Source: a virus (Duplodnaviria > Caudoviricetes). Taken from it: 53,826 bases of DNA. Positions 1 to 53,826 of this stretch are shown in pieces. The notes under the pieces are model-generated. The model did no database searches. It was not told the DNA's origin and was given only the letters and a program-made list of their open reading frames with translations. The stretch is from positions 1 through 53,826 of IMG/VR virus record IMGVR_UViG_3300044801_000056; one strand, written 5' to 3'. Positions within the stretch are counted from its first letter, which is position 1, and every line of letters starts with the position of its first letter. The position numbers and the translations under genes are program-made.

Positions 1-52
1 AGCTTGTAAAGCTCGTGGAATTTTTAGGTGCAAAACCCAAAGGGAATTTTCC

Positions 53-532
53 ATGAAACGCCTCACTCTCGCGGTCGCTTTCTTCCTCGCCTTTGCGGCA
101 TCGGCTTATGCTGGTCAAGTCGGGACCGCCAGCACTTGGTCTCCTGGGCAGGTCTATATTTTTGCCGAGCCTTACATTCTCGCGGCATTCGGGGCTATTT
201 TCTCCATCCTTCTCGCTTGGTTTGCACAGCTCTTGAAACGCAGGCTTGATATCGATTTCACGACGGCGATGCAAACTGACTTGCAACAAACTGCGCTCAA
301 CGCAGCGGGCCGCATCATGGCTCGGGCGGAACCCTCCTTCGCAAGCGCTCAGATCGATGTCCACTCGCCGCTTATCGCGGAAGAGCTTCCGCATGTCCTG
401 GTCAATGCGGAAGACGCGGTGAAGGCCCTTGGGATCACGCCGGATAGGGTCAGTGCGCTCATCCTGGCCAAGGTCGGGCAGCTTCAGGTGGCTGCGCAAC
501 CTGCCGTTCCGTCAGCGCCGGGGGCACCCTGA
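53..532 (+). CDS. Membrane protein, possible holin-like lysis accessory
   Basis: Signal-peptide-like N-terminus (MKRLTLAVAFFLAFAASAYA) plus one TM helix; position at the end of the late operon. Confidence 0.5.
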   Translation: MKRLTLAVAFFLAFAASAYAGQVGTASTWSPGQVYIFAEPYILAAFGAIFSILLAWFAQLLKRRLDIDFTTAMQTDLQQTALNAAGRIMARAEPSFASAQIDVHSPLIAEELPHVLVNAEDAVKALGITPDRVSALILAKVGQLQVAAQPAVPSAPGAP

Positions 533-798
533 TGGATATCATCGCCGCCATCGAAGTCGCGGCGGCCACGGCCAGCCGTCAGGACATCGGAACCACGCTT
601 GCCGACATCAAGATGCTTTACGGCGTCTACGATCAGGTCAAGACCGCCGGGAAGATCGACATCCCGGCGATGGAGAGGGCAAAAACGCTAGGCCCTACCA
701 TCAAAGCCCTAGCGCGGACAAGCGCGTTGCTTGACGCACTCCAAAGCGATCCGCAAGCCGGGCCGCATGTCGCGGCTCTTCTGACATCGCTTTCGTAA
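532..798 (+). CDS. Hypothetical protein
   Basis: Start overlaps upstream stop (TGATG); operon-like packing. Confidence 0.6.
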   Translation: MDIIAAIEVAAATASRQDIGTTLADIKMLYGVYDQVKTAGKIDIPAMERAKTLGPTIKALARTSALLDALQSDPQAGPHVAALLTSLS

Positions 799-831
799 CC
801 ACTTTCACCCTCACAAAATAGGATTACGCAT

Positions 832-1356
832 ATGTCATTCCTCACTGAAATCGAAACCGAATTCGGCGTCATCAAAATCAATGTGAATACCGTGATCGGG
901 AAGGTTATTTCCGGCATCGAACTTGTTGCCAGCGAGGCAGATGCCCTGCTCAATTGGGCTATCAGCCAGTCCGCGACCATCCAGGCCGATCTTACCGCCG
1001 CGACACCGATCATTTCGGCTGTCACGGGTCTTTTGACGACTGCGGCGACGGGCAACCCGGCGTTGGGCGTGGCCGCCGCCGATGCCGTCAGCGGGATCAA
1101 TGTAGCGGTCACTGCGGCTGAGACTGCCGTCAAGGCGCTCAATGCCGCCAATGCTGCCCTCACGGCTTCCAAGGCTGCCGGAAATGGCAAGGTCGTTAAT
1201 GACACGCAAGCTGTGATGGCGGGCATCCAATCAGTCATCGGGGCGTCTCAGACCGTCGCTAACGTCAAAAGCGTTGCGCTGGCTGCCGCCGTGACGATCC
1301 AGGCCGCGATCAACGCCACGCCCGCAGCGCCGGTGCCCGCGTCAGTCGTCCAATAA
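832..1356 (+). CDS. Ala-rich hypothetical protein
   Basis: AGGA RBS upstream; 174-aa ORF in operon. Confidence 0.65.
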   Translation: MSFLTEIETEFGVIKINVNTVIGKVISGIELVASEADALLNWAISQSATIQADLTAATPIISAVTGLLTTAATGNPALGVAAADAVSGINVAVTAAETAVKALNAANAALTASKAAGNGKVVNDTQAVMAGIQSVIGASQTVANVKSVALAAAVTIQAAINATPAAPVPASVVQ

Positions 1357-1544
1357 TGTTCGCCGCCCTCGTTTACGGTGTCATGTCAGCATGCACCATC
1401 CCGAATGGGGGCGGCGCCTGTGAGTTTCTGATGCAAGCTCACGGGCGTGCGCAATCGAAAGATTGCGGCACCCACGAACTCATCCGCGATGACGGCACGA
1501 CATTTCGGATTACGATTAACTGTAAACACTCCAAACCAGAATAA
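1356..1544 (+). CDS. Small Cys-containing hypothetical protein
   Basis: TAATG coupling with upstream ORF. Confidence 0.5.
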   Translation: MFAALVYGVMSACTIPNGGGACEFLMQAHGRAQSKDCGTHELIRDDGTTFRITINCKHSKPE

Positions 1545-1547
1545 GGC

Positions 1548-1925
1548 TTGACTAGCATGGACCTCACATCTGCGGTTGGATTTGCAACCATAGCTTTGGC
1601 ATTCGGAGCCATACTTGGTCATGCTTTTGCCGCTGGTGGCAAGAACGAGTCTATCAAAAAGAACACTGCGGAAATTGAGGCACATAAGATCGAGGCAAAA
1701 GCTCGCTGGGAAACAACGGTAGCTGAGTTTAAGGAAATTAGAAAAGAGCATATGAATTTTGAACTCATGGTGACGAGAGATTATGTGAAGAATGAAGATC
1801 TTGAAGCAACGGAGTCTCGTCTTATTACTTTGAATTCAAATACTCTTAGTCTGCTTAAAGAAATGTCCGGGAAGGTTGATCAGCTTCTTGGATGGGCTAG
1901 GAAGGCTGACGTAGACCATCATTGA
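1548..1925 (+). CDS. TM plus coiled-coil protein (lysis-region type)
   Basis: N-terminal TM helix followed by a heptad-like region; ATG at 1557 is an alternative start. Confidence 0.55.
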   Translation: MTSMDLTSAVGFATIALAFGAILGHAFAAGGKNESIKKNTAEIEAHKIEAKARWETTVAEFKEIRKEHMNFELMVTRDYVKNEDLEATESRLITLNSNTLSLLKEMSGKVDQLLGWARKADVDHH

Positions 1926-1974
1926 TCTAGATCAAGATGACCATACAATTCTATGATCAAAAGGATAAGGTCAT

Positions 1975-3399
1975 ATGGCAAATGGGTTTTCTCGCGACGA
2001 TGCTGCACGCACGATAGAAGCAATCATTCAAGCCGAATCCGAAGGATACCCACGAAAGTCAACGAAACCATTTGAGAAAAGTTCCCTTACTCGCGCGGCA
2101 GAGATATTAGGTGTTAATTTTAGTACAATGCGATCACGATGTAAGCCAAACGGTGCTCTTGCAAATCTTGGTTTCACGCTCCCCGATGAAATCGTAAAGC
2201 CCAAAGCTCCTGATTATGCTACATATTTCGAGGAAGCAAAAACACGAGCTATAGAACCGAAACCTATACCTCTAGCCGATCCCATAGATGATTTTGTTGA
2301 TCCAAAAATAAATCCAATCGCATCTCCCATTATTCTGTTAAAAGACACTTCCCTAACGCCTGCTGAACGCCGGGACGCTGAATTCTGGCGGAAGCGATAT
2401 GAGAGCGAGCGCAAAGGAAAGCTAGACGTAGAGCATCTTCTAAATGAGGTTAGTGGCGTCGTCGGGCAGCGTGTAGTCCCTCCGCAATGGTTGATGCCAA
2501 GCATTGGTGGCCCGAAGAAACGATCGGTTATCGGTCTTCTCCTAACTGATTTGCATGTTGGAGAGGTCGTCGACCCTGACGAAATTAGCGGTCTCAATGC
2601 CTATAACCCTGAGATTTTCCAGCAACGCATACGCCGGTACATCATGGCCGCTTGTGAGGTTGGGGTTAGATGGAGTTCAGATTGTCAAAATCAAGGCGCA
2701 TTTGTCGTCATTGGCGGGGATTTGATCTCTGGTGATATCCATGATGAATTGAGGATGACGAATGCCCTCACGGCTCATGAACAAGCTCTCCTGGCGGCTC
2801 AAGAGCTAACCGCCGGTCTAAAGCATGTTGCTGATACATATGGCCGGGTCCATGTGGTCTGTGTCGCCGGAAACCATGGCCGGACAACCGTAAAGCCTTC
2901 CCAAAAACAATATGCCCGTCTTTCGTATGATACGCTGACGACCAAGATGGTTGCTATGTCGCTTGCAGGAGACAAAAGGATTACGATCGATATCCCGAAT
3001 AGCCGAGATGCGATTGTGCCGATCTTTGGCCGGAATGTCTTTATCAACCACGGGGATGGCATGGGAACAGGCGGCGGTATGGGTTTCGCCGGGCCGATTC
3101 TCCCGATAGCTCGCGGATCGAAAAAAGTGGAGCTTCAGCAATTCCGCGCAAAACGGTCATTTGATCTTCTATTGCATGGTCACTACCATCATAGCGCCAA
3201 CCAGAATATGACGCTCTCAAATGGGAGCTTCCCGGCGTACACCGAATATGGCAACGGGCTCCGTATGGGTGTCGAACCTCCTCAGCAATGGCTTTTCCTA
3301 CTCCATGAGAGATGGTGGCTCCGGGAGCGTGCAGAAATACAACTCGATGAGCCGAGTTTTAAACCGCTTCCCCCATCGCAATCTCCATTCGCGCGATGA
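1975..3399 (+). CDS. Calcineurin-like metallophosphoesterase with N-terminal HTH-like segment
   Basis: Motifs TDLHVGE, GGDLISGDIH, GNHGR, NHGD, GHYH in canonical order. Confidence 0.85.
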   Translation: MANGFSRDDAARTIEAIIQAESEGYPRKSTKPFEKSSLTRAAEILGVNFSTMRSRCKPNGALANLGFTLPDEIVKPKAPDYATYFEEAKTRAIEPKPIPLADPIDDFVDPKINPIASPIILLKDTSLTPAERRDAEFWRKRYESERKGKLDVEHLLNEVSGVVGQRVVPPQWLMPSIGGPKKRSVIGLLLTDLHVGEVVDPDEISGLNAYNPEIFQQRIRRYIMAACEVGVRWSSDCQNQGAFVVIGGDLISGDIHDELRMTNALTAHEQALLAAQELTAGLKHVADTYGRVHVVCVAGNHGRTTVKPSQKQYARLSYDTLTTKMVAMSLAGDKRITIDIPNSRDAIVPIFGRNVFINHGDGMGTGGGMGFAGPILPIARGSKKVELQQFRAKRSFDLLLHGHYHHSANQNMTLSNGSFPAYTEYGNGLRMGVEPPQQWLFLLHERWWLRERAEIQLDEPSFKPLPPSQSPFAR

Positions 3400-3620
3400 G
3401 TTTCGCACGAGCCGATGCCGTTATGCTCGTGGTCTCTGGGGATGACCTTCAGCTCTTGGTGGTCTCCGAAGGTCAAATGAATTACTATGAGTTAACCACT
3501 TCGTCCGCCGCTGCATTGATGTCCGATGCCGCTCGGATTTGCGCCGGGCAGATTCTTCCACGATCCAAAATCTTAGGAGCATCCCATGCGAATAGGCCCA
3601 AGGATGATCAAGGCATTTAG
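3396..3620 (+). CDS. Hypothetical protein
   Basis: ATGA overlap with upstream stop. Confidence 0.5.
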   Translation: MSFARADAVMLVVSGDDLQLLVVSEGQMNYYELTTSSAAALMSDAARICAGQILPRSKILGASHANRPKDDQGI

Positions 3621-3828
3621 ATCCAAACATGACGCGGCGCTGTATAAAATCATGTTATGGTCGGCATCCTATGAAAATGCGAAAGACTGCGGGGAAATCG
3701 AAGAATGTGAGCAAGCATTACAGGAAATGGCTTTTATCGTTCTCTCGACGCGGAATGATTTTACAGTCTCAGAAGAGATCGAGATGATGGATAGTAAAAT
3801 AACAACCCTAAAACCACGAGGCGCTTGA
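3586..3828 (+). CDS. Hypothetical protein
   Basis: Fills the operon between coupled genes. Confidence 0.5.
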   Translation: MRIGPRMIKAFRSKHDAALYKIMLWSASYENAKDCGEIEECEQALQEMAFIVLSTRNDFTVSEEIEMMDSKITTLKPRGA

Positions 3829-4148
3829 TGGAAGCCAGACATACACTGCCGAATCGGCGAGAGAGCTATATTATTGATTTTGAGCACAGGAATATGCCAT
3901 TTACTGTTGGGTATAGCTTTTTTAAGGAAAGCGGGAATCTGGCAGAAATTTTTGTTCAACCTCGATTGCCATCTAGTGATTTGCATGACGAATTGGGAAG
4001 CGCATCAACGATTCTTAGCATTTCTCTCCAATATGATGTCCCACTTTCGACGATCCGATCTGGCCTACCAAAACATGCAAATAATCGCCCTTGTTGCATA
4101 ATTGGAAAAGCTCTTACCGCTATTGCATCTGCCCAAAATATAGAATGA
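3825..4148 (+). CDS. Stand-alone TSCPD-like protein (NrdJ class II RNR C-terminal-related)
   Basis: RHTLPNRR...GNLAEIF...SISLQYDVPL resembles the NrdJ C-terminal region. Confidence 0.7.
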   Translation: MMEARHTLPNRRESYIIDFEHRNMPFTVGYSFFKESGNLAEIFVQPRLPSSDLHDELGSASTILSISLQYDVPLSTIRSGLPKHANNRPCCIIGKALTAIASAQNIE

Positions 4149-4718
4149 ATTTCACTTGAAGCTATTCAGCTTCCTCCCAAGACTTAGCCCCGGCCGGTGA
4201 AATCGGCACGTCGCGCATGGGCGCGCCGAATCGTAGTCTGGAACCTGGACGCGGCCGTTGATGTGGACGATATCAGCCATCGGCGTTCTCCGATAGAGAG
4301 GCAAGCGCGGAGCGGGCAATGGTTATTCTCTGGTTGAACATCATCGGCTCGGAGCCATCGTCCCCATTTTGTTCCATCCAATTTGCTAGGTCGAGGACAA
4401 TGGCCCGCAAGCCAGGGAGGCAAGCGAGCCTGATTTCACGAATTAGACGCCGCAGCTCAAATCTCTTTGACCGGGGATGGCTGTTTCGTCTCACACGAGC
4501 CCGCAAACACGGGCAGGAAGGTAGGTGGCACATGACAACATAACTTGATCCATTGGCTAGGGTCGGCGGCTTCGTTCACAGCGAAGTTGCCGACTTCAGT
4601 TTCATGGGCCGGGGCTGGTAGCCGAGAGCCGGATTTCCACCTGTGCGCTCCGGAGTCCGATCCCCCGTCGGTCCACCTTAGTTTTTGGTATACGAAAGCG
4701 TTGATTCCGTCAAGGGAA

Positions 4719-5141
4719 TTAGCGTTTTTCGGTGCTTTGCCCGAACAAAATTCCCAATGTCTCGCCCTCAACGAAAACGATTCCTTCCCGATCCAGCGCA
4801 ACTTTCATTGCCTCTATATTTGAAAGACTGTTTCCGGCCACCACTGTTTCTTTGGTCTGAGACGCGGCACGTAATATATTTTCGTTAGTGTTCAACGCCA
4901 TCAAGAGCGCTTTTTGCGCGGCCTCGTTCCCGCTCTGCATGCGGTCTACTACCTTGTTGAAGTTTTCAAACTGAGACTGAGAGACGAAACTCATTGTCTC
5001 TAAGGCCTGCTTTCTTTCGTTACCCCGAACTTCTTCAAGGTGCACTTCTTTTCTGGACTCCAAGAATGCTGTAAAACCGTAATAGCCCGCCGTGACAAGC
5101 GCGAGCCCTACGATAGCTATGACGATTTCTGTTCCGGTCAT
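4719..5141 (-). CDS. Membrane-anchored hypothetical protein, possibly chimeric
   Basis: N-terminal TM; C-terminal ALDREGIVFVEGETLGI resembles the tail of alphaproteobacterial XRE regulators. Confidence 0.45.
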   Translation of the reverse strand: MTGTEIVIAIVGLALVTAGYYGFTAFLESRKEVHLEEVRGNERKQALETMSFVSQSQFENFNKVVDRMQSGNEAAQKALLMALNTNENILRAASQTKETVVAGNSLSNIEAMKVALDREGIVFVEGETLGILFGQSTEKR

Positions 5142-5156
5142 TTTTCCTACCAGCTG

Positions 5157-5363
5157 TCAAGCATCAGTTTTTATCTCCTGCTTGAGCTTCGGAAGCCGGA
5201 TGGTCATCGCATGGTAGTTCAAACCCTTGCCGGTCTCGCGATAGAGCGCTTGCGACTTAGCGAGCGTCTCGTTCCACACCCAACGTGCGCAACCGAACTG
5301 GACAGCCAAAGCCTGAGCTTGCTGGTCAGTCGGATAGAGGCGTATGCGGGTCTCGGTCAACAT
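5157..5363 (-). pseudogene. tnpB: Truncated TnpB (IS200/IS605 OrfB), N-terminal HTH only
   Basis: RIRLYPTDQQ...FGCARWVWN...RLPKLK is the HTH_OrfB_IS605 signature; stops after 68 aa with no RuvC or Zn finger. Confidence 0.85.
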
Positions 5364-5452
5364 TTCTTAGGCATAGGTAGTCTTTGTCTAAATAGCAAGA
5401 GGCCGCCTTATATCTCCGCCCTGAAGGGCGAGGCTTTACGGCGGAAAAAGTA
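5157..5452 (-). mobile_element. IS200/IS605 (IS1341-type) remnant: left-end hairpin plus tnpB stub
   Basis: Minus strand CCGCCGTAAAGCCTCGCCCTTCAGGGCGGAGATATAAGGCGG hairpin just upstream of tnpB; no tnpA. Confidence 0.75.
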
Positions 5453-5535
5453 AGCGCCGGTCTTTCGGGTCTTTGCCCTCGCATTGGCAAACGCGGCAAG
5501 CCAGTTCCCGGCTCGTAAGAGGTTCTGACGACTTC

Positions 5536-6030
5536 CTAAGCTCTGCCAGGAGGTATTCCCGAAGCTCGTTCCGGTAGAACAGGACGATGCGGGTTTGGAA
5601 CCTGAGACTGCCGGTCCGCCTCGGCTTCGAGCATGCCGATGAAACCTCGCGCGATCATATAAATCGGATCAGGTGGACCGCCAATGCCAAGCGCGGGGGT
5701 CCCAACGGATTGCCGGATTAATTCCGCAGCACGGAAGAGGCCAGGAGCGAGTGGGCCTCGCGGTGGTTGGTCGCGAAGGGCGGCGGATTTAGCAAGAGCA
5801 TCGTCGCGTTGGGCGATCATATCATTTAGTTCGTGAAAGAGTTTCTGAGCGGTATGGTCGCGATGCTCACTCAATTTCTCCGCTGCCTTCAGCGCTGCGA
5901 TCAGCGCAGCGTGGTCGTCGAGAAGATCAATGATGGCTGGCGGAGCTTCAGCAAGATGAAACCGCCCTTGCGAACGGAGATATTGCGCTTTTTTGTCTGT
6001 GACTTTAAGTTCAACCATGCTTATATTCAT
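5536..6030 (-). CDS. Hypothetical protein
   Basis: GAGG RBS; in the leftward operon. Confidence 0.55.
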   Translation of the reverse strand: MNISMVELKVTDKKAQYLRSQGRFHLAEAPPAIIDLLDDHAALIAALKAAEKLSEHRDHTAQKLFHELNDMIAQRDDALAKSAALRDQPPRGPLAPGLFRAAELIRQSVGTPALGIGGPPDPIYMIARGFIGMLEAEADRQSQVPNPHRPVLPERASGIPPGRA

Positions 6031-6063
6031 CCTCTATTTCCTAGACAACTGGTGAGCGTGCCA

Positions 6064-6480
6064 TCACTTCATCCCGAATCGGCGCTGGATTTCCGTGAGA
6101 CCGGGCGGCTGAATTTTCCCGGCGGATTTCTCCGCGCGGGCAGCATCTTTATCCTCGCGCGTCCGTCCCGAGAGCGCGGTAGGGGCGACTTTGATGCCGA
6201 GGTGGGCCGTCTCTCGTCGTTTGGCTTTGGCGATCTGAGCAACATCGATGGCGGTTTTCTTAGCATGGCAGGCAAGACAAAGAATTCGACAGTTTTCGAA
6301 TGTCGGCTCACCGGTCAAACCATCCGGATTATCGTGGTCCCCGTGGAATCGGCCCGGTTCGGCTTTGACCAAACATCTCGATCCATCGGCCAAGATGCCC
6401 TCGCATTGAAAGCCAGCATGAGCGAGGCGTTGCTTGATAGTCGCAGCGGAGAAATTCTTGCGTTTGTTAAGATCGGTCAT
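6064..6480 (-). CDS. HNH endonuclease (Zn-binding, recombination-region type)
   Basis: CEG...C...DHDNPD...ENCRILCLACHAKKT. Confidence 0.8.
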   Translation of the reverse strand: MTDLNKRKNFSAATIKQRLAHAGFQCEGILADGSRCLVKAEPGRFHGDHDNPDGLTGEPTFENCRILCLACHAKKTAIDVAQIAKAKRRETAHLGIKVAPTALSGRTREDKDAARAEKSAGKIQPPGLTEIQRRFGMK

Positions 6481-6514
6481 TTTGATCTCGATGGAGACGG
6501 GCTTCGAAAATTCT

Positions 6515-7066
6515 CTATGCCGCCCTTCCTGAATTTCGTGATAATTCCTCGACAGTTATCCCGATCATCTCGGCCATGATCTGAAGTGTTTTTTCTTTGC
6601 TCTCTTGAAAATCTTGACCTCCCATAGCCTTGAGGCTTTGGCTCTTGGCGGTATAGACCGTAACAACGCATTCAGAGGGCACGACAATCGCATAACAGTC
6701 CATCGGCCGGACAAAAGCCGCAATGCGAACAGCCTCCGCTTTCGAGCTGCAAACGATCGATCGTTCATCAGCGTACCCAGCGCGAATTAGGCATTTCTTG
6801 CGGAACTGTTCGACGCTGATATATTCGTCCGCGATATCATCGGGAAGGTTTTTATAAGCCTCTAGGACACAACAGAAAAAATGGTCGTGTGACTTGGATG
6901 ATCTCCCCTTGGCTTCGTCGAGAAGGTATATCTGATCGACGACAAAGGTTTCCTCGCATTGCTTTTTGAAGCGCGCCATCGGGACATGTGCGTGACCATT
7001 CCACTTGTACAGAATCGCCGTTTCAATTTTATCTTTCATACCGAACTCCGTTGTGATTTCGATCAT
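6515..7066 (-). CDS. NinB/DUF1367-like recombination accessory protein
   Basis: RSSKSHDHFF...AKSQS..M...FQ motif; next to the exonuclease. Confidence 0.6.
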   Translation of the reverse strand: MIEITTEFGMKDKIETAILYKWNGHAHVPMARFKKQCEETFVVDQIYLLDEAKGRSSKSHDHFFCCVLEAYKNLPDDIADEYISVEQFRKKCLIRAGYADERSIVCSSKAEAVRIAAFVRPMDCYAIVVPSECVVTVYTAKSQSLKAMGGQDFQESKEKTLQIMAEMIGITVEELSRNSGRAA

Positions 7067-7079
7067 TCCCCAATGCTGG

Positions 7080-7397
7080 TTATTTGTGAAGTTCCTCGTG
7101 CAATCTGATAACTTTCTTGGCCCCTATTGCCCCGCGTTCGATCCATCGAAAATGTTCAAGGCTATTGAGAGCGAGCTTTAGCCAGACGCGGGTAAAAAGG
7201 TCTTCTTCGTCCTTGATCATTCTGGCAAGCTTATTATGAGCACCAGTATACCCACGTCCGTCCCGTGTGAAGCAATCACCATTGTGCGCGCATTCTTCCG
7301 CATCAGAGCATGCTGGCGCATATCCTTGGCATAGCACCATTGCCGTTGCGAACGCCTCCGGCGAAGCATTGTGCTTTAAGGATGGTTTTGTGGTCAT
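7080..7397 (-). CDS. Hypothetical protein (Cys cluster)
   Basis: ATGA coupling to the exonuclease gene. Confidence 0.55.
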   Translation of the reverse strand: MTTKPSLKHNASPEAFATAMVLCQGYAPACSDAEECAHNGDCFTRDGRGYTGAHNKLARMIKDEEDLFTRVWLKLALNSLEHFRWIERGAIGAKKVIRLHEELHK

Positions 7398-8032
7398 GTT
7401 GCGCTCCTGAACCTCTGGATCAGGGCTGCCAGTTTAGCATCAACTTCTTCGAGGAAAGCGATGGCCTCTTTTTCCATTTCGACAATGCGAACGCCATCCC
7501 GATGTAGCCGTTTGACGAAGAGTTGCATGTCAGCTGGCATACGTGGATCATAGGATACGAAATCGCACCATTCGCGCCCGGTGCATGCCATCTGCCAGAG
7601 CATTTGCGTGCAATATTTTGCAGGGATTGTTTGGCCTAACAATGTTTCAATGTGCGTAGCGGTATTAGGACATTTAATTTCGACGAGGCCGGAATCCAGA
7701 ACAAGACCATCCGGCGATGCACCGCTCATTGAAATTTTGGGATGATCGACGAATCCTACTTGCGTGACTTCGATATCGATCAAAAATTCGTAGGCGATAC
7801 GCGCATTTGGCTCTTGATCCACACCCCAACGCATGGCCTCATTGGTGAATCCAACCGCGCTCGTGCCGGTTAGGCGTTCGGCCACGAGATCGGCCATGAG
7901 GTTTGCTCGTGATGCGCCCCATCCGCTCTTCGTCTTTGCCAGAGCATCTGCTAATCGCGAAGCTGTCAATTTTCCGCGCCTTGCCGCATGCCATTTCTCA
8001 GATCCCTGGATAATTTCAACGACTTCGGTCAT
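7394..8032 (-). CDS. YqaJ/lambda-exonuclease family recombination nuclease
   Basis: QGSEKWHAARRGKLTAS, GASPDGLV, EIKCP, QMLWQM, CDFVSYDPR. Confidence 0.92.
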   Translation of the reverse strand: MTEVVEIIQGSEKWHAARRGKLTASRLADALAKTKSGWGASRANLMADLVAERLTGTSAVGFTNEAMRWGVDQEPNARIAYEFLIDIEVTQVGFVDHPKISMSGASPDGLVLDSGLVEIKCPNTATHIETLLGQTIPAKYCTQMLWQMACTGREWCDFVSYDPRMPADMQLFVKRLHRDGVRIVEMEKEAIAFLEEVDAKLAALIQRFRSAT

Positions 8033-8041
8033 AATAAACCC

Positions 8042-8437
8042 CTAATACGAGATGCAAACATTAGGAACCAATTTCTGAGCGATGAGAGTGACGACGACCT
8101 TGGCGATGTCTTCCGACACGCCGCCTTGGACAAGCGCCGCAACGGCGCCCCGGTTGATCGCCGCGCAATGTTTCTTGTTTGCCTCACGATCCTCCTGCTC
8201 TTTCATCTTGCGCGCGGCATCTTGCTCGGCCTCGCGCTGCGCCTGGGCGATAGCCTCAGTGGCCTTGCGCTCTGCGGCGGCAGCTTGTTCCCTCAGAACC
8301 TTGATTGCGTGGGGATCGTGAACGTTCGCGGGATCTGCTTCGAGAATGAGCGGAATCCCATTTTCAGCGGCTCTTAGATTGTCGATGCATGCTTGCGGCC
8401 GGAAGCTTGATCCGGCGAGGTTGGTGATGATCTTCAC
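8042..8437 (-). CDS. Chimeric protein: partial HIRAN-like N-terminus plus coiled-coil phage protein C-terminus
   Basis: LAGSSFR...LEADPANVHDPHAIKV (HIRAN-like) joined to REANKKH..AIN...IAQKLVPNVCISY. Confidence 0.55.
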   Translation of the reverse strand: MKIITNLAGSSFRPQACIDNLRAAENGIPLILEADPANVHDPHAIKVLREQAAAAERKATEAIAQAQREAEQDAARKMKEQEDREANKKHCAAINRGAVAALVQGGVSEDIAKVVVTLIAQKLVPNVCISY

Positions 8438-9225
8438 AGGATGTCATCCTTCTTTGTCGCCTTGGCGGCTTCCTTTTGTGCTTTGGCTTCGAGTTTTTGG
8501 GTCAGCATCTCGTATTTATCGGCCCGGATTGTTTCGAGCGATTCCGCACCCGCCAGATCGAGAAAGATTTTCAGGTTCGACTTGGTGAGTTCGATCTTAT
8601 CGCGGATGGTCTGAACCTGCTCCGTTTCGATGAAGCGAGAGCCGCCAGCCGCATTGCCGTCATCGTCATCATCGAATTTGTTTGTGGTCACGGCGATATT
8701 GAAGATCATCGGGAGAAGTGTTGCCTTACCATAGGTTACGGCACTTTTCATCGCGTGAGTCTTGGTCATCACGTCTCCTCCCTTGGCCCCTTTGCCGTCA
8801 CAGGGCATATCGACGTGGTGGTGTTTAGTGTATCCAGAATTCGAAACCTCGGCGATGATCCTGATCTGATCTTCCTTACCGCAATCCGCCGTGTCGTAGG
8901 TGACAGAAAAGCCGTGCCTGGAATAAATCGGCCGAATCGCATGATCGAGAGCCGCATAGGATGCGTATTTGCTTCGCGTCTGCGAGTTGTCCTTATCGAC
9001 GAGCACGGCTTTCATTTCGGCTTGTGCTTGGGACATGGCGCGCATGAATTCCGCCTTGGCCCGATCATTTTGCATTTCCTTCTGCATCGCCATCAGCTCT
9101 TTGAGCCGGTCGAGCGATATTGTCGGATCGGTCGCGAAACGTTCGAACATCGACAGCATCACCAGGTCTTGGCTCATGGCTGGCACTGGAACCTGCATTT
9201 TCTCGACTTTTGCGATATCGTTCAT
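8434..9225 (-). CDS. erf: ERF-family ssDNA annealing protein
   Basis: MSQAQAEM...SKYASY...HGFSV...SAVTYG...IFNIAV..DDDG; adjacent to the exonuclease. Confidence 0.85.
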   Translation of the reverse strand: MNDIAKVEKMQVPVPAMSQDLVMLSMFERFATDPTISLDRLKELMAMQKEMQNDRAKAEFMRAMSQAQAEMKAVLVDKDNSQTRSKYASYAALDHAIRPIYSRHGFSVTYDTADCGKEDQIRIIAEVSNSGYTKHHHVDMPCDGKGAKGGDVMTKTHAMKSAVTYGKATLLPMIFNIAVTTNKFDDDDDGNAAGGSRFIETEQVQTIRDKIELTKSNLKIFLDLAGAESLETIRADKYEMLTQKLEAKAQKEAAKATKKDDIL

Positions 9226-9493
9226 GGTGTTTCCTTTGCTCCGCTTAAAACTTCACATTTTGCCAATTCACGGTGTGCTCCTATAGCCGTCTTCGGGACC
9301 GTGGATTGTGACATTTTCCATCACTTTCCCCTCGATAGTTCGATCTTTGCCCAAGACGGGACGGCATGGTGATGCGACGGATCAGGCGGACAAACCACGC
9401 AATACGCCAAAAACCAAACGATTCCGACAAGCGTGAACATTCCGGCATCGACGATCCAGTCTTTCCAACGGGGAAGGCGATTCGTATCGGTTT

Positions 9494-9820
9494 TCATAGC
9501 TGCGTTCTCCCGCCGCGTGGAATGCCGTATTTCTCGGCGCGATAAGCGATGATGCGGTCTTGCTTTGCGATGGCTATCACGTCATCGCGATAGTCCGCGA
9601 TCTGCGCCGGGTCGATGCCGTGATCCCACAACATCGCGTTGATTTCATCATCGGTGCTTCGATCCCATGCCTCTTGCGCAAGAACATGCGCGGCGAGCGC
9701 GGCGGTCGGATTTTCATCGGCGAGCGAAAGCCGGTTGATGTGCCCGCGCGCGTCGATAAATCGAGAGCCGTAGTCGTGGACGGGCAAGGCGTCTTGTGGG
9801 GTGATGACGAGCGCGGTCAT
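9494..9820 (-). CDS. Hypothetical protein
   Basis: AGGAG RBS before ATG at 9820. Confidence 0.55.
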   Translation of the reverse strand: MTALVITPQDALPVHDYGSRFIDARGHINRLSLADENPTAALAAHVLAQEAWDRSTDDEINAMLWDHGIDPAQIADYRDDVIAIAKQDRIIAYRAEKYGIPRGGRTQL

Positions 9821-9882
9821 GGTTAGAAATCTCCTTGAAGGCGGTGATCTGTTTCTTCTTCCACGATCCGCTCGTAAACATT

Positions 9883-10131
9883 CTACGATTCCGAAAGGTG
9901 TTCCTCGATCAGAGCTTCGAGCCATCCTGGAATTTCAAGGAAAACCGGCTCTTTGCCGGGAATATCCTCGCATATGGATTTCAGCGTGATCTCGAATTCC
10001 ATCGGGGAGCCTGGATCGCCGCCGCACGCATAGGATGGCCCCGTAGGGCCATAGGCTTCCGCCGTGATTTTGTACTCGATCTCCGCGACGAAATTGGTTT
10101 CGGCGATGGTGAAGAAAGCTTTCATGATCAT
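9883..10131 (-). CDS. Hypothetical protein
   Basis: Coupled ORF in the early operon. Confidence 0.55.
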   Translation of the reverse strand: MIMKAFFTIAETNFVAEIEYKITAEAYGPTGPSYACGGDPGSPMEFEITLKSICEDIPGKEPVFLEIPGWLEALIEEHLSES

Positions 10132-10427
10132 TCATCCTCTGCTTGTGGCTTGCCATTTAAACCGCCCTTTTTGATCCACGCCTCAAACCTCTCAGCCGAT
10201 CCCCAACAGCCAGCGGGCGCGTCATTGTATAGGAATTGAAGATAGTCTCGAACGCGGCGGTGTCCGTCGCGCTCAACGGCGGCGAACGCTCCGAAAAGAT
10301 CATTCGATAAAATCGCCGTCAGAAAATCGCCGGGTTCGATCCCGTGTTCGATATAACGGAGCAAGCCGGGTCGCATGTAAGCCGGAATGCGAATCATCAT
10401 TGGTTCAAAAATGCTGCCCATGATCAA
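10128..10427 (-). CDS. Conserved phage hypothetical protein
   Basis: GLLRYIEHGIEPGDFLTAILSNDL...APAGCWGS motif, recognised from other phage early regions. Confidence 0.65.
   Translation of the reverse strand: MIMGSIFEPMMIRIPAYMRPGLLRYIEHGIEPGDFLTAILSNDLFGAFAAVERDGHRRVRDYLQFLYNDAPAGCWGSAERFEAWIKKGGLNGKPQAEDE
10251..10286 (+). repeat. 36-nt exact repeat, copy 1 (copy 2 at 26409-26444)
   Basis: AACGCGGCGGTGTCCGTCGCGCTCAACGGCGGCGAA is identical at both loci. Confidence 0.95.
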
Positions 10428-10624
10428 TCTTCCTTTGGCTGAGGGATCGGTGTAACCTGCATTCGCAGAGCCTCAACGAATGCCGTGCTGGGAACGTCGA
10501 GGCCGAAATATCCACGGTCGAGCCCATAGAGAAACGCCTTCACGGTGATCGCAAGTTCGGTTAGACGTTTCTCGGCTGGAACGTCTTCGCGCTCAGCTAG
10601 GGGAATGAAGTTTTTGTTGGTCAT
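10424..10624 (-). CDS. Hypothetical protein
   Basis: ATGA coupling; GGAG RBS. Confidence 0.55.
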   Translation of the reverse strand: MTNKNFIPLAEREDVPAEKRLTELAITVKAFLYGLDRGYFGLDVPSTAFVEALRMQVTPIPQPKED

Positions 10625-11607
10625 TGCCTTGCTCCTGTCAAATCGGAGGACGTTGCCGCGCTCGCCGCTTCAAGATCGGCTAGCCGTTTCATATCGGCCA
10701 ATGCTTCGGCATTCGTTTCGTAAAAACGAACCGGGCTAACGGGCAGATAGGGGGAACTCTCACGATAGATAAGTTGTGCGGCAAGACATGTGTTGTGGTA
10801 GCGCTCCAAAGCATATCCGGCCTCGCCAGCCAAATGAACAACCCATCCAGCACGGCGATGGGCCGTGCCGCAGGTATGCCATGCGTTCATTTCAAGAGCT
10901 TGAGGCTTAGATGCAGCTTCCAAAACCTTGGCGTGGATATTCTCGATTTTAGGAATTGGCGGAAGAGTAAGCGGGTCACTTCTATCTTTTTTGCCCGAGC
11001 AATCCGAGCAACGCGAGCAATCCGAGCAATCCGAGCAATCCGAGCAATCCGAGCAATCCGAGCAATCCGAGCAACGCGAGCAATCCGAGCAACGCGAGCA
11101 ATCCCAGCAATCCCAGCAACGCGAGCAATCCGAGCAACGCGAGCAATCCGAGCAACGCAAGCAATCCGAGCAATCCCAGCAATCCCAGCAACGCGAGCAA
11201 TGCGAGCAATCCGAGCAATCCGAGCAACGCAAGCAATCCGAGCAATCCCAGCAATCCCAGCAATCCGAGCAATCCGAGCAATCCGAGCAATCCCAGCAAT
11301 CCCAGCAACGCAAGCAATGCGAGCAATCCGAGCAATCCCAGCAATGCGAGCAATCCGAGCAATCCCAGCAATCCGAGCAATGCGAGCAATCCGAGCAATC
11401 CCAGCAATCCGAGCAATCCGAGCAATCCGAGCAATCCGAGCAACGCAAGCAATGCGAGCAATCCGAGCAATCCCAGCAATCCGAGCAATTTCGACAGTCG
11501 ATCAGCGTTTCGAGGGATGCTCGTGCTTTCGCCTCGCTACCCCAAAACGCGATTGTCGCGCGGTTGCCATTAGAATCGGAAACTTCGGTAATTTCTGCTT
11601 GATCCAT
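10621..11607 (-). CDS. Cys-x-x repeat protein with conserved C-terminal domain
   Basis: 56 CxX triplets flanked by unique domains (WHTCGTAHRRAGWVVHLAG); AGGAG RBS. Confidence 0.85.
   Translation of the reverse strand: MDQAEITEVSDSNGNRATIAFWGSEAKARASLETLIDCRNCSDCWDCSDCSHCLRCSDCSDCSDCSDCWDCSDCSHCSDCWDCSDCSHCWDCSDCSHCLRCWDCWDCSDCSDCSDCWDCWDCSDCLRCSDCSDCSHCSRCWDCWDCSDCLRCSDCSRCSDCSRCWDCWDCSRCSDCSRCSDCSDCSDCSDCSDCSDCSRCSDCSGKKDRSDPLTLPPIPKIENIHAKVLEAASKPQALEMNAWHTCGTAHRRAGWVVHLAGEAGYALERYHNTCLAAQLIYRESSPYLPVSPVRFYETNAEALADMKRLADLEAASAATSSDLTGARQ
10993..11496 (-). repeat. 9-nt tandem repeat array (56 units)
   Basis: Internal units TGCTCGGAT, TGCTGGGAT, TGCTCGCAT, TGCTTGCGT, TGCTCGCGT. Confidence 0.97.
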
Positions 11608-11700
11608 CTCATCTCTCCTAAAGTGGATAATTAATCCGACGTTCTGCCATTCCGTCTGTGATGATCATCGTCTTGTCCCGTCTTTTCGTTTCCATGGCCC

Positions 11701-11730
11701 ACAGAAACCACGTTCTGTAATTTCCGTCAA
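11701..11730 (-). promoter_or_regulatory. Leftward early promoter with overlapping palindromic operator
   Basis: Minus-strand TTGACG (-35); palindrome ACAGAA-N6-TTCTGT at 11701-11718. Confidence 0.55.
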
Positions 11731-11765
11731 CCCACATTTCGTAAAAAATAATTTGATGGAGAGGA

Positions 11766-11796
11766 TTGACATTTATAACTCCATGTCACTTTATAT
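11766..11796 (+). promoter_or_regulatory. Rightward promoter with palindromic operator, probably giving a leaderless mRNA
   Basis: TTGACA at 11766; TGACAT-N10-ATGTCA at 11767-11788; AT-rich -10 region; ATG at 11802. Confidence 0.6.
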
Positions 11797-11801
11797 GAGA
11801 T

Positions 11802-12011
11802 ATGAAGAAACCAGTCACGATCAAAGACCTTGAAGATACCGCGATACGATTAGGCGCCAAGCCTAAGACTGTTTGGATGTGGCGCTATCGCGGCGTTCCG
11901 GCCTCATGGCAACTTCGTCTTGTCAAGGAAGGAAAGGTGCCCCCATCTTTCCTCGACCAATTCACCGGTCCCTATCCTATTCGGCAATCGCGTGCCAAGG
12001 GGCGCACATGA
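11802..12011 (+). CDS. Cro-like HTH regulator
   Basis: Short HTH (TAIRLGAKPKTVWMWRYRGVP..WQ); first gene after the divergent promoters. Confidence 0.7.
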   Translation: MKKPVTIKDLEDTAIRLGAKPKTVWMWRYRGVPASWQLRLVKEGKVPPSFLDQFTGPYPIRQSRAKGRT

Positions 12012-12196
12012 AATTTCCATCGTTGCCTCATCCCCGCCCAGAGCCGAAAGTGATTTGCGTGTTTTGCGGCGGCGACCGAACTAACCGGTCTTTCCTCGTG
12101 CAGATGACCCCCACAATGTGGATTTGCTATTCTTGTCTTTCCACAGCGAATGATGTGGCACGCGATCATTTCACAATCCCAGGAGCGATTCGATGA
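12008..12196 (+). CDS. ClpX C4-type zinc-finger protein
   Basis: CVFCG...FLV......ICYSC matches the zf-C4_ClpX spacing; ATGA coupling. Confidence 0.65.
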   Translation: MKFPSLPHPRPEPKVICVFCGGDRTNRSFLVQMTPTMWICYSCLSTANDVARDHFTIPGAIR

Positions 12197-12291
12197 TCAT
12201 AGCATTCTTCCGGCCCGTCTTCTTTTTCATCGTGTGCTGGCTGCGGGCCGGGCTTTTCTTTTGCGAACTCAAACTAAGCATGAATTAAACC

Positions 12292-12933
12292 ATGGTACCT
12301 GAAATGATTATGACGGCAAAGATCAATCTCCGCGTTCTTCGCTCAGTATCGAAATTCTCCAGCAAGAAAGAGACTCGATATTATCTGAACGGCGTCAAAT
12401 TGGAAATAGAGCCGCGCGCTGTGACTTATATCGCTACGGATGAGTATACGCTCTTTGTCCGTCGCGATCCCAAACCAGATGATGAACCCGATAACGATAT
12501 GACCGGGGAATTCATTATTCCGACGTCTTCTTTCTCGTCATTCAAGCTGAAAAAAAGTGATTTAGGCCATGCTGATATTTTCGGAAATATGGCCGAGATG
12601 CAGATCAAGCATGAAGATATCGGCATCGTATTTCGTCCGATCGACAAAGTATTCCCCAACTGGCGCGCAGTGTTTCCTCGCTTGCCTCTGAGCGGGATTA
12701 TCGGTCAATTCAATGGGAACTACATTTCCCGCTTCACGAAGGCATCGGAAGAATTATCCATGGGTCACCCAACTATCCACCATAACGGCGTCGGTGTATC
12801 GATAATTCGGTTCGGTCAGGAAGATACATTTGGATGCATTATGCCGTTTCGTGTGGAAGATAGATCATCCAAATCGCTCCCCGAGTGGATATATAGCGAT
12901 GATCCTGAATCAGTCGAGAAAGATGCAGAGTGA
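12292..12933 (+). CDS. DNA polymerase III beta-clamp (DnaN)-like protein, partial-length
   Basis: ETRYYLNGV...IATD...FPNWRAV...IMP. Confidence 0.75.
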   Translation: MVPEMIMTAKINLRVLRSVSKFSSKKETRYYLNGVKLEIEPRAVTYIATDEYTLFVRRDPKPDDEPDNDMTGEFIIPTSSFSSFKLKKSDLGHADIFGNMAEMQIKHEDIGIVFRPIDKVFPNWRAVFPRLPLSGIIGQFNGNYISRFTKASEELSMGHPTIHHNGVGVSIIRFGQEDTFGCIMPFRVEDRSSKSLPEWIYSDDPESVEKDAE

Positions 12934-13298
12934 TCATCCGCCGCAAACACCCTGAGAATGATCTACAGCAAGCCATCTACGATTATCTCCTCGCCGTCCT
13001 TCCGCCGCAAGATTGGCTCGTATATGCGAACCCAAACGCATCACGGCGCACGGCGGGCGAGAGGGCGTCGAATGGCGTGCCAGGATTGACGAAAGGGATT
13101 CCAGATTTATCAATCCTGCAACACGGGGGCAAAATGTTCTACCTCGAAGTTAAGGCCGCGAAAGGTGTCCTTAGCGATCCGCAAGAGACCATCCGTAATC
13201 GGCTAGATCGGATGCTAGTCCCGTTTGCGGTGGTACGGTCGATTGAAGACGTTCGGGTCGCATTAAGACAATGGGGAATCAAAACGAGAGAAATCTGA
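12930..13298 (+). CDS. VRR-NUC (PD-(D/E)xK) nuclease
   Basis: ENDLQ...GIPDL...YLEVK...LSDPQ...VVRS. Confidence 0.85.
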   Translation: MIIRRKHPENDLQQAIYDYLLAVLPPQDWLVYANPNASRRTAGERASNGVPGLTKGIPDLSILQHGGKMFYLEVKAAKGVLSDPQETIRNRLDRMLVPFAVVRSIEDVRVALRQWGIKTREI

Positions 13299-13332
13299 TA
13301 ACCGGATATTCTCAATTCAAACAGGAGCGAAC

Positions 13333-13563
13333 ATGAGCAACGATATCGTATATGAGGATGCGCCTTTTGAAAAAATCAATAAAAGGCCATCGAACTCAGA
13401 GATTATCCGAAATATGCCCGTTGGAAAATCTTTTCTTTTCCTTCATGGCAACCAATACCAATCAAGCTTGGCATCGATGAGCTACCTTCACGGAAGAGAC
13501 AATGGGAAAAAATTCCGGGTGCGCTTGGAAGGCGCGGATGTCCGCGTTTTCCGTATCTCGTGA
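13333..13563 (+). CDS. Small conserved phage protein, possibly DNA binding
   Basis: AGGAG RBS; MPVGKSF...KFRVR...VRVFRI. Confidence 0.6.
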   Translation: MSNDIVYEDAPFEKINKRPSNSEIIRNMPVGKSFLFLHGNQYQSSLASMSYLHGRDNGKKFRVRLEGADVRVFRIS

Positions 13564-13569
13564 CTCGAT

Positions 13570-14403
13570 TTGCATGGTGAAGACATGATCACTCCATGTG
13601 ACTTCGACTGCATGCGACCGGTAAAGCGTTGGACACCACATCGGAAATATTTCATCGTCCAAGGCGTTCGCGATGGTTCTTTGAACCTTGCTGCCGTCAT
13701 GCGAGTGCATGGCATCAGCTATGAAGAATACGCTATCTGGGCGCGGTCCATCGCTTCGCCGCCTATCGGTATCTCGATCAAGGGTTCGGAAATGACTACG
13801 TTGTTGCCAGGCCTTTTACAAAAGCATTTTTCTTGCGTGCTCGCGGACCCTCCATGGCGCTTCGCGTCAAACAGCGTGGCCAAGCCGGGCCGCAACGCCA
13901 TGCGCCATTACGATTGCATGTCGCTGGACGATATTGCGGCCCTGCCAGTCGCGGAGTGCGTTGCCAACGACGCGGTTCTCTTTATGTGGATTACAGGGCC
14001 GTTCCTCGCGATCGCGGCACATATCCCGATCATGAGAGCCTGGGGTTTTAAACCGAGCGGCATGGGGTTCGTTTGGGTCAAACTTAATCGCCGCGCGCCT
14101 GAGCTTTTCACGGCCCGGCAGGATCTCGCGATGGGCGGTGGCTTCACGACCCGGAAGAATGCGGAATTTTGCTTGATTGGAAAGCGCGGCCGCAGCTTGC
14201 GCCTTGATGCCGGAATCCATGAAATCATCATCGCGCCGCGCCGCGAGCACAGCCGCAAGCCGATCGAAACGCATCACCGGATCGAACGATATTGCGCCGG
14301 TCCACGCCTTGAGCTATTCGCGCGTGAAAGCCGCGACGGTTGGACGACATGGGGCAATCAAGCCGGAAAATTTGACCAGCCAGTTTTGGACGTTGCCGAA
14401 TGA
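13570..14403 (+). CDS. SciP/DUF1153-like domain fused to MT-A70-family N6-adenine methyltransferase
   Basis: N-term KRWTPHRK...VRDGSL...ISYEEYAIW; then ADPPW, LFMW, FVWVK, TRKNAEFCLIG, REHSRKP, LELFAR; internal in-frame ATG at 13792. Confidence 0.85.
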   Translation: MHGEDMITPCDFDCMRPVKRWTPHRKYFIVQGVRDGSLNLAAVMRVHGISYEEYAIWARSIASPPIGISIKGSEMTTLLPGLLQKHFSCVLADPPWRFASNSVAKPGRNAMRHYDCMSLDDIAALPVAECVANDAVLFMWITGPFLAIAAHIPIMRAWGFKPSGMGFVWVKLNRRAPELFTARQDLAMGGGFTTRKNAEFCLIGKRGRSLRLDAGIHEIIIAPRREHSRKPIETHHRIERYCAGPRLELFARESRDGWTTWGNQAGKFDQPVLDVAE

Positions 14404-14583
14404 AGGAGCTTCCCGCTATCATGATCGCGGCTCTTAAGAGAGCACAGAAACGAGCGCTGGACCGGCGGGACGCTTACGCCGCAAGGCTTCTCGGTGAAGC
14501 GATTGATGATGTGCGAAAAGCCGTCTTGGAATCTTGGAAACGGAAGCGGCGTTATTAGTACCATAAATCGAGATAGGAAACCG

Positions 14584-15105
14584 ATGTCTTTTTGGACGAA
14601 GGAACGGATATCCGAACTGCGAAGAATGATCGATGAAGGGTATTCAAGCGGGAAAGTCAAGGACTTGATTGGCGCGACAACGCGAAATGTCGTGATTGGT
14701 AAAGCTTACAGGCTAGGACTACGGTTTCAGGGGAGAAAGATGGAAACAGCGCAAGACGAATCGCTACCAGCCAAACGCAACCACGGGAAAAAACCTCCGC
14801 TCCCGGCGCTCTTAGTCGAGGTTTCGTCTCTTAAAACAGCACTTACCATGCTGTTGGACGAAGATCCGGTTGTCGAGCCACCCCCGATCGTCCAAGACGA
14901 GCCTCAAGCGTTAAAGACGCTGATGGAGCTAGGCTATATGGATTGCCGGTGGCCCGTCGATGTCGAGGGCGGCTTTCTGTTCTGCGGGCAGGTCAAGGAT
15001 CGAGGATCGTATTGTCTCGCCCATGCGAAACACGCTTTTACCGGGAAGATGTTCAACCGGGAGCCCGGATATTCGTGGAAGCCCGCAATTTCAAGGAAAG
15101 TCTGA
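14584..15105 (+). CDS. gcrA: GcrA cell-cycle regulator homologue
   Basis: WTKERISELRR...TRNVVIGKAYRLGL and LMEL...CRWPV...FCG...YC..H; AGGA RBS before MSFW. Confidence 0.9.
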   Translation: MSFWTKERISELRRMIDEGYSSGKVKDLIGATTRNVVIGKAYRLGLRFQGRKMETAQDESLPAKRNHGKKPPLPALLVEVSSLKTALTMLLDEDPVVEPPPIVQDEPQALKTLMELGYMDCRWPVDVEGGFLFCGQVKDRGSYCLAHAKHAFTGKMFNREPGYSWKPAISRKV

Positions 15106-15106
15106 A

Positions 15107-15292
15107 ATGAAAACGCACTGCATCGCGGGACACTCCTATTCCGATAATCCCCCACGATCGCAGATAGGGAAGAACGGAAAATCTTATTGGAAATGTCGAG
15201 TTTGCGCCCAACTCCGCGAGACAAGGCGCCGGGACGAACTGCGCGAGTTGCGGGCTGCGGCTAATCCGCCACTTGATCTGGATCAAAGGTAG
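15107..15292 (+). CDS. Small Zn-binding protein (HNH-associated type)
   Basis: KTHCIAGHSY...CRVC. Confidence 0.55.
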   Translation: MKTHCIAGHSYSDNPPRSQIGKNGKSYWKCRVCAQLRETRRRDELRELRAAANPPLDLDQR

Positions 15293-15779
15293 GGAACAAA
15301 CCGTGTTTCAAGAGACTAAAACCACAACCCGAGACTTCCGAGCCGAACACCGCGAGCGTCAGCGGCGCTATTTCCCGCAATGTTTCCCTCAACCTGTCGT
15401 CATCCACGATCCCATGCCAGCCGCTCCGGTTTCTCCTAGGACACCTAAATTCTTCGCGCCTCGCAAAACTCGTTACATTGCGCCCTTCCCTGATGATACC
15501 CTCCGCCGATTCCGTGTGATTCTGCAATCGTGCGCTGAGACGTTCGAGAGCGATCCGGCCTTGACTCTATCGAAAAGAAAAGATCCTGACGTGCTGCTAA
15601 CGCGTCAGGTGGTAATGTTCCTCATGTTGGAAAACAAGATCATCGGTCGGCGCAGCGGGGGGCGATTGTTCGGCGTTGATCCCGCGACAATATACAGTTC
15701 ACACAGGAAAATCAAACGCTTAATGAATGTCAATCCGGCGTTCGCGGAATTGATCGACGGGATCAAAATAGGAGATTGA
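15273..15779 (+). CDS. DnaA C-terminal (domain IV) HTH-like protein
   Basis: SKRK...RQVVMFL...GRLFGVDPATIYSSHRKI resembles DnaA domain IV; start uncertain. Confidence 0.65.
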   Translation: MIWIKGREQTVFQETKTTTRDFRAEHRERQRRYFPQCFPQPVVIHDPMPAAPVSPRTPKFFAPRKTRYIAPFPDDTLRRFRVILQSCAETFESDPALTLSKRKDPDVLLTRQVVMFLMLENKIIGRRSGGRLFGVDPATIYSSHRKIKRLMNVNPAFAELIDGIKIGD

Positions 15780-15842
15780 CCTCGCCGCGAAGATAGCTAG
15801 GATTGAGGCGGATGTGCTAGCGGCTTTGGCGGAGGTGGGGCG

Positions 15843-16589
15843 ATGACAGACCTACCAATTATTTTTAGCGCGCCCATGGTGAAGGCTCTCTTAGCCGGGC
15901 AGAAAACACAGACACGACGGATTTTGAACCCGGTCAAAGATGTGATCCTAAAAGATTTCAAACAGCAAGAAGAACACCAAACTGGGGTAGGCACATGGTA
16001 TCGGCTTCCCATCGAAAAAATGCAGAAATCTCGCTATGCCATTGGCGACCGGCTCTACGTCCGAGAGTCCTTATGCGCAAAAAATATGGACTTTGGAGGA
16101 ATTCTAGGACTTACAGAGCCTCTAACTGCGGTTGATATGACGCGAGGAGATGTAGTCGCCTCCTATTCTTCCGATGGAGAATTTGTTGTCAACGAAGATG
16201 GTTTCAATCTTGCTTGGCTTTGGGATCGCACAAAAATTCCGTCAATCCACATACCGCGCACTTTCTCCCGTCTCACCCTTGTAGTGACTGACGTCCGCGT
16301 TCAACGGTTGCATGACATCAGTGAAGAAGATGCGATTGCGGAGGGAGTTGACTGGTCAGAGGAATGCTGCAAATCCCCGTCACGGGAAGGTTTTCCACCA
16401 GGATGCTGTTGCGGTCAACCAGACGCCATTAGCCCGAAGGATAATTTCCAAAATCTATGGCGTTCGATCCATGGTCCTGGCGCATGGGATGAAAATCCTT
16501 GGGTGACAGCGATCTCGTTTGAAGTGCATCACTGCAACATCGATGCCGTTGAGAGCCTACCAGTCCGCGCTATGGGGGAAATAGCATGA
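15843..16589 (+). CDS. ASCH/PUA-like phage protein
   Basis: PIIFSAPMVKALLAGQKTQTRR, PSIHIPR, RVQRLHDISEEDAIAEG, NPWV. Confidence 0.8.
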   Translation: MTDLPIIFSAPMVKALLAGQKTQTRRILNPVKDVILKDFKQQEEHQTGVGTWYRLPIEKMQKSRYAIGDRLYVRESLCAKNMDFGGILGLTEPLTAVDMTRGDVVASYSSDGEFVVNEDGFNLAWLWDRTKIPSIHIPRTFSRLTLVVTDVRVQRLHDISEEDAIAEGVDWSEECCKSPSREGFPPGCCCGQPDAISPKDNFQNLWRSIHGPGAWDENPWVTAISFEVHHCNIDAVESLPVRAMGEIA

Positions 16590-16730
16590 ACGAGACGAAT
16601 AAGCTGCCCGTTGAACGCCGATCCATCCCCAATGGCCCTCATAATTCCGACAAGCCCCGTCCCGGCGAAACGGTAGTCTCTCTTGGGGATGCCGCTAATG
16701 CCATCGTCTCAAAATTAGTGCGGGGAATCG

Positions 16731-18194
16731 ATGGCCGCCGAAATTCATGAGATTACATCGGCCAAAAAGTCGAAGGGATTAATCCCTCCTATTCCGGTTA
16801 GCGTCGAGATCGAGCAAGCGCTTCTCGGATGCCTTCTTTTAAATAATGAAATCATCGGAATGATCACAAGTTCCGTATCGGTTGATGATTTCTCCGAAGA
16901 AATTCACCGGCGTATTTTTTCTGTGTCGTGCGACCTTTTAAGTGCTGGGCAATCGGCGCGACCCGGCACATTGATTCCCTATTTAGGAGATCAAGCTCTT
17001 TCCGATGATATGACGCTTTCCCGGTATTTGGCGAGGCTTTGCGCCGAATCCATGCCAGTTTCTCTTGCGTCCGGTTATGCAACCTCGATCCGAAACCTCG
17101 CGAACAAGCGCCGATTGATCGACGAAGCCGCTTTACTGGACGAAAGAGCGCGCTACGGCGACGTTCTCGACGATCCGGCTACGATAGCGGCGGAATCAAT
17201 CTTGCGTATTCAGGGCATCGCCGCATCGTCTGGAACCGATACCACGCGCCATGTGGGGGATTACTCCGGCGAGATCATGACATTGATCGAAGGTGTTCGA
17301 TCTGGCGAGATTGAACATAAGATCGTCACAACCGGATATCGCGAGATTGATGAGGCGGCGAACGGATATGAACCTGAGACGCTTTGGGTTGTGGCGGGGA
17401 GACCTGGGATGGGGAAGAGCGCCTATCTCAATGCGTCCGCTTATCGGTGCGCGCGCGGCGGGACCGGCATCCTTGAATTTCCTCTAGAAATTGGCCCACA
17501 ACAGGCCGTTGCGCGTCATCTCGCGGACATTTGCTATCGATCTAATCACTCCGTCGCCTTCCGGGATATTGGCATGCGTGCGAAAAGCATGAGCGATGAT
17601 GATTTGCAGGCCGTCAGAGAAGCCCATAGGAGGCTTAAAGAGCTTCCGATAGAGATTGACCGCCGCTCCCGCGCGACCGTGGCTCAGATTGGCGCTAAGA
17701 TCGCCCAAACGAAGAGATCAATGGCGGCACGCGGGATAACGTTAGGCGTCGTGTTTATTGACCATCTCGATTTCATCCATGCGAGCGACCGCTACAGCGG
17801 CAACCGGACGCAAGAGATTGGAGAAATCCTTATATCTCTGAAAGATATAGCGCGTTGGCAACGGCTTTGCATCGTGCTTTTTAGCCAGCTCAATCGAGAT
17901 GTCGAAAAGCGTCCTAGTGGCGATCGTAGACCGGGCCTTTCGGACCTCAGAAATTCTGGAGATTTAGAGCAAGCCGCTGATGTTGTTATGTTTCTTTATC
18001 GAGAGGAATACTATCTCTCTCGATCTCCTGAATTTCTCCGTCATGACCCGGAGGCCGTCGATAAATGTGCGGAATCCGTTGGAAAACTTGAAGCCATCAT
18101 CAGTAAGGCGCGCGCTGGCATGATCGGTACGAGCCATCTGTTTTGCAACCTCGCATCGTCATCTATTTCATCTGTTGACCGGAGATTTTCATGA
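16731..18194 (+). CDS. dnaB: DnaB-like replicative helicase
   Basis: EQALLG N-domain, Walker A GRPGMGKS, IDHL, SQLNR, LSDLRNSGDLEQAAD, KAR. Confidence 0.93.
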   Translation: MAAEIHEITSAKKSKGLIPPIPVSVEIEQALLGCLLLNNEIIGMITSSVSVDDFSEEIHRRIFSVSCDLLSAGQSARPGTLIPYLGDQALSDDMTLSRYLARLCAESMPVSLASGYATSIRNLANKRRLIDEAALLDERARYGDVLDDPATIAAESILRIQGIAASSGTDTTRHVGDYSGEIMTLIEGVRSGEIEHKIVTTGYREIDEAANGYEPETLWVVAGRPGMGKSAYLNASAYRCARGGTGILEFPLEIGPQQAVARHLADICYRSNHSVAFRDIGMRAKSMSDDDLQAVREAHRRLKELPIEIDRRSRATVAQIGAKIAQTKRSMAARGITLGVVFIDHLDFIHASDRYSGNRTQEIGEILISLKDIARWQRLCIVLFSQLNRDVEKRPSGDRRPGLSDLRNSGDLEQAADVVMFLYREEYYLSRSPEFLRHDPEAVDKCAESVGKLEAIISKARAGMIGTSHLFCNLASSSISSVDRRFS

Positions 18195-19126
18195 CGCCGC
18201 CATGGATGCCTTGGTATGTTGATGACTACCTCTCAAAAACAAGCCACCTGACGGCCGCCCAACATGGCGCGTATATGCTCCTAATCCTCCGTTATTGGCA
18301 GAAGGGAGGATTGCCAGCGGATGATGCACTACTCTCTGCTATCACCAGGACCACGCCTAAAGAATGGACCTCGATGAAGCCCGTCATCTCCGATTTTTTC
18401 AAAGATGGATGGCGGCATAGCCGGTGCGATGACGAGCTTGCCAAAGCAAAAGAGAAAACGAATCGCCGCCAAGAGGCTGGTTCAAGGGGAGGTTTTGCTA
18501 AAGCTGTAGGTAAGCAAAATCCTAGCATTGCTAGCCCATTGCTAGAGCAAAATCCTAGCAATGCTCTGGCATTGTCTCCTAGCAATGCTCTAGCATCTTC
18601 TTCACAACTCACATCTTTACTTCGTAAAGAATCGGCCAAGCCGAAATTGAGCGACTCCGATTTCAAACGATTTTGGATCGAGATGCCAAAGCGAATCGCG
18701 GAAGACGCAGTGAGGGCGAAGGTCGATTCGATCATCCAATCTAAGCGGGCAACTCTCGAAGAGCTGGTCAGCGGCGCTAAGCGGTTCGCTCAATCCGTTG
18801 CGGAAACGGAGAAAAAATATATAGCTGCGCCAATGCCTTGGCTCAATGGAGGTCGATGGAAGGACGATTTAGATGGATCCGTCGTCGCCTTCGCCAAGCC
18901 AGTTGAGGATGATCCAAAAATTCATGTGGGGGGAGGGTATTACCGGCCGGAAAGCTTTATCCGTGAAGCCATTCTTCAATGGGAGAAAAACCCGAGATCA
19001 TGGCCTGCATACATGGGGCCTTATCCAAACATCGCAAACTGCCGGATCCCGGATAAATTTTTCTCGCAAGAAGTGATCGCTTCCAGGGTTCCGATTCGCG
19101 ATGATGACGATGAAATTTTCGCTTGA
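18191..19126 (+). CDS. YdaU/DUF1376-type replication initiator
   Basis: WMPWYVDDYL..TSHL...HGAYMLLI..YW; C-terminal WLNGGRW; internal iterons. Confidence 0.85.
   Translation: MTPPWMPWYVDDYLSKTSHLTAAQHGAYMLLILRYWQKGGLPADDALLSAITRTTPKEWTSMKPVISDFFKDGWRHSRCDDELAKAKEKTNRRQEAGSRGGFAKAVGKQNPSIASPLLEQNPSNALALSPSNALASSSQLTSLLRKESAKPKLSDSDFKRFWIEMPKRIAEDAVRAKVDSIIQSKRATLEELVSGAKRFAQSVAETEKKYIAAPMPWLNGGRWKDDLDGSVVAFAKPVEDDPKIHVGGGYYRPESFIREAILQWEKNPRSWPAYMGPYPNIANCRIPDKFFSQEVIASRVPIRDDDDEIFA
18513..18595. repeat. Putative replication-origin iterons inside the initiator gene
   Basis: AGCAAAATCCTAGCA(T/A)TGCT at 18513 and 18546, TCCTAGCAATGCT at 18577; lambda O-like placement. Confidence 0.7.
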
Positions 19127-19150
19127 CTGATGTTCGCTAGGTGGTAAGGT
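19123..19150 (+). promoter_or_regulatory. Sigma70-like promoter of the RHH/DUF6745 operon (likely leaderless)
   Basis: TTGACT-N16-TAAGGT with extended TG; ATG follows at 19157. Confidence 0.55.
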
Positions 19151-19156
19151 GGCGTT

Positions 19157-19330
19157 ATGAAATCACATCAACGCCAGTACGTGACCCTCACGGATCCACA
19201 AGCGGTCTTCCTCAAAGAAGAGGCCGCACGGCTTGGGATCAGCGTTTCGGATTTAATCCGTAGGATCGTGGATGCGTACCGGGAAAATCTTCCAGCAAGG
19301 AAAAAATCACATGAAAATTACAAAATATGA
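19157..19330 (+). CDS. Ribbon-helix-helix (CopG-like) regulator (not in the ORF track)
   Basis: MKSHQRQYVTLTDPQAVFLKEEAARLGISVSDLIRRIVD. Confidence 0.75.
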   Translation: MKSHQRQYVTLTDPQAVFLKEEAARLGISVSDLIRRIVDAYRENLPARKKSHENYKI

Positions 19331-19787
19331 TCCAACCCAAGGTCAATGCTTCCAAGGCGATATCATGATCATGCCGCTTCCGGACGGAATTACAATCTCG
19401 ACCATCGATGAAATTAAGATGCGCGGTAATATGCTCGTGCTCGCCGAGGGCGAAGTCACCGGCCATCATCACGCTATCCGCTACGGGCTCGGTGCGGCAG
19501 CTCAATTCCATGACGGCGCGCTGGCCCACAGTCTCGAAACGGTTGCCGCCCCCGCCATCGGAACCGCGAAAATGTACCGCGATCCCGCTGCGCTTGCAGC
19601 TTTGATTCATATGGGAATTTTGACGACAGATGCACTCTGCATTGGTTTTCTTTTTGTCGAAGAAAATTGCCAGCCACTAACCCATGACGAGCACAGTGGG
19701 ATCGAAATCCCTACTCATCTGCATGGGTATTACGTCGGCGCCAAGCGTGAGCAGGACGCCAGCGACACGCGCCTGGTCGCTGATTAG
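19311..19787 (+). CDS. Conserved DUF6745-partner protein, His-rich and probably metal binding
   Basis: FQGDI, VLAEGEVTGHHH, LTHDEH, QRE-like C-terminal motifs. Confidence 0.75.
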   Translation: MKITKYDPTQGQCFQGDIMIMPLPDGITISTIDEIKMRGNMLVLAEGEVTGHHHAIRYGLGAAAQFHDGALAHSLETVAAPAIGTAKMYRDPAALAALIHMGILTTDALCIGFLFVEENCQPLTHDEHSGIEIPTHLHGYYVGAKREQDASDTRLVAD

Positions 19788-19843
19788 CCAAATACCTAAC
19801 CCGTGCTTTAACGCACACACCTCAAACTTATTTGCGAGCCGTC

Positions 19844-21265
19844 ATGGAAATCCGGAAAATCGAAAAGCTATCACCTGAGCAGGAACTTGAACTCGTTTCT
19901 TTCAGGGAGCGTATGTGGAATCAGGGTATATCCTGCGCACCGGCTAACCGTTCCGAAGCAGAAGCCGCTATCAGCGCGGCCTATCGCGAGATAGGTAAAG
20001 CGCCGCCGCGATTTTTTTGGATGTCATCTCCCATGAGTTGCGCGCTTGCCCTGCATGTTTTACAAAAGGCCACAGAAAATGATCCGGCTGACCTGGGGGA
20101 TGGCCTGTGGGAGGGCCTGCGGGAGGGCCTGCGGGATGGCCTGCGGGCTGGCCTGCGGGAGGGCCTGCGGGATGGCCTGCGGGAAGCCATGTGGGATGGC
20201 CTGGGGGAGGGCCTGCGGGAAGCCATGTGGGATGGCCTGCGGGCTGGCCTGCGGGATGGCCTGGGGGGTGGCCTGCGGGAAGCCATGTGGGTTGACCTGG
20301 GGGATGGCCTGGGGGATGGCCTGCGGGATGGCCTGGGGGATGGCCTGCGGGTTGACCTGGGGGATGGCCTGTGGGATGGCCTGCGGGAAGCCATGTGGGC
20401 TGGCCTGGGGGATGGCCTGCGGGATGGCCTGCGGGATGGCCTGGGGGAGGGCCTGCGGGAAGCCCTGTGGGATGGCCTGGGGGATGGCCTGGGGGATGGC
20501 CTGGGGGATAGCCTGTGGGAAGCCCTGTGGGATGGCCTGGGGGAGGCCCTGCGGGAAGCCCTGTGGGATGGCCTGCGGGCTGACCTGCGGGATACCTATT
20601 GGTGGGGCCAGATGGATACCTACTGGGTGGCTTATTACCGTTTTTGTAGCAACCTTGTCACTCAAAACCAAGATTTATTGCGCCGCCTCGAAATTATGGA
20701 ACGAATTTCGTCAGCATGTGGATTTTGGTATCCCCGAGACGGTATTTGTATTGTATCGGATCGCTTTCTAGAAGTGAAATGGGATAATGCAAGAAATCGT
20801 CAAGGGATGCCGACGCGGCTTCATGCTTCGGATGGACCAGCTGTAAAATTCAGAGATACTTGGTCCCTCTATTATTGGCATGGGTTCCGAATTCCCGTAA
20901 CTCATGAGTGGATTATTATTGATCGCAGCAAGATCACGAAGGAAACTATCCTTTCCGAACCCAATACTGAACTGCGCCGAATTATGTGCGAGGTTGCTGG
21001 TTGGCCGCAAGCCATTGCGATGCTCGGAGGTAAGGTCGTCTCTTCGGACGAGCTTCACGGCCAACCTCGTGAGTTGATCGATGTAGAGATTGGCAATAGA
21101 GAAAAGGTTCGCCTCATCAAGCTTATTAATGGAACTGTCGAAGCGGATGGCACTCGTCACAAATTTGTGGAAGGCGTTCCGCTAGACGTAAATACGCCTC
21201 ATGAAGCCGAGGCCTGGGCCTATGGCATTTCACCGGATCATTATCGCGAGGCAGTGCGAACGTGA
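19844..21265 (+). CDS. DUF6745-domain protein with tetrapeptide repeat tract
   Basis: PANRSEAE...WMSSP; WWGQMD; RLH...GPAV.F.D.W..YYWHG; EPNTELRR. Confidence 0.8.
   Translation: MEIRKIEKLSPEQELELVSFRERMWNQGISCAPANRSEAEAAISAAYREIGKAPPRFFWMSSPMSCALALHVLQKATENDPADLGDGLWEGLREGLRDGLRAGLREGLRDGLREAMWDGLGEGLREAMWDGLRAGLRDGLGGGLREAMWVDLGDGLGDGLRDGLGDGLRVDLGDGLWDGLREAMWAGLGDGLRDGLRDGLGEGLREALWDGLGDGLGDGLGDSLWEALWDGLGEALREALWDGLRADLRDTYWWGQMDTYWVAYYRFCSNLVTQNQDLLRRLEIMERISSACGFWYPRDGICIVSDRFLEVKWDNARNRQGMPTRLHASDGPAVKFRDTWSLYYWHGFRIPVTHEWIIIDRSKITKETILSEPNTELRRIMCEVAGWPQAIAMLGGKVVSSDELHGQPRELIDVEIGNREKVRLIKLINGTVEADGTRHKFVEGVPLDVNTPHEAEAWAYGISPDHYREAVRT
20090..20593 (+). repeat. 12-nt tandem repeat array (42 units, GGCCTGCGGGAT-like)
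   Basis: Encodes GLRD/GLGD/GLRE/AMWD/ALWD variants. Confidence 0.95.
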
Positions 21266-21426
21266 ACTACCGGGGGCCAATACCGGGACAACCAGCCGGG
21301 GTGATGATTCGAGTTCCTGATGGGGTTCCCGGTCGGATGGACCGCCTTAGAGCCCTCGGAAACGCCGTGATGCCACAAATCCCGGAAATGATCGGTAGGG
21401 CTATCCTTGCAGATTCCACATTTTAA
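21262..21426 (+). pseudogene. C-terminal remnant of a C5-cytosine DNA methyltransferase
   Basis: RVPDGVPGRMDRLRALGNAVMPQIPEMIGRAI (motif X region); catalytic motifs absent. Confidence 0.7.
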
Positions 21427-21461
21427 CCCGCTTGCGGCATAAAACGGATAGCCGAAGTTTC

Positions 21462-21536
21462 ATGCGGATAGCTCAACGGTTAGAGCCGAGCGCTCATAAC
21501 GCTCTGATGTAGGTTCAACTCCTGCTCTGCATACCA
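21462..21536 (+). tRNA. tRNA-CAT (elongator Met or Ile2)
   Basis: Acceptor ATGCGGA/TCTGCAT, D-arm, anticodon arm GAGCG-CTCATAA-CGCTC, GGTTCAACTCC T-arm, encoded CCA. Confidence 0.9.
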
Positions 21537-21768
21537 AGTTTCCGATGTCTGTCCTGGGTTATCTCTGCTTGTGACCATCTTCTGAGCTAGACAGGCTGTC
21601 AGTGTCGCGAAGTTCGCCAGCGCGGGGCTTTTTTTGCATTTAAATCTGTCGAACCCGCTTGCAGGCTTGGTATCGGTAGATGAAATCAACATGATTGTCG
21701 CACGTGATCTTGTCCCGAATAGGGGGCACGAGATAGAATGAGGTTTACTTTGATTGTTGCTCTGGCGA

Positions 21769-21802
21769 GCGCAAACCCCGTCCTTCAGGTCGGGGATAGC
21801 CC
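21769..21802 (+). mobile_element. IS200/IS605-type end hairpin (orphan)
   Basis: GCGCAAACCCCGTCCTTCAGGTCGGGGATAG. Confidence 0.6.
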
Positions 21803-21856
21803 CATGTTCTTGTATTTCCAGATCTAAATTATTTTCAAAATAATGCGAATTAGCTG

Positions 21857-21885
21857 TTGACACATACGTACAACGGATGTACATT
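21857..21885 (+). promoter_or_regulatory. Strong sigma70-like promoter with inverted-repeat operator
   Basis: TTGACA-N17-TACATT; ACATACGT-ACA-ACGGATGT imperfect palindrome across the spacer. Confidence 0.7.
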
Positions 21886-21909
21886 CAATTATCGAAACGG
21901 AGCAGAACA

Positions 21910-22068
21910 ATGACCTACACCCCATCCAAGCGAGATCTGATCGACCTAGCCATCGAATATGACATGATCAGATCAACCCCAGATTTCTACGAAATGAGCG
22001 AAAAAGCCCAAAGGAAGATTTTGGAAGTCATAAAGAAAATAGCGGACCAATTGGAGTGGGTGGCCTAA
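21910..22068 (+). CDS. Small hypothetical protein
   Basis: GGAG RBS before MTYTPSKRD. Confidence 0.6.
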   Translation: MTYTPSKRDLIDLAIEYDMIRSTPDFYEMSEKAQRKILEVIKKIADQLEWVA

Positions 22069-22106
22069 GGGCCGCTCCCTCTTCTTGCCCGTGATGGAGA
22101 GTGGCA

Positions 22107-22259
22107 ATGGCACCCAAAGATACTCGGATCGGAATCCGCGCATCGACCGATGTTAAATCCAAGGTCGAGGCTCTGGCCGCTCATGACGGGCTTACGGTCT
22201 CGGCATGGCTTATTCGCCAAATCGTGAGGGAACATCGGAAGCTCGCCGCACGAATTTAG
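22107..22259 (+). CDS. Ribbon-helix-helix protein (not in the ORF track)
   Basis: MAPKDTRIGIRASTDVKSKVEALAAHDGLTVSAWLIRQI; GGAG RBS. Confidence 0.7.
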   Translation: MAPKDTRIGIRASTDVKSKVEALAAHDGLTVSAWLIRQIVREHRKLAARI

Positions 22260-22266
22260 GAACGCC

Positions 22267-22302
22267 TGACATCTTCCCCGCACTGAACGACGGGGTTCGC
22301 GC
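22267..22302 (-). mobile_element. IS200/IS605 right-end-like hairpin (orphan)
   Basis: Minus strand GCGCGAACCCCGTCGTTCAGTGCGGGGAAGATGTCA, like tnpB-element right ends. Confidence 0.6.
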
Positions 22303-22359
22303 GGTTTTGGTTGGACCTAGACAGGCTGTAAACCGCCAGAGCGGGCCGGGAAACTAAAA

Positions 22360-22388
22360 TTGCATGGCGTTGGGATTTCTGCTAAGTT
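22360..22388 (+). promoter_or_regulatory. Sigma70-like promoter
   Basis: TTGCAT-N17-TAAGTT with extended TG. Confidence 0.55.
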
Positions 22389-22414
22389 CTATCCATCTTT
22401 AGGGGACTATCATC

Positions 22415-22597
22415 ATGGGGGAACCAATTAACGACCACGCGGCCCAGGCCGTTGCGCAGGGTCATCCCGATGATCGACCGCCTCCTGTAGTTGGCAAAAA
22501 TCTTGCTTCTCCCGTCGTCATTCACGATTTTCGCGCTCCCGCAATCCGGCCGGAGCCTTCGATCAATGATCTTCCGTCTGATGTCGAGGAAAGCTGA
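22415..22597 (+). CDS. Hypothetical protein
   Basis: GGGGA RBS; downstream of the promoter. Confidence 0.45.
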   Translation: MGEPINDHAAQAVAQGHPDDRPPPVVGKNLASPVVIHDFRAPAIRPEPSINDLPSDVEES

Positions 22598-22819
22598 ATG
22601 TTTAAGACGATTGTCCTAATTTGCTCGCTGGCTACGCCGGGGCAGGATTGTGATCAGAAGACCGCAGTCGATATTTTGGAGGTCCAGGATAGCCCCAGCT
22701 CTCAGCGATGCGGATTCCTCGGCCAAAGTCAGATTGCCACTACGTCCGTGGCTCCCGAGCCCGGCAAGCAATATATGAAAATCTTGTGTGTCCGAGAGGC
22801 GCATGCGGCTAAGAAATAA
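22598..22819 (+). CDS. Small Cys-containing, probably exported protein
   Basis: Hydrophobic start MFKTIVLICSLA; four Cys. Confidence 0.6.
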   Translation: MFKTIVLICSLATPGQDCDQKTAVDILEVQDSPSSQRCGFLGQSQIATTSVAPEPGKQYMKILCVREAHAAKK

Positions 22820-22830
22820 GGAGATCAGAA

Positions 22831-23085
22831 ATGCACAATGTTCCCGATCCGTCTGTACCCGATCCCGGCACGCGCCCCGAAGAAGAAAACCTCACGGCAG
22901 ATGAGATCATCGCGAAGTATGGCGCGGATCTCAAGGACGCGGCGATTAGAGAACAAATCCTCGTTGAACTCGTGGATGCGCGCAAGCTGGCCATCGCGGT
23001 GAACCGTAAGCACGACAAGGAGCATGCGGAAGCTGCGGCATGGCTCAGCGCGTACGTGCAACATTTTGGCACTGATGAGGGATAA
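22831..23085 (+). CDS. Hypothetical protein
   Basis: RBS-like GAG upstream; operon packing. Confidence 0.55.
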   Translation: MHNVPDPSVPDPGTRPEEENLTADEIIAKYGADLKDAAIREQILVELVDARKLAIAVNRKHDKEHAEAAAWLSAYVQHFGTDEG

Positions 23086-23321
23086 TCAGAGCTTGCGCAG
23101 TTCTCATTGGCATGCCTCGATTTGATCGAGTGCTTGTTCGAGTCCGGCTATCCGCTCCATCCCCTTGATAAGCGCGGCCATTCCATCAAAAGAATGATGT
23201 ATGCCAGTCCTTCAAAACCAACGCCATGAGCGGTTTGCCCAAGAGCTCGCTAAGGGTAAGACGGCAGCGGGGAGCCTGACGGGTTCTCGTGGCGATCGGC
23301 AGGCGGCTCAAGAGGCAGAAA

Positions 23322-23879
23322 ATGGCAAATAAGCGGGGCGGTCAGCGTCTCAAATCTTTAGTTCCCCGGCAGCCTAATGGCCAGCCTCGACGTCCTACGC
23401 TCAATGACGTAAAACAAGCTGAAAGAGCTGCGCGTATGAAGGAAGTTTCCTTTGTCGCGAATCAGCCCCATCGGCGTGGAGATGACCATCCCATGGCATC
23501 GTCGGCAGTTGGCCGCGTTGTTCGGAGAATTAAAGGTAGCGATGAACTTTTTCAAGCCGCGCAAAAATATGAAAAGTTAAATCGATCTTGGGCTTTAGCG
23601 GTTAATTCCCCTCGTGGATTCGCAAATGAAGATACATTTAACTCCGGAGGGGGCGACGGACCTTCTCAACAAACCATTGATGGCTGGAATCGAAAATTAC
23701 GAGCTTGTGAATACGCCGTATCTGATTTCATTAGTCCCTATATCATGCAAAATCTCATTCTTTTTGATCAAGATCAGCATGTTTCCTTGGATGCCGCTAT
23801 CGGCCGGGCCTTATACGCATTGAGCGTTGAATTTGGGATGTCGATCGATAAACATCCGTTTTTGCAGGCCGCTCAATAG
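23322..23879 (+). CDS. Hypothetical protein, possibly a late-gene regulator
   Basis: Basic N-terminus (RQPNGQPRR); position just upstream of the late promoter and terS. Confidence 0.55.
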   Translation: MANKRGGQRLKSLVPRQPNGQPRRPTLNDVKQAERAARMKEVSFVANQPHRRGDDHPMASSAVGRVVRRIKGSDELFQAAQKYEKLNRSWALAVNSPRGFANEDTFNSGGGDGPSQQTIDGWNRKLRACEYAVSDFISPYIMQNLILFDQDQHVSLDAAIGRALYALSVEFGMSIDKHPFLQAAQ

Positions 23880-23904
23880 TCCTGTGGAAAATGTGAAGAG
23901 GCTA

Positions 23905-23933
23905 TTGTTTCCCAGTCCGGCCTATGGTAAGAC
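23905..23933 (+). promoter_or_regulatory. Putative late promoter
   Basis: TTGTTT-N17-TAAGAC with extended TG, upstream of terS. Confidence 0.35.
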
Positions 23934-24025
23934 CGCAATTGAAACAGAATGAGAAGTTGTGTTCGGGCACTCTCATATCGATTTCCAATCTTTCCCCCAA
24001 TCCGATTAATGAGGCGCTTTCTTAA

Positions 24026-24616
24026 ATGGTTGAGCGCAAGTTCATAGACTGGGAAGCGATCGAGCGGGAATACCGGGCTGGTACAATTTCACTCCGGGCT
24101 ATCGCGACTGCCTATGATATCACAGAAGGTGCAATTCGCAAACGCGCTATTCGTGACGAATGGGTACGCGCACTTGCCGACAAAGTAAGGGCAAATGTCC
24201 GGGAAAAACTAACTCGCCTTGACGGTGCGCAAGACGGTACGCAACCTCAACATACGCGTACCAAAGATGCGGATATTGTTGAAGCTGCTTCTTTGCGAGG
24301 GCTTGAAGTTGTCACGTCCCATCGGCGCGATCTTCAACAGCTTCATGGGTTAAAGCGCATCCTTCTGACTAGGCTTGCGGCGCACTTAAATGGCGAAGAG
24401 CCTGAAGGCCCATTTATGGGAGAGCGTGAATCCCCTGGGGATTTGGTTGAAAAGCTTTCGCGGGTGACAACACGCCTAATCCCACTTGAACGGCAAGCTC
24501 ATAATCTTGACGAGTCGGGTTCCTCTTTAGCAGAAGCCGCCACGACAATTAGTGATGAATCCCGCGCCCGCGCTCTTGCCGCGTTTATGGCACGGACAAA
24601 AGTTTCAGTTGGCTAA
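24026..24616 (+). CDS. terS: Terminase small subunit-like HTH protein
   Basis: DWEAIEREYRAG..SLRAIA..Y.ITEGAIRKRA..DEW. Confidence 0.7.
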   Translation: MVERKFIDWEAIEREYRAGTISLRAIATAYDITEGAIRKRAIRDEWVRALADKVRANVREKLTRLDGAQDGTQPQHTRTKDADIVEAASLRGLEVVTSHRRDLQQLHGLKRILLTRLAAHLNGEEPEGPFMGERESPGDLVEKLSRVTTRLIPLERQAHNLDESGSSLAEAATTISDESRARALAAFMARTKVSVG

Positions 24617-24813
24617 TGAGCATCCTCCCTGCATCCGCGATAGCAACGGGCAAGCGTTCAAAGGCGCTACAAGGTTAGATTCGGTTTCTCATTAGCCTGT
24701 GTCATCTTGGCCGTGAAATCTAACAAGCTATCATTTAACTTTCTGGCGTGACGGCCGCCCATCGCCCGTTTTCTTCGCTGGCACGCCAGCTTCTACATCT
24801 CGGAGACTATGAT

Positions 24814-25452
24814 ATGAACAAGCTCAAGATCGGGCTGCTTGCGTTTACCTTGGCGATGGCTCCTATTGCGGCCTCTGCGGCTGGCAACTGGGCAGACTGG
24901 CCCGGTATTGGTCAAACGTCCTATTGCGCGGCAATCGTTGGATCGAGCAACGTCCAGGGCGGCCAGACCGGTCAGGGCACGGGCGGCGCGGCAGCGATCG
25001 GCACCAATGGGGTCTATTGCGCTCAGACGGTTCCGGCTGGTCCGGCTCTTTTCACGGGGACGGAGGTTCTTCCTCTCGACCTCTATTCGTTCGGAACTGT
25101 TACCGGCGTTCCTACCACTTCGGCTTTGGCGAGCATCGTCCAGCTCGGGCAAGGGCCGATGGTCGATCAAACGACCGTTGGAACAACGCAAACGATCCCG
25201 AACAACACTCCCTTCTTTTTCCTAGACGGCGCGCAGAGTTCGGGGTTGACGGTCACAATGCCAGCTTTGGCGGTTGAGGGCCAGATTCAGCGCGTGGTTT
25301 GTGAAGCGGCAACTGTCGGCACGTTGACGGTCGCAGCGAATACGTCGGTGGTTACTCAGGTGTTGAAGGGAAATCCGAATACGGCTTGTGTGGCTGGCGT
25401 CGGGTATGCTTGGCGGTATCAGGGTTCTAATCTTACCTGGTACCGTTTTTGA
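24814..25452 (+). CDS. Signal-peptide-bearing virion-accessory-like protein
   Basis: GGAG RBS; MNKLKIGLLAFTLAMAPIAASAA; beta-rich body ending in TWYRF. Confidence 0.65.
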   Translation: MNKLKIGLLAFTLAMAPIAASAAGNWADWPGIGQTSYCAAIVGSSNVQGGQTGQGTGGAAAIGTNGVYCAQTVPAGPALFTGTEVLPLDLYSFGTVTGVPTTSALASIVQLGQGPMVDQTTVGTTQTIPNNTPFFFLDGAQSSGLTVTMPALAVEGQIQRVVCEAATVGTLTVAANTSVVTQVLKGNPNTACVAGVGYAWRYQGSNLTWYRF

Positions 25453-25493
25453 AGTTTTGGTCTAAGTACGTGATTAGAGCGGAGATTTAACCC

Positions 25494-27221
25494 ATGAAGA
25501 TTCGCTCGATTGCGTTCGTCTTTGGCGCGCTGCTTGGTTTTCTAGGGACCGGCAGCGTGGCCCAAGCGCAAGCCCCCGTACGGATTTGCACGCCTATCTA
25601 CAATGCGGTGACGGGATTTTTATCCTGCCCTGATGTTGGAGAGACAAGCGCGGCGGGGAACTATAATCAGCTTCCCGTTACCGAATGGGCAAATGGTGCG
25701 GTAGTTTCGACAGCAAATCCATTGCCAATTGCAGGAACATTTAGCGCATCGATTACCGGATTTATGCCATCGGCATCTTCCGCGCGCATGGCGCCATTGG
25801 CAGTGACTACGGCGGATTCTTCTGGATCACTTCCTACTGGCACAACTGTTGTGGTGTCGAACGTCGGGGCAAACCCGATGTATTGCAATGTCAACGCAAT
25901 TGCCGCGACGACATCGGATGAATTGATTTCGGCGGGAAGTTGGTTTTCTTTCACGATCCCCGCGACCGTTACGACATTGCATTGTATCGCGACAGGCGGG
26001 TCTACGACGGCTAATGGCGTTGGCGGCGCGGGTTTGCCAGCGGGTGCTATTAGCGGCGGTGGAGGTGGAGGCGGCTCCGTCACGCAGGGCACGAGCCCTT
26101 GGGTTGACGATATCACCCAATGGGCGAACGTCGCACTTGGGGCGCCATCAGCCTATGGCACGTCGCCTGGTGCTGTGAATGTGCTGGGAGTCAATGCCTA
26201 TATCACGAATACCGTGCCGGTCACCGGGGCGTTTTATCAAGCGACGCAGCCAGTTAGTGCGGCCTCCTTACCACTTCCATCAGGAGCGGCCACGGCTGCG
26301 AATCAAACCGCGATCCAAAGTGCGCCCGGCACTCCCGCCACGACCGCGAACACAGTCCAATCCGCCGACATTCGCGCGACAGGCTTGACAATCAATTCGG
26401 CCACAGCCAACGCGGCGGTGTCCGTCGCGCTCAACGGCGGCGAAGGCTCGGTTGGTTGGACCATCTCGGGTTTGACTGCTGCGGGGGCGACCCTGACGGC
26501 TGAGGGCTCGAATGACGGCGGGACCACATGGTCCGCGATCAACACTATCTTGCCAGTAACGGGGGGGCTTTCCCCCACGTTGACTGCTGATGGGCAGGTG
26601 CGGGTCAATTCGGGTGGTCACACGAACGTCCGTATGCGTGTTTCAACTACGGGCACTGGGACCATAACGATTGCCTATAACGCGGCGTCGGTGAGTTCGA
26701 TGGAAGTGCTGTCCTCCTCATTGCCAACGGGCGCTAACGGCATTGGCCAGGTCGGCGGATGGAACTTTAACACGTCGATCACGCCGACTGTCCAGAACGC
26801 GGCTTACTCCGCGGGCAACGGCATGGGCGGCGTTCAGACGTTTAGTGTCTTCCGCAACACGACAAACCCACATGCGGTGCTCGATCAGCTTCAGATCACA
26901 TCGAAGGGCGGCTCGACCGTCGCGATGACGGTCTATGCCTGGACGAAAAGCCCTTCAACGACATGCGCGGACAAATCCGCCATGAGTTACAACACGGCTG
27001 ACAATCCTTATCTCGTTCCCGGTTTCCCCGTCGTAATGACGCCAGCAGTCATCGGTTCGGGCACGACAGAAAGCTTCGCACAGCAAGCCGGGCCTTACAG
27101 CGCCAACAACCAAGATTCGACCTTGACCACGAACCTCTATGTTTGCATCGTGGCGAATGCGACGGTCACGCCAGCCTCGACCTCCGATCTCATACTGAGT
27201 TTGGCGGGGATTAATGATTAA
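25494..27221 (+). CDS. Signal-peptide-bearing fibre/decoration-like protein
   Basis: MKIRSIAF...VAQAQ; Thr/Ala/Gly-rich; poly-Gly hinge; GGAG RBS. Confidence 0.7.
   Translation: MKIRSIAFVFGALLGFLGTGSVAQAQAPVRICTPIYNAVTGFLSCPDVGETSAAGNYNQLPVTEWANGAVVSTANPLPIAGTFSASITGFMPSASSARMAPLAVTTADSSGSLPTGTTVVVSNVGANPMYCNVNAIAATTSDELISAGSWFSFTIPATVTTLHCIATGGSTTANGVGGAGLPAGAISGGGGGGGSVTQGTSPWVDDITQWANVALGAPSAYGTSPGAVNVLGVNAYITNTVPVTGAFYQATQPVSAASLPLPSGAATAANQTAIQSAPGTPATTANTVQSADIRATGLTINSATANAAVSVALNGGEGSVGWTISGLTAAGATLTAEGSNDGGTTWSAINTILPVTGGLSPTLTADGQVRVNSGGHTNVRMRVSTTGTGTITIAYNAASVSSMEVLSSSLPTGANGIGQVGGWNFNTSITPTVQNAAYSAGNGMGGVQTFSVFRNTTNPHAVLDQLQITSKGGSTVAMTVYAWTKSPSTTCADKSAMSYNTADNPYLVPGFPVVMTPAVIGSGTTESFAQQAGPYSANNQDSTLTTNLYVCIVANATVTPASTSDLILSLAGIND
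26409..26444 (+). repeat. 36-nt exact repeat, copy 2 (copy 1 at 10251-10286)
   Basis: Identical sequence; encodes NAAVSVALNGGE here. Confidence 0.95.
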
Positions 27222-28437
27222 GCACCTTGCACTTCTTCTCGCGCTTCTCATTGCCGGTCCGTCTTTTGCTGGATCGCCCGCGCAGAATCTCGTGCTATTT
27301 GGCAAAGGTACGCCGCTCTATTCCAATCTCACCAATGGGCAATTGCCGGGATGGTTGAGTGCGAGCGGGGGAGCGAACGGGACGGTCACAAATTCGTCTG
27401 GCGTCATTGTCTCCGCTTCCGCTCCCCGCTTCGACTATACCGGCGGCACGGCGAATGGGCTGCTAATCGAGGAAGGCCGGACGAACGTTGCTCTCTACAG
27501 CCGGGATTTGACAAACGCTGCTTGGACACTCGGCGCGACGATGACCAGCGCGAAAAACCAAACCGGTGTGGACGGCGTGGTGAATAGTGCGAGTAGCATC
27601 ACAGGTGGCGCGGTCTCTGCGACGAACACAATCTTGCAATCGATCACGTTAGCCTCATCTGCGCGCGCACAAAGCGCCTACGTCAAAGGCATCACTGTCA
27701 CTGGCAATATCCAGATGACGATGGACGGTGGGACGACTTGGACGACGCTCACGTCGAGCAATTGCGTGTCTGTTGCGAACGGGGTTGGAACCGCGCCCGC
27801 ATCGTCCCAATCCGTCTGGCTGCATTGTCAAATCCCGATACAGACAATTGCAAATCCAAGTGTCGGTTTCAAAATCGCGAATAGCAGTGATAGCGTTGCG
27901 GTCGATATTGTCGATAATGAGAACGGGGCGTTTATCACATCGCCAATTATCACAACCTCCGCCGCCGTCACCCGGAGCGCGGATGTGATCACGTTTGTTG
28001 GGACTGGGTTAAAGATGCTGCAAGTGAATGCGACGAGTGCTGTTGTTGAGACGGGAGCAATTAATAATCTTGCTACTTCTTTTCCAATTATCGTTTCAAC
28101 AAGTACCAAAAGCATATTATATACAGGATCCATTTTCACAAATTTAGGTAATAACGTTGGTAGTAATAATTTACAAGTATCTGGTTCATCCATAGCAATT
28201 AGTCCTAGCCGGTCTGGAATAGAGTATAGTTACAATTTAAAAAGTATTGTGTTAAATGGGGGAACAACGGGATCTATATCTGGAACAGGATATATCCCAA
28301 CTACGCCCATTTATGTCGGAAGCTCTGGGGCTGCACAATTTCTAGATGGCTATGTTCGTAAAATCGCCATTTATCCCTATGTTTTTTCCCTCGCCGTTCT
28401 TAAATCTAAAACCATTGCGGGGGCACCTCTCCCATGA
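27214..28437 (+). CDS. Head-spike/fibre-like protein with LamG/concanavalin-like C-terminus
   Basis: APRFDY...GLLIEEGRTN...TSPI.T....TRSAD...LDGYVRKIAIY; N-terminal signal peptide. Confidence 0.75.
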   Translation: MIKHLALLLALLIAGPSFAGSPAQNLVLFGKGTPLYSNLTNGQLPGWLSASGGANGTVTNSSGVIVSASAPRFDYTGGTANGLLIEEGRTNVALYSRDLTNAAWTLGATMTSAKNQTGVDGVVNSASSITGGAVSATNTILQSITLASSARAQSAYVKGITVTGNIQMTMDGGTTWTTLTSSNCVSVANGVGTAPASSQSVWLHCQIPIQTIANPSVGFKIANSSDSVAVDIVDNENGAFITSPIITTSAAVTRSADVITFVGTGLKMLQVNATSAVVETGAINNLATSFPIIVSTSTKSILYTGSIFTNLGNNVGSNNLQVSGSSIAISPSRSGIEYSYNLKSIVLNGGTTGSISGTGYIPTTPIYVGSSGAAQFLDGYVRKIAIYPYVFSLAVLKSKTIAGAPLP

Positions 28438-28775
28438 CCCCCATCATATATCTCCACGGCGATTACGGTGGCTATGTGTTCCAATATGTCGAGCACGTTC
28501 TCGCCGCGCGTCAATCTGGCGCGCAAATCGTGATCGACGGTCCGTGCGCGAGCGCATGCACGCTATATCTCGGCCTGCCGGAAAACCAAGTCTGCGCCGC
28601 GCCTCATGCCGCGCTAGGATTTCATGCCGGATCGGGCGCGGAGGCCACGGCGAAACTCTGGGCTGCGTATCCGCCTCGCATCCGCGAATGGATCATGGCA
28701 CATGGCGGACTGACCGATGTCGTGCGCTGGCTAACGGGGCCGGAACTGTTTAAACGAATGAGGGTTTGCCCATGA
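28434..28775 (+). CDS. ClpP/crotonase-like small protein
   Basis: DYGG...VIDGPCASACT...VC...LGFH. Confidence 0.6.
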   Translation: MTPIIYLHGDYGGYVFQYVEHVLAARQSGAQIVIDGPCASACTLYLGLPENQVCAAPHAALGFHAGSGAEATAKLWAAYPPRIREWIMAHGGLTDVVRWLTGPELFKRMRVCP

Positions 28776-29362
28776 CCTATGCCCTGATCACCAATTTATC
28801 CCAAGCCATCATATGGGTCGTCCCTACCATGCCAAATCCGTTTGTGATTCCGGACGGAACGCAGGTCTTCGGTGCGAGCGCTGGCTGGACGAATGGAACC
28901 TATACTCTCGTTTCGGTCCCGCCATTCGTCACCCCAAATGGGCAGGTCAACACCGGATCACCCATTTATTCCGTCTCCGATGGCGTCGTGACGGAGTCCT
29001 ATGCCACACAGGCTGCGCCGGTTATTCCGTCCTCGACCTATGTCAACGCGCTGGCGTCTGGCCTCGCGATTACCTCAACCAGCACGCCCGCTATCAACGG
29101 GACGTATGATATCAGCGCGGGTGCCACGGCGAACCTCAACGCGGTCGAAACCTATATTCTGGCCAACGGAACGTTCCCACTCGGATCGACACAGCCCTGG
29201 TTTCTGCTCAATGGCACAGAAGTCGTGGTACCCTCTGTCGCAGTGTTCAAGGAAATTGCCGCCGCCGTCGCACAGTATGTCGCGGGGCTCGACGTTGAGA
29301 ACGCCATTGCTATTGCAGGCGGTACGCCAACTTGGCCAAGCGCAGCGGTGACCATCGCATGA
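28766..29362 (+). CDS. Tail-fibre assembly/DUF4376-like protein
   Basis: ALASGLAITSTSTPAINGTY...FKEIAAAVAQYV. Confidence 0.55.
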   Translation: MPMTYALITNLSQAIIWVVPTMPNPFVIPDGTQVFGASAGWTNGTYTLVSVPPFVTPNGQVNTGSPIYSVSDGVVTESYATQAAPVIPSSTYVNALASGLAITSTSTPAINGTYDISAGATANLNAVETYILANGTFPLGSTQPWFLLNGTEVVVPSVAVFKEIAAAVAQYVAGLDVENAIAIAGGTPTWPSAAVTIA

Positions 29363-29539
29363 TGCGCCTTGGCATTCTCTTCTCTCTCATGGTTTGGGCT
29401 TGGGTTGCCGTGGCGGTGAAAACATGGGTGTGGGCATGTCTCTGAAGCTCAATCTTGGCATCGTCACGGCCGTCGCTAATGGTGGCGACATGACAATTGC
29501 GTTCAAATGATTTAACATAACGGGCGATATGATGGTAGT

Positions 29540-32167
29540 TTGGAAGTGAATGTAAATGATCTTTCGAAATATGAGGCTTATATCAATGGTCTCTCCCTGA
29601 AAGAAAAGGCAGAACTCGATAAGCTGATCGCTAAGGAACTTGCAGCCAAATGGCTTCCGGATCCGCGCAATCAGCCACAAGTGACGGCTTATCATTCGCA
29701 AGCCGACATGATGCTATACGGCGGGGCAGCGGGTAGTGGGAAGACTTCTCTTCTAGTCGGACTCGCGGTCACGGCTCATCATCGGACGGTCATCTTCCGG
29801 TCCAAGGCTGTCGATCTCAGAGGCGTCGAGGAATATCTCCTAGAGCTTATGGGACGCGACGGTTGGAATGGACAAGATAAAATCCTTCGCCGTCCCGAAT
29901 GTGTGATTGAACTCGGTCATCTTGAAAAGCCAGGGTCTGAACGGTCTTGGCAAGGTAGACCTCATGATTTGATCTGTGTGGGGCGCGGGACGCCGGTATT
30001 AATGGCTGATGGTTCTTACAAACCAGTAGAACAATTAGCCGTCGGAGAGATGGTCCAAACTTTGGAAGGTTCTCGCGCAATTCAGAAAACGTTTCCAGCT
30101 CAGTTTAAAAAAGCCGTCATTATCTCTACGGCTACACAATCTCAGGTTCAGTCCGTTGAACATGAGCTTTTGACAGACGCGGGTTGGGTATCCCACGGTA
30201 ACATTTTTTCACTTCGCCCTTTTTGGTTTTTCGAACCCATTGAACTCCCATTTTTGCGCAAAGTCGTAAAATGGTGCGTTCGGCCATATGAGCGGCTGCT
30301 TTACAGTCTCTCAGGCTTAAGTTTTCATCTGCGGCATATAACCGAACGATTGCTAATTCCTTTTCAGTGGGGGCATGCATCCGAACCGGAGATTTGCGCT
30401 TACGCGGGGCAAGAATATCTGGGAAATGATTTCGAAGACTTTGATGGTTCAGACCAAGAAATTCCGCAGCCTGCTTTATCGATCGTCCAACAAGAGCTTC
30501 TTCAAGCTGTTCAGCAGTTGGCCGACGTGGGGCATAATATTCTTCGTTTCGTTTTGCCATGTGATGGCGGCGGTGTTCTGAAAAAGTTAAAACTTCAAGG
30601 TTGGACAGATCGTTATTTGTCCGGCATTCATCGATATGGTGCACGCATTCTCGCTTTTTTGGGTCTTCACCTTGAACAAGCGGGCGTCCAGCTATATCTT
30701 CACCAATCATGCGATGTTGAGCAACCCAGCCCCATCGATTCTGAAGATGATGTCCAGGACAAAACTCGTAAACATAACCTCCATATAATGTCGTATGTCC
30801 ACCCTTATACGAAGGAAATTCGTCAAATATCGGAACGATCGATTCTTTATCCATCTTCATGTTCAGTCCATCAAATTGGAGTGGCAGAGTTATATGATTT
30901 GCAGGTTGAAGGAGCAAATCACTATATAACGAAGGGCGGATTTATCAATAAGAATTGCTTCGACGAGGGCGCCCAACTTAGTCGTGCAAAGGTGCAATTT
31001 GTTTTGGGTTGGTTGCGCTCAGTTGATCCAAATCAACGGCGTCGAGTGGTGATTGCATCGAACCCGCCAACAGGCGGTGAAGGTGAATGGCTGATTGAGT
31101 GGTTCGCGCCTTGGCTCGATCCGCAGTTTCCTAATCCCGCGAAATCAGGGGAATTGCGCTGGGCTGCAACGGCCCCTGATCTTGAAGGAACAACGATCTG
31201 GTTAAAGGATGCAAGCCCGATAATTTTCACTGAAGGGCGCGAATACCGGATTGCGAACGAAGAAGATGCCAAAGGAGGCAATCTTCACGTAATTCAGCCT
31301 ATGACCAGGACATTCATTCCGGGCCGGTTGGAAGACAATCCCTATCTCAGGGATACAGGTTATCGGGCCCAGCTTCAGGCTCTCCCGGAGCCGCTCCGAT
31401 CGCAAATGCTTCACGGCAACTTTCTTGCCGGGCGCCAGGATCATGAATGGCAAGTGATCCCGAGTGCATGGGTTAAGGAAGCTCAAGCGCGTTGGACAGA
31501 GCGGCCGCCGCAAGACGCGATTATGTCAGCTATCGGCGTCGATGTCGCGCAGGGCGGGGCTGATAATTCAGTTCTAGCGCCCCGCCATGGCCCTTGGTAT
31601 GCGCCATTGATTGTTGAGCCTGGCGTTAAAACGCCGCGCCCCAGCGACGTTGCGGCGCTCGTGGTGAGATATCGCCGGAACGCAGCTGCGGTTGTCGTGG
31701 ACGTTGGCGGTGGTTATGGTGGCGGTGTCAAGGAACGCCTTGAAGAGAATGAAATCACGGTCCGGCCTTTCAATGGGGCGGGCGAATCTCACGCTAGGAC
31801 TGCTGATAAGCAGCTTCCCTTTGCAAACAAGCGCGCGGAAGCGCATTGGCGGTTTCGGGAGGCATTGGACCCGGATCAAGAAAACGGGTCTAGCATCGCG
31901 CTTCCAAATGATCCTCAATTGTTTTCTGACTTGACTTCAATCCGCTGGAAGTTGACAAGCCAGGGGATTCAAATCGAGAGCAAGGAAGATTTGAAAAAGG
32001 CCGAGCGCTTAGGCCGGTCACCCGATAAGGGTGATGCGGTTATCATGGCATGGTCTGAAGGTGAAAAAGCGATTGTCGCCAATATCCGGCGGAAATCGAA
32101 AAGCAATTCTCTGCCGACAATGCCAACGATCGGCGTCGGATCTGGAACCGGATGGATGGGTCATTAG
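29540..32167 (+). CDS. terL: Terminase large subunit containing an intein
   Basis: Walker A YGGAAGSGKT; Walker B DLI|CFDE split by the intein; ASNP; nuclease GVDVA...SPDKGDA. Confidence 0.95.
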   Translation: MEVNVNDLSKYEAYINGLSLKEKAELDKLIAKELAAKWLPDPRNQPQVTAYHSQADMMLYGGAAGSGKTSLLVGLAVTAHHRTVIFRSKAVDLRGVEEYLLELMGRDGWNGQDKILRRPECVIELGHLEKPGSERSWQGRPHDLICVGRGTPVLMADGSYKPVEQLAVGEMVQTLEGSRAIQKTFPAQFKKAVIISTATQSQVQSVEHELLTDAGWVSHGNIFSLRPFWFFEPIELPFLRKVVKWCVRPYERLLYSLSGLSFHLRHITERLLIPFQWGHASEPEICAYAGQEYLGNDFEDFDGSDQEIPQPALSIVQQELLQAVQQLADVGHNILRFVLPCDGGGVLKKLKLQGWTDRYLSGIHRYGARILAFLGLHLEQAGVQLYLHQSCDVEQPSPIDSEDDVQDKTRKHNLHIMSYVHPYTKEIRQISERSILYPSSCSVHQIGVAELYDLQVEGANHYITKGGFINKNCFDEGAQLSRAKVQFVLGWLRSVDPNQRRRVVIASNPPTGGEGEWLIEWFAPWLDPQFPNPAKSGELRWAATAPDLEGTTIWLKDASPIIFTEGREYRIANEEDAKGGNLHVIQPMTRTFIPGRLEDNPYLRDTGYRAQLQALPEPLRSQMLHGNFLAGRQDHEWQVIPSAWVKEAQARWTERPPQDAIMSAIGVDVAQGGADNSVLAPRHGPWYAPLIVEPGVKTPRPSDVAALVVRYRRNAAAVVVDVGGGYGGGVKERLEENEITVRPFNGAGESHARTADKQLPFANKRAEAHWRFREALDPDQENGSSIALPNDPQLFSDLTSIRWKLTSQGIQIESKEDLKKAERLGRSPDKGDAVIMAWSEGEKAIVANIRRKSKSNSLPTMPTIGVGSGTGWMGH
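30132..30860 (-). CDS. HNH homing endonuclease encoded antisense within the intein
   Basis: GYVYEFCPGH...WVAQHR...GRPL...VHHIDECRTNNDLSNLEVL...EHRRHH plus C-terminal HTH-like segments; ATG at 30860 or 30854. Confidence 0.85.
   Translation of the reverse strand: MKMDKESIVPIFDEFPSYKGGHTTLYGGYVYEFCPGHHLQNRWGWVAQHRMIGEDIAGRPLVQGEDPKKRECVHHIDECRTNNDLSNLEVLTFSEHRRHHMAKRNEEYYAPRRPTAEQLEEALVGRSIKQAAEFLGLNHQSLRNHFPDILAPRKRKSPVRMHAPTEKELAIVRLYAADENLSLRDCKAAAHMAERTILRLCAKMGVQWVRKTKKGEVKKCYRGIPNPRLSKAHVQRTEPEIV
30889..30917 (-). promoter_or_regulatory. Putative sigma70 promoter for the antisense HNH gene
   Basis: Minus strand TTGCTC-N17-TATAAC, about 30 nt upstream of ATG 30860. Confidence 0.55.
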
Positions 32168-32173
32168 TCGCTG

Positions 32174-34351
32174 ATGGAAAGCTCTCCTACAGATGATCTC
32201 TCCGGCCTCAAGGGCGATGAAAGAATTCTTCAGCAGGCCCGTATCCGCTTTCGGCATTGCGTCGAATGGCGAAGTAAGGCAGATCAATGGTGGCTTGAAG
32301 ATGTCCGGTTTGCTAATGCGGACGCCCGCAACCATGATCAATGGCCAGACGATACCTGGCAAGAGCGAGACGACGATAATAGGCCTTGCCTGACAATCAA
32401 TAAGGCCCGTGTCCACAATAACATCATCATCAATGAATCGCTTCAGAATAAATCCTCGATCAAAGTAAGGCCAACGGGCGGCATCGCGACTTACGAGAGC
32501 GCGCAGGCCATTCAATCGATGATCCGGCGGATTGAGTATATCTCGAAATCGGACAGCGTTTACGAAAAGGCCATCCGGGACCAAGTAGACGGCGGATTAG
32601 GATTCGTTTTTCTAGAAACGAAGTATGTCAACAATCGCACGATGGATCAGGACATCTATCTGAAGAAATGCAAGAACCCGCTTTGCGTCTATATCGACCC
32701 CGATGCAAGCGATAGTGATGGTCTTGACGCGGCATTCGGGTTTGTTTTCGAGAGCATGTCGAAAGAAAAGTTCGATGTTCGCTATCCAAAGTTCAAAAAC
32801 CGGGTTGGTAAATCGACGCTTGGGAACGATGAATCATGGCTTATGGACGATATGGTCCAGGTTGCCATGTACTACACCAAGGAACAGAAAAAGGACACGT
32901 TTGTAACCTTCGTCGATCCTGACACTGAGGAACGCATCGATAGTCTAATGAGTGAGCTAAAGGCCGATTCTGGCAAGTTCATTTATGATCAGCTCATGGC
33001 AGATATCAAGAACGGCGTGATCGATGGTCAAACTCGCGAAGTTGTGACAGATAATGTAAAATGGTATCATATTGCTGGCGATTACATCATGGACCGGGGA
33101 GATTGGCCGGGCGCCTTTATCCCAATCATCCGGTGTGTGGGGATCGAGACGATTATCGAAGGCCAGTACGATTGCAAGGGTCATACGAGGGCATTGATCG
33201 ACGCGCAGCGAATGCTGAATTATAATGCTTCTGGCGCCGTCGAATATGGTGCCCTTCAAAGCAAATCGCCTTATATTGGACCCGCCCGCGCTTTCGAAGG
33301 GCAAGAACAATGGAAAGACGCGAATCGTAAGAACTACGCCTTCTTGCAATATAATGACATCGATGAAGAGGCGAACGATCCACAAATTTCGATGATCCAA
33401 AAGCCGGAGCGCGCGCAACCGCCGACTTCGGCTCCAATCTATATGCAGGGCATGCAAGACGCCGAACGTCAGATGATGATGTGTTCAGGCCAATACCAGG
33501 CCCAGCTCGGGGAGGATGATAAGCAGTCGGCGTCTTCCGGCCGTGCGATCAATGAAAGACAACGGCAGAGCGATACGGCGACATATCATTTCGTCGAGCA
33601 TCAAGCTGATATGCTGCGAGGAATTGGCGTCCAGCTCTTGGATTTGATCCCGAAGATTTATGATACTGAGCGCATGTTGCATGTGCTTGGCGAGGATGGC
33701 ACCCGGAAATGGATACAGATCGCGCCAGATCAAAAAGAACCCTATATCGAGCTGAAAAAGGAACAAGAAGAGGCCGCAATTATTTCCATTAATCCTCGGG
33801 TTGGGGAATATGATTGCATGTCGGATTCGGGTCCGAACTATGCAACGCAGCGGCAAGAGGCGTGGAATGCGATCTCGATCATCTTGCAACAGAATATGCA
33901 GCTTGCGGGGACGATCGGCGATCTTCTCTTTAAGTTTGGTGATTTTCCCGGATCTGACGAAATCATGGAACGGTTGAAGAAAGAGATTCAGGCGACGAAG
34001 CCTTATCTCTTCGACGACAACCGCGAACCGCAGATGATGGCTCTGCAACAGCAAATGCAGCGATTGACCTCTCTCAATTCCGAGCTGATGCAGAAGTTGG
34101 CATTGAAGGAAATCGCGCTTAAAGGAAAAGACGAGAAGCGAGATATCGAGGCTAGCCGGGCCGATACTGACCGGCTTAAATTGACTTTGGACTTCTTGAC
34201 AAAAACGATGCTTTCGGAAAAAGATCGTGCTATGTTACAGCATGAACTGATGAAAGCATCCCATGATACGACGATGCAAATGATCGTGGATTCGAATAAA
34301 TCTGACCTATCAATGCAAAGTGGACCCCAGGATATTCCGCCGTCGGCATAA
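32174..34351 (+). CDS. Portal protein (P22 gp1-like)
   Basis: DQW...RPCLTINK, DAQRMLNY, SGRAI.ERQRQ, GEYD...GPNYATQRQEA; follows terL. Confidence 0.9.
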   Translation: MESSPTDDLSGLKGDERILQQARIRFRHCVEWRSKADQWWLEDVRFANADARNHDQWPDDTWQERDDDNRPCLTINKARVHNNIIINESLQNKSSIKVRPTGGIATYESAQAIQSMIRRIEYISKSDSVYEKAIRDQVDGGLGFVFLETKYVNNRTMDQDIYLKKCKNPLCVYIDPDASDSDGLDAAFGFVFESMSKEKFDVRYPKFKNRVGKSTLGNDESWLMDDMVQVAMYYTKEQKKDTFVTFVDPDTEERIDSLMSELKADSGKFIYDQLMADIKNGVIDGQTREVVTDNVKWYHIAGDYIMDRGDWPGAFIPIIRCVGIETIIEGQYDCKGHTRALIDAQRMLNYNASGAVEYGALQSKSPYIGPARAFEGQEQWKDANRKNYAFLQYNDIDEEANDPQISMIQKPERAQPPTSAPIYMQGMQDAERQMMMCSGQYQAQLGEDDKQSASSGRAINERQRQSDTATYHFVEHQADMLRGIGVQLLDLIPKIYDTERMLHVLGEDGTRKWIQIAPDQKEPYIELKKEQEEAAIISINPRVGEYDCMSDSGPNYATQRQEAWNAISIILQQNMQLAGTIGDLLFKFGDFPGSDEIMERLKKEIQATKPYLFDDNREPQMMALQQQMQRLTSLNSELMQKLALKEIALKGKDEKRDIEASRADTDRLKLTLDFLTKTMLSEKDRAMLQHELMKASHDTTMQMIVDSNKSDLSMQSGPQDIPPSA

Positions 34352-34354
34352 GGA

Positions 34355-34501
34355 ATGCTCATCATGAAAATCACGCAAAATTCACTCGCTTCGGATAAGT
34401 CTAAGAAAGCTTCGAAAGTCCCCAAGGATGGCAAGAGCGGCCCTTCAATGAAGGACATGACGAAGAGCGCCGCCAAGAGCATGCCCTGCAAAAAGAAATA
34501 G
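34355..34501 (+). CDS. Small Lys-rich basic protein
   Basis: MLIMKITQNSLASDKSKKASK...PCKKK. Confidence 0.5.
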   Translation: MLIMKITQNSLASDKSKKASKVPKDGKSGPSMKDMTKSAAKSMPCKKK

Positions 34502-34514
34502 GGGTTATTGCGTC

Positions 34515-34676
34515 ATGGTAAAATCAGCCAAGGCAGAGCGCAAAATCGGCAAGGTCATGAAGGAATTCTCGAAAGGGGAACTTCATTCCGGATCGAAAAA
34601 AGGTCCGGTCGTCAAGTCCGCAGCGCAGGCTAAGGCGATCGGTGAATCCGAAGCGCGCCGGGGCAAGAAAAAGTGA
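34515..34676 (+). CDS. DUF6496-like small basic protein
   Basis: KIGKVMKEFSKGELHSGSKKGPVVKSAAQAKAIGESEAR. Confidence 0.75.
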   Translation: MVKSAKAERKIGKVMKEFSKGELHSGSKKGPVVKSAAQAKAIGESEARRGKKK

Positions 34677-34966
34677 TCGAATCTCCATTCCAAACCATTT
34701 CGATGATCATCAATGAGCCGTCCTTTACATCGGATGAGCTTCGAATCATCGCGAAGGATGCCAAGTCGCTTTCAACCCAAGATCGACGTTCGCTCATGAC
34801 TGGAGCTGACCAACTTGAACAAGCACAGCGAGAGCTAACTCGGCTCCATTCGGAATTGTCCGAGACCAAGCAGCATCTTCAGGCTATGCAGGATAAGAAG
34901 CAAGCCTATCCGTTCATGGCAATGGGCTTCTCGAATAAGGCTTGCCTGACACAGACCATTGGGTAG
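34673..34966 (+). CDS. Coiled-coil hypothetical protein
   Basis: GTGA coupling. Confidence 0.5.
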   Translation: MIESPFQTISMIINEPSFTSDELRIIAKDAKSLSTQDRRSLMTGADQLEQAQRELTRLHSELSETKQHLQAMQDKKQAYPFMAMGFSNKACLTQTIG

Positions 34967-34971
34967 TCCAA

Positions 34972-35370
34972 ATGACGCATCCCTTAATCGTCCATGATGC
35001 TAAGGAAATGGCAGGTTGTTTCTACGAGAATGACCGGTCCGCTGTATTCCGCCGGACATGGCCGAAAGATACCGATTACGTCAACGCGAAGTGGCATCAT
35101 TTCGTTGTCGCCGTGCGCGGAGTCTATGCGGAATTGCTTGCCAGGCCTGATGTGTCGATCGAAGATAAAGACCGGATGTATGAGGCTCTGACTGATCAGG
35201 TCGAACAAACATTTAGCGATGGCGCGTCAAGCCCACTTCCGATCTTGAAGAATTCCGAGACGTTTCAAGGCGACAAATTTGAAAATCGTCAGATCAATAG
35301 AATTGTCGAACGGCGCGAATTTTCCCTGAAGGAAAAGCTGCGCACGACGACGGCTCTGTTTAGCCAATGA
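34972..35370 (+). CDS. Hypothetical protein
   Basis: Operon packing; ATG at 34972. Confidence 0.55.
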   Translation: MTHPLIVHDAKEMAGCFYENDRSAVFRRTWPKDTDYVNAKWHHFVVAVRGVYAELLARPDVSIEDKDRMYEALTDQVEQTFSDGASSPLPILKNSETFQGDKFENRQINRIVERREFSLKEKLRTTTALFSQ

Positions 35371-35377
35371 GTGACCG

Positions 35378-36175
35378 ATGATCGATAGAGAAAATACCGA
35401 AGTAATTGATACTGAAGCCAATGCGCTCGCTCCGGGCGAAACCACGACTACCCCCGCTGTAACGGAACCTGAAGTTCCAGAACAAACTCCGGCCCCGGCT
35501 TCAGAGAAACCAAGTTCGGAATTACCTTCCTGGGCATGGGCTCGTATCCATGAAGGAACGAACAAAGCCCGCGCGGAAGCAGCAGCCCGCGCCAAGGCGG
35601 AAGATGAAAATCGTAGCCTGAAAGAAATGCTCTCTCGCATTCAACGCGGCGACAATAAAGACGGTCAGCCAGCTCCTGTCACTTCTCGGGAACAATCGGC
35701 ACCTGATTTCGAAGCGGCAGTCCAGAGGGAAGCCCAAGCCCGTTCCATCCGGCAATCGCGGGATGACATCATCCGAAATGGGTATACGGAATTCGGACAA
35801 CAAAAATTCGATGAAGCCGCAAATGTGCTCGCGGCCTTCAATCTTGTCGGGGATGACTTCATATCCGATGCTTTGGCGGTCGATCGCGCCGGGGCGCATA
35901 AACTTCTCGCCAAGATCGCGGCGGAACCTGAAAAGGCTTCCCGGCTCGCGGCGATGGATTCCAAATCTCGAATTGCGGAAATGACGCGCATGTCTTTTGC
36001 TGACAATCAGGAACAGAAACCTTCCTCTCAGCCTACGCGACAAGTCAGCAAGGCGCCCCCGCCAAAACCTCCGATCAATCCCGTTGGAACGCCTGGCGAT
36101 CCCAATGATTTGATGGACGAAAGCATTTCCGACGAAGAGTTCTATCGTCGGCATAAAGCGAAATACAAACTCTAA
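35378..36175 (+). CDS. Scaffolding protein
   Basis: Acidic N-terminus, coiled coil, SKAPPP..P, C-terminal SDEEFYR; position before the coat gene. Confidence 0.75.
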   Translation: MIDRENTEVIDTEANALAPGETTTTPAVTEPEVPEQTPAPASEKPSSELPSWAWARIHEGTNKARAEAAARAKAEDENRSLKEMLSRIQRGDNKDGQPAPVTSREQSAPDFEAAVQREAQARSIRQSRDDIIRNGYTEFGQQKFDEAANVLAAFNLVGDDFISDALAVDRAGAHKLLAKIAAEPEKASRLAAMDSKSRIAEMTRMSFADNQEQKPSSQPTRQVSKAPPPKPPINPVGTPGDPNDLMDESISDEEFYRRHKAKYKL

Positions 36176-36180
36176 TCCTA

Positions 36181-36355
36181 CCTGGCCGTAAGCAGTTTCG
36201 ACCACTGCCGACCTAGCGATCTAGGGCTTCGTCCGTAAACCATGGGCCTCGGGCATCCCATCGCTTGGAAAAGCTTCCCCTACTGGTTCGGTTAGCCAGG
36301 CTTAACCCGCTCTCTTCTTGGACTCGGGAACCAGGACGAACCGGCACTTCGGTGC
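36181..36355 (+). ncRNA. Candidate structured RNA upstream of the coat gene
   Basis: Multiple nested helices, a UUCG tetraloop hairpin and a possible pseudoknot (see findings). Confidence 0.4.
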
Positions 36356-36404
36356 TTCCCCTTTTACGCGCCCATGAGGTGGCGCTTTATTTAAGGTCAC
36401 CCCC

Positions 36405-37667
36405 ATGGCCAATTCACTCCTGACTGTCTCGCAGATCACGCGCTTCAGCATTCCACTCTTCACCAATACCAATATGTTCATCAAATACATGAATCGTCAG
36501 TTTGATGACCAATTCGGCAATGAGGGCGCTCGCATCGGCGCCCAGCTTCGCCTCCGCCTCCCGAACGATTATGCCGTGACCGATGGTCCTGGTATTGCGA
36601 TTCAGGACACCAATGAGCAACAGGTCGTTTTGACCGTCTCGACGCAGCGTCACGTTGACGTGGCGTTTACGTCGGCGGAACGCACTTTAAGCATTGACGA
36701 CTATCAGGAGCGTGTTCTTCTGCCTCGCATCAATGCTTTGGCTGGTTCCGTGGCTTATACCGTCATGGCCGGGTCCGAAGGCGGCGTTGCGAATATCACG
36801 GCGAACGTCGATGCCAACAACAATATTCTACCTGTCAATGCGGCTCCGTTCACCACGGCTCGCGCATTGCTCGTCAACAATTCGGCGCCCCCGAATGTTG
36901 GCGCCAAAGGCTGGAATGTGGTTCTTGAACCAACTTCTGATTCCCGTGTCGCTCTTGCTCTGCAAGGGTTGCTCAATCCGGCCACGGAAATTTCAGAGCA
37001 ATTCCGTTCAAGCATGATGAAATCCGGTCTTGGCTTCGCGCGTTGGTTCGAAGATCAGACCGTCATCAAGCATACGACGGGAACACTGGTTAGCGGAACC
37101 CTCGCTGGGGCTAACCAGAGTGGAAATACATTGACCGTTAGCGCTCTTGGCGGAACGATCAATCAGGGTGATGTCTTCACAATTTCTGGTGTCTATGCTG
37201 TGAACCGCGTGACGAAACAGCCTCTCGGAATTCTTCGCCAGTTCGTCGCGACGGCTTCCTTTGCGGCTAACGCGACATCGATCTCGTTCTACCCGGCGAT
37301 CATCCCTCCGGCATCGTCTCAGCCTTATGCCAGCTTACCCTATACCTCGCAGGCCTATCAGACGGTGACGGCGCTTCCGGCAAGCAATGCGACCATCACG
37401 CCATTCGCTAATGCCTCGACCACCTACAAGAAAAACATCGCCTATGCGCCGGACATGGCGACGATGGTTATGGCTCCCTTGTGGATGCCTCCGGGCGGCA
37501 AGGGTGTGATCGAAGCGGCCCGTCACACGATGGATAACTGCTCGCTGCGTTCTCTCGTGACCTACGAGCCCGCGACTGATCAGCCTATCGACCGCGTGGA
37601 CGGTCTCTTTGGCTGGTACTATCCGCGCCCCGAATGGGGTTCGACGGTCGCTGATTCTGTCCCGTAG
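36405..37667 (+). CDS. Major capsid protein (P22 gp5 coat-like)
   Basis: MANSLLT...NRQFDDQF..EGARIG...RLP; C-terminal RVDGLFG....RPEW. Confidence 0.9.
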   Translation: MANSLLTVSQITRFSIPLFTNTNMFIKYMNRQFDDQFGNEGARIGAQLRLRLPNDYAVTDGPGIAIQDTNEQQVVLTVSTQRHVDVAFTSAERTLSIDDYQERVLLPRINALAGSVAYTVMAGSEGGVANITANVDANNNILPVNAAPFTTARALLVNNSAPPNVGAKGWNVVLEPTSDSRVALALQGLLNPATEISEQFRSSMMKSGLGFARWFEDQTVIKHTTGTLVSGTLAGANQSGNTLTVSALGGTINQGDVFTISGVYAVNRVTKQPLGILRQFVATASFAANATSISFYPAIIPPASSQPYASLPYTSQAYQTVTALPASNATITPFANASTTYKKNIAYAPDMATMVMAPLWMPPGGKGVIEAARHTMDNCSLRSLVTYEPATDQPIDRVDGLFGWYYPRPEWGSTVADSVP

Positions 37668-37679
37668 CCTACGATAATG

Positions 37680-37710
37680 ATGGGCGGCTCAAATATGACC
37701 GCCCATTTTC
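37680..37710 (+). terminator. Intrinsic terminator-like hairpin after the coat gene
   Basis: TGGGCGG...CCGCCCA followed by TTTTC. Confidence 0.55.
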
Positions 37711-37725
37711 TCAACTCCAACCAAT

Positions 37726-38088
37726 GTGAATTCCATGACAGCCTTCCCAGATCGTGAAATTGATCCGGTTACCGGATTTCAAATCGACAAAGAAACCGGG
37801 CATTTTGTCGGCATCGTTCCGGCCCCTATCAAATCGGGTATTGTCACCGAATATCCGAAATGGATCGAGCCTCATATTTCGCATGTGGATCTTACCGGAG
37901 ACGGCCGCCACATTGTCGGCGATCATGAAAATGATTGGGACCGGTGGGGAAATCACAAAATCCTCGTGCATGACGAAGATGATGAGCTTAAGATGACTTC
38001 GGAAAAAACAAAGGAAAATCCCGAAGCGATTGAGCATGAAGCAAGCGTGCTTGCTCCAGATGAAACTCTGAAGAAGGATGTTGCCTGA
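37726..38088 (+). CDS. Hypothetical protein (head region)
   Basis: EYPKWI motif; coupled to the next gene. Confidence 0.6.
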   Translation: MNSMTAFPDREIDPVTGFQIDKETGHFVGIVPAPIKSGIVTEYPKWIEPHISHVDLTGDGRHIVGDHENDWDRWGNHKILVHDEDDELKMTSEKTKENPEAIEHEASVLAPDETLKKDVA

Positions 38089-38816
38089 TGGCCGAATATT
38101 TGGACCCTGAAATCGCGAATGAAGGTGTTTCGGCGGAGACCTCTTGGGCGCCATCTGTCGCAGAAGCGCAGATACCTTCCTATAAGGGCATTAAGTCGAT
38201 CCTGAAATACTTCCCGCAGTTTTCGGGGCGCCCCTATCAGCATCAGACTTATCCGTGCTGGTTCTATCATCCCACGGAAGAGCCTAGGCTAGTCCAAAAC
38301 ATCATGACGGGTGAAGACCCGCCGCGCGTGATCAAGCGGGCCTCTGAACTCGCTAAAGAGCTGGGATGTGTCTATCGCGAATCGACGATGGAAGAAAAGG
38401 CCCAAGGCTTTCCTGCTAATCGTTGGGTTTATTCGAGCGAATGGCGCGCGACACCATACCATACCAAATTCAACCCGTTGAAGCCCGATACCGGAAAGCA
38501 TGTAGTTTCTGGTAAGGAACCATCCATGTCGCAATCGGATTTGATCGCGACGACAGTGGCGGCGATCTTGGCAAAGATGGGAAATGGGACGCCGGAAACG
38601 GTCCCGGAGCATGCCTCCGATAAGATCGAATTCGAGGCGTTCAAGGCTTGGAAGAAAAGTCTCGCGGCGCCAGAGGAAGAAGCTTCCAATGCGCTTTCAC
38701 CTTCCGAGGAAGATGTCCGATCTGCGTTCGAAGCGGAAGCCATTAGCCGGAACATCAAAATCGATCGGCGATGGTCCTTGGATCGGCTGAAGGCTGAAAT
38801 CGAGAAGGCTGCTTAA
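38088..38816 (+). CDS. Hypothetical protein with C-terminal HeH/Rho-N-like motif
   Basis: IKIDRRWSLDRLKAEI. Confidence 0.6.
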   Translation: MAEYLDPEIANEGVSAETSWAPSVAEAQIPSYKGIKSILKYFPQFSGRPYQHQTYPCWFYHPTEEPRLVQNIMTGEDPPRVIKRASELAKELGCVYRESTMEEKAQGFPANRWVYSSEWRATPYHTKFNPLKPDTGKHVVSGKEPSMSQSDLIATTVAAILAKMGNGTPETVPEHASDKIEFEAFKAWKKSLAAPEEEASNALSPSEEDVRSAFEAEAISRNIKIDRRWSLDRLKAEIEKAA

Positions 38817-38818
38817 TC

Positions 38819-39589
38819 ATGCCGAATGAAGCCATCCTTCCTATTCCAACGGCAGAAGAACTTTGTGCTGTTGCGTTGCGGAAAGCTGGCATCGTCGGCA
38901 TCGATGAAGCGATTGAAGAGCCCGTTCTTAACGACGCATTCCTCGATCTCAATGACCTTCTTTCACAATGGCAGAGAAACCGTTATTTGGTTTGGCGTCT
39001 TTCAACTTATTCGTTTACTTCAACAGGTGCGCAGACCTATCTGGTTGGAATGAACCAAACGGTTAACATCAATCCACGGCCCGATCGTTTGGAGTCTGCG
39101 TTTCTTCGAATTACGAATGGGACCGCGAGCAATCTTCCGGTTGATCTTCCTCTCGACATCATTTCGAGCAAGGAAGACTATAACCGGATCGTGATCAAAA
39201 CGCTTGGAACGTTGCCATGGCGCATCTTTTATGATCCAGGTCAGGATGCTCCGGGCGATACGGGATGGCAGATCGGAACGCTCTATCCGTGGCCGGTGCC
39301 GCAAGCCTCGATCTATCAAATTTTCGTGACCTTCAAGGAAGTGCTGAACCGGTTTCAGACGCTTCAATCGAAAATCAATCTTCCTCCCGAATATATCGCG
39401 GCAATCAAATGGGGATTGACGGAAGTTCTAAGAGCATCCTATCAACTTCCGCCTGATATGAACATTTCGAAGTTTGCGCGGCGGTCGCTCAATTCAATCC
39501 GTCTTGCCAATGTTGCCGTACCGACGCTGACAATGCCAAATGCTGTCAGTACAAGACGCCGTGCATATGACTACCATTCAGACACTTAA
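38819..39589 (+). CDS. Head-tail adaptor (P22 gp4-like)
   Basis: ALRKAGIV...DAFLDLNDLLSQW; RP.RLESAF; LPPEY. Confidence 0.75.
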   Translation: MPNEAILPIPTAEELCAVALRKAGIVGIDEAIEEPVLNDAFLDLNDLLSQWQRNRYLVWRLSTYSFTSTGAQTYLVGMNQTVNINPRPDRLESAFLRITNGTASNLPVDLPLDIISSKEDYNRIVIKTLGTLPWRIFYDPGQDAPGDTGWQIGTLYPWPVPQASIYQIFVTFKEVLNRFQTLQSKINLPPEYIAAIKWGLTEVLRASYQLPPDMNISKFARRSLNSIRLANVAVPTLTMPNAVSTRRRAYDYHSDT

Positions 39590-39607
39590 TCAAAAGGAAC
39601 CGCTAAA

Positions 39608-40003
39608 ATGCCAATTGGAACCACTCCGCTTGACGGCCCTTCTCTTGTTGATGGTGTATGGGTGAAGGCCGTAGCCGCCGGTGAAAACGAATCCTATGTA
39701 AGCGGAATCACGGCGGCGGGATCGACGCAAGCAGGCGCAAAACAGCTGCTTGCAGGAAATACGTTGATCGAAATCGATACGGCGGAGTCCGGGACAGGTG
39801 TTGCTCTTCCCGTGGCGATCCCCGGAATCGAAATTTCAATCTATAATGCGGGGGCAAATACCGTTACAGTATATCCCTCGATCGCAAACAATGGCGCTAC
39901 GGGCGCGCAAGACACCATCGGAGGAACAACGAGCGCGACGATCGCGGCGGCGGCTTCCGGGTATTTCTTCTGTGCCAAAGTGGGAAGCTGGGCTTCGAAA
40001 TAA
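39608..40003 (+). CDS. Virion accessory protein
   Basis: ITAAGSTQAGA...GVALP...VYP. Confidence 0.6.
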   Translation: MPIGTTPLDGPSLVDGVWVKAVAAGENESYVSGITAAGSTQAGAKQLLAGNTLIEIDTAESGTGVALPVAIPGIEISIYNAGANTVTVYPSIANNGATGAQDTIGGTTSATIAAAASGYFFCAKVGSWASK

Positions 40004-40006
40004 GGC

Positions 40007-40207
40007 ATGATCAAGCCGACCTATTATGGCTGGTATGATCCCAAAGTCGATGAATTTCGATTGAGCCTATATCCTGCCGATGCGCCGATTAGACCATCTA
40101 TCGCGCTCGGCAGTATGGACGAAGTTCGCGACCTCGCCAAACGGCGGCGCGCTAAAATCCTCTGGCATCCGCCATTGCCCCGAAAGTTCCTAAGCCATGC
40201 GGAGTGA
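40007..40207 (+). CDS. Hypothetical protein
   Basis: AAGG RBS; operon packing. Confidence 0.5.
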   Translation: MIKPTYYGWYDPKVDEFRLSLYPADAPIRPSIALGSMDEVRDLAKRRRAKILWHPPLPRKFLSHAE

Positions 40208-41729
40208 CACGCTTATTCCGCTCATTGGAGGCGCTTATCAGTCACGCGGATATATCGCGGACTATGAAATATGCGAGAACCTTTTCCCCGAAATTAATCC
40301 GCAGGAAACGGAATCGCCTTCTCCGGTCACGCATTATATGCGAGAGGGAAAGAGACTTCTATCTTCCCCCGCGACATTCGGACCCGGTAGAGGCATCTTC
40401 ACGATGTCAAACGGCGCCCTTTATGCGGTGGTAGGGGCAAATCTATATTACATCGACACGGCGTGGGAATATCAGCAGGTAGGCTATATTTCAAATCTGA
40501 CGACACCGGTTTCCATGTCTGATAATGGGGTTACCGCAGTCCTTGTCGATGGGACAAGTTATGGATATACTATTACGTTAGGATCGAATTTATTTGGTAT
40601 TCTCAATGATCCATCTGGGCTTTTCGTTGGATCAATCCGCGTCGATTATTCTGACACTTTCCTAGGGTTCGCAGCTCCTGGCACGAACAAATGGTATGTC
40701 AGTCTTTCCAATCAGGTTAATTTTAATGATCTTGTTCAGGCTAATAAGGATTCGACGCCAGATCCCATCATAACATTTGCTTTCAACATCCGTCAGGCAT
40801 GGCTGCTCGGAACGCAAAGCACGGAAATATGGTATCTCGCGGGATCGACGCCATTTCCTTATCAGGCATGGCCTAATATCCTGATTCCTTACGGATGTGT
40901 AGCGCCTTATAGCCTTGTTCAATCTGACGTTGATCTTTTCTGGCTTTCCCAAAACAAGCGTGGTGAAGCGATCGCTCTCAAGAGCAATGGGTTGTCAGTC
41001 ATCGCTTTTTCGACACGTGCCCTCGAATATGAATGGTCGAAATATCCGGTTGTCTCGGATGTCATTGGAGGAACATTTCAACAAGCTGGCCATACGTTCA
41101 TCATTTTTCATTTTCCATCCGCGAACAAAACATGGGGTTACGATCTCGCCACGAAACAATGGCATCGCCGGGTTTATACCGATGCCAATGGCGGCTCGCA
41201 TCGGGAAAATGTCTCATTTTATGCTTCGGTTGGTTCTCAAGGCGGTTATCCCAAAACCATCGTAGGGCAGGATTGGGCAACGGGCCAACTCTATGCGCTC
41301 GATCCTGAAGTCTATACCGATAATGGGATGCCAATCATATGCCGCAGGACATTTCCGCATGTTCTCAAGGACATGAAGGAAATCACGCATGTAAGCTTTG
41401 TCGCCGATTTTCAAACCGGCGAAATATCGGGATATGGGGAGAATAATCCTGTTCAAGGTTCGCCGTGGAGTTCCGCATTTAGTAGTGCTTTTGGACCATA
41501 TGCACAAGTTTCCGCCCCGGCGCTTTGTATGCGGTATAGCAATGATGGTGGCAATACATGGTCCAATTATAGGCAGAAAAATTTAGTCAGCTCCGGTCAT
41601 TACAGGTCCATGATGAGGTGGAGAGGGCTTGGCATGGCGCGCGATCGAGTTTATGATTTGACTTGGGCTTATCCCGGTCCGGCCGCGCTTCAAGGGGCAT
41701 ACCTCGACCCAATTGAGCATGGCGCATGA
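40197..41729 (+). CDS. Tail nozzle/DNA stabilisation protein (P22 gp10-like)
   Basis: CENLFPE, STEIW, TWGYDLATKQWH, YSNDGG.TW, WRGLGMARDRV. Confidence 0.85.
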   Translation: MRSDTLIPLIGGAYQSRGYIADYEICENLFPEINPQETESPSPVTHYMREGKRLLSSPATFGPGRGIFTMSNGALYAVVGANLYYIDTAWEYQQVGYISNLTTPVSMSDNGVTAVLVDGTSYGYTITLGSNLFGILNDPSGLFVGSIRVDYSDTFLGFAAPGTNKWYVSLSNQVNFNDLVQANKDSTPDPIITFAFNIRQAWLLGTQSTEIWYLAGSTPFPYQAWPNILIPYGCVAPYSLVQSDVDLFWLSQNKRGEAIALKSNGLSVIAFSTRALEYEWSKYPVVSDVIGGTFQQAGHTFIIFHFPSANKTWGYDLATKQWHRRVYTDANGGSHRENVSFYASVGSQGGYPKTIVGQDWATGQLYALDPEVYTDNGMPIICRRTFPHVLKDMKEITHVSFVADFQTGEISGYGENNPVQGSPWSSAFSSAFGPYAQVSAPALCMRYSNDGGNTWSNYRQKNLVSSGHYRSMMRWRGLGMARDRVYDLTWAYPGPAALQGAYLDPIEHGA

Positions 41730-42523
41730 CCACGACTGGTTCGACAAATACGAATATCCCATCTGGTATTCCCATTGCGGGACCGGGGGGCGTCATTACG
41801 ATGCCTTGGTATCAATTTTTTGTGACTTTGTTCAACCGGACGGGAAACGCGATCGGATCAATTTCGACACAGCTTGATACGATTTCATCGGCAGTTGGTT
41901 CGATTCTCTATCGAGGAGTAACGGCATGGGACGGGCTTGCTCCCGGTTCTATAGGTCAGCTGCTTCAAATGGGAGCAACGGTTCCCGAATGGGCAACGTT
42001 TAATCCCGCTAATCTCGGATCGGCGGCGGCGAATACATTCCTTGCAGCCCCTTCGACGGGAGTGGGACTTTCCGCATTTCGGCTGATCACGACGCCAGAC
42101 CTCGACAATCTCGCCGGACAATATCCGGGCGAAATCACGGGAAGCCCGGCCGCTGCTGGAAATATCGGGGAAGTCATTTCGAAAAGCGTGGCTATTGCAT
42201 CAGCGGTAGCCTTGGTTTCGGGAGTGGCAAAAGATGTCACCTCTATCAGCCTCACACCAGGCGATTGGGACGTTTGGGGTAACATCGCGACGAATGCCGC
42301 CGTGACTTCCGCAAATGGATGGATCAACATTGCCAGCGCAACCGATCCGATTGCCCCTAATGGGGGGGCCTATGCAAGCTGGGGTTCCCCAGTCCAGATC
42401 ATGCCGGTTGGAATGATGCAGATCACGGTCACGACAACTAAAACGGTCTATTTGTCTATCAATGCGACGTTCACGGGTTCCGTAGGCGCCTATGGCTTCA
42501 TTGGCGCACGGCGAACACATTGA
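41726..42523 (+). CDS. Tail needle/fibre-like protein
   Basis: ITMPWYQFF N-terminus; GDWDVWG; position after the gp10-like gene. Confidence 0.6.
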   Translation: MTTTGSTNTNIPSGIPIAGPGGVITMPWYQFFVTLFNRTGNAIGSISTQLDTISSAVGSILYRGVTAWDGLAPGSIGQLLQMGATVPEWATFNPANLGSAAANTFLAAPSTGVGLSAFRLITTPDLDNLAGQYPGEITGSPAAAGNIGEVISKSVAIASAVALVSGVAKDVTSISLTPGDWDVWGNIATNAAVTSANGWINIASATDPIAPNGGAYASWGSPVQIMPVGMMQITVTTTKTVYLSINATFTGSVGAYGFIGARRTH

Positions 42524-43599
42524 TGCATCCTTTTGTTGTTCTAGGGCTTCCCCGTAGCCGGACGGCATGGCTCGCGCGGTTTCTCACCTATGCGGATTGT
42601 ATTTGCGGGCATGAAGAAATTCGCCACATGCGATCCATGCAGGATGTCCGGTCCTGGTTAAGTCAGCCGGGAACGGGAACAGCCGAAACGATGCTATCTT
42701 CCTATTGGAGATTAATTCCTAAATTCGCTCCTGATGCGCGTATTGTGATTGTGAGGCGTTCCGTCGAAGAATGCATCACGAGTTTGATGGCTCTTGATTT
42801 GCGGGGTGCTGGGCAGTTTGATCGAGAACGTCTTATGCGGAAAATGATCCATCTCAATGCAAAACTTGATCAGATTGAGCGAAGACTTCCAAACGTCCTT
42901 TCTGTCAAATTCGATGATTTGCGGGAAGAGGCCGTTTGTGCACAAATTTTCGAATTTTGCCTTCCCTATAAGCATGATACGGAATGGTGGAAGCTTCTCA
43001 ATCCCATCAATATCCAATGTTCGATGATAGCTCTATTGCGATACGCCGGAGCATATCAGGATCAGCTTCAAAAGCTCAATGATCTCGCCAAATATGAGAT
43101 GTTGAAGGGTCTCGCATTAAAGCAGAATGAACCGCCGCATGGTATCGTCTTTGCGGAAGAGTCATTTGATGATTGGTATCGAGACGGTCAAAAGCTTATT
43201 TCTGATCATTTGGTCGAGGTTGGCGATGGGCCATTCGATCACGAGAAAAAAAACATTCCGTTACTTCGCGAATTGGGCCAGAAGGGCAATCTTCAAATCA
43301 TCACGGCTCGATCGAATGGCCGCATGTTCGGCTATCTCATGACGGTTTTGAGCCCATCCTTGGAATCCGAAACACGTCTATCCGCCGTTCATACAGCATT
43401 CTTTGCTTCGAAGGAATTTCCAGGTCTCGGTCTAAAGCTTCAACGGCATGCCTTACGGGAACTGAACGCCAAGGGGATCGGAGAAGTTTTCTTTCGTGCC
43501 GGGCCGCGTGGTTCGGGGCCGAAGGTTGATGTTCTCTATCGCCGGTTGGGAGCTGTCGAAGATGGTTCTCTTTATCGACTAATGTTGCAGGAGACTTAA
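42520..43599 (+). CDS. Sulfotransferase-like P-loop domain fused to GNAT acetyltransferase domain
   Basis: VLGLPRSRTAWL...GHE...VIVRRS..E...SL; C-terminal GYL...GLGLKL...LYRRLG. Confidence 0.7.
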   Translation: MMHPFVVLGLPRSRTAWLARFLTYADCICGHEEIRHMRSMQDVRSWLSQPGTGTAETMLSSYWRLIPKFAPDARIVIVRRSVEECITSLMALDLRGAGQFDRERLMRKMIHLNAKLDQIERRLPNVLSVKFDDLREEAVCAQIFEFCLPYKHDTEWWKLLNPINIQCSMIALLRYAGAYQDQLQKLNDLAKYEMLKGLALKQNEPPHGIVFAEESFDDWYRDGQKLISDHLVEVGDGPFDHEKKNIPLLRELGQKGNLQIITARSNGRMFGYLMTVLSPSLESETRLSAVHTAFFASKEFPGLGLKLQRHALRELNAKGIGEVFFRAGPRGSGPKVDVLYRRLGAVEDGSLYRLMLQET

Positions 43600-43600
43600 A

Positions 43601-44257
43601 ATGGGACTTGCCGCAGCGGTCGGAGCGGGAGCTGTCGCTTCTATCGGGGGATCTTTGCTCAGCGCAAATGCTTCGAATAATGCTCTAAATCAACAAAAAT
43701 ATATGTTTCAGCAAGGCCAACAAGCTCTGAATCCTTATATTCAAGCCGGACAAGGTTCTCTTTCAACATTGCAAAATCTGATTACGCCGGGAACGGCATC
43801 TCAGACACTTCAAAGTTTGCCGGGACTACAATTCCAACAGCAATTTGGCAATCTTGCCGCCACGAACCAACTTGCGGCAGAAGGTCTCGGTGGATCGGCA
43901 GGGCCGCTTGCAAAAACTCTTTCTGATTATAATCAAGGTTTAGCAAGCACTTATTATCAAAATGCTGTCGGCAATCTTCAAAATTTTGCTAACATGGGAA
44001 TGAATGCAGCTAGTTCTTTGGCTGGAAATGCCGTTAGTAGCGGACAAGGGCAAGCAAATTCCATTCAACAAGGTGGTAATGCCTTAGCCGGGGGTGTTTC
44101 AAATGCGGGAAATATGGCATCTAATTCATTGATGCTTAATAACCTGTTGAATAATAATAACAATAGCTCTATTTATGGTTCTACGACATCATCTTTGCCG
44201 GGAGACCCGACGACATCTCCCGCATACGGGAATGCTCTCAACTCATATTCTTGGTAG
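43601..44257 (+). CDS. DNA ejection protein (P22 gp7-like)
   Basis: Gly/Ala/Asn-rich; PYIQAG, PGLQF. Confidence 0.7.
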   Translation: MGLAAAVGAGAVASIGGSLLSANASNNALNQQKYMFQQGQQALNPYIQAGQGSLSTLQNLITPGTASQTLQSLPGLQFQQQFGNLAATNQLAAEGLGGSAGPLAKTLSDYNQGLASTYYQNAVGNLQNFANMGMNAASSLAGNAVSSGQGQANSIQQGGNALAGGVSNAGNMASNSLMLNNLLNNNNNSSIYGSTTSSLPGDPTTSPAYGNALNSYSW

Positions 44258-44263
44258 GGTCCA

Positions 44264-44815
44264 ATGGCGAATGCGCTTTCTTCCATCGCCGGTCCACCTC
44301 CGGCGCCAAATCCTGATCCGGTCTCTTCAATAGGAAGTGGTCAAGTACCAAACGCTTTAGCAAGCGGAGCACCGCAAGGACAAGGCGCCTCCCCTCAGCA
44401 AATGCCGCCACCGCCTAGCCATCAGCAAACAGTCGCGGCATTGCGGCATTTCGGATCCATTGAGAAAGAACTTACGGCACTTCTTTCCGATCCCGATCTC
44501 GGGAAATCCGATCTTCAGTCCAAGATCATCGACGGTGCCACGAAACTTGTGGCGCAGGGAATTTTAACCCCGACTCAAGCCGTCACGCAATTGAAGGATG
44601 TCCCAGAGCGTCCTTATGATCAAAAGGTCTTCATTCAAAAAGCCTTCGTCCAAAATACCCAGGCCCAAACCTCTGTTTTGGCCCATCGCCAAATGGGGGT
44701 TGCTTCTGGTATGGTCCAAGATACGGATACCGATGACGGAAGCTCCAATGACCATCAAGGTCATATCGCGAGCCTAATGGCGAACTATAAGGGATCAAAC
44801 GGCAATGCCCGATAG
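44264..44815 (+). CDS. Hypothetical/internal virion protein
   Basis: Lies between the ejection genes. Confidence 0.55.
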   Translation: MANALSSIAGPPPAPNPDPVSSIGSGQVPNALASGAPQGQGASPQQMPPPPSHQQTVAALRHFGSIEKELTALLSDPDLGKSDLQSKIIDGATKLVAQGILTPTQAVTQLKDVPERPYDQKVFIQKAFVQNTQAQTSVLAHRQMGVASGMVQDTDTDDGSSNDHQGHIASLMANYKGSNGNAR

Positions 44816-46055
44816 TCCGGTTCCTGTCACGCCAAATTTCCTTTCCGGGAACCCGATCGCGCTAGCCAGCCAGGTCATGAATTTGCAGCAAATGCAAGCT
44901 CAACGGGCCGTTGGAAATGCATTTCAGGGTGCTATAAGGCCGGATGGCTCATTTGATCCGAATGCCGCCGCTCTTGCCATCAAGAATGATCCGAGTGCCG
45001 CTTATGGAGCAGCCCAAGGCGTCCAATCGGTTCTTGAAGCGCGAGCCCGGAACATTTCCAATGCAACGAATCAACTCGGGCTTGGGCTTGCGAATAATGC
45101 TGGGGCAGCTACCATCCTTGCGCCGTATGCCTCTCTCGGACGTCCTTTGACGGATGATGAGCAATATTCGGTCAAAGCCAAACTCGCGGCAGCTGGTGTC
45201 GATCCGGCGACGGTGGCGGCGGCGGATGTCAATGGCGCGATCAAATCAGGAAATGCGGCTCGCCTTGCTCAAGTGCAAGGAATGGGACCAGGCGCGGCAG
45301 CAAGCGGCGTCGAAGTGGCGGGTCAGGAAGGGCAACCACTTCGCGTGCCCCTTGGCAGCGTAGTGGCAAATACGGGGGTTGCCCCGCTTTCTCGCGGTCT
45401 TTCCCCAATTCAAGCGGCGGACCAAGGTGAATATCTTGCGGATCAGACCAAATCCGCCGCGACGATGGCAAACGTACGGCCATTGCAGCAAGCTTTGCCT
45501 CTCGTTTCCCAACTCTCCAATTATAATTTTGGTCCTGGATCAGCGGATATCGATAAAGTCAAAGGTCTTCTCACGACGCTCGGTATTACGGGCGTTGATC
45601 CAACAGATCAAAAAGTGGTCCGCGAGGAAGTTAACAAAAAACTTCATGGCTATGCGTCCGGAGCTATCAGCGCGGGGCGATCTGATAATGCTTTGTCTCA
45701 GGCATTGACTTCAAACCCAAGCCTCGATTTGACTCAACCCGCAAATCTTAACCTGATCAAGAATCAGATCGCGATGGATAAGATGGATGCCGCCATCCCT
45801 GCGGCTGCGGGTAGCTGGAATGGGTATAAGAATTTCAAGACCGGCTACTATCCTGGCGTGGATCAGAGAGCCTTTGGTTTTGACAATGCAACCCCAAAAG
45901 AACGACAGGCCATAATTCAAAATCTTGGTCCTCCGAAACCAGATCAAAATGGCGTCCCGACGAATCAGGCGTATTTGAAATTTGCAAAATCGTATGATCT
46001 TGCAAAAAAAGCCGGTATGATTCAACCTTCCGCAGGTGTTCCAAATGGCCAATGA
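44805..46055 (+). CDS. DNA ejection protein (gp20-like)
   Basis: Ala/Gln-rich helical protein; position. Confidence 0.6.
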   Translation: MPDSPVPVTPNFLSGNPIALASQVMNLQQMQAQRAVGNAFQGAIRPDGSFDPNAAALAIKNDPSAAYGAAQGVQSVLEARARNISNATNQLGLGLANNAGAATILAPYASLGRPLTDDEQYSVKAKLAAAGVDPATVAAADVNGAIKSGNAARLAQVQGMGPGAAASGVEVAGQEGQPLRVPLGSVVANTGVAPLSRGLSPIQAADQGEYLADQTKSAATMANVRPLQQALPLVSQLSNYNFGPGSADIDKVKGLLTTLGITGVDPTDQKVVREEVNKKLHGYASGAISAGRSDNALSQALTSNPSLDLTQPANLNLIKNQIAMDKMDAAIPAAAGSWNGYKNFKTGYYPGVDQRAFGFDNATPKERQAIIQNLGPPKPDQNGVPTNQAYLKFAKSYDLAKKAGMIQPSAGVPNGQ

Positions 46056-48702
46056 CAATTCCATTGATCCAGGTCTTTCGGTTTCACCGTCTGACCGGGA
46101 TATGTGGATTCGTACCGTGATCGGGGAGGCTGGGAATGATCCGGCTAGTCAACCGGCTGTGGCGCATGTCATCGCGAATCGGATGCAACAGACCGGAGAT
46201 TCCGCAACGAAGATTGTCTTGGCTCCGAACCAATTCGAACCATGGGGTTCAAAGCCGGATCAGCTTATGAGCTATTCCCCGGATTCGCCTGCCTATAAAA
46301 AAGCGGCATCCGTCATCGACGGCGTGATCTCGGGAAAAATTCCTGATCCCACGGGTGGCGCAACGCTGTTTTATTCTCCTTCCGCGCAATCCGCATTAGG
46401 ACGCAATCCGCCGAAATGGGATGATGGCAGCGGTCAGCCGATCGGAAAGCATGTCTTTTTTGGAGGCAATCCGAGCAAGATTGCGCAGGCCGCACCGTCT
46501 TCTGATTTTCTCAAGGATTTCGAAATCGCGCCCGCTGCTGCATCGGTCTCGGATAACAAAGGGCAAAGCCTAACGGCTGTCCCGTCTCCCGTGCAATCAG
46601 TCATAAAGCCGGGGCAACCCGCATTCATGACGGACTTTCCGATTGCGCCTGCGGAAGCCCAAGCCCCAACTCCTAGCCATATTACGGCGCCATTGCCCAA
46701 TGCGATGCCCGGCCTAAATGGTCTTGTGTGGGATCGAAATGGAGGACACGATCCTAAAACCGGTGAATTGGTCGTCGCTGGTGCTCCAATGTCCGGCGTG
46801 AGCAATCCTGGCCTTTTGGCGGGAGCCACAAGTTTTCTTAACGGCGTCCCGGTCATTGGCCCCGCGCTTCTAGGTGGAACGCAGCGGGCCTCGGCTGGTA
46901 TTCATACCCTGCAAAACGGGGCGCCTTATGCAAGCAATCTGGAAACAGTACAAGGGCGAACCGCTGAAGCACAAGCACAAAATCCGGGGATTTCGACGGC
47001 TTCCAGCATTTTGGGAGGTATTACAGGAACCGGTCTAGGGGTTATGGCGGCCCCGGCTGCATTTGGTGTGAGTGGCGCCGGTTTTGTCCCCAACATGGCT
47101 GCAAGCGCTCTAAGTGGCGCGGCAATCGGGGGTGCGGACGCGGCCGCGCGCGTGAGTGATTATAGCCTATCCCCTAGCAATCCAAATCTTCAAATGTCCA
47201 TGAATAATCCTATTTTGCGGGGGACTATTTTTGGCGGCACGCTAGGTGGAATTGCCCCGGCAGTTGGACAAGGCGTAGGCTACGCGCTCGGATGGGGAGC
47301 TAATAAGCTCCTTGGACTCGCCCCGGAAGCACGCAATATCGCTGGCGTCTTCCATGATATCGGCATGACGCCAGAACAAGCGCAATCGAATCTCGCTCGC
47401 ATGGGGCCAAATGCCACTCTCGCGGATATCGATCCTGCATTGACGACAGAAGCTTCAGGTCTTGCTCGATTGGGCGGCGCGCCAACTTCGATTCTTAAGG
47501 GAGCTATGGCAACCCGTGCGGCAGGAGCCGATGCGCGCGCGGCTGATCTTGTCAATCAAACACTTGGGCCAAAACCTGATCTCAATGCAACCATTGCATC
47601 TATAGAAAACGATGCCGCTACCCGTGCATCTCCATACTATGAGGCCGGTCGCGCTGGGCCTTCTATGGATGTCACTCCAGTTCTTGCAAATATTGACCGG
47701 CAAATTCCAGATGCATCGGGCGGCGTTCAAAGCGTACTTCGAACGGCCCGGAATTATCTGACACGCAATGCCCCGGCACAAGATACTCTCGGAATGTCTA
47801 TTCCCAAGGACGATCCAGGCGCGGTTTTAGGTGCCCGGCAGGCGCTTGATGATATGATGTATAATCGAGATACTGGAGAAGCTAAACTAGGACCCAATGC
47901 CTTGCGTATCGCAAGTCAAATTCGAGGCCAGCTCAATGATATTATTAAGGAAGATTCGAATTTCGCCGCTGGCGATGCGATTCATTCTCAGGCCATGGGT
48001 ATCCGGGATGCGCTAAATCAGGGCGTTGACGTTTTCAAAAGAAATGTTAGGCCGGAAGATCTCACTCGCACGCTCGAAACCATGACGCCAGAAGAAATCG
48101 CGGCGCACCAAGCCGGGGCTCGTATTGCTATCGGCGATACCATGGAGCAATCTCAGCGGGGAGAACTTTCGGCGGCTCAAAGTATGTTCGGACGTGGCAC
48201 CGCCAATCGGGCTAAACTTGATGCTATTTTTCCAAATGCTCAAGATACATTAGATGCGCTGCATAGCCAGGTTGTCATGAAGGCAACTGAACAGCGAGTG
48301 GGCCAAAATTCCGTAACCGCCGAAGCACAAGCTGTTGGCAAGAAATATACCCCGCAAGGTGAACAGGGAATTAGCGCGGCGGTCCCTCTTGTGGGTGAAG
48401 CTCTTGGCGGCGGACCGGGCGCGGCGGCGGCATTGGCTGGGCGCTATACTTATGGCGCCATAAAAGATGCCATGACACGAAACGCGCTTGCCCGGCTTAC
48501 GGAGGGGACGGCGCGAGGTCTTGCCGCTACGGGTCCGGAACAATCGGCCTTCCTCGATCAAGTTGGCCGGGCTTACCGGACGAATGGTGTCACGAATGCG
48601 TTGAACCAAGGTGGCAACATTGCTGGAAATCTAGCATTCCGGTCTGCGTTGCCAAATCTTTTGGAGCTTAATCGACAGCGGAATGCTTTATCGACGCGGT
48701 AA
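46045..48702 (+). CDS. Large ejection protein with N-terminal SleB/Hydrolase_2 peptidoglycan hydrolase domain
   Basis: RTVIGEA...AVAHVIANR...NQFEPW...DPTGGATLFY...IGKHVF. Confidence 0.85.
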   Translation: MANDNSIDPGLSVSPSDRDMWIRTVIGEAGNDPASQPAVAHVIANRMQQTGDSATKIVLAPNQFEPWGSKPDQLMSYSPDSPAYKKAASVIDGVISGKIPDPTGGATLFYSPSAQSALGRNPPKWDDGSGQPIGKHVFFGGNPSKIAQAAPSSDFLKDFEIAPAAASVSDNKGQSLTAVPSPVQSVIKPGQPAFMTDFPIAPAEAQAPTPSHITAPLPNAMPGLNGLVWDRNGGHDPKTGELVVAGAPMSGVSNPGLLAGATSFLNGVPVIGPALLGGTQRASAGIHTLQNGAPYASNLETVQGRTAEAQAQNPGISTASSILGGITGTGLGVMAAPAAFGVSGAGFVPNMAASALSGAAIGGADAAARVSDYSLSPSNPNLQMSMNNPILRGTIFGGTLGGIAPAVGQGVGYALGWGANKLLGLAPEARNIAGVFHDIGMTPEQAQSNLARMGPNATLADIDPALTTEASGLARLGGAPTSILKGAMATRAAGADARAADLVNQTLGPKPDLNATIASIENDAATRASPYYEAGRAGPSMDVTPVLANIDRQIPDASGGVQSVLRTARNYLTRNAPAQDTLGMSIPKDDPGAVLGARQALDDMMYNRDTGEAKLGPNALRIASQIRGQLNDIIKEDSNFAAGDAIHSQAMGIRDALNQGVDVFKRNVRPEDLTRTLETMTPEEIAAHQAGARIAIGDTMEQSQRGELSAAQSMFGRGTANRAKLDAIFPNAQDTLDALHSQVVMKATEQRVGQNSVTAEAQAVGKKYTPQGEQGISAAVPLVGEALGGGPGAAAALAGRYTYGAIKDAMTRNALARLTEGTARGLAATGPEQSAFLDQVGRAYRTNGVTNALNQGGNIAGNLAFRSALPNLLELNRQRNALSTR

Positions 48703-48891
48703 AAAAGCCTCCGGTGATCCTTTCCAGACCACATAAAGCAAAAACGTCTCAAATATCATTCCGAGACAAAAACCATCGCCAAAGAGGACCGGAACGCTGT
48801 CGAAAAACCATCGGAATAACAAGCAAAATCCGATCATTAGCGCTACACCTATCACAATCAGTATGAACCGAATCATCATGAACCGAATCAT
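48688..48891 (-). CDS. Small two-TM membrane protein, possible superinfection exclusion
   Basis: Two hydrophobic helices; antisense to the late operon after the ejection gene. Confidence 0.5.
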   Translation of the reverse strand: MIRFMMIRFILIVIGVALMIGFCLLFRWFFDSVPVLFGDGFCLGMIFETFLLYVVWKGSPEAFLPRR

Positions 48892-48892
48892 C
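48863..48892. repeat. 15-nt perfect tandem duplication
   Basis: ATGAACCGAATCATC twice. Confidence 0.95.
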
Positions 48893-48906
48893 AGGGATCC
48901 CCTCTC

Positions 48907-50736
48907 ATGTTAAATCGCTTACGCATTTTCGGTGCCGTGGCGATGCTCGCCCTTGTCTCCGTCCTACATAATACGGAAACCAGAGCGCAGGCAACCCAAG
49001 TTCCTCCGGGAGAGGTATGCTTTCAAGCCACGACAGGTTTGAATGGATTCATCGGGACGCTAGGGGCGATCACTGGCGGCTCTGGCGGGGCGGCGGGTAC
49101 TTATGCCAATGTTCCCTTTACGGGCGGGTCAGGAACCGGCGGGACGGCCAATATCACGGTTTCTGGCGGCACTGTTACGGCGGCTCAAGTCGTCTCGCCT
49201 GGCCTTAATTATGCTGTTGGAGATATTCTATCGGCAGCCGGGGCGAATATCGGTGGCGTGGCCGGGTTCCAAGTCCTGGTAGCATCGAACTCGATCAATT
49301 CCTCTCTTGCGGGCGGCAAAGTCGGCATGTATGTGCCGGGCACTTTGACGCCGTCGCAGACATGGGTAAACGCAAGCGAAACCACGCTCAATAGCAATCC
49401 GATTGCACTCGATTCCAATGGCTGCGCGGTTATCTTCGGCGTTGGAACCTATCGCCAAATCCTCTACGATAGCCTTGGGAATGAAGTTTGGGATCGGCTG
49501 ACTTCTGTTACGCCGGTTAATCCCTATTGGGCCGGGACGGCTGGCGGGACTGCGAACGCGATCACGGTTACGGATACGGGATTTGCGCAGACCGATGGCC
49601 AGAGCATTCAATTTCTCGCGGCCTATCCGAATACGCGCGCCGCAACGCTTTCCGTCAATGGCGGGACACCAATCCCAATCTTAGAAAATTCTCCTAGCGG
49701 TCCCATAGCATTAATCGGAGGGGAGATTTCGGCAACCGGGAATTTTACAAGCGTCGTCTATAGCTCATCCTTAAATTCCTTCATCCTCACGTCATATCAA
49801 AATACGGCGACATTGATCAATGTCAATGTCCCATTTCCACAAGGAAGACTCACGTTAGTTGCGACTTCGGGGGGGCTCAATACACCTGTCATGACTTCGA
49901 CGGTGACTGCGGCAGGAACAATCTATTATACGCCCTATCAAGGTGGTGTAGTTCCTCTCTGGAATGGGTCAGGATTTATCCCGACTTTTTGTCCTGAAAT
50001 CTCGAATATATTGGCTAATTCATCAGTCGGTAATGCCGGGCCTGCGGTAGCGGTTGCCAGTTCGATCTATGATCTTTTCGTCTGGAATAATGCAGGAACG
50101 TGCACTTTGACGCGAGGACCGGCATGGACAAATTTCACGACGCGATCTTTGGGAGGTTCGCGGGTTAATGGAATTTTAGTGAACGGTTCATCGATCACAA
50201 ATGGACCACTTTATGGATATGGGACTTATGTCGGAACCGTTGCCACGGATTCGTCAGGTGCGACCGTAACCTGGAATATTGGCGGCAGCGCGAGCGGTGG
50301 TAGTGCGGGATTCCTTGATGTTTGGAATATGTATAATCGAGTTATCGTGTCCGCATGTTCCGTTGATACGGGAGCAATTTATTCTTATAATATTTACACA
50401 ATTCGTCAGGCTAGAGCTAGCACTGGAGGAAACCAGATTAATTTTGTAACAGGTATTGCTGAGGACTCTATACAAGCGTCAATATCAGCATCGTTTCAGA
50501 CTAACTACCAACAGGATATGGGGATTGGGCTAGACTCTACCTCAACATTTTATTCTCAACAGATAAGTCCAGCGGGAAACGCATCACAACCTATTGCAGA
50601 ACGTGGAGATTTCGTTATTGCTCCAATATTAGGTTCTCATTATATATCTCGTAATGAACGAGGCAATAATGCAAATTCCACATACGCGCAGGATATCTAT
50701 TCCTTGGATAATCTATGCGCCTATATTCGGATGTGA
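48907..50736 (+). CDS. Tailspike/fibre with head-binding-like domain and N-terminal signal peptide
   Basis: LAGGKV..Y.PGT.TP..TW...NSNPIALDSNG.A.IFG.G.Y; PQGRLTL. Confidence 0.75.
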   Translation: MLNRLRIFGAVAMLALVSVLHNTETRAQATQVPPGEVCFQATTGLNGFIGTLGAITGGSGGAAGTYANVPFTGGSGTGGTANITVSGGTVTAAQVVSPGLNYAVGDILSAAGANIGGVAGFQVLVASNSINSSLAGGKVGMYVPGTLTPSQTWVNASETTLNSNPIALDSNGCAVIFGVGTYRQILYDSLGNEVWDRLTSVTPVNPYWAGTAGGTANAITVTDTGFAQTDGQSIQFLAAYPNTRAATLSVNGGTPIPILENSPSGPIALIGGEISATGNFTSVVYSSSLNSFILTSYQNTATLINVNVPFPQGRLTLVATSGGLNTPVMTSTVTAAGTIYYTPYQGGVVPLWNGSGFIPTFCPEISNILANSSVGNAGPAVAVASSIYDLFVWNNAGTCTLTRGPAWTNFTTRSLGGSRVNGILVNGSSITNGPLYGYGTYVGTVATDSSGATVTWNIGGSASGGSAGFLDVWNMYNRVIVSACSVDTGAIYSYNIYTIRQARASTGGNQINFVTGIAEDSIQASISASFQTNYQQDMGIGLDSTSTFYSQQISPAGNASQPIAERGDFVIAPILGSHYISRNERGNNANSTYAQDIYSLDNLCAYIRM

Positions 50737-50769
50737 TGAATGTGCTCTCATGTGAAAAGAAGTAATGCC

Positions 50770-53658
50770 ATGCTACGTCTGATTAGTGCTCTTTCATTGT
50801 GTTTAGTCGCGTCCGTGTCATGGGCGCAGACCGCGACGACTCGGTCTTCTTTGGAAGCTCAAACGAATGCAGCGATCTTCAACAATACGACGGGTCAAAT
50901 CACGGCGACATCATTAAATTCATTATTGCAAAATATCATTGCGAGTGAAGTCACACAGTCAGATTCATTAAATATATTCGCTTCTCCCCCTACATTCATC
51001 GGCCAAAATGGCGCATGCATCGCAAATGGATCGAGCCCTCTTATATGTTCGCCGCAAAATAGTACGATCACGATTAATGGAATATCGTGCATGCTCGCGG
51101 GAACTTGCACGGTCACAGCGGTAGCGGGATCGATCGGGCCAGGAACCACGACGATTTTAGGCGGGACATCCGGCGGCATCCTCTACGACAACGCGGGCAA
51201 TCTCGGCAACTCCGCCGCGCTCGGAACTGGTGTCCTCGGCGCTTTAACTACCAATCTGAACGCTTCGGGTGGACTGGTTGGCTATGGTGGATCGATGGGT
51301 AATGTCACGGGCCATGCGTCCCTTGATGTCCTCTTGGCGGGTGGGGTGTCAATGACCGGCGCGCTGACCTTCCCGACAAACGACCTCATCATCAACGGCG
51401 GGGCGGCGACTGCCGGTATCGCGACTGTCACCTCGGGCGGCGTTGTATCGAGTGAAGCAAATTTGCCTGTTGCCAATCTCAATAGCGGCACGGGGGCAAG
51501 TTCGTCTACATACTGGCGCGGTGATGGAACGTGGGCAACGCCAGGCGGAGGCGGCACCGTCACCACTTCCGGCGCGCCTGCTAACACATACCTATCCTCG
51601 TTTTCCGGCGCGACCGCGATCACCGGCACCGCGAACGCTACTCTTTCGGGCGGGGCTCTAACCCTTGGCGCCTCGGGCACTCTTGGCTCAGTGACGTTGG
51701 GGAATGCCACGAGCGGGACGATCACGCTTGAGCCAACAACCGGTGCTCTGGGGACGATTACAGAATATCTTCCGGTGGCTTCGGGGGATACTCTTGTGTC
51801 GCTTGCCGCGACGCAAACGCTGACAAATAAATCCATCGCGGGGAGCGAGATCAACTCCGGTACCGTAGCCGCAACATATCTTCCCACGGCGACGGGTGCG
51901 GCTTTGGGTGTCGCGGAAGCGGGAACCGGCCTCACGGTGACCGCAGGAGTATTTTCCGTCACCTATGGAACGTCAGCCAACACGGCAGCGCAGGGGAACG
52001 ATAGCCGGATTACCGGGGCTCTGAGTGCCACGCTTGCGGCCTCTACCTACATGCCCCTTTCCGGCGGCCTTTTTACCGGTGGCACGATTGGGGTAGCAAA
52101 TACGTCACTGCCTACTAGTGTTGCGGGGGAGCTTGGGATTGCGGGCGGTCCAGTATCAAGTATACCAACCCTGGGCGCGAACGATGAAGGGGATGTTTGG
52201 CTAACAACAATTCACGGTCTGAATTTAATAGGAAAAGGCTCGACTTACGATGTAACTTTATTTGGGAGTAATGGTTCCGTTGCTCTTGGGGTAGCGACTG
52301 GGACACAAAATGTCGTCTTCGGTGGCCAGATAACAGCGCAGAGTCTCGCCACGCCAAGCAGCAACATCGCTGGCACGATCTGCGCGACCTCTACCGGCAT
52401 TCTACTCTACAACGTGGGGGCTAATTGCTACGCGGGCGGCGCAGCGGCTGGTGGTTCCAATACGCAGGTGCAGTACAACAGCTCTGGTACTCTCGCGGGT
52501 ATCACGGGCATGACGACCAATGGCACAGCGGCGACCTTCGCCACGTCAGACCTCATCATTAACGGCGGTTCGGCAACGGCTGGGCTAGCAACCGTGACCT
52601 CTGGCGGCGTCGTGTCGAGCGAGGCATCCGCGACGGTTGCCCAAGGTGGCACCGGAGCTTCGACCTTCACTGCCTATGGCGTTCTTTATGGCAATACCAC
52701 GAGCGCCCTTGGCGTCACGGGGGCGGGCACGACAGGCCAGGTTCTCACCGCGACGACTAGCGCAGCTCCTTCCTGGGCCGCTCCGGCGGCTGCGGCTGCG
52801 GGATCATTGACCGGAACCACGCTCAACAGCACTGTGGTAACTTCCTCTTTGACCTCCGTCGGGGCGTTAACCAGCGGCTCACTCGCCAGCGGATTCACGG
52901 CGGTAACCGGACCGCTTGGGGGCACCGGACTGACGACCGCCGCCGTCGGCGACATCATGTATGCGAGCGCGACGACGCCAACTTGGGCGCGGCTTGCGGA
53001 TGTTGCGGTTGGAAGCACCCTAATCTCTGGCGGTGTCGGCGTAGCACCATCGTGGGGAGCTTACGCGGCTGCTGCTGGAACCTTGACGGGCACAGCTCTC
53101 AACAGCTCGGTTGTCACATCCTCACTGGCGTCTCTCGGCACCATCATAGCCGGCACATGGCAAGGCACGATTATCGGCGCGACTTACGGTGGCACGGGTG
53201 TTAACAACGGCGCGAAGACGATCACGCTCGGCGGGTCGATCACGACAACCGGCGCGGGGGCGCCTACCCTGGCATTCCCAGCAACCGGCTACACCTACAC
53301 CTTCCCGCTTGCAAATTCGACATTGGCAAACCTGACGACTGCCGATCAAGTCTTGGCGGGCGGGGCGACGTTGACCGTTACCGCCCTAACAACGGGGGGC
53401 ATCACCGTTGACTGCGGGCAGGGGCCTGGCCAGTACATTGCTAATACAGCGGCGTTTACTATTACTGCCCCTGTAAACGATGGCGAATGTATTCTTCAGA
53501 TCGAGAATGGATCAGGCGCGGGAGCGGTGACGTTCTCAGGGTTCTCTGAAGGGGCAAACACAGGTGACGCTTTAACGACGACGAGCGGGAATTATTTCCA
53601 AATTAGTATCACGCGCATCCATGCAAAATCCCACTATCTAATAACGGCGCTCCAATGA
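50770..53658 (+). CDS. Long tail-fibre-like protein with internal repeats and signal peptide
   Basis: Gly/Thr/Ala-rich; duplicated DLIINGG.ATAG.ATVTSGGVVSSEA and LTGT.LNS.VVTSSL; GGTG motifs. Confidence 0.8.
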   Translation: MLRLISALSLCLVASVSWAQTATTRSSLEAQTNAAIFNNTTGQITATSLNSLLQNIIASEVTQSDSLNIFASPPTFIGQNGACIANGSSPLICSPQNSTITINGISCMLAGTCTVTAVAGSIGPGTTTILGGTSGGILYDNAGNLGNSAALGTGVLGALTTNLNASGGLVGYGGSMGNVTGHASLDVLLAGGVSMTGALTFPTNDLIINGGAATAGIATVTSGGVVSSEANLPVANLNSGTGASSSTYWRGDGTWATPGGGGTVTTSGAPANTYLSSFSGATAITGTANATLSGGALTLGASGTLGSVTLGNATSGTITLEPTTGALGTITEYLPVASGDTLVSLAATQTLTNKSIAGSEINSGTVAATYLPTATGAALGVAEAGTGLTVTAGVFSVTYGTSANTAAQGNDSRITGALSATLAASTYMPLSGGLFTGGTIGVANTSLPTSVAGELGIAGGPVSSIPTLGANDEGDVWLTTIHGLNLIGKGSTYDVTLFGSNGSVALGVATGTQNVVFGGQITAQSLATPSSNIAGTICATSTGILLYNVGANCYAGGAAAGGSNTQVQYNSSGTLAGITGMTTNGTAATFATSDLIINGGSATAGLATVTSGGVVSSEASATVAQGGTGASTFTAYGVLYGNTTSALGVTGAGTTGQVLTATTSAAPSWAAPAAAAAGSLTGTTLNSTVVTSSLTSVGALTSGSLASGFTAVTGPLGGTGLTTAAVGDIMYASATTPTWARLADVAVGSTLISGGVGVAPSWGAYAAAAGTLTGTALNSSVVTSSLASLGTIIAGTWQGTIIGATYGGTGVNNGAKTITLGGSITTTGAGAPTLAFPATGYTYTFPLANSTLANLTTADQVLAGGATLTVTALTTGGITVDCGQGPGQYIANTAAFTITAPVNDGECILQIENGSGAGAVTFSGFSEGANTGDALTTTSGNYFQISITRIHAKSHYLITALQ

Positions 53659-53826
53659 GAAAACTCTACATCGGCCTTCTACTTTTTTTTATGTCGGCGT
53701 TTCCTGCTGCGGCGTTGTTTTTCGCTCCGCCTCCGCCGTTATATAGGCATGTTTCGGGCGGAAGCTGCGCTGATACTTCTGTGCACATAATAACCGCAAG
53801 TGGCGCTGGGAGCGTCACCGTTCCGG
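53655..53826 (+). CDS. Partial CDS with signal peptide, runs off the window
   Basis: ATGA coupling; MRKLYIGLLLFFMSAFPAAA...ITASGAGSVTVP. Confidence 0.6.
   Translation, partial: MRKLYIGLLLFFMSAFPAAALFFAPPPPLYRHVSGGSCADTSVHIITASGAGSVTVP

Follow-up and report, generated by a model that had tools for sequence, protein, structure and literature searches.

SciP is presented in 10.1101/739516 as a conserved helix-turn-helix (HTH) protein that inhibits CtrA-activated late S-phase promoters. The phage side of this circuitry is described in PMC9437464, which reports GcrA homologues in phiCbK-like phages and CcrM analogues in some Sinorhizobium phages; the same study scanned phages for SciP-binding sites, and the parts of it on which we draw mention no phage-encoded SciP. 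The MT-A70 methyltransferases, in turn, have been placed among circularly permuted enzymes related to M.MboIIA and M.MunI, and the same source (PMC4738411) describes phage methyltransferases that have ParB-type HTH domains fused or linked to them. In the literature that we searched, we found nothing on a phage-encoded SciP or on a fusion between DUF1153, the Pfam family of SciP, and an MT-A70 methyltransferase, and the term DUF1153 itself was not found in these papers.

Here we analyze a phage gene in which these two families are joined in a single reading frame. We consider it quite likely that the chimera is real in sequence and that it was made by a recent small deletion joining a coupled pair of genes, one for a DUF1153 protein and the other for an MT-A70 methyltransferase. 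The gene is located in a window of 53,826 nucleotides (the whole stretch of DNA analyzed), an IMG/VR record of 53.8 kb that represents a complete-looking (91%) P22-like phage contig with a G+C content of 52.6%. The window encodes P22-type portal, scaffold and coat proteins along with a leftward Erf/YqaJ recombination module. An 875-aa ORF (29540-32167) immediately preceding the P22-type portal gene contains a weak match to the Hom_end-associated Hint family (aa 146-207, E 6.9e-5, below the cut-off), which may be an intein inside the large terminase. The fused gene itself belongs to a tightly packed rightward operon in which the order is beta-clamp-like gene, VRR-NUC gene, orphan ORF, fusion, 52-aa ORF, GcrA-family gene, DnaA-domain-IV-like gene, DnaB gene and DUF1376 gene. 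The neighbors of the fused gene are the following:

12292-12933, plus strand: beta-clamp-like gene of the rightward operon
12930-13298, plus strand: VRR-NUC gene of the rightward operon
13333..13563, plus strand: 76-aa ORF upstream of the fusion, not assigned to a family in Pfam or PHROGs
14400..14558, plus strand: 52-aa ORF without an identified family; its start codon shares an ATGA with the stop of the methyltransferase gene
14584..15105, plus strand: GcrA-family gene, 173 aa from ATG 14584 (PF07750, 87.7 bits, cut-off 26.9)
15273-15779, plus strand: DnaA-domain-IV-like gene (Bac_DnaA_C, E 6e-5, below the cut-off; TIGR00362 positions 349-433)
16731-18194, plus strand: DnaB gene, followed in the operon by the DUF1376 gene

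The upstream ORF (13333-13563) has no relative besides itself in a collection of 5.8 billion proteins. In the ORF at 15273-15779, the resemblance to DnaA domain IV lies in the C-terminal part, and the beta-clamp-like, DnaA-domain-IV-like and DnaB genes look like a replication module assembled from host-like parts. Scans for promoters and terminators across 11500-16000 yielded hits at chance level (5 found against 3.5 expected, and 4 against 5.2, respectively). Four-base overlaps between start and stop codons (ATGA or GTGA) occur at 12930/12933, 14400/14403 and 18191/18194, and would have occurred ancestrally at 13792/13795 as well; the recurrence of these overlaps points to translational coupling of the early-operon genes.

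The fused ORF consists of an N-terminal domain of the SciP family and a methyltransferase, as follows:

13585..14403, plus strand: fused ORF, 272 aa from ATG 13585, a start placed by homology to the N-terminus of the closest relative of the N-terminal domain (P0122)
13621..13755, plus strand: DUF1153 (SciP-family) three-helix HTH core (Pfam, profile positions 27-71 of 87)
13780..13794, plus strand: Shine-Dalgarno-like motif AAGGG (13780-13784) and ATG 13792, the presumed ancestral methyltransferase start, forming ATGA with the old stop
13792..14403, plus strand: MT-A70 family N6-adenine methyltransferase, 203 aa if started at 13792 (PF05063, phrog_359)

The open frame extends back to 13564; the longest ORF call (13570-14403, plus strand) starts at TTG 13570 and yields 277 aa, and the JGI gene call for the window's own protein (P0002, 263 aa) starts at ATG 13612. 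ATG 13585 rather than TTG 13570 is likely to be the start of the fused frame because P0122 (78 aa, 69% identity) begins with MSEIPCDFDRM, compared to MITPCDFDCM in the window, and the conservation of PCDFD.MRPVKRW between the two proteins backs this choice. The first-pass annotation, made from the sequence of the window alone, had proposed a SciP/DUF1153-like N-terminus that continues, with no intervening stop, into a complete DPPW-type MT-A70 domain, with an internal ATG at 13792, and the sequence and the family searches bear out each of these points.

In the complete protein, Pfam detects DUF1153 (PF06627) at aa 18-62 (31.7 bits, E 1.7e-7, gathering cut-off 23.5); a scan restricted to aa 1-77 gives 35.0 bits, and a scan of the DNA 33.8 bits. 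The domain sequence also matches both solved DUF1153 structures, 2oa4 (E 1.2e-4) and 2jrt (E 0.013). The structural model of the domain, predicted from an alignment of 25 family members (A2), contains three helices (aa 18-30, 35-42 and 46-57, numbered from ATG 13585), with a mean pLDDT of 79 that exceeds 90 over about aa 11-50; the top structural match of this model is 2jrt (Foldseek probability 1.00, TM by query 0.64, E only 0.08), with generic HTH domains ranking after it. A mixed alignment of both domain families (A1), in which the small proteins were misaligned, was set aside. The weak match to HTH_Tnp_1 (E 0.038) shows the N-terminal domain to be a putative HTH of the transposase type. 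The C-terminal segment of DUF1153 (the G-x-x-G-L-R-V-T region, profile positions 72-87) is absent from the in-frame product, the match to the family HMM in the fused frame ending at WARSIA, position 58 of 86. The small protein's own function may be impaired after losing this conserved segment.

An exhaustive phmmer search with the N-terminal domain against 1.84 billion representatives returned 24 matches at E<=0.001, among which 23 are stand-alone proteins of 63-146 aa and one is a 659-aa repeat protein without an aligned stretch. The domain has no match at E<=0.01 among 50,697 GenBank phage records and none at E<=0.001 in PHROGs; P0122 has no match in the metagenome contigs and, among the viral contigs, matches only one distant locus. 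This locus, on a viral contig of 75.8 kb (L016), encodes a stand-alone 71-aa DUF1153 protein (3986-4201, 38% identity to P0122) with no methyltransferase gene adjoining. Because such a protein is encoded there, putative SciP-family genes are present in a few other uncultured phages.

The other half of the protein is a complete methyltransferase. The MT-A70 match (PF05063, aa 87-264) covers profile positions 1-172 of 172 (103.7 bits, E 1.4e-29, cut-off 23.9; 104.9 bits on the DNA) and includes D93-P-P-W96, encoded at 13846-13857, an instance of the DPPW motif that we take to be the catalytic motif of MT-A70 methyltransferases. In PHROGs, the protein matches phrog_359, DNA methyltransferase (E 2.4e-69), and hundreds of stand-alone enzymes from phages and prophages are closely related to its methyltransferase half. 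The best relative of this half is a 202-aa protein (P0003, 77% identity), and among named genomes, those of Bradyrhizobium, Xanthobacteraceae and other Rhizobiales contain the closest relatives (58-67% identity), which suggests a host in the Rhizobiales group. The close relatives of the methyltransferase start within one codon of the internal ATG. A 203-aa methyltransferase-only product from ATG 13792 is plausible given that this codon is apparently the ancestral start, with AAGGG seven bases upstream. We infer that the methyltransferase half is an active orphan N6-adenine DNA methyltransferase that would protect the phage DNA from restriction and/or write marks for the adjacent GcrA-like factor, whereas the truncated HTH might be a passive N-terminal extension or might bias the enzyme towards whatever the HTH binds.

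The first-pass annotation had suggested a search for the same architecture in other genomes; no second DUF1153-MT-A70 fusion came up in any search that we ran. The methyltransferase has 7764 relatives at E<=0.001, and among the best 120 of these, which were examined, PF06627 is found only on the window's own protein. Most of the 120 are 186-221 aa long, and in ten longer ones, the extensions are either C-terminal, or N-terminal and unrelated. Conversely, when aa 1-80 were searched against proteins of 152-485 aa, the window's own protein was the sole match (7 candidates scored). A family HMM built without the window's sequence detected a DUF1153 gene near none of 99 related methyltransferase loci at E<=0.1, in flanks of 2-3 kb where the contig allowed; these loci (13 viral, 17 genomic and 69 metagenomic) are not de-duplicated, at least L004 and L037 being the same contig. 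The homologue searches were word-limited or performed at the level of clusters, such that rare fused relatives could escape. The fusion appears to be a singleton that arose in a recent one-off event. Two candidate relatives were rejected. Vibrio phage sequences matching aa 32-271 are 213-aa methyltransferases, the extra alignment extending into the end of a portal gene, and a locus matching aa 18-272 (L024) has an unrelated N-terminus with no match to the DUF1153 HMM.

The origin of the fusion can be traced in the segment between the two domains, which contains three overlapping features:

13745..13752, plus strand: putative frameshifting-deletion junction GGTCCATC, translating to R-S-I (fused frame) or G-P-S (+1 frame)
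13745..13795, plus strand: apparent +1-frame remnant of the C-terminal tail of the small gene, GPSLRRLSVSRSRVRK, with stop TGA 13793-13795 (tblastn with P0122)
13747..13791, plus strand: 15-codon linker SIASPPIGISIKGSE, apparently the old tail in the wrong frame, predicted to be disordered (pLDDT <50 at aa 63-73)

When P0122 is compared with positions 13300-14600 by tblastn, aa 5-65 align in the fused frame with 70% identity, and aa 63-75 (GPSQRRLSVSRAR) align with the +1 frame at 13745-13783 (GPSLRRLSVSRSR), where 11 of the 13 residues are identical (E 3e-4 in this 1301-base search); the evidence on the out-of-frame tail comes from the comparison with this one close relative. The +1 frame continues as ...SRVRK to the TGA at 13793-13795, which overlaps the methyltransferase ATG 13792 as ATGA; the family HMM gives the +1 piece 0.6 bits, which is not significant. 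The spacing between the invariant W and the glycine of the C-terminal motif is 7 bases here, compared to 8 residues or more in each of the 24 other family members in the alignment. With the 5' portion of the small gene reading in frame 0 and its tail in frame +1, the missing piece would consist of 3n+2 bases, most simply 17 bases, from the family-typical spacing, or 23 bases, from the spacing in P0122. The sequence GGTCCATC suits both frames, R-S-I resembling the family's R-A-I after the W and G-P-S resembling the tail, and may be what is left of an 8-base direct repeat after a deletion between its two copies.

The intact tail could also be read as functional, if the small gene were still expressed whole through programmed ribosomal frameshifting to +1 near 13745, such that a DUF1153 protein with its tail would be made alongside the fusion protein. 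The +1 frame does preserve the tail intact up to the ATGA junction, but the frameshifted product would still lack at least 5 residues between the W and GPS that are present in 24/24 other aligned family members, and a young deletion explains the intact tail equally well. We regard frameshifting as extremely improbable.

The two readings of the gene offered by the first-pass annotation thus part ways: the one in which two genes were recently fused by a deletion agrees with the tail and stop preserved out of frame (13745-13795), with the ATGA overlap and with the separate proteins that are the nearest relatives of the two halves; the other, a CtrA-targeted methyltransferase, finds no support in the comparisons described below. 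Under the deletion scenario, the ancestor would have carried a gene of about 80 codons for a DUF1153 HTH protein and, next to it, a stand-alone MT-A70 gene whose ATG overlapped the TGA of the first gene in an ATGA, as in translational coupling; the pair would have been part of the early/replication operon of a P22-like phage. The deletion, of 3n+2 bases (17 or 23, possibly between two copies of GGTCCATC), would then have removed the stretch between helix 3 and the conserved C-terminal motif of the small gene and thereby shifted the 5' part of that gene into the frame of the methyltransferase. Ribosomes starting at ATG 13585 would read on into the methyltransferase because the 15 codons of the old tail contain no stop in the new frame, yielding a 272-aa HTH-linker-methyltransferase protein, and with the old start intact (AAGGG, 7 bases, ATG 13792), the 203-aa methyltransferase would probably be made too. 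The event would be very young because the old tail and stop are still recognizable out of frame. The best matches of the two halves, P0122 and P0003, each a singleton whose contig measures 1807 bp, are probably encoded by adjacent genes on one contig; an unrelated JGI contig (L086) is also 1807 bp long, and equal lengths do arise by chance.

A different concern is that the deletion was introduced by assembly or sequencing, or is confined to a minority allele, and that the real phage has two separate genes. The window is a metagenome-derived viral contig, found in a single public run, a peat metagenome that is probably its own source sample. A second assembly of this run, the Logan contig (6506 bp, depth 13.4), is identical over 13300-14600, with no differences, which argues against an assembler error; these are not independent data, given that both assemblies probably derive from the same reads, and both may share an error; moreover, contigs hide minority alleles. 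Short-read errors do not typically take the form of a loss of 17-23 bases, and we find an artefact quite improbable.

The adaptive alternative to an accident is that the fusion is under selection, with the SciP-family HTH tethering the methyltransferase to the host CtrA or to specific DNA sites and thus aiming methylation at particular promoters. Several observations are compatible with this possibility: the HTH core is intact and confidently folded in the predicted model, HTH-MT-A70 architectures recur elsewhere (a lead), the GcrA-like and DnaA-domain-IV-like neighbors suggest an interest in the host cell cycle, and SciP inhibits CtrA-activated promoters (10.1101/739516). On the other side of the ledger are the single example, the tail and stop whose recognizable out-of-frame state indicates a very young event, and the distance from SciP. 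With the SciP equivalog (NCBIfam NF051866, cut-off 100 bits), the N-terminal domain reaches 34 bits and, because of this shortfall, is by sequence a distant paralogue of SciP, not an orthologue. Among its stand-alone relatives, P0122 scores 35.2 bits, P0131 81 bits and P0127 80 bits, and P0134, with 103 bits, passes. Together with this score, the conserved C-terminal segment missing in frame and the lack of a CtrA box (TTAA-N7-TTAA) anywhere in the window speak against a CtrA-targeted methyltransferase. A complex prediction for the N-terminal domain (alignment A2) with CtrA of Caulobacter (Swiss-Prot CTRA_CAUVC) gave a score of 0.00 and a mark of 0.32, which counts neither for nor against binding. 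All told, selection for targeted methylation seems unlikely to us.

An even bolder version would have the phage deploy its SciP-family protein, together with the GcrA-like and DnaA-domain-IV-like genes, against the CtrA-centered cell-cycle transcription of the host, with the fresh fusion tethering the m6A methyltransferase to CtrA-bound or HTH-bound promoters. This is a very doubtful proposition; if true, it would mean that a newborn targeted epigenetic writer has been caught as it originates. Returning to the deletion scenario, we note that an accidentally made protein could nevertheless be functional and selected, considering that an N-terminal HTH followed by MT-A70 is common with HTH_58 (a lead only).

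The GcrA-like neighbor deserves separate consideration. The protein encoded at 14584-15105 scores 72.9 bits against the GcrA equivalog cut-off of 280 (NCBIfam NF050816) and, judged by its sequence, is not a GcrA orthologue. GcrA-like ORFs flank 14 of the 99 related methyltransferase loci (phmmer, E<=1e-3), namely, L004/L037 (same contig), L007, L010, L020, L044, L050, L052-L057 and L071. By analogy with CcrM/GcrA, this linkage suggests a recurrent phage-borne pair of an MT-A70 methyltransferase and a GcrA-like protein. A CcrM-type methyltransferase was considered for the fused gene and rejected, the fused protein having no match to a CcrM-family Pfam domain (presumably N6_N4_Mtase, which we take to be the sequence family of CcrM).

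Taken together, the protein represents a familiar type, the orphan MT-A70 methyltransferase of phages, in a variant that is new and probably accidental. We would annotate it as a DNA methyltransferase of the MT-A70 family to which a truncated DUF1153 domain is fused, rather than as SciP or as a CtrA-targeted enzyme. The main value of the locus is the clean record of how the fusion would have formed, along with the phage-borne SciP-family and GcrA-family genes found close together. It offers a dated example of the origin of a multidomain enzyme, apparently through one short deletion in a translationally coupled gene pair. For the phages of soil Alphaproteobacteria, two points are noteworthy, namely, the presence of a SciP-family gene in a phage and the repeated linkage between MT-A70 methyltransferase and GcrA-like genes.

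Compared with the known systems, the N-terminal domain belongs to the same Pfam family as SciP of Caulobacter and other Alphaproteobacteria, shares the three-helix HTH fold of 2oa4 and 2jrt, and retains the invariant RW..RK, E and W positions of DUF1153; unlike SciP, it is phage-encoded, falls below the equivalog cut-off and, in the in-frame product, lacks the C-terminal GLRVT-like segment. The arrangement of the locus is reminiscent of the CcrM/GcrA module of Alphaproteobacteria in that a GcrA-family gene follows an adenine methyltransferase gene at a distance of 180 bases. Unlike CcrM, however, the enzyme here is of the MT-A70 type, the Pfam matches being limited to MT-A70, DUF1153 and the weak HTH_Tnp_1, and the GcrA-like protein is far below the orthologue cut-off.

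The closest similarity is to the stand-alone MT-A70 enzymes of phages and prophages (PF05063, phrog_359), with which the methyltransferase half has the full profile and the DPPW motif in common. The identity to the MT-A70 proteins of about 200 aa from soil Alphaproteobacteria and their phages is 60-77%, and their start codon, the presumed ancestral one, is kept here, but the fused protein differs from the stand-alone enzymes by a 69-aa in-frame N-terminal extension that consists of the truncated DUF1153 HTH and the wrong-frame linker. In overall layout, the nearest named clusters by language-model features (score 0.91; a lead only) are the methyltransferases that combine HTH_58 (PF19575) with MT-A70, which are about 283 aa long and similarly consist of an N-terminal HTH followed by MT-A70. 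The HTH family is a different one, with no match to PF19575 in the fused protein at E<=1 (Pfam), and the HTH_58 fusions form clusters of 223, 71 and 51 members (a lead only), in contrast to the singleton described here. The layout produced by the putative deletion is, accordingly, an established architecture already present in other MT-A70 lineages, and given the HTH_58-MT-A70 clusters of 51-223 members (again, a lead only), it is not implausible as the layout of a working enzyme.

Follow-up and report, generated by a model that had tools for sequence, protein, structure and literature searches.

A phage terminase intein with an HNH endonuclease gene on its antisense strand

Results

The terL locus and its insert

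The window (the whole stretch of DNA analysed, 53,826 nt) is a metagenome-derived Caudoviricetes record rated 91% complete. It contains a terminase large subunit gene, terL, interrupted in frame by an intein; the stretch of that intein between splicing blocks B and F carries, on its minus strand, an HNH endonuclease gene. The elements named in a preliminary description of this DNA were all found where it had placed them. The features are:

29540-32167, plus strand: terL ORF, 875 aa, with PHROG terminase large subunit matches
29540-29974, plus strand: terL N-extein, 145 aa, carrying Walker A and the first half of Walker B (..HDLI)
29720-29746, plus strand: Walker A, GGAAGSGKT (TerL residues 61-69)
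29975-30955, plus strand: intein, class-1-type, 327 aa; Cys1 is its first residue and Asn its last, and the C-extein then opens with Cys+1
29975-30190, plus strand: N-terminal splicing module, block A CVGRGTPVLMADG; third sense codon position most variable
30137-30190, plus strand: block B region QSQVQSVEHELLTDAGWV, part of the N-terminal splicing module
30215-30784, plus strand: sense-frame linker, intein residues 81-270; HNH-type codon variability, no domain
30785-30844, plus strand: doubly constrained segment; the three codon positions about equally conserved ('mixed')
30875-30955, plus strand: C-terminal splicing blocks F/G IGVAELYDLQVEGANHYITKGGFINKN, conserved across loci; sense-type selection over residues 291-327
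30956-32167, plus strand: terL C-extein, 403 aa and stop, opening with Cys+1, then FDE (the remainder of Walker B)
30132-30860, minus strand: free-standing HNH endonuclease gene, 242 aa and stop, matching HNH_3 and PHROG HNH families
30564-30641, minus strand: HNH catalytic motif HHIDECRTNNDLSNLEVLTFSEHRRH; key residues invariant in the family
30216-30533, minus strand: putative DNA-binding half, two HTH-like modules (family-level Pfam matches)
30135-30215, minus strand: HNH C-terminal tail, overprinted on block B; sense frame dominating selection in its last part
30867-30869, minus strand: weak Shine-Dalgarno (SD)-like GGA, 6 nt upstream of the HNH ATG
30921-30948, minus strand: sigma70-like promoter candidate, TTGATA-16 nt-TATAGT, 10/12 matches

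The terL product matches two terminase large subunit families (PHROG 979 and PHROG 2, E = 6.5e-33 and 2.9e-24) and is 42-45% identical to the TerL of BPP-1 and of Limnohabitans and Caulobacter phages; these similarities indicate that it is a member of a BPP-1-like family. As expected of a TerL, its N-terminal ATPase part contains a Walker A and a Walker B motif. The label 'Walker B' for the DLI|CFDE stretch is our assumption: it follows the general TerL ATPase motif hhhhDE and not the annotation of a tool. The insertion site reads ...RPHDLI|intein|CFDEGAQL... in the window against ...RPHDFIGFDEGAQL... in intein-less relatives, where the site itself is RPHDFIGFDE. These relatives are uninterrupted there, which bears out the early placing of a 327-aa intein (29975-30955) in Walker B. 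One of them, L032, has a C-extein 74% identical to that of the window.

The intein begins with CVGRG (Cys1 codon at 29975-29977) and ends with GGFINKN, the terminal Asn being followed by Cys+1 (...FINKN|C). Its sense frame contains no stop codon, versus 7 to 22 in each of the five other frames. Against Pfam, the sense protein matched Hint-type models only, and over residues 1-62 only: Hom_end_hint (E = 2e-5) scored 25.2 bits, under the Pfam cut-off of 32.1, and 17 of 22 homologues match this model. No match was found among the PHROG families. A profile of the 22 homologues matched solved inteins over residues 1-71, namely the gp41-1 intein (E = 6.3e-6) and PI-SceI. C1, H63, W71 and N327 are invariant among these homologues. 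In the block B motif, S60-V-E-H63, position 60 is S or T in most members, and selection there is of the sense type. Of 28 rows, 26 have Cys at +1; L027 has Ser there, and L025, which lacks block A, again has Cys. At the penultimate position the window has Lys and the homologues have K, R, Q or S: the His found at this place in block G of most, not all, inteins is absent. Read from these features, the insert is an intein with a putatively dispensable linker, and splicing itself is predicted.

The linker had been described as stop-free filler without a domain, and this description stands: no Pfam domain was detected in it in any of the 22 homologues scanned (22/22), neither strand of the window intein matched LAGLIDADG or Vsr, and the linker is missing from the mini-inteins described below. 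Within the doubly constrained segment, Y-x-HPYT-x-E-x-R in sense (30794-30823) faces FPSYKGG-x-T, an N-terminal motif of the HNH. The former is invariant among the 22 inteins and is retained by mini-inteins devoid of HNH; the latter is invariant in the HNH family, and it is there that homology to free-standing relatives starts.

The antisense HNH gene

As listed, the minus-strand ORF runs from a TTG at 30917 to 30132; homologues instead start at the ATG at 30860, in agreement with the gene limits first proposed (30860-30132). The product scored 25.2 bits against Pfam HNH_3 (cut-off 24.8), a model matched by 38 of 38 family members (best E = 4.3e-11). Of the two models proposed for a check, HNH_3 on the minus strand is above its cut-off and Hint on the plus strand is below. 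Among the PHROG families, 16 matched the window HNH and 15 of these are HNH or intron-like endonucleases (best E = 1e-17). The family counts 112 cluster representatives at E = 1e-30 or better. The HNH closest to the window's copy is only 67% identical to it. No solved structure related by sequence was found with E below 0.1. Residues H74, H75, N83, N87 and H96 are invariant across the 38 HNH sequences, window copy included, and the nuclease core has free-standing relatives.

The HTH-like C-terminal segments attributed to this protein are clear in the family (HTH_23 in 21 of 38 members, HTH_Tnp_ISL3 in 19, HTH_28 in 15, NUMOD1 in 3) and weak in the window copy itself (HTH_28, E = 0.16; NUMOD1, E = 0.21). 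I-HmuI is a modular phage HNH homing endonuclease, encoded in an intron. The organisation is like that of I-HmuI-type enzymes, i.e. an HNH core followed by small HTH/NUMOD-type DNA-binding modules, and with its invariant catalytic residues and putative HTH modules the HNH looks like a homing enzyme. As had been noticed, the 3' end of the gene overlaps block B: the stop codon (30132-30134) falls at about intein residues 53-54, so that the last 10 or so HNH codons overlap block B (S60-H63). Sense-type selection extends through intein residue 70, while the HNH ORF reaches residue 53.

Dual coding in the homologues

Searching viral, genome and metagenome collections by HNH homology gave 85 loci, i.e. 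68 unique cores, of which 51 are full-length in the sense that at least 60% of the HNH is covered. All 51 unique full-length homologues lie inside a TerL intein, opposite to a TerL homologue, with no sense stop codon. The antisense ORF is thus conserved, always with an open sense frame, and the original reading of the locus (a dual-coding selfish intein whose sense frame is merely kept open) holds in its core and generalises to the 51 homologues. Some phage records that carry the element are rated 100% complete, and one of these has terminal repeats. There are defective-looking members, L025 without block A and L023 with no ATG, GTG or TTG start for its HNH; L114 has an indel that disrupts both frames.

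When codons of the window HNH ORF were permuted synonymously, the sense strand acquired 9.3 stops on average and none of 5000 permutations was stop-free; the same shuffle applied to 31 loci gave 3.8 to 14.8 expected stops per locus, with at most 3 of 500 shuffles reaching zero. The register between sense and antisense frames was identical in the 31 loci tested (31/31). A sense stop is forced wherever Phe is followed by I, M, T, N or K in the HNH. Such pairs involve none of 225 Phe residues in the HNH family, versus 14 of 35 in 11 free-standing HNH relatives, which means that the protein itself has been shaped by the overlap. Both frames are under selection: dual coding is selected.

The selected frame switches along the intein. 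In a sliding window on codon positions, residues 1-70 and 291-327 are of the sense type, residues 81-270 of the HNH type and residues 271-290 mixed. Over residues 1-70, diversity at sense position 3 is 0.65-0.71 versus 0.24-0.50 at position 2; over residues 81-270, variability is highest (0.61-0.73) at sense position 2, equivalent to HNH position 3. In the HNH frame the three positions stand at 0.47/0.41/0.67. Identity over the linker is 19% in the sense frame versus 42% in the HNH frame and is lower in sense in 378 of 378 pairs; L096 and L098, for instance, are 94% identical as HNH and 70% in the sense frame. In agreement with the frame assignment of the preliminary description, omega (NG86, 48 pairs, central 150 codons or so) is 0.04-0.34 in the HNH frame where dS is finite, versus an apparent 1.75-3.8 in the sense frame.

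These patterns indicate that protein-level selection on the intein is confined to about 70 N-terminal and about 55 C-terminal residues, which correspond to the Hint splicing module. The 190 or so central codons are the reverse complement of an HNH gene itself under purifying selection, and the sense linker is presumably translated and constrained only to stay stop-free. To produce TerL, the terL mRNA must, on this evidence, be read straight through the 327 intein codons.

Putative expression signals of the HNH

The -10 of the promoter candidate ends 60 nt upstream of the HNH ATG and lies opposite the His-Tyr-Ile codons of block F, the -35 being opposite the Phe-Ile-Asn codons of block G. A promoter with a 16-nt spacer and at least 9/12 matches occurs within 130 nt upstream of the HNH start in 40 of 51 loci, versus 2.7% of 255 control windows, and in 44 of 51 loci the promoter-like position is fixed, 54-60 nt before the start. 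Under a null model preserving the amino acids, 9.1/12 matches are expected and 9.54 were observed (z = 2.6): the promoter likeness is mostly a by-product, because the conserved amino acids of blocks F/G force it. Within 2 kb, matches of such a score were not in excess (2 found versus 2.5 expected from shuffles). As for the SD, 16 of 29 listed rows have a core of at least 4 nt (AGGA, GGAG, GAGG), 4 including the window have GGA only, and 9 have none. Around the HNH the genes form a plus-strand block, and no other long minus-strand ORF found in this region matches a recognisable family. The promoter-like and SD-like sequences suggest that expression of the HNH could be uncoupled from terminase translation.

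Distribution and mini-inteins

None of 53 loci retrieved with the window C-extein (up to 74% identical) contains an HNH homologue within about 3 kb on either side, and those with an N-extein match are uninterrupted across the insertion site. The element is thus sporadically distributed, with close host relatives bearing an intact, element-free site. A C-extein tree was built from 29 intein-bearing rows, retrieved by HNH, and 36 intein-less rows, retrieved by similarity to the window, so that its sampling is not neutral. In it, starred clades of 13 and 29 rows contain no intein-bearer other than the window, at least seven changes of intein state are needed (five of them forced by starred branches), and a single intein-bearing clade is rejected by the AU test (p = 9.6e-15). 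The window exteins agree with the intein-less clade except at two positions, F to L at -2 and G to C at +1, which give the 'HDLI|C' flank of the other intein-bearing alleles.

There are also whole clades of intein-bearing TerLs (14 and 12 rows), and HNH identity correlates with extein identity (Spearman 0.68), which points to a largely vertical or within-clade history. Mini-inteins of 145-181 aa, of the same family and at the same site, occur in six TerL clusters; they lack residues 80-255 or so. Judged from this distribution the element is mobile, and homing itself is predicted.

Discussion

The explanation that we favour, with a probability of about 0.8, is that of a selfish, mobile intein exploiting both DNA strands by means of a separate antisense endonuclease gene. 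After translation, the two Hint halves would fold around the dispensable linker and then splice, joining ...HDLI to CFDE... and rebuilding the Walker B of the packaging ATPase. The HNH would be transcribed against the late operon from its own start signals, antisense in blocks F/G. Near the Walker B codons, its product would nick or cut the intein-less terL alleles carried by co-infecting relatives, and repair by recombination would then copy intein and HNH into the cut allele (homing). After fixation, the HNH would decay by deletion, leaving mini-inteins. We counted against this explanation the mostly amino-acid-forced promoter, the weak SD of the window and the non-His penultimate residue, and also the HNH-extein correlation, the 67% identity of the nearest HNH (no recent donor being sampled) and the defective members.

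Several of these observations would suit an HNH that is no longer a homing enzyme: an old, mostly vertical passenger, either decaying or retained for some other function, for example in competition between phages or as a nickase in aid of packaging or recombination. HNH and extein identities do correlate (0.68), entire TerL clades of 14 and 12 rows bear the intein, the shared frame register indicates one ancient origin, there are mini-inteins as well as decayed members, and the top match to the window's HNH is just 67% identical. We nevertheless consider such a passenger unlikely, given the strong purifying selection on the HNH (omega of 0.04-0.34), its invariant catalytic residues, the lone position of the window intein in a well-supported and otherwise intein-less clade, the rejection of a single intein-bearing clade (p = 9.6e-15), and the location of all 51 full-length members in TerL inteins, with none elsewhere in three genomes or records searched whole. 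It is quite improbable that the HNH is a packaging accessory nuclease, as in some cos phages, whose location in terL is functional and not selfish. Since none of the 53 closest TerL loci has an HNH homologue within about 3 kb on each side, the packaging machine works without it, and the gene was lost from the mini-intein relatives. Terminase-associated HNH proteins are small, whereas the 242 aa of the present one, with an HNH_3 core and HTH modules, have the modular build of a homing endonuclease. What speaks for an accessory role is the presence of the gene inside terL and the occurrence, in phages, of HNH proteins that aid terminase (PMC11855218).

Failure to splice or to read through the gene, which would make terL defective, a metagenomic relic or misassembly, or a split gene, seems very improbable. 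The penultimate His is missing, the window is metagenome-derived and 91% complete, and the window's own sample may be the source of the sole contig that spans the region; against this, all 51 unique loci keep an open sense frame despite 4 to 15 expected stops, which makes sense only if it is translated, the splicing blocks are under sense-type purifying selection, records with a completeness of 100%, including one that has terminal repeats, contain the element, and the internal start and stop arrangement typical of split inteins is absent. Long antisense ORFs do arise by chance opposite coding sequence, and the minus-strand ORF might be such a frame facing a real, unrecognised sense-coded endonuclease domain. 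The chances of this are next to nil: HNH_3 is above the Pfam cut-off, 15 PHROG endonuclease families and 112 cluster representatives (E = 1e-30 or better) match, and the sense linker matches nothing. A chance ORF is moreover contradicted by the codon-position pattern and omega: both show the linker to be selected in its minus frame and not in sense.

Antisense intein endonucleases as such are already known, so that the novelty implied by the preliminary description was overstated: LAGLIDADG and VSR-like ones have been described in inteins of actinobacteriophages, terminase inteins included (Gosselin, Arsenault and Gogarten, bioRxiv 10.1101/2025.01.02.630785). For earlier antisense LAGLIDADG genes, in Synechocystis dnaX and a Chloroflexus SpoVR-like gene, the preprint refers to Gorbalenya 1998 and Gogarten 2002; it also proposes that such inteins originate when a free-standing endonuclease gene invades an intein, a scheme that also fits here. 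As in the inteins it describes, ours is contiguous, with an opposite-strand endonuclease ORF between the splicing blocks, an open sense frame, TerL among the hosts and a distribution suggesting continuing invasion. The endonuclease, however, is HNH_3 plus HTH instead of the LAGLIDADG or VSR-like/EDxHD types, and the hosts are uncultured phages of Gram-negative and cyanobacterial lineages instead of actinophages. We found no reported case of an antisense HNH in an intein, and the main text of the preprint has HNH only in-frame; judged from this main text, the HNH type would be new within a rare kind of mobile element already on record.

Other known systems share part of this arrangement. The TerL inteins of mycobacteriophages include one at a Walker B site, TerL1-e, of which the Gaia gp2 copy spliced in a reporter (Kelley et al. 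2016, PMC5050341); they too are located in the TerL ATPase domain, at or in Walker B, but the cleavage-tested ones have an in-frame endonuclease domain where ours has a separate antisense gene, and our TerL is of a BPP-1-like family. In fractured genes (Dassa et al. 2009, PMC2677866), the halves of a split intein flank a free-standing homing endonuclease gene that, as here, fills the endonuclease slot, which supports the 'splicing first, endonuclease invades later' view; these have two ORFs, trans splicing and GIY-YIG or Vsr-like enzymes, in contrast to our continuous sense frame. [quoted passage not shown] 2025, PMC11855218). There also, the HNH is nested in a stop-free host ORF and has a disjoint distribution suggesting homing, but it is on the same strand in another frame, with no splicing domain, whereas ours is on the opposite strand and flanked by splicing blocks.

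To conclude, the present family adds to the antisense inteins of Gosselin et al., whose preprint nowhere uses the word 'promoter', a promoter-like sequence within blocks F/G. It further adds 51 unique members free of sense stops, a register shared by all 31 loci tested and, relative to what that work describes, a mapped switch of the selected frame along the intein and an imprint of the overlap on the HNH protein itself.

The terminase gene, its intein and the antisense HNH gene

From 12 kb to the window end, the plus strand of the viral record (53,826 bases, rated 91% complete) carries nearly all long ORFs. The features considered here are:

29540-32167, plus strand: terL, terminase large subunit (TerL), an 875-codon ORF matching PHROG 979 (E 6.5e-33)
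29975-30955, plus strand: intein, TerL residues 146-472; first residue Cys, end ...HYITKGGFINKN, then Cys
30917-30132, minus strand: ORF of the HNH gene; the start, ATG at 30860, is set by homologues and gives a 242-aa protein
From 32174: portal gene, directly after terL

The window TerL is 42-45% identical to the TerL of Bordetella BPP-1, Limnohabitans and Caulobacter phages, and the match is split in two pieces because the middle part is absent in them. At the insertion site, intein-less relatives read ...RPHDFIGFDEGAQL... and the window reads ...RPHDLI/327 aa/CFDEGAQL... (slashes mark the junctions); since the relatives read through uninterrupted, the insert lies inside the hhhhDE Walker B strand. 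The minus-strand ORF gave a Pfam HNH_3 match above the curated cut-off and matched 15 PHROG endonuclease families. The sense translation opposite it gave no match in Pfam or PHROG, matches to Hint models being confined to intein residues 1-62. The preliminary description had placed a TerL intein on the plus strand, with a sense linker devoid of any recognisable domain, and an HNH gene on the minus strand: ORFs, junctions and start codon proved accurate to the base, HNH_3 and Hint were found on the strands expected, and Pfam detected no linker domain in the window or in 22 of 22 homologues.

A sense profile of 22 sequences matched the solved inteins gp41-1 and PI-SceI over residues 1-71. Four residues are invariant (C1, H63 of block B, W71 and the terminal Asn); the penultimate one is Lys in the window and K, R, Q or S in relatives, not His. 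Judging from its sequence, the window intein probably splices; Kelley 2016 (PMC5050341) describes Walker B TerL inteins that splice in a reporter.

The GC content across the intein is 43-48%, versus 51-61% in flanking terL and upstream genes; a foreign origin would be compatible with this dip, but as GC variation across the window is large, the dip is too weak an argument for one. One contig, possibly from the source sample, is identical over the whole region. In addition, window positions 29833-29976 match exactly, over the N-extein (the part of terL before the intein), a 151-nt contig of a second wetland metagenome; the match ends 2 nt past the intein junction, the last 7 letters of the contig being off the window. 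This contig, too short to tell, could derive from a near-identical terL in which the site has no intein or a different occupant.

Two reading frames share the same DNA

When synonymous codons were permuted within the HNH ORF, on average 9.3 stops appeared in the terL frame, and none of 5000 permutations was stop-free. Related DNA was collected by HNH alignment from 27 viral, 3 genome and 55 metagenome contigs, i.e. 85 loci with 68 unique HNH cores, 51 of which cover at least 60% of the HNH protein. In all 51 a TerL homologue lies opposite the HNH gene and spans it, with zero stops in the sense frame. For the 31 loci examined in detail, 3.8 to 14.8 sense stops were expected per locus and none was present in any. 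These 31 loci also share a single frame register, HNH codon position 1 being opposite sense position 1. This register bars Phe before an A-initial codon in the HNH frame; accordingly, Phe is followed by I, M, T, N or K at 0 of 225 occurrences in embedded HNH proteins, versus 14 of 35 in 11 free-standing relatives. These computations establish dual coding at the terL intein.

Selection along the intein is frame-specific by the same kind of analysis. For 28 unique sequences in a codon alignment guided by HNH, diversity was 0.47, 0.41 and 0.67 at HNH positions 1, 2 and 3, respectively. Mean identity was 42% between HNH proteins versus 19% between sense peptides, the former being higher in 378 of 378 pairs; one pair was 94% identical as HNH and 70% as sense peptide. 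The pattern changes along the intein (27 sequences). At residues 1-70 and 291-327 the third sense position is the most variable, as in a selected protein; the linker (residues 81-270) shows the inverse pattern, sense position 2, i.e. HNH position 3, being the most variable; and at residues 271-290 all three codon positions are conserved. In 48 pairs whose HNH proteins are 60% or more identical, Nei-Gojobori omega was 0.04-0.34 in the HNH frame where dS was finite, and apparent omega was 1.75-3.8 in the sense frame.

Two short zones seem truly double-coded. One is block B, which is overlapped by the last ~10-20 HNH codons and where the sense frame dominates selection. In the other, the N-terminal HNH motif FPSYKGG-T lies opposite the sense motif Y-x-HPYT-x-E-x-R. 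The sense motif is kept in mini-inteins that lost the HNH gene, and homology to free-standing HNH relatives begins at FPSYKGG-T; therefore both constraints seem real. Conservation of the antisense gene opposite an open TerL frame, the difference in dN/dS between the linker frames and the overlap of the HNH 3' end with block B had all been anticipated in the preliminary description and were recovered here; its interpretation of the locus as a dual-coding selfish element is supported.

Patchy distribution of the intein among terminases

The distribution of the intein is patchy. A search with the window C-extein (terL after the intein) found 53 viral loci with identities of up to 74%; the HNH gene is in none of them, and where the N-extein matched as well, the insertion site is uninterrupted. 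A C-extein tree was built on 65 rows, 29 intein-bearing and 36 intein-less, sequences with less than 300 aa of cover, stops or duplicates being left out; the two sets were retrieved with different queries, which is a caveat as to sampling. In this tree an intein-less sequence is the sister of the window, and two well-supported clades, of 13 and 29 rows, contain no intein-bearer other than the window. The tree requires seven or more changes of intein state, five of them forced by starred branches, and imposing a single intein-bearing clade cost 421 log-likelihood units (AU p 9.6e-15). The mobility argument rests on this tree and the AU test, not on pairwise identities: HNH was more conserved than the exteins in 226 of 276 pairs, yet the two are correlated, and the comparison does not tell transfer from differences in rate.

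The window exteins are those of the intein-less clade except for Leu at -2 and Cys at +1, which make up the 'HDLI/C' flank of other intein-bearing alleles. This flank looks like the result either of co-conversion over a very short tract or of an adaptation that was necessary. The closest HNH protein is 67% identical to that of the window, and the nearest lineages in the HNH tree were grouped with it at supports of 86-89, without a starred branch; support being only moderate, no donor lineage is named. For such mobility, the HNH protein would probably nick or cut intein-less terL alleles.

The family is sizeable, with 112 cluster representatives (50% identity) at E <=1e-30. Single copies were found in a cyanobacterial chromosome of 6.4 Mb and in two records with a completeness rating of 100%, one a provirus and the other a phage with terminal redundancy. 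Among cultured phage records, none matched the intein at the DNA level and no HNH match reached 80% cover, plasmids gave only distant partial HNH matches, and the HNH profile found nothing below E 0.1 among PDB sequences. In a more distant case, an HNH_3 plus HTH_23 gene of 292 aa (L132:2363-3238, plus strand) is wholly antisense within an 841-aa ORF (L132:1293-3815, minus strand) that matches Terminase_6N and Hint_2; locus L133 is the same. This being a Terminase_6N-type TerL, the arrangement reaches beyond one TerL family. About 11 partial HNH relatives are free-standing, with stops on the opposite strand; an origin of the embedded gene from a free-standing endonuclease would fit these sequences.

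Several TerL homologues carry two inteins, namely the proteins P0002, P0013 and P0005 (~1200-1240 aa) and the ORFs of loci L017 (1234 aa) and L030 (1326 aa). The upstream intein has an in-frame LAGLIDADG_3/Hom_end domain (Pfam; P0002, P0013, P0005) and the second intein is the one at Walker B, with HNH encoded antisense; thus the canonical and antisense architectures coexist within one gene. A close relative of the window TerL (L041:1429-4230, plus strand) has no Walker B intein and carries a different one at Walker A (GGAAGGGK/ALYIK...). This Walker A intein has LAGLIDADG-like motifs in frame and begins with Ala, which may mark it as non-class-1. TerL lineages differ in the insertion register, which is displaced by one to four residues with respect to the Asp-Glu of Walker B: ..HDF/intein/CGFDE.. 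in L010 and L029, /CYLGFDE in L016, /CGIFFDE in L023 and /SHLAVDE, with Ser at +1, in L027.

Mini-inteins and decaying copies

Mini-inteins of 145-181 aa, of the same family and at the same site, occur in six TerL clusters and are without the equivalent of window intein residues ~80-255. Three of them still contain, in the sense frame, remnants of the 5' portion of HNH and hence look like deletion derivatives. Decaying family members were also seen. In the metagenome locus L119 (108-1625, minus strand; 1277-1612, plus strand) the HNH catalytic core is lost by deletion and the sense frame is still open; in L114:1380-2106 one indel disrupts both frames; and in L023:3920-4987 the HNH gene has no ATG, GTG or TTG start. 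One oddity is the L025 intein (junction ...GSPHDL/VATLEGPR...), where the first ~27 residues, including Cys1 and block A, are absent and the HNH ORF is intact (221 aa): either this allele cannot splice or the assembly is at fault.

A possible promoter within the C-terminal splicing blocks

Upstream of the HNH start lies one further feature:

30948-30921, minus strand: sigma70-like match TTGATA-16-TATAGT, the end of its -10 box 60 nt upstream of the HNH ATG

Within 130 nt upstream of the start, 40 of the 51 loci scored at least 9/12 with a spacer of 16; two of the loci have the perfect consensus. Among the 255 controls, 2.7% of windows reached 9/12. In 44 of the 51 loci, 54-60 nt separate the end of the -10 box from the start. 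These hexamers are the reverse complement of block F/G codons (-10, His-Tyr-Ile; -35, Phe-Ile/Val-Asn). A null preserving the amino acids, with synonymous codons drawn according to each locus's own usage, gave 9.1/12 versus 9.54 observed (z 2.6). As the null is nearly as high as the observed value, the amino-acid motif carries most of the promoter signal, and with synonymous choice only z 2.6 over the null we do not claim a selected promoter. An SD core of at least 4 nt precedes the HNH start in 16 of 29 rows, the window having only GGA; no terminator-like site was found in 29500-31500, and the predicted folding of the putative HNH leader is unremarkable (z 0.70). A look-up of RNA runs listed none with this phage.

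From sequence signals we infer that the HNH gene is transcribed antisense to terL. It is possible, with about one chance in three, that the C-terminal splicing blocks do three jobs, as Hint blocks F/G, as an antisense sigma70-type promoter for HNH and, over the next 60 nt, as the HNH mRNA leader. The block F/G residues (HYI, ...INKN, without penultimate His) would then have been shaped by the driving of the endonuclease from host RNA polymerase, and HNH would be expressed early, independently of the late terL message. The need for a promoter in blocks F/G would explain the single frame register, frozen since one founding invasion.

Relation to known systems and significance

In the openly accessible full-text literature no antisense HNH gene within an intein was found, and the only directly relevant work was the preprint of Gosselin, Arsenault and Gogarten (bioRxiv 10.1101/2025.01.02.630785). 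It describes inteins with antisense LAGLIDADG and VSR-like endonucleases, several of them in terminase, attributes the earliest anti-sense LAGLIDADG cases to Gorbalenya 1998 and Gogarten 2002, and argues that free-standing endonucleases invade inteins. Its main text has HNH in-frame only, and promoters are absent from its discussion. The antisense endonuclease within an intein is therefore a concept already published for other nuclease families. Going by the preprint's text, the window element is of the same kind and differs in nuclease family and host range; what its family adds is quantitative evidence on the sharing of DNA by two frames. Other arrangements on record are the split 'fractured genes', in which a free-standing endonuclease sits between the two halves (Dassa 2009, PMC2677866), and a same-strand, out-of-frame HNH in a methylase, described as without splicing blocks (Arsenault 2025, PMC11855218).

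Gene callers will report either the 875-aa TerL or HNH and misread the other, and surveys limited to in-frame endonuclease domains would count this intein family as endonuclease-less. For long antisense overlapping genes in phages it is a clean case, where the change of selected frame can be followed along the intein and the imprint of the overlap on the embedded HNH protein is measurable. It is also a natural experiment on linkers: ~190 effectively unselected codons are tolerated between the Hint halves in an essential gene, across 51 independent variants (apparent omega >1, pairwise identity 19%); both intein engineering and the 'splicing first, endonuclease later' model for how inteins arose can draw on this. 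To conclude, with empty sites, the intact element and deletion derivatives, the family brings the whole homing cycle into view.
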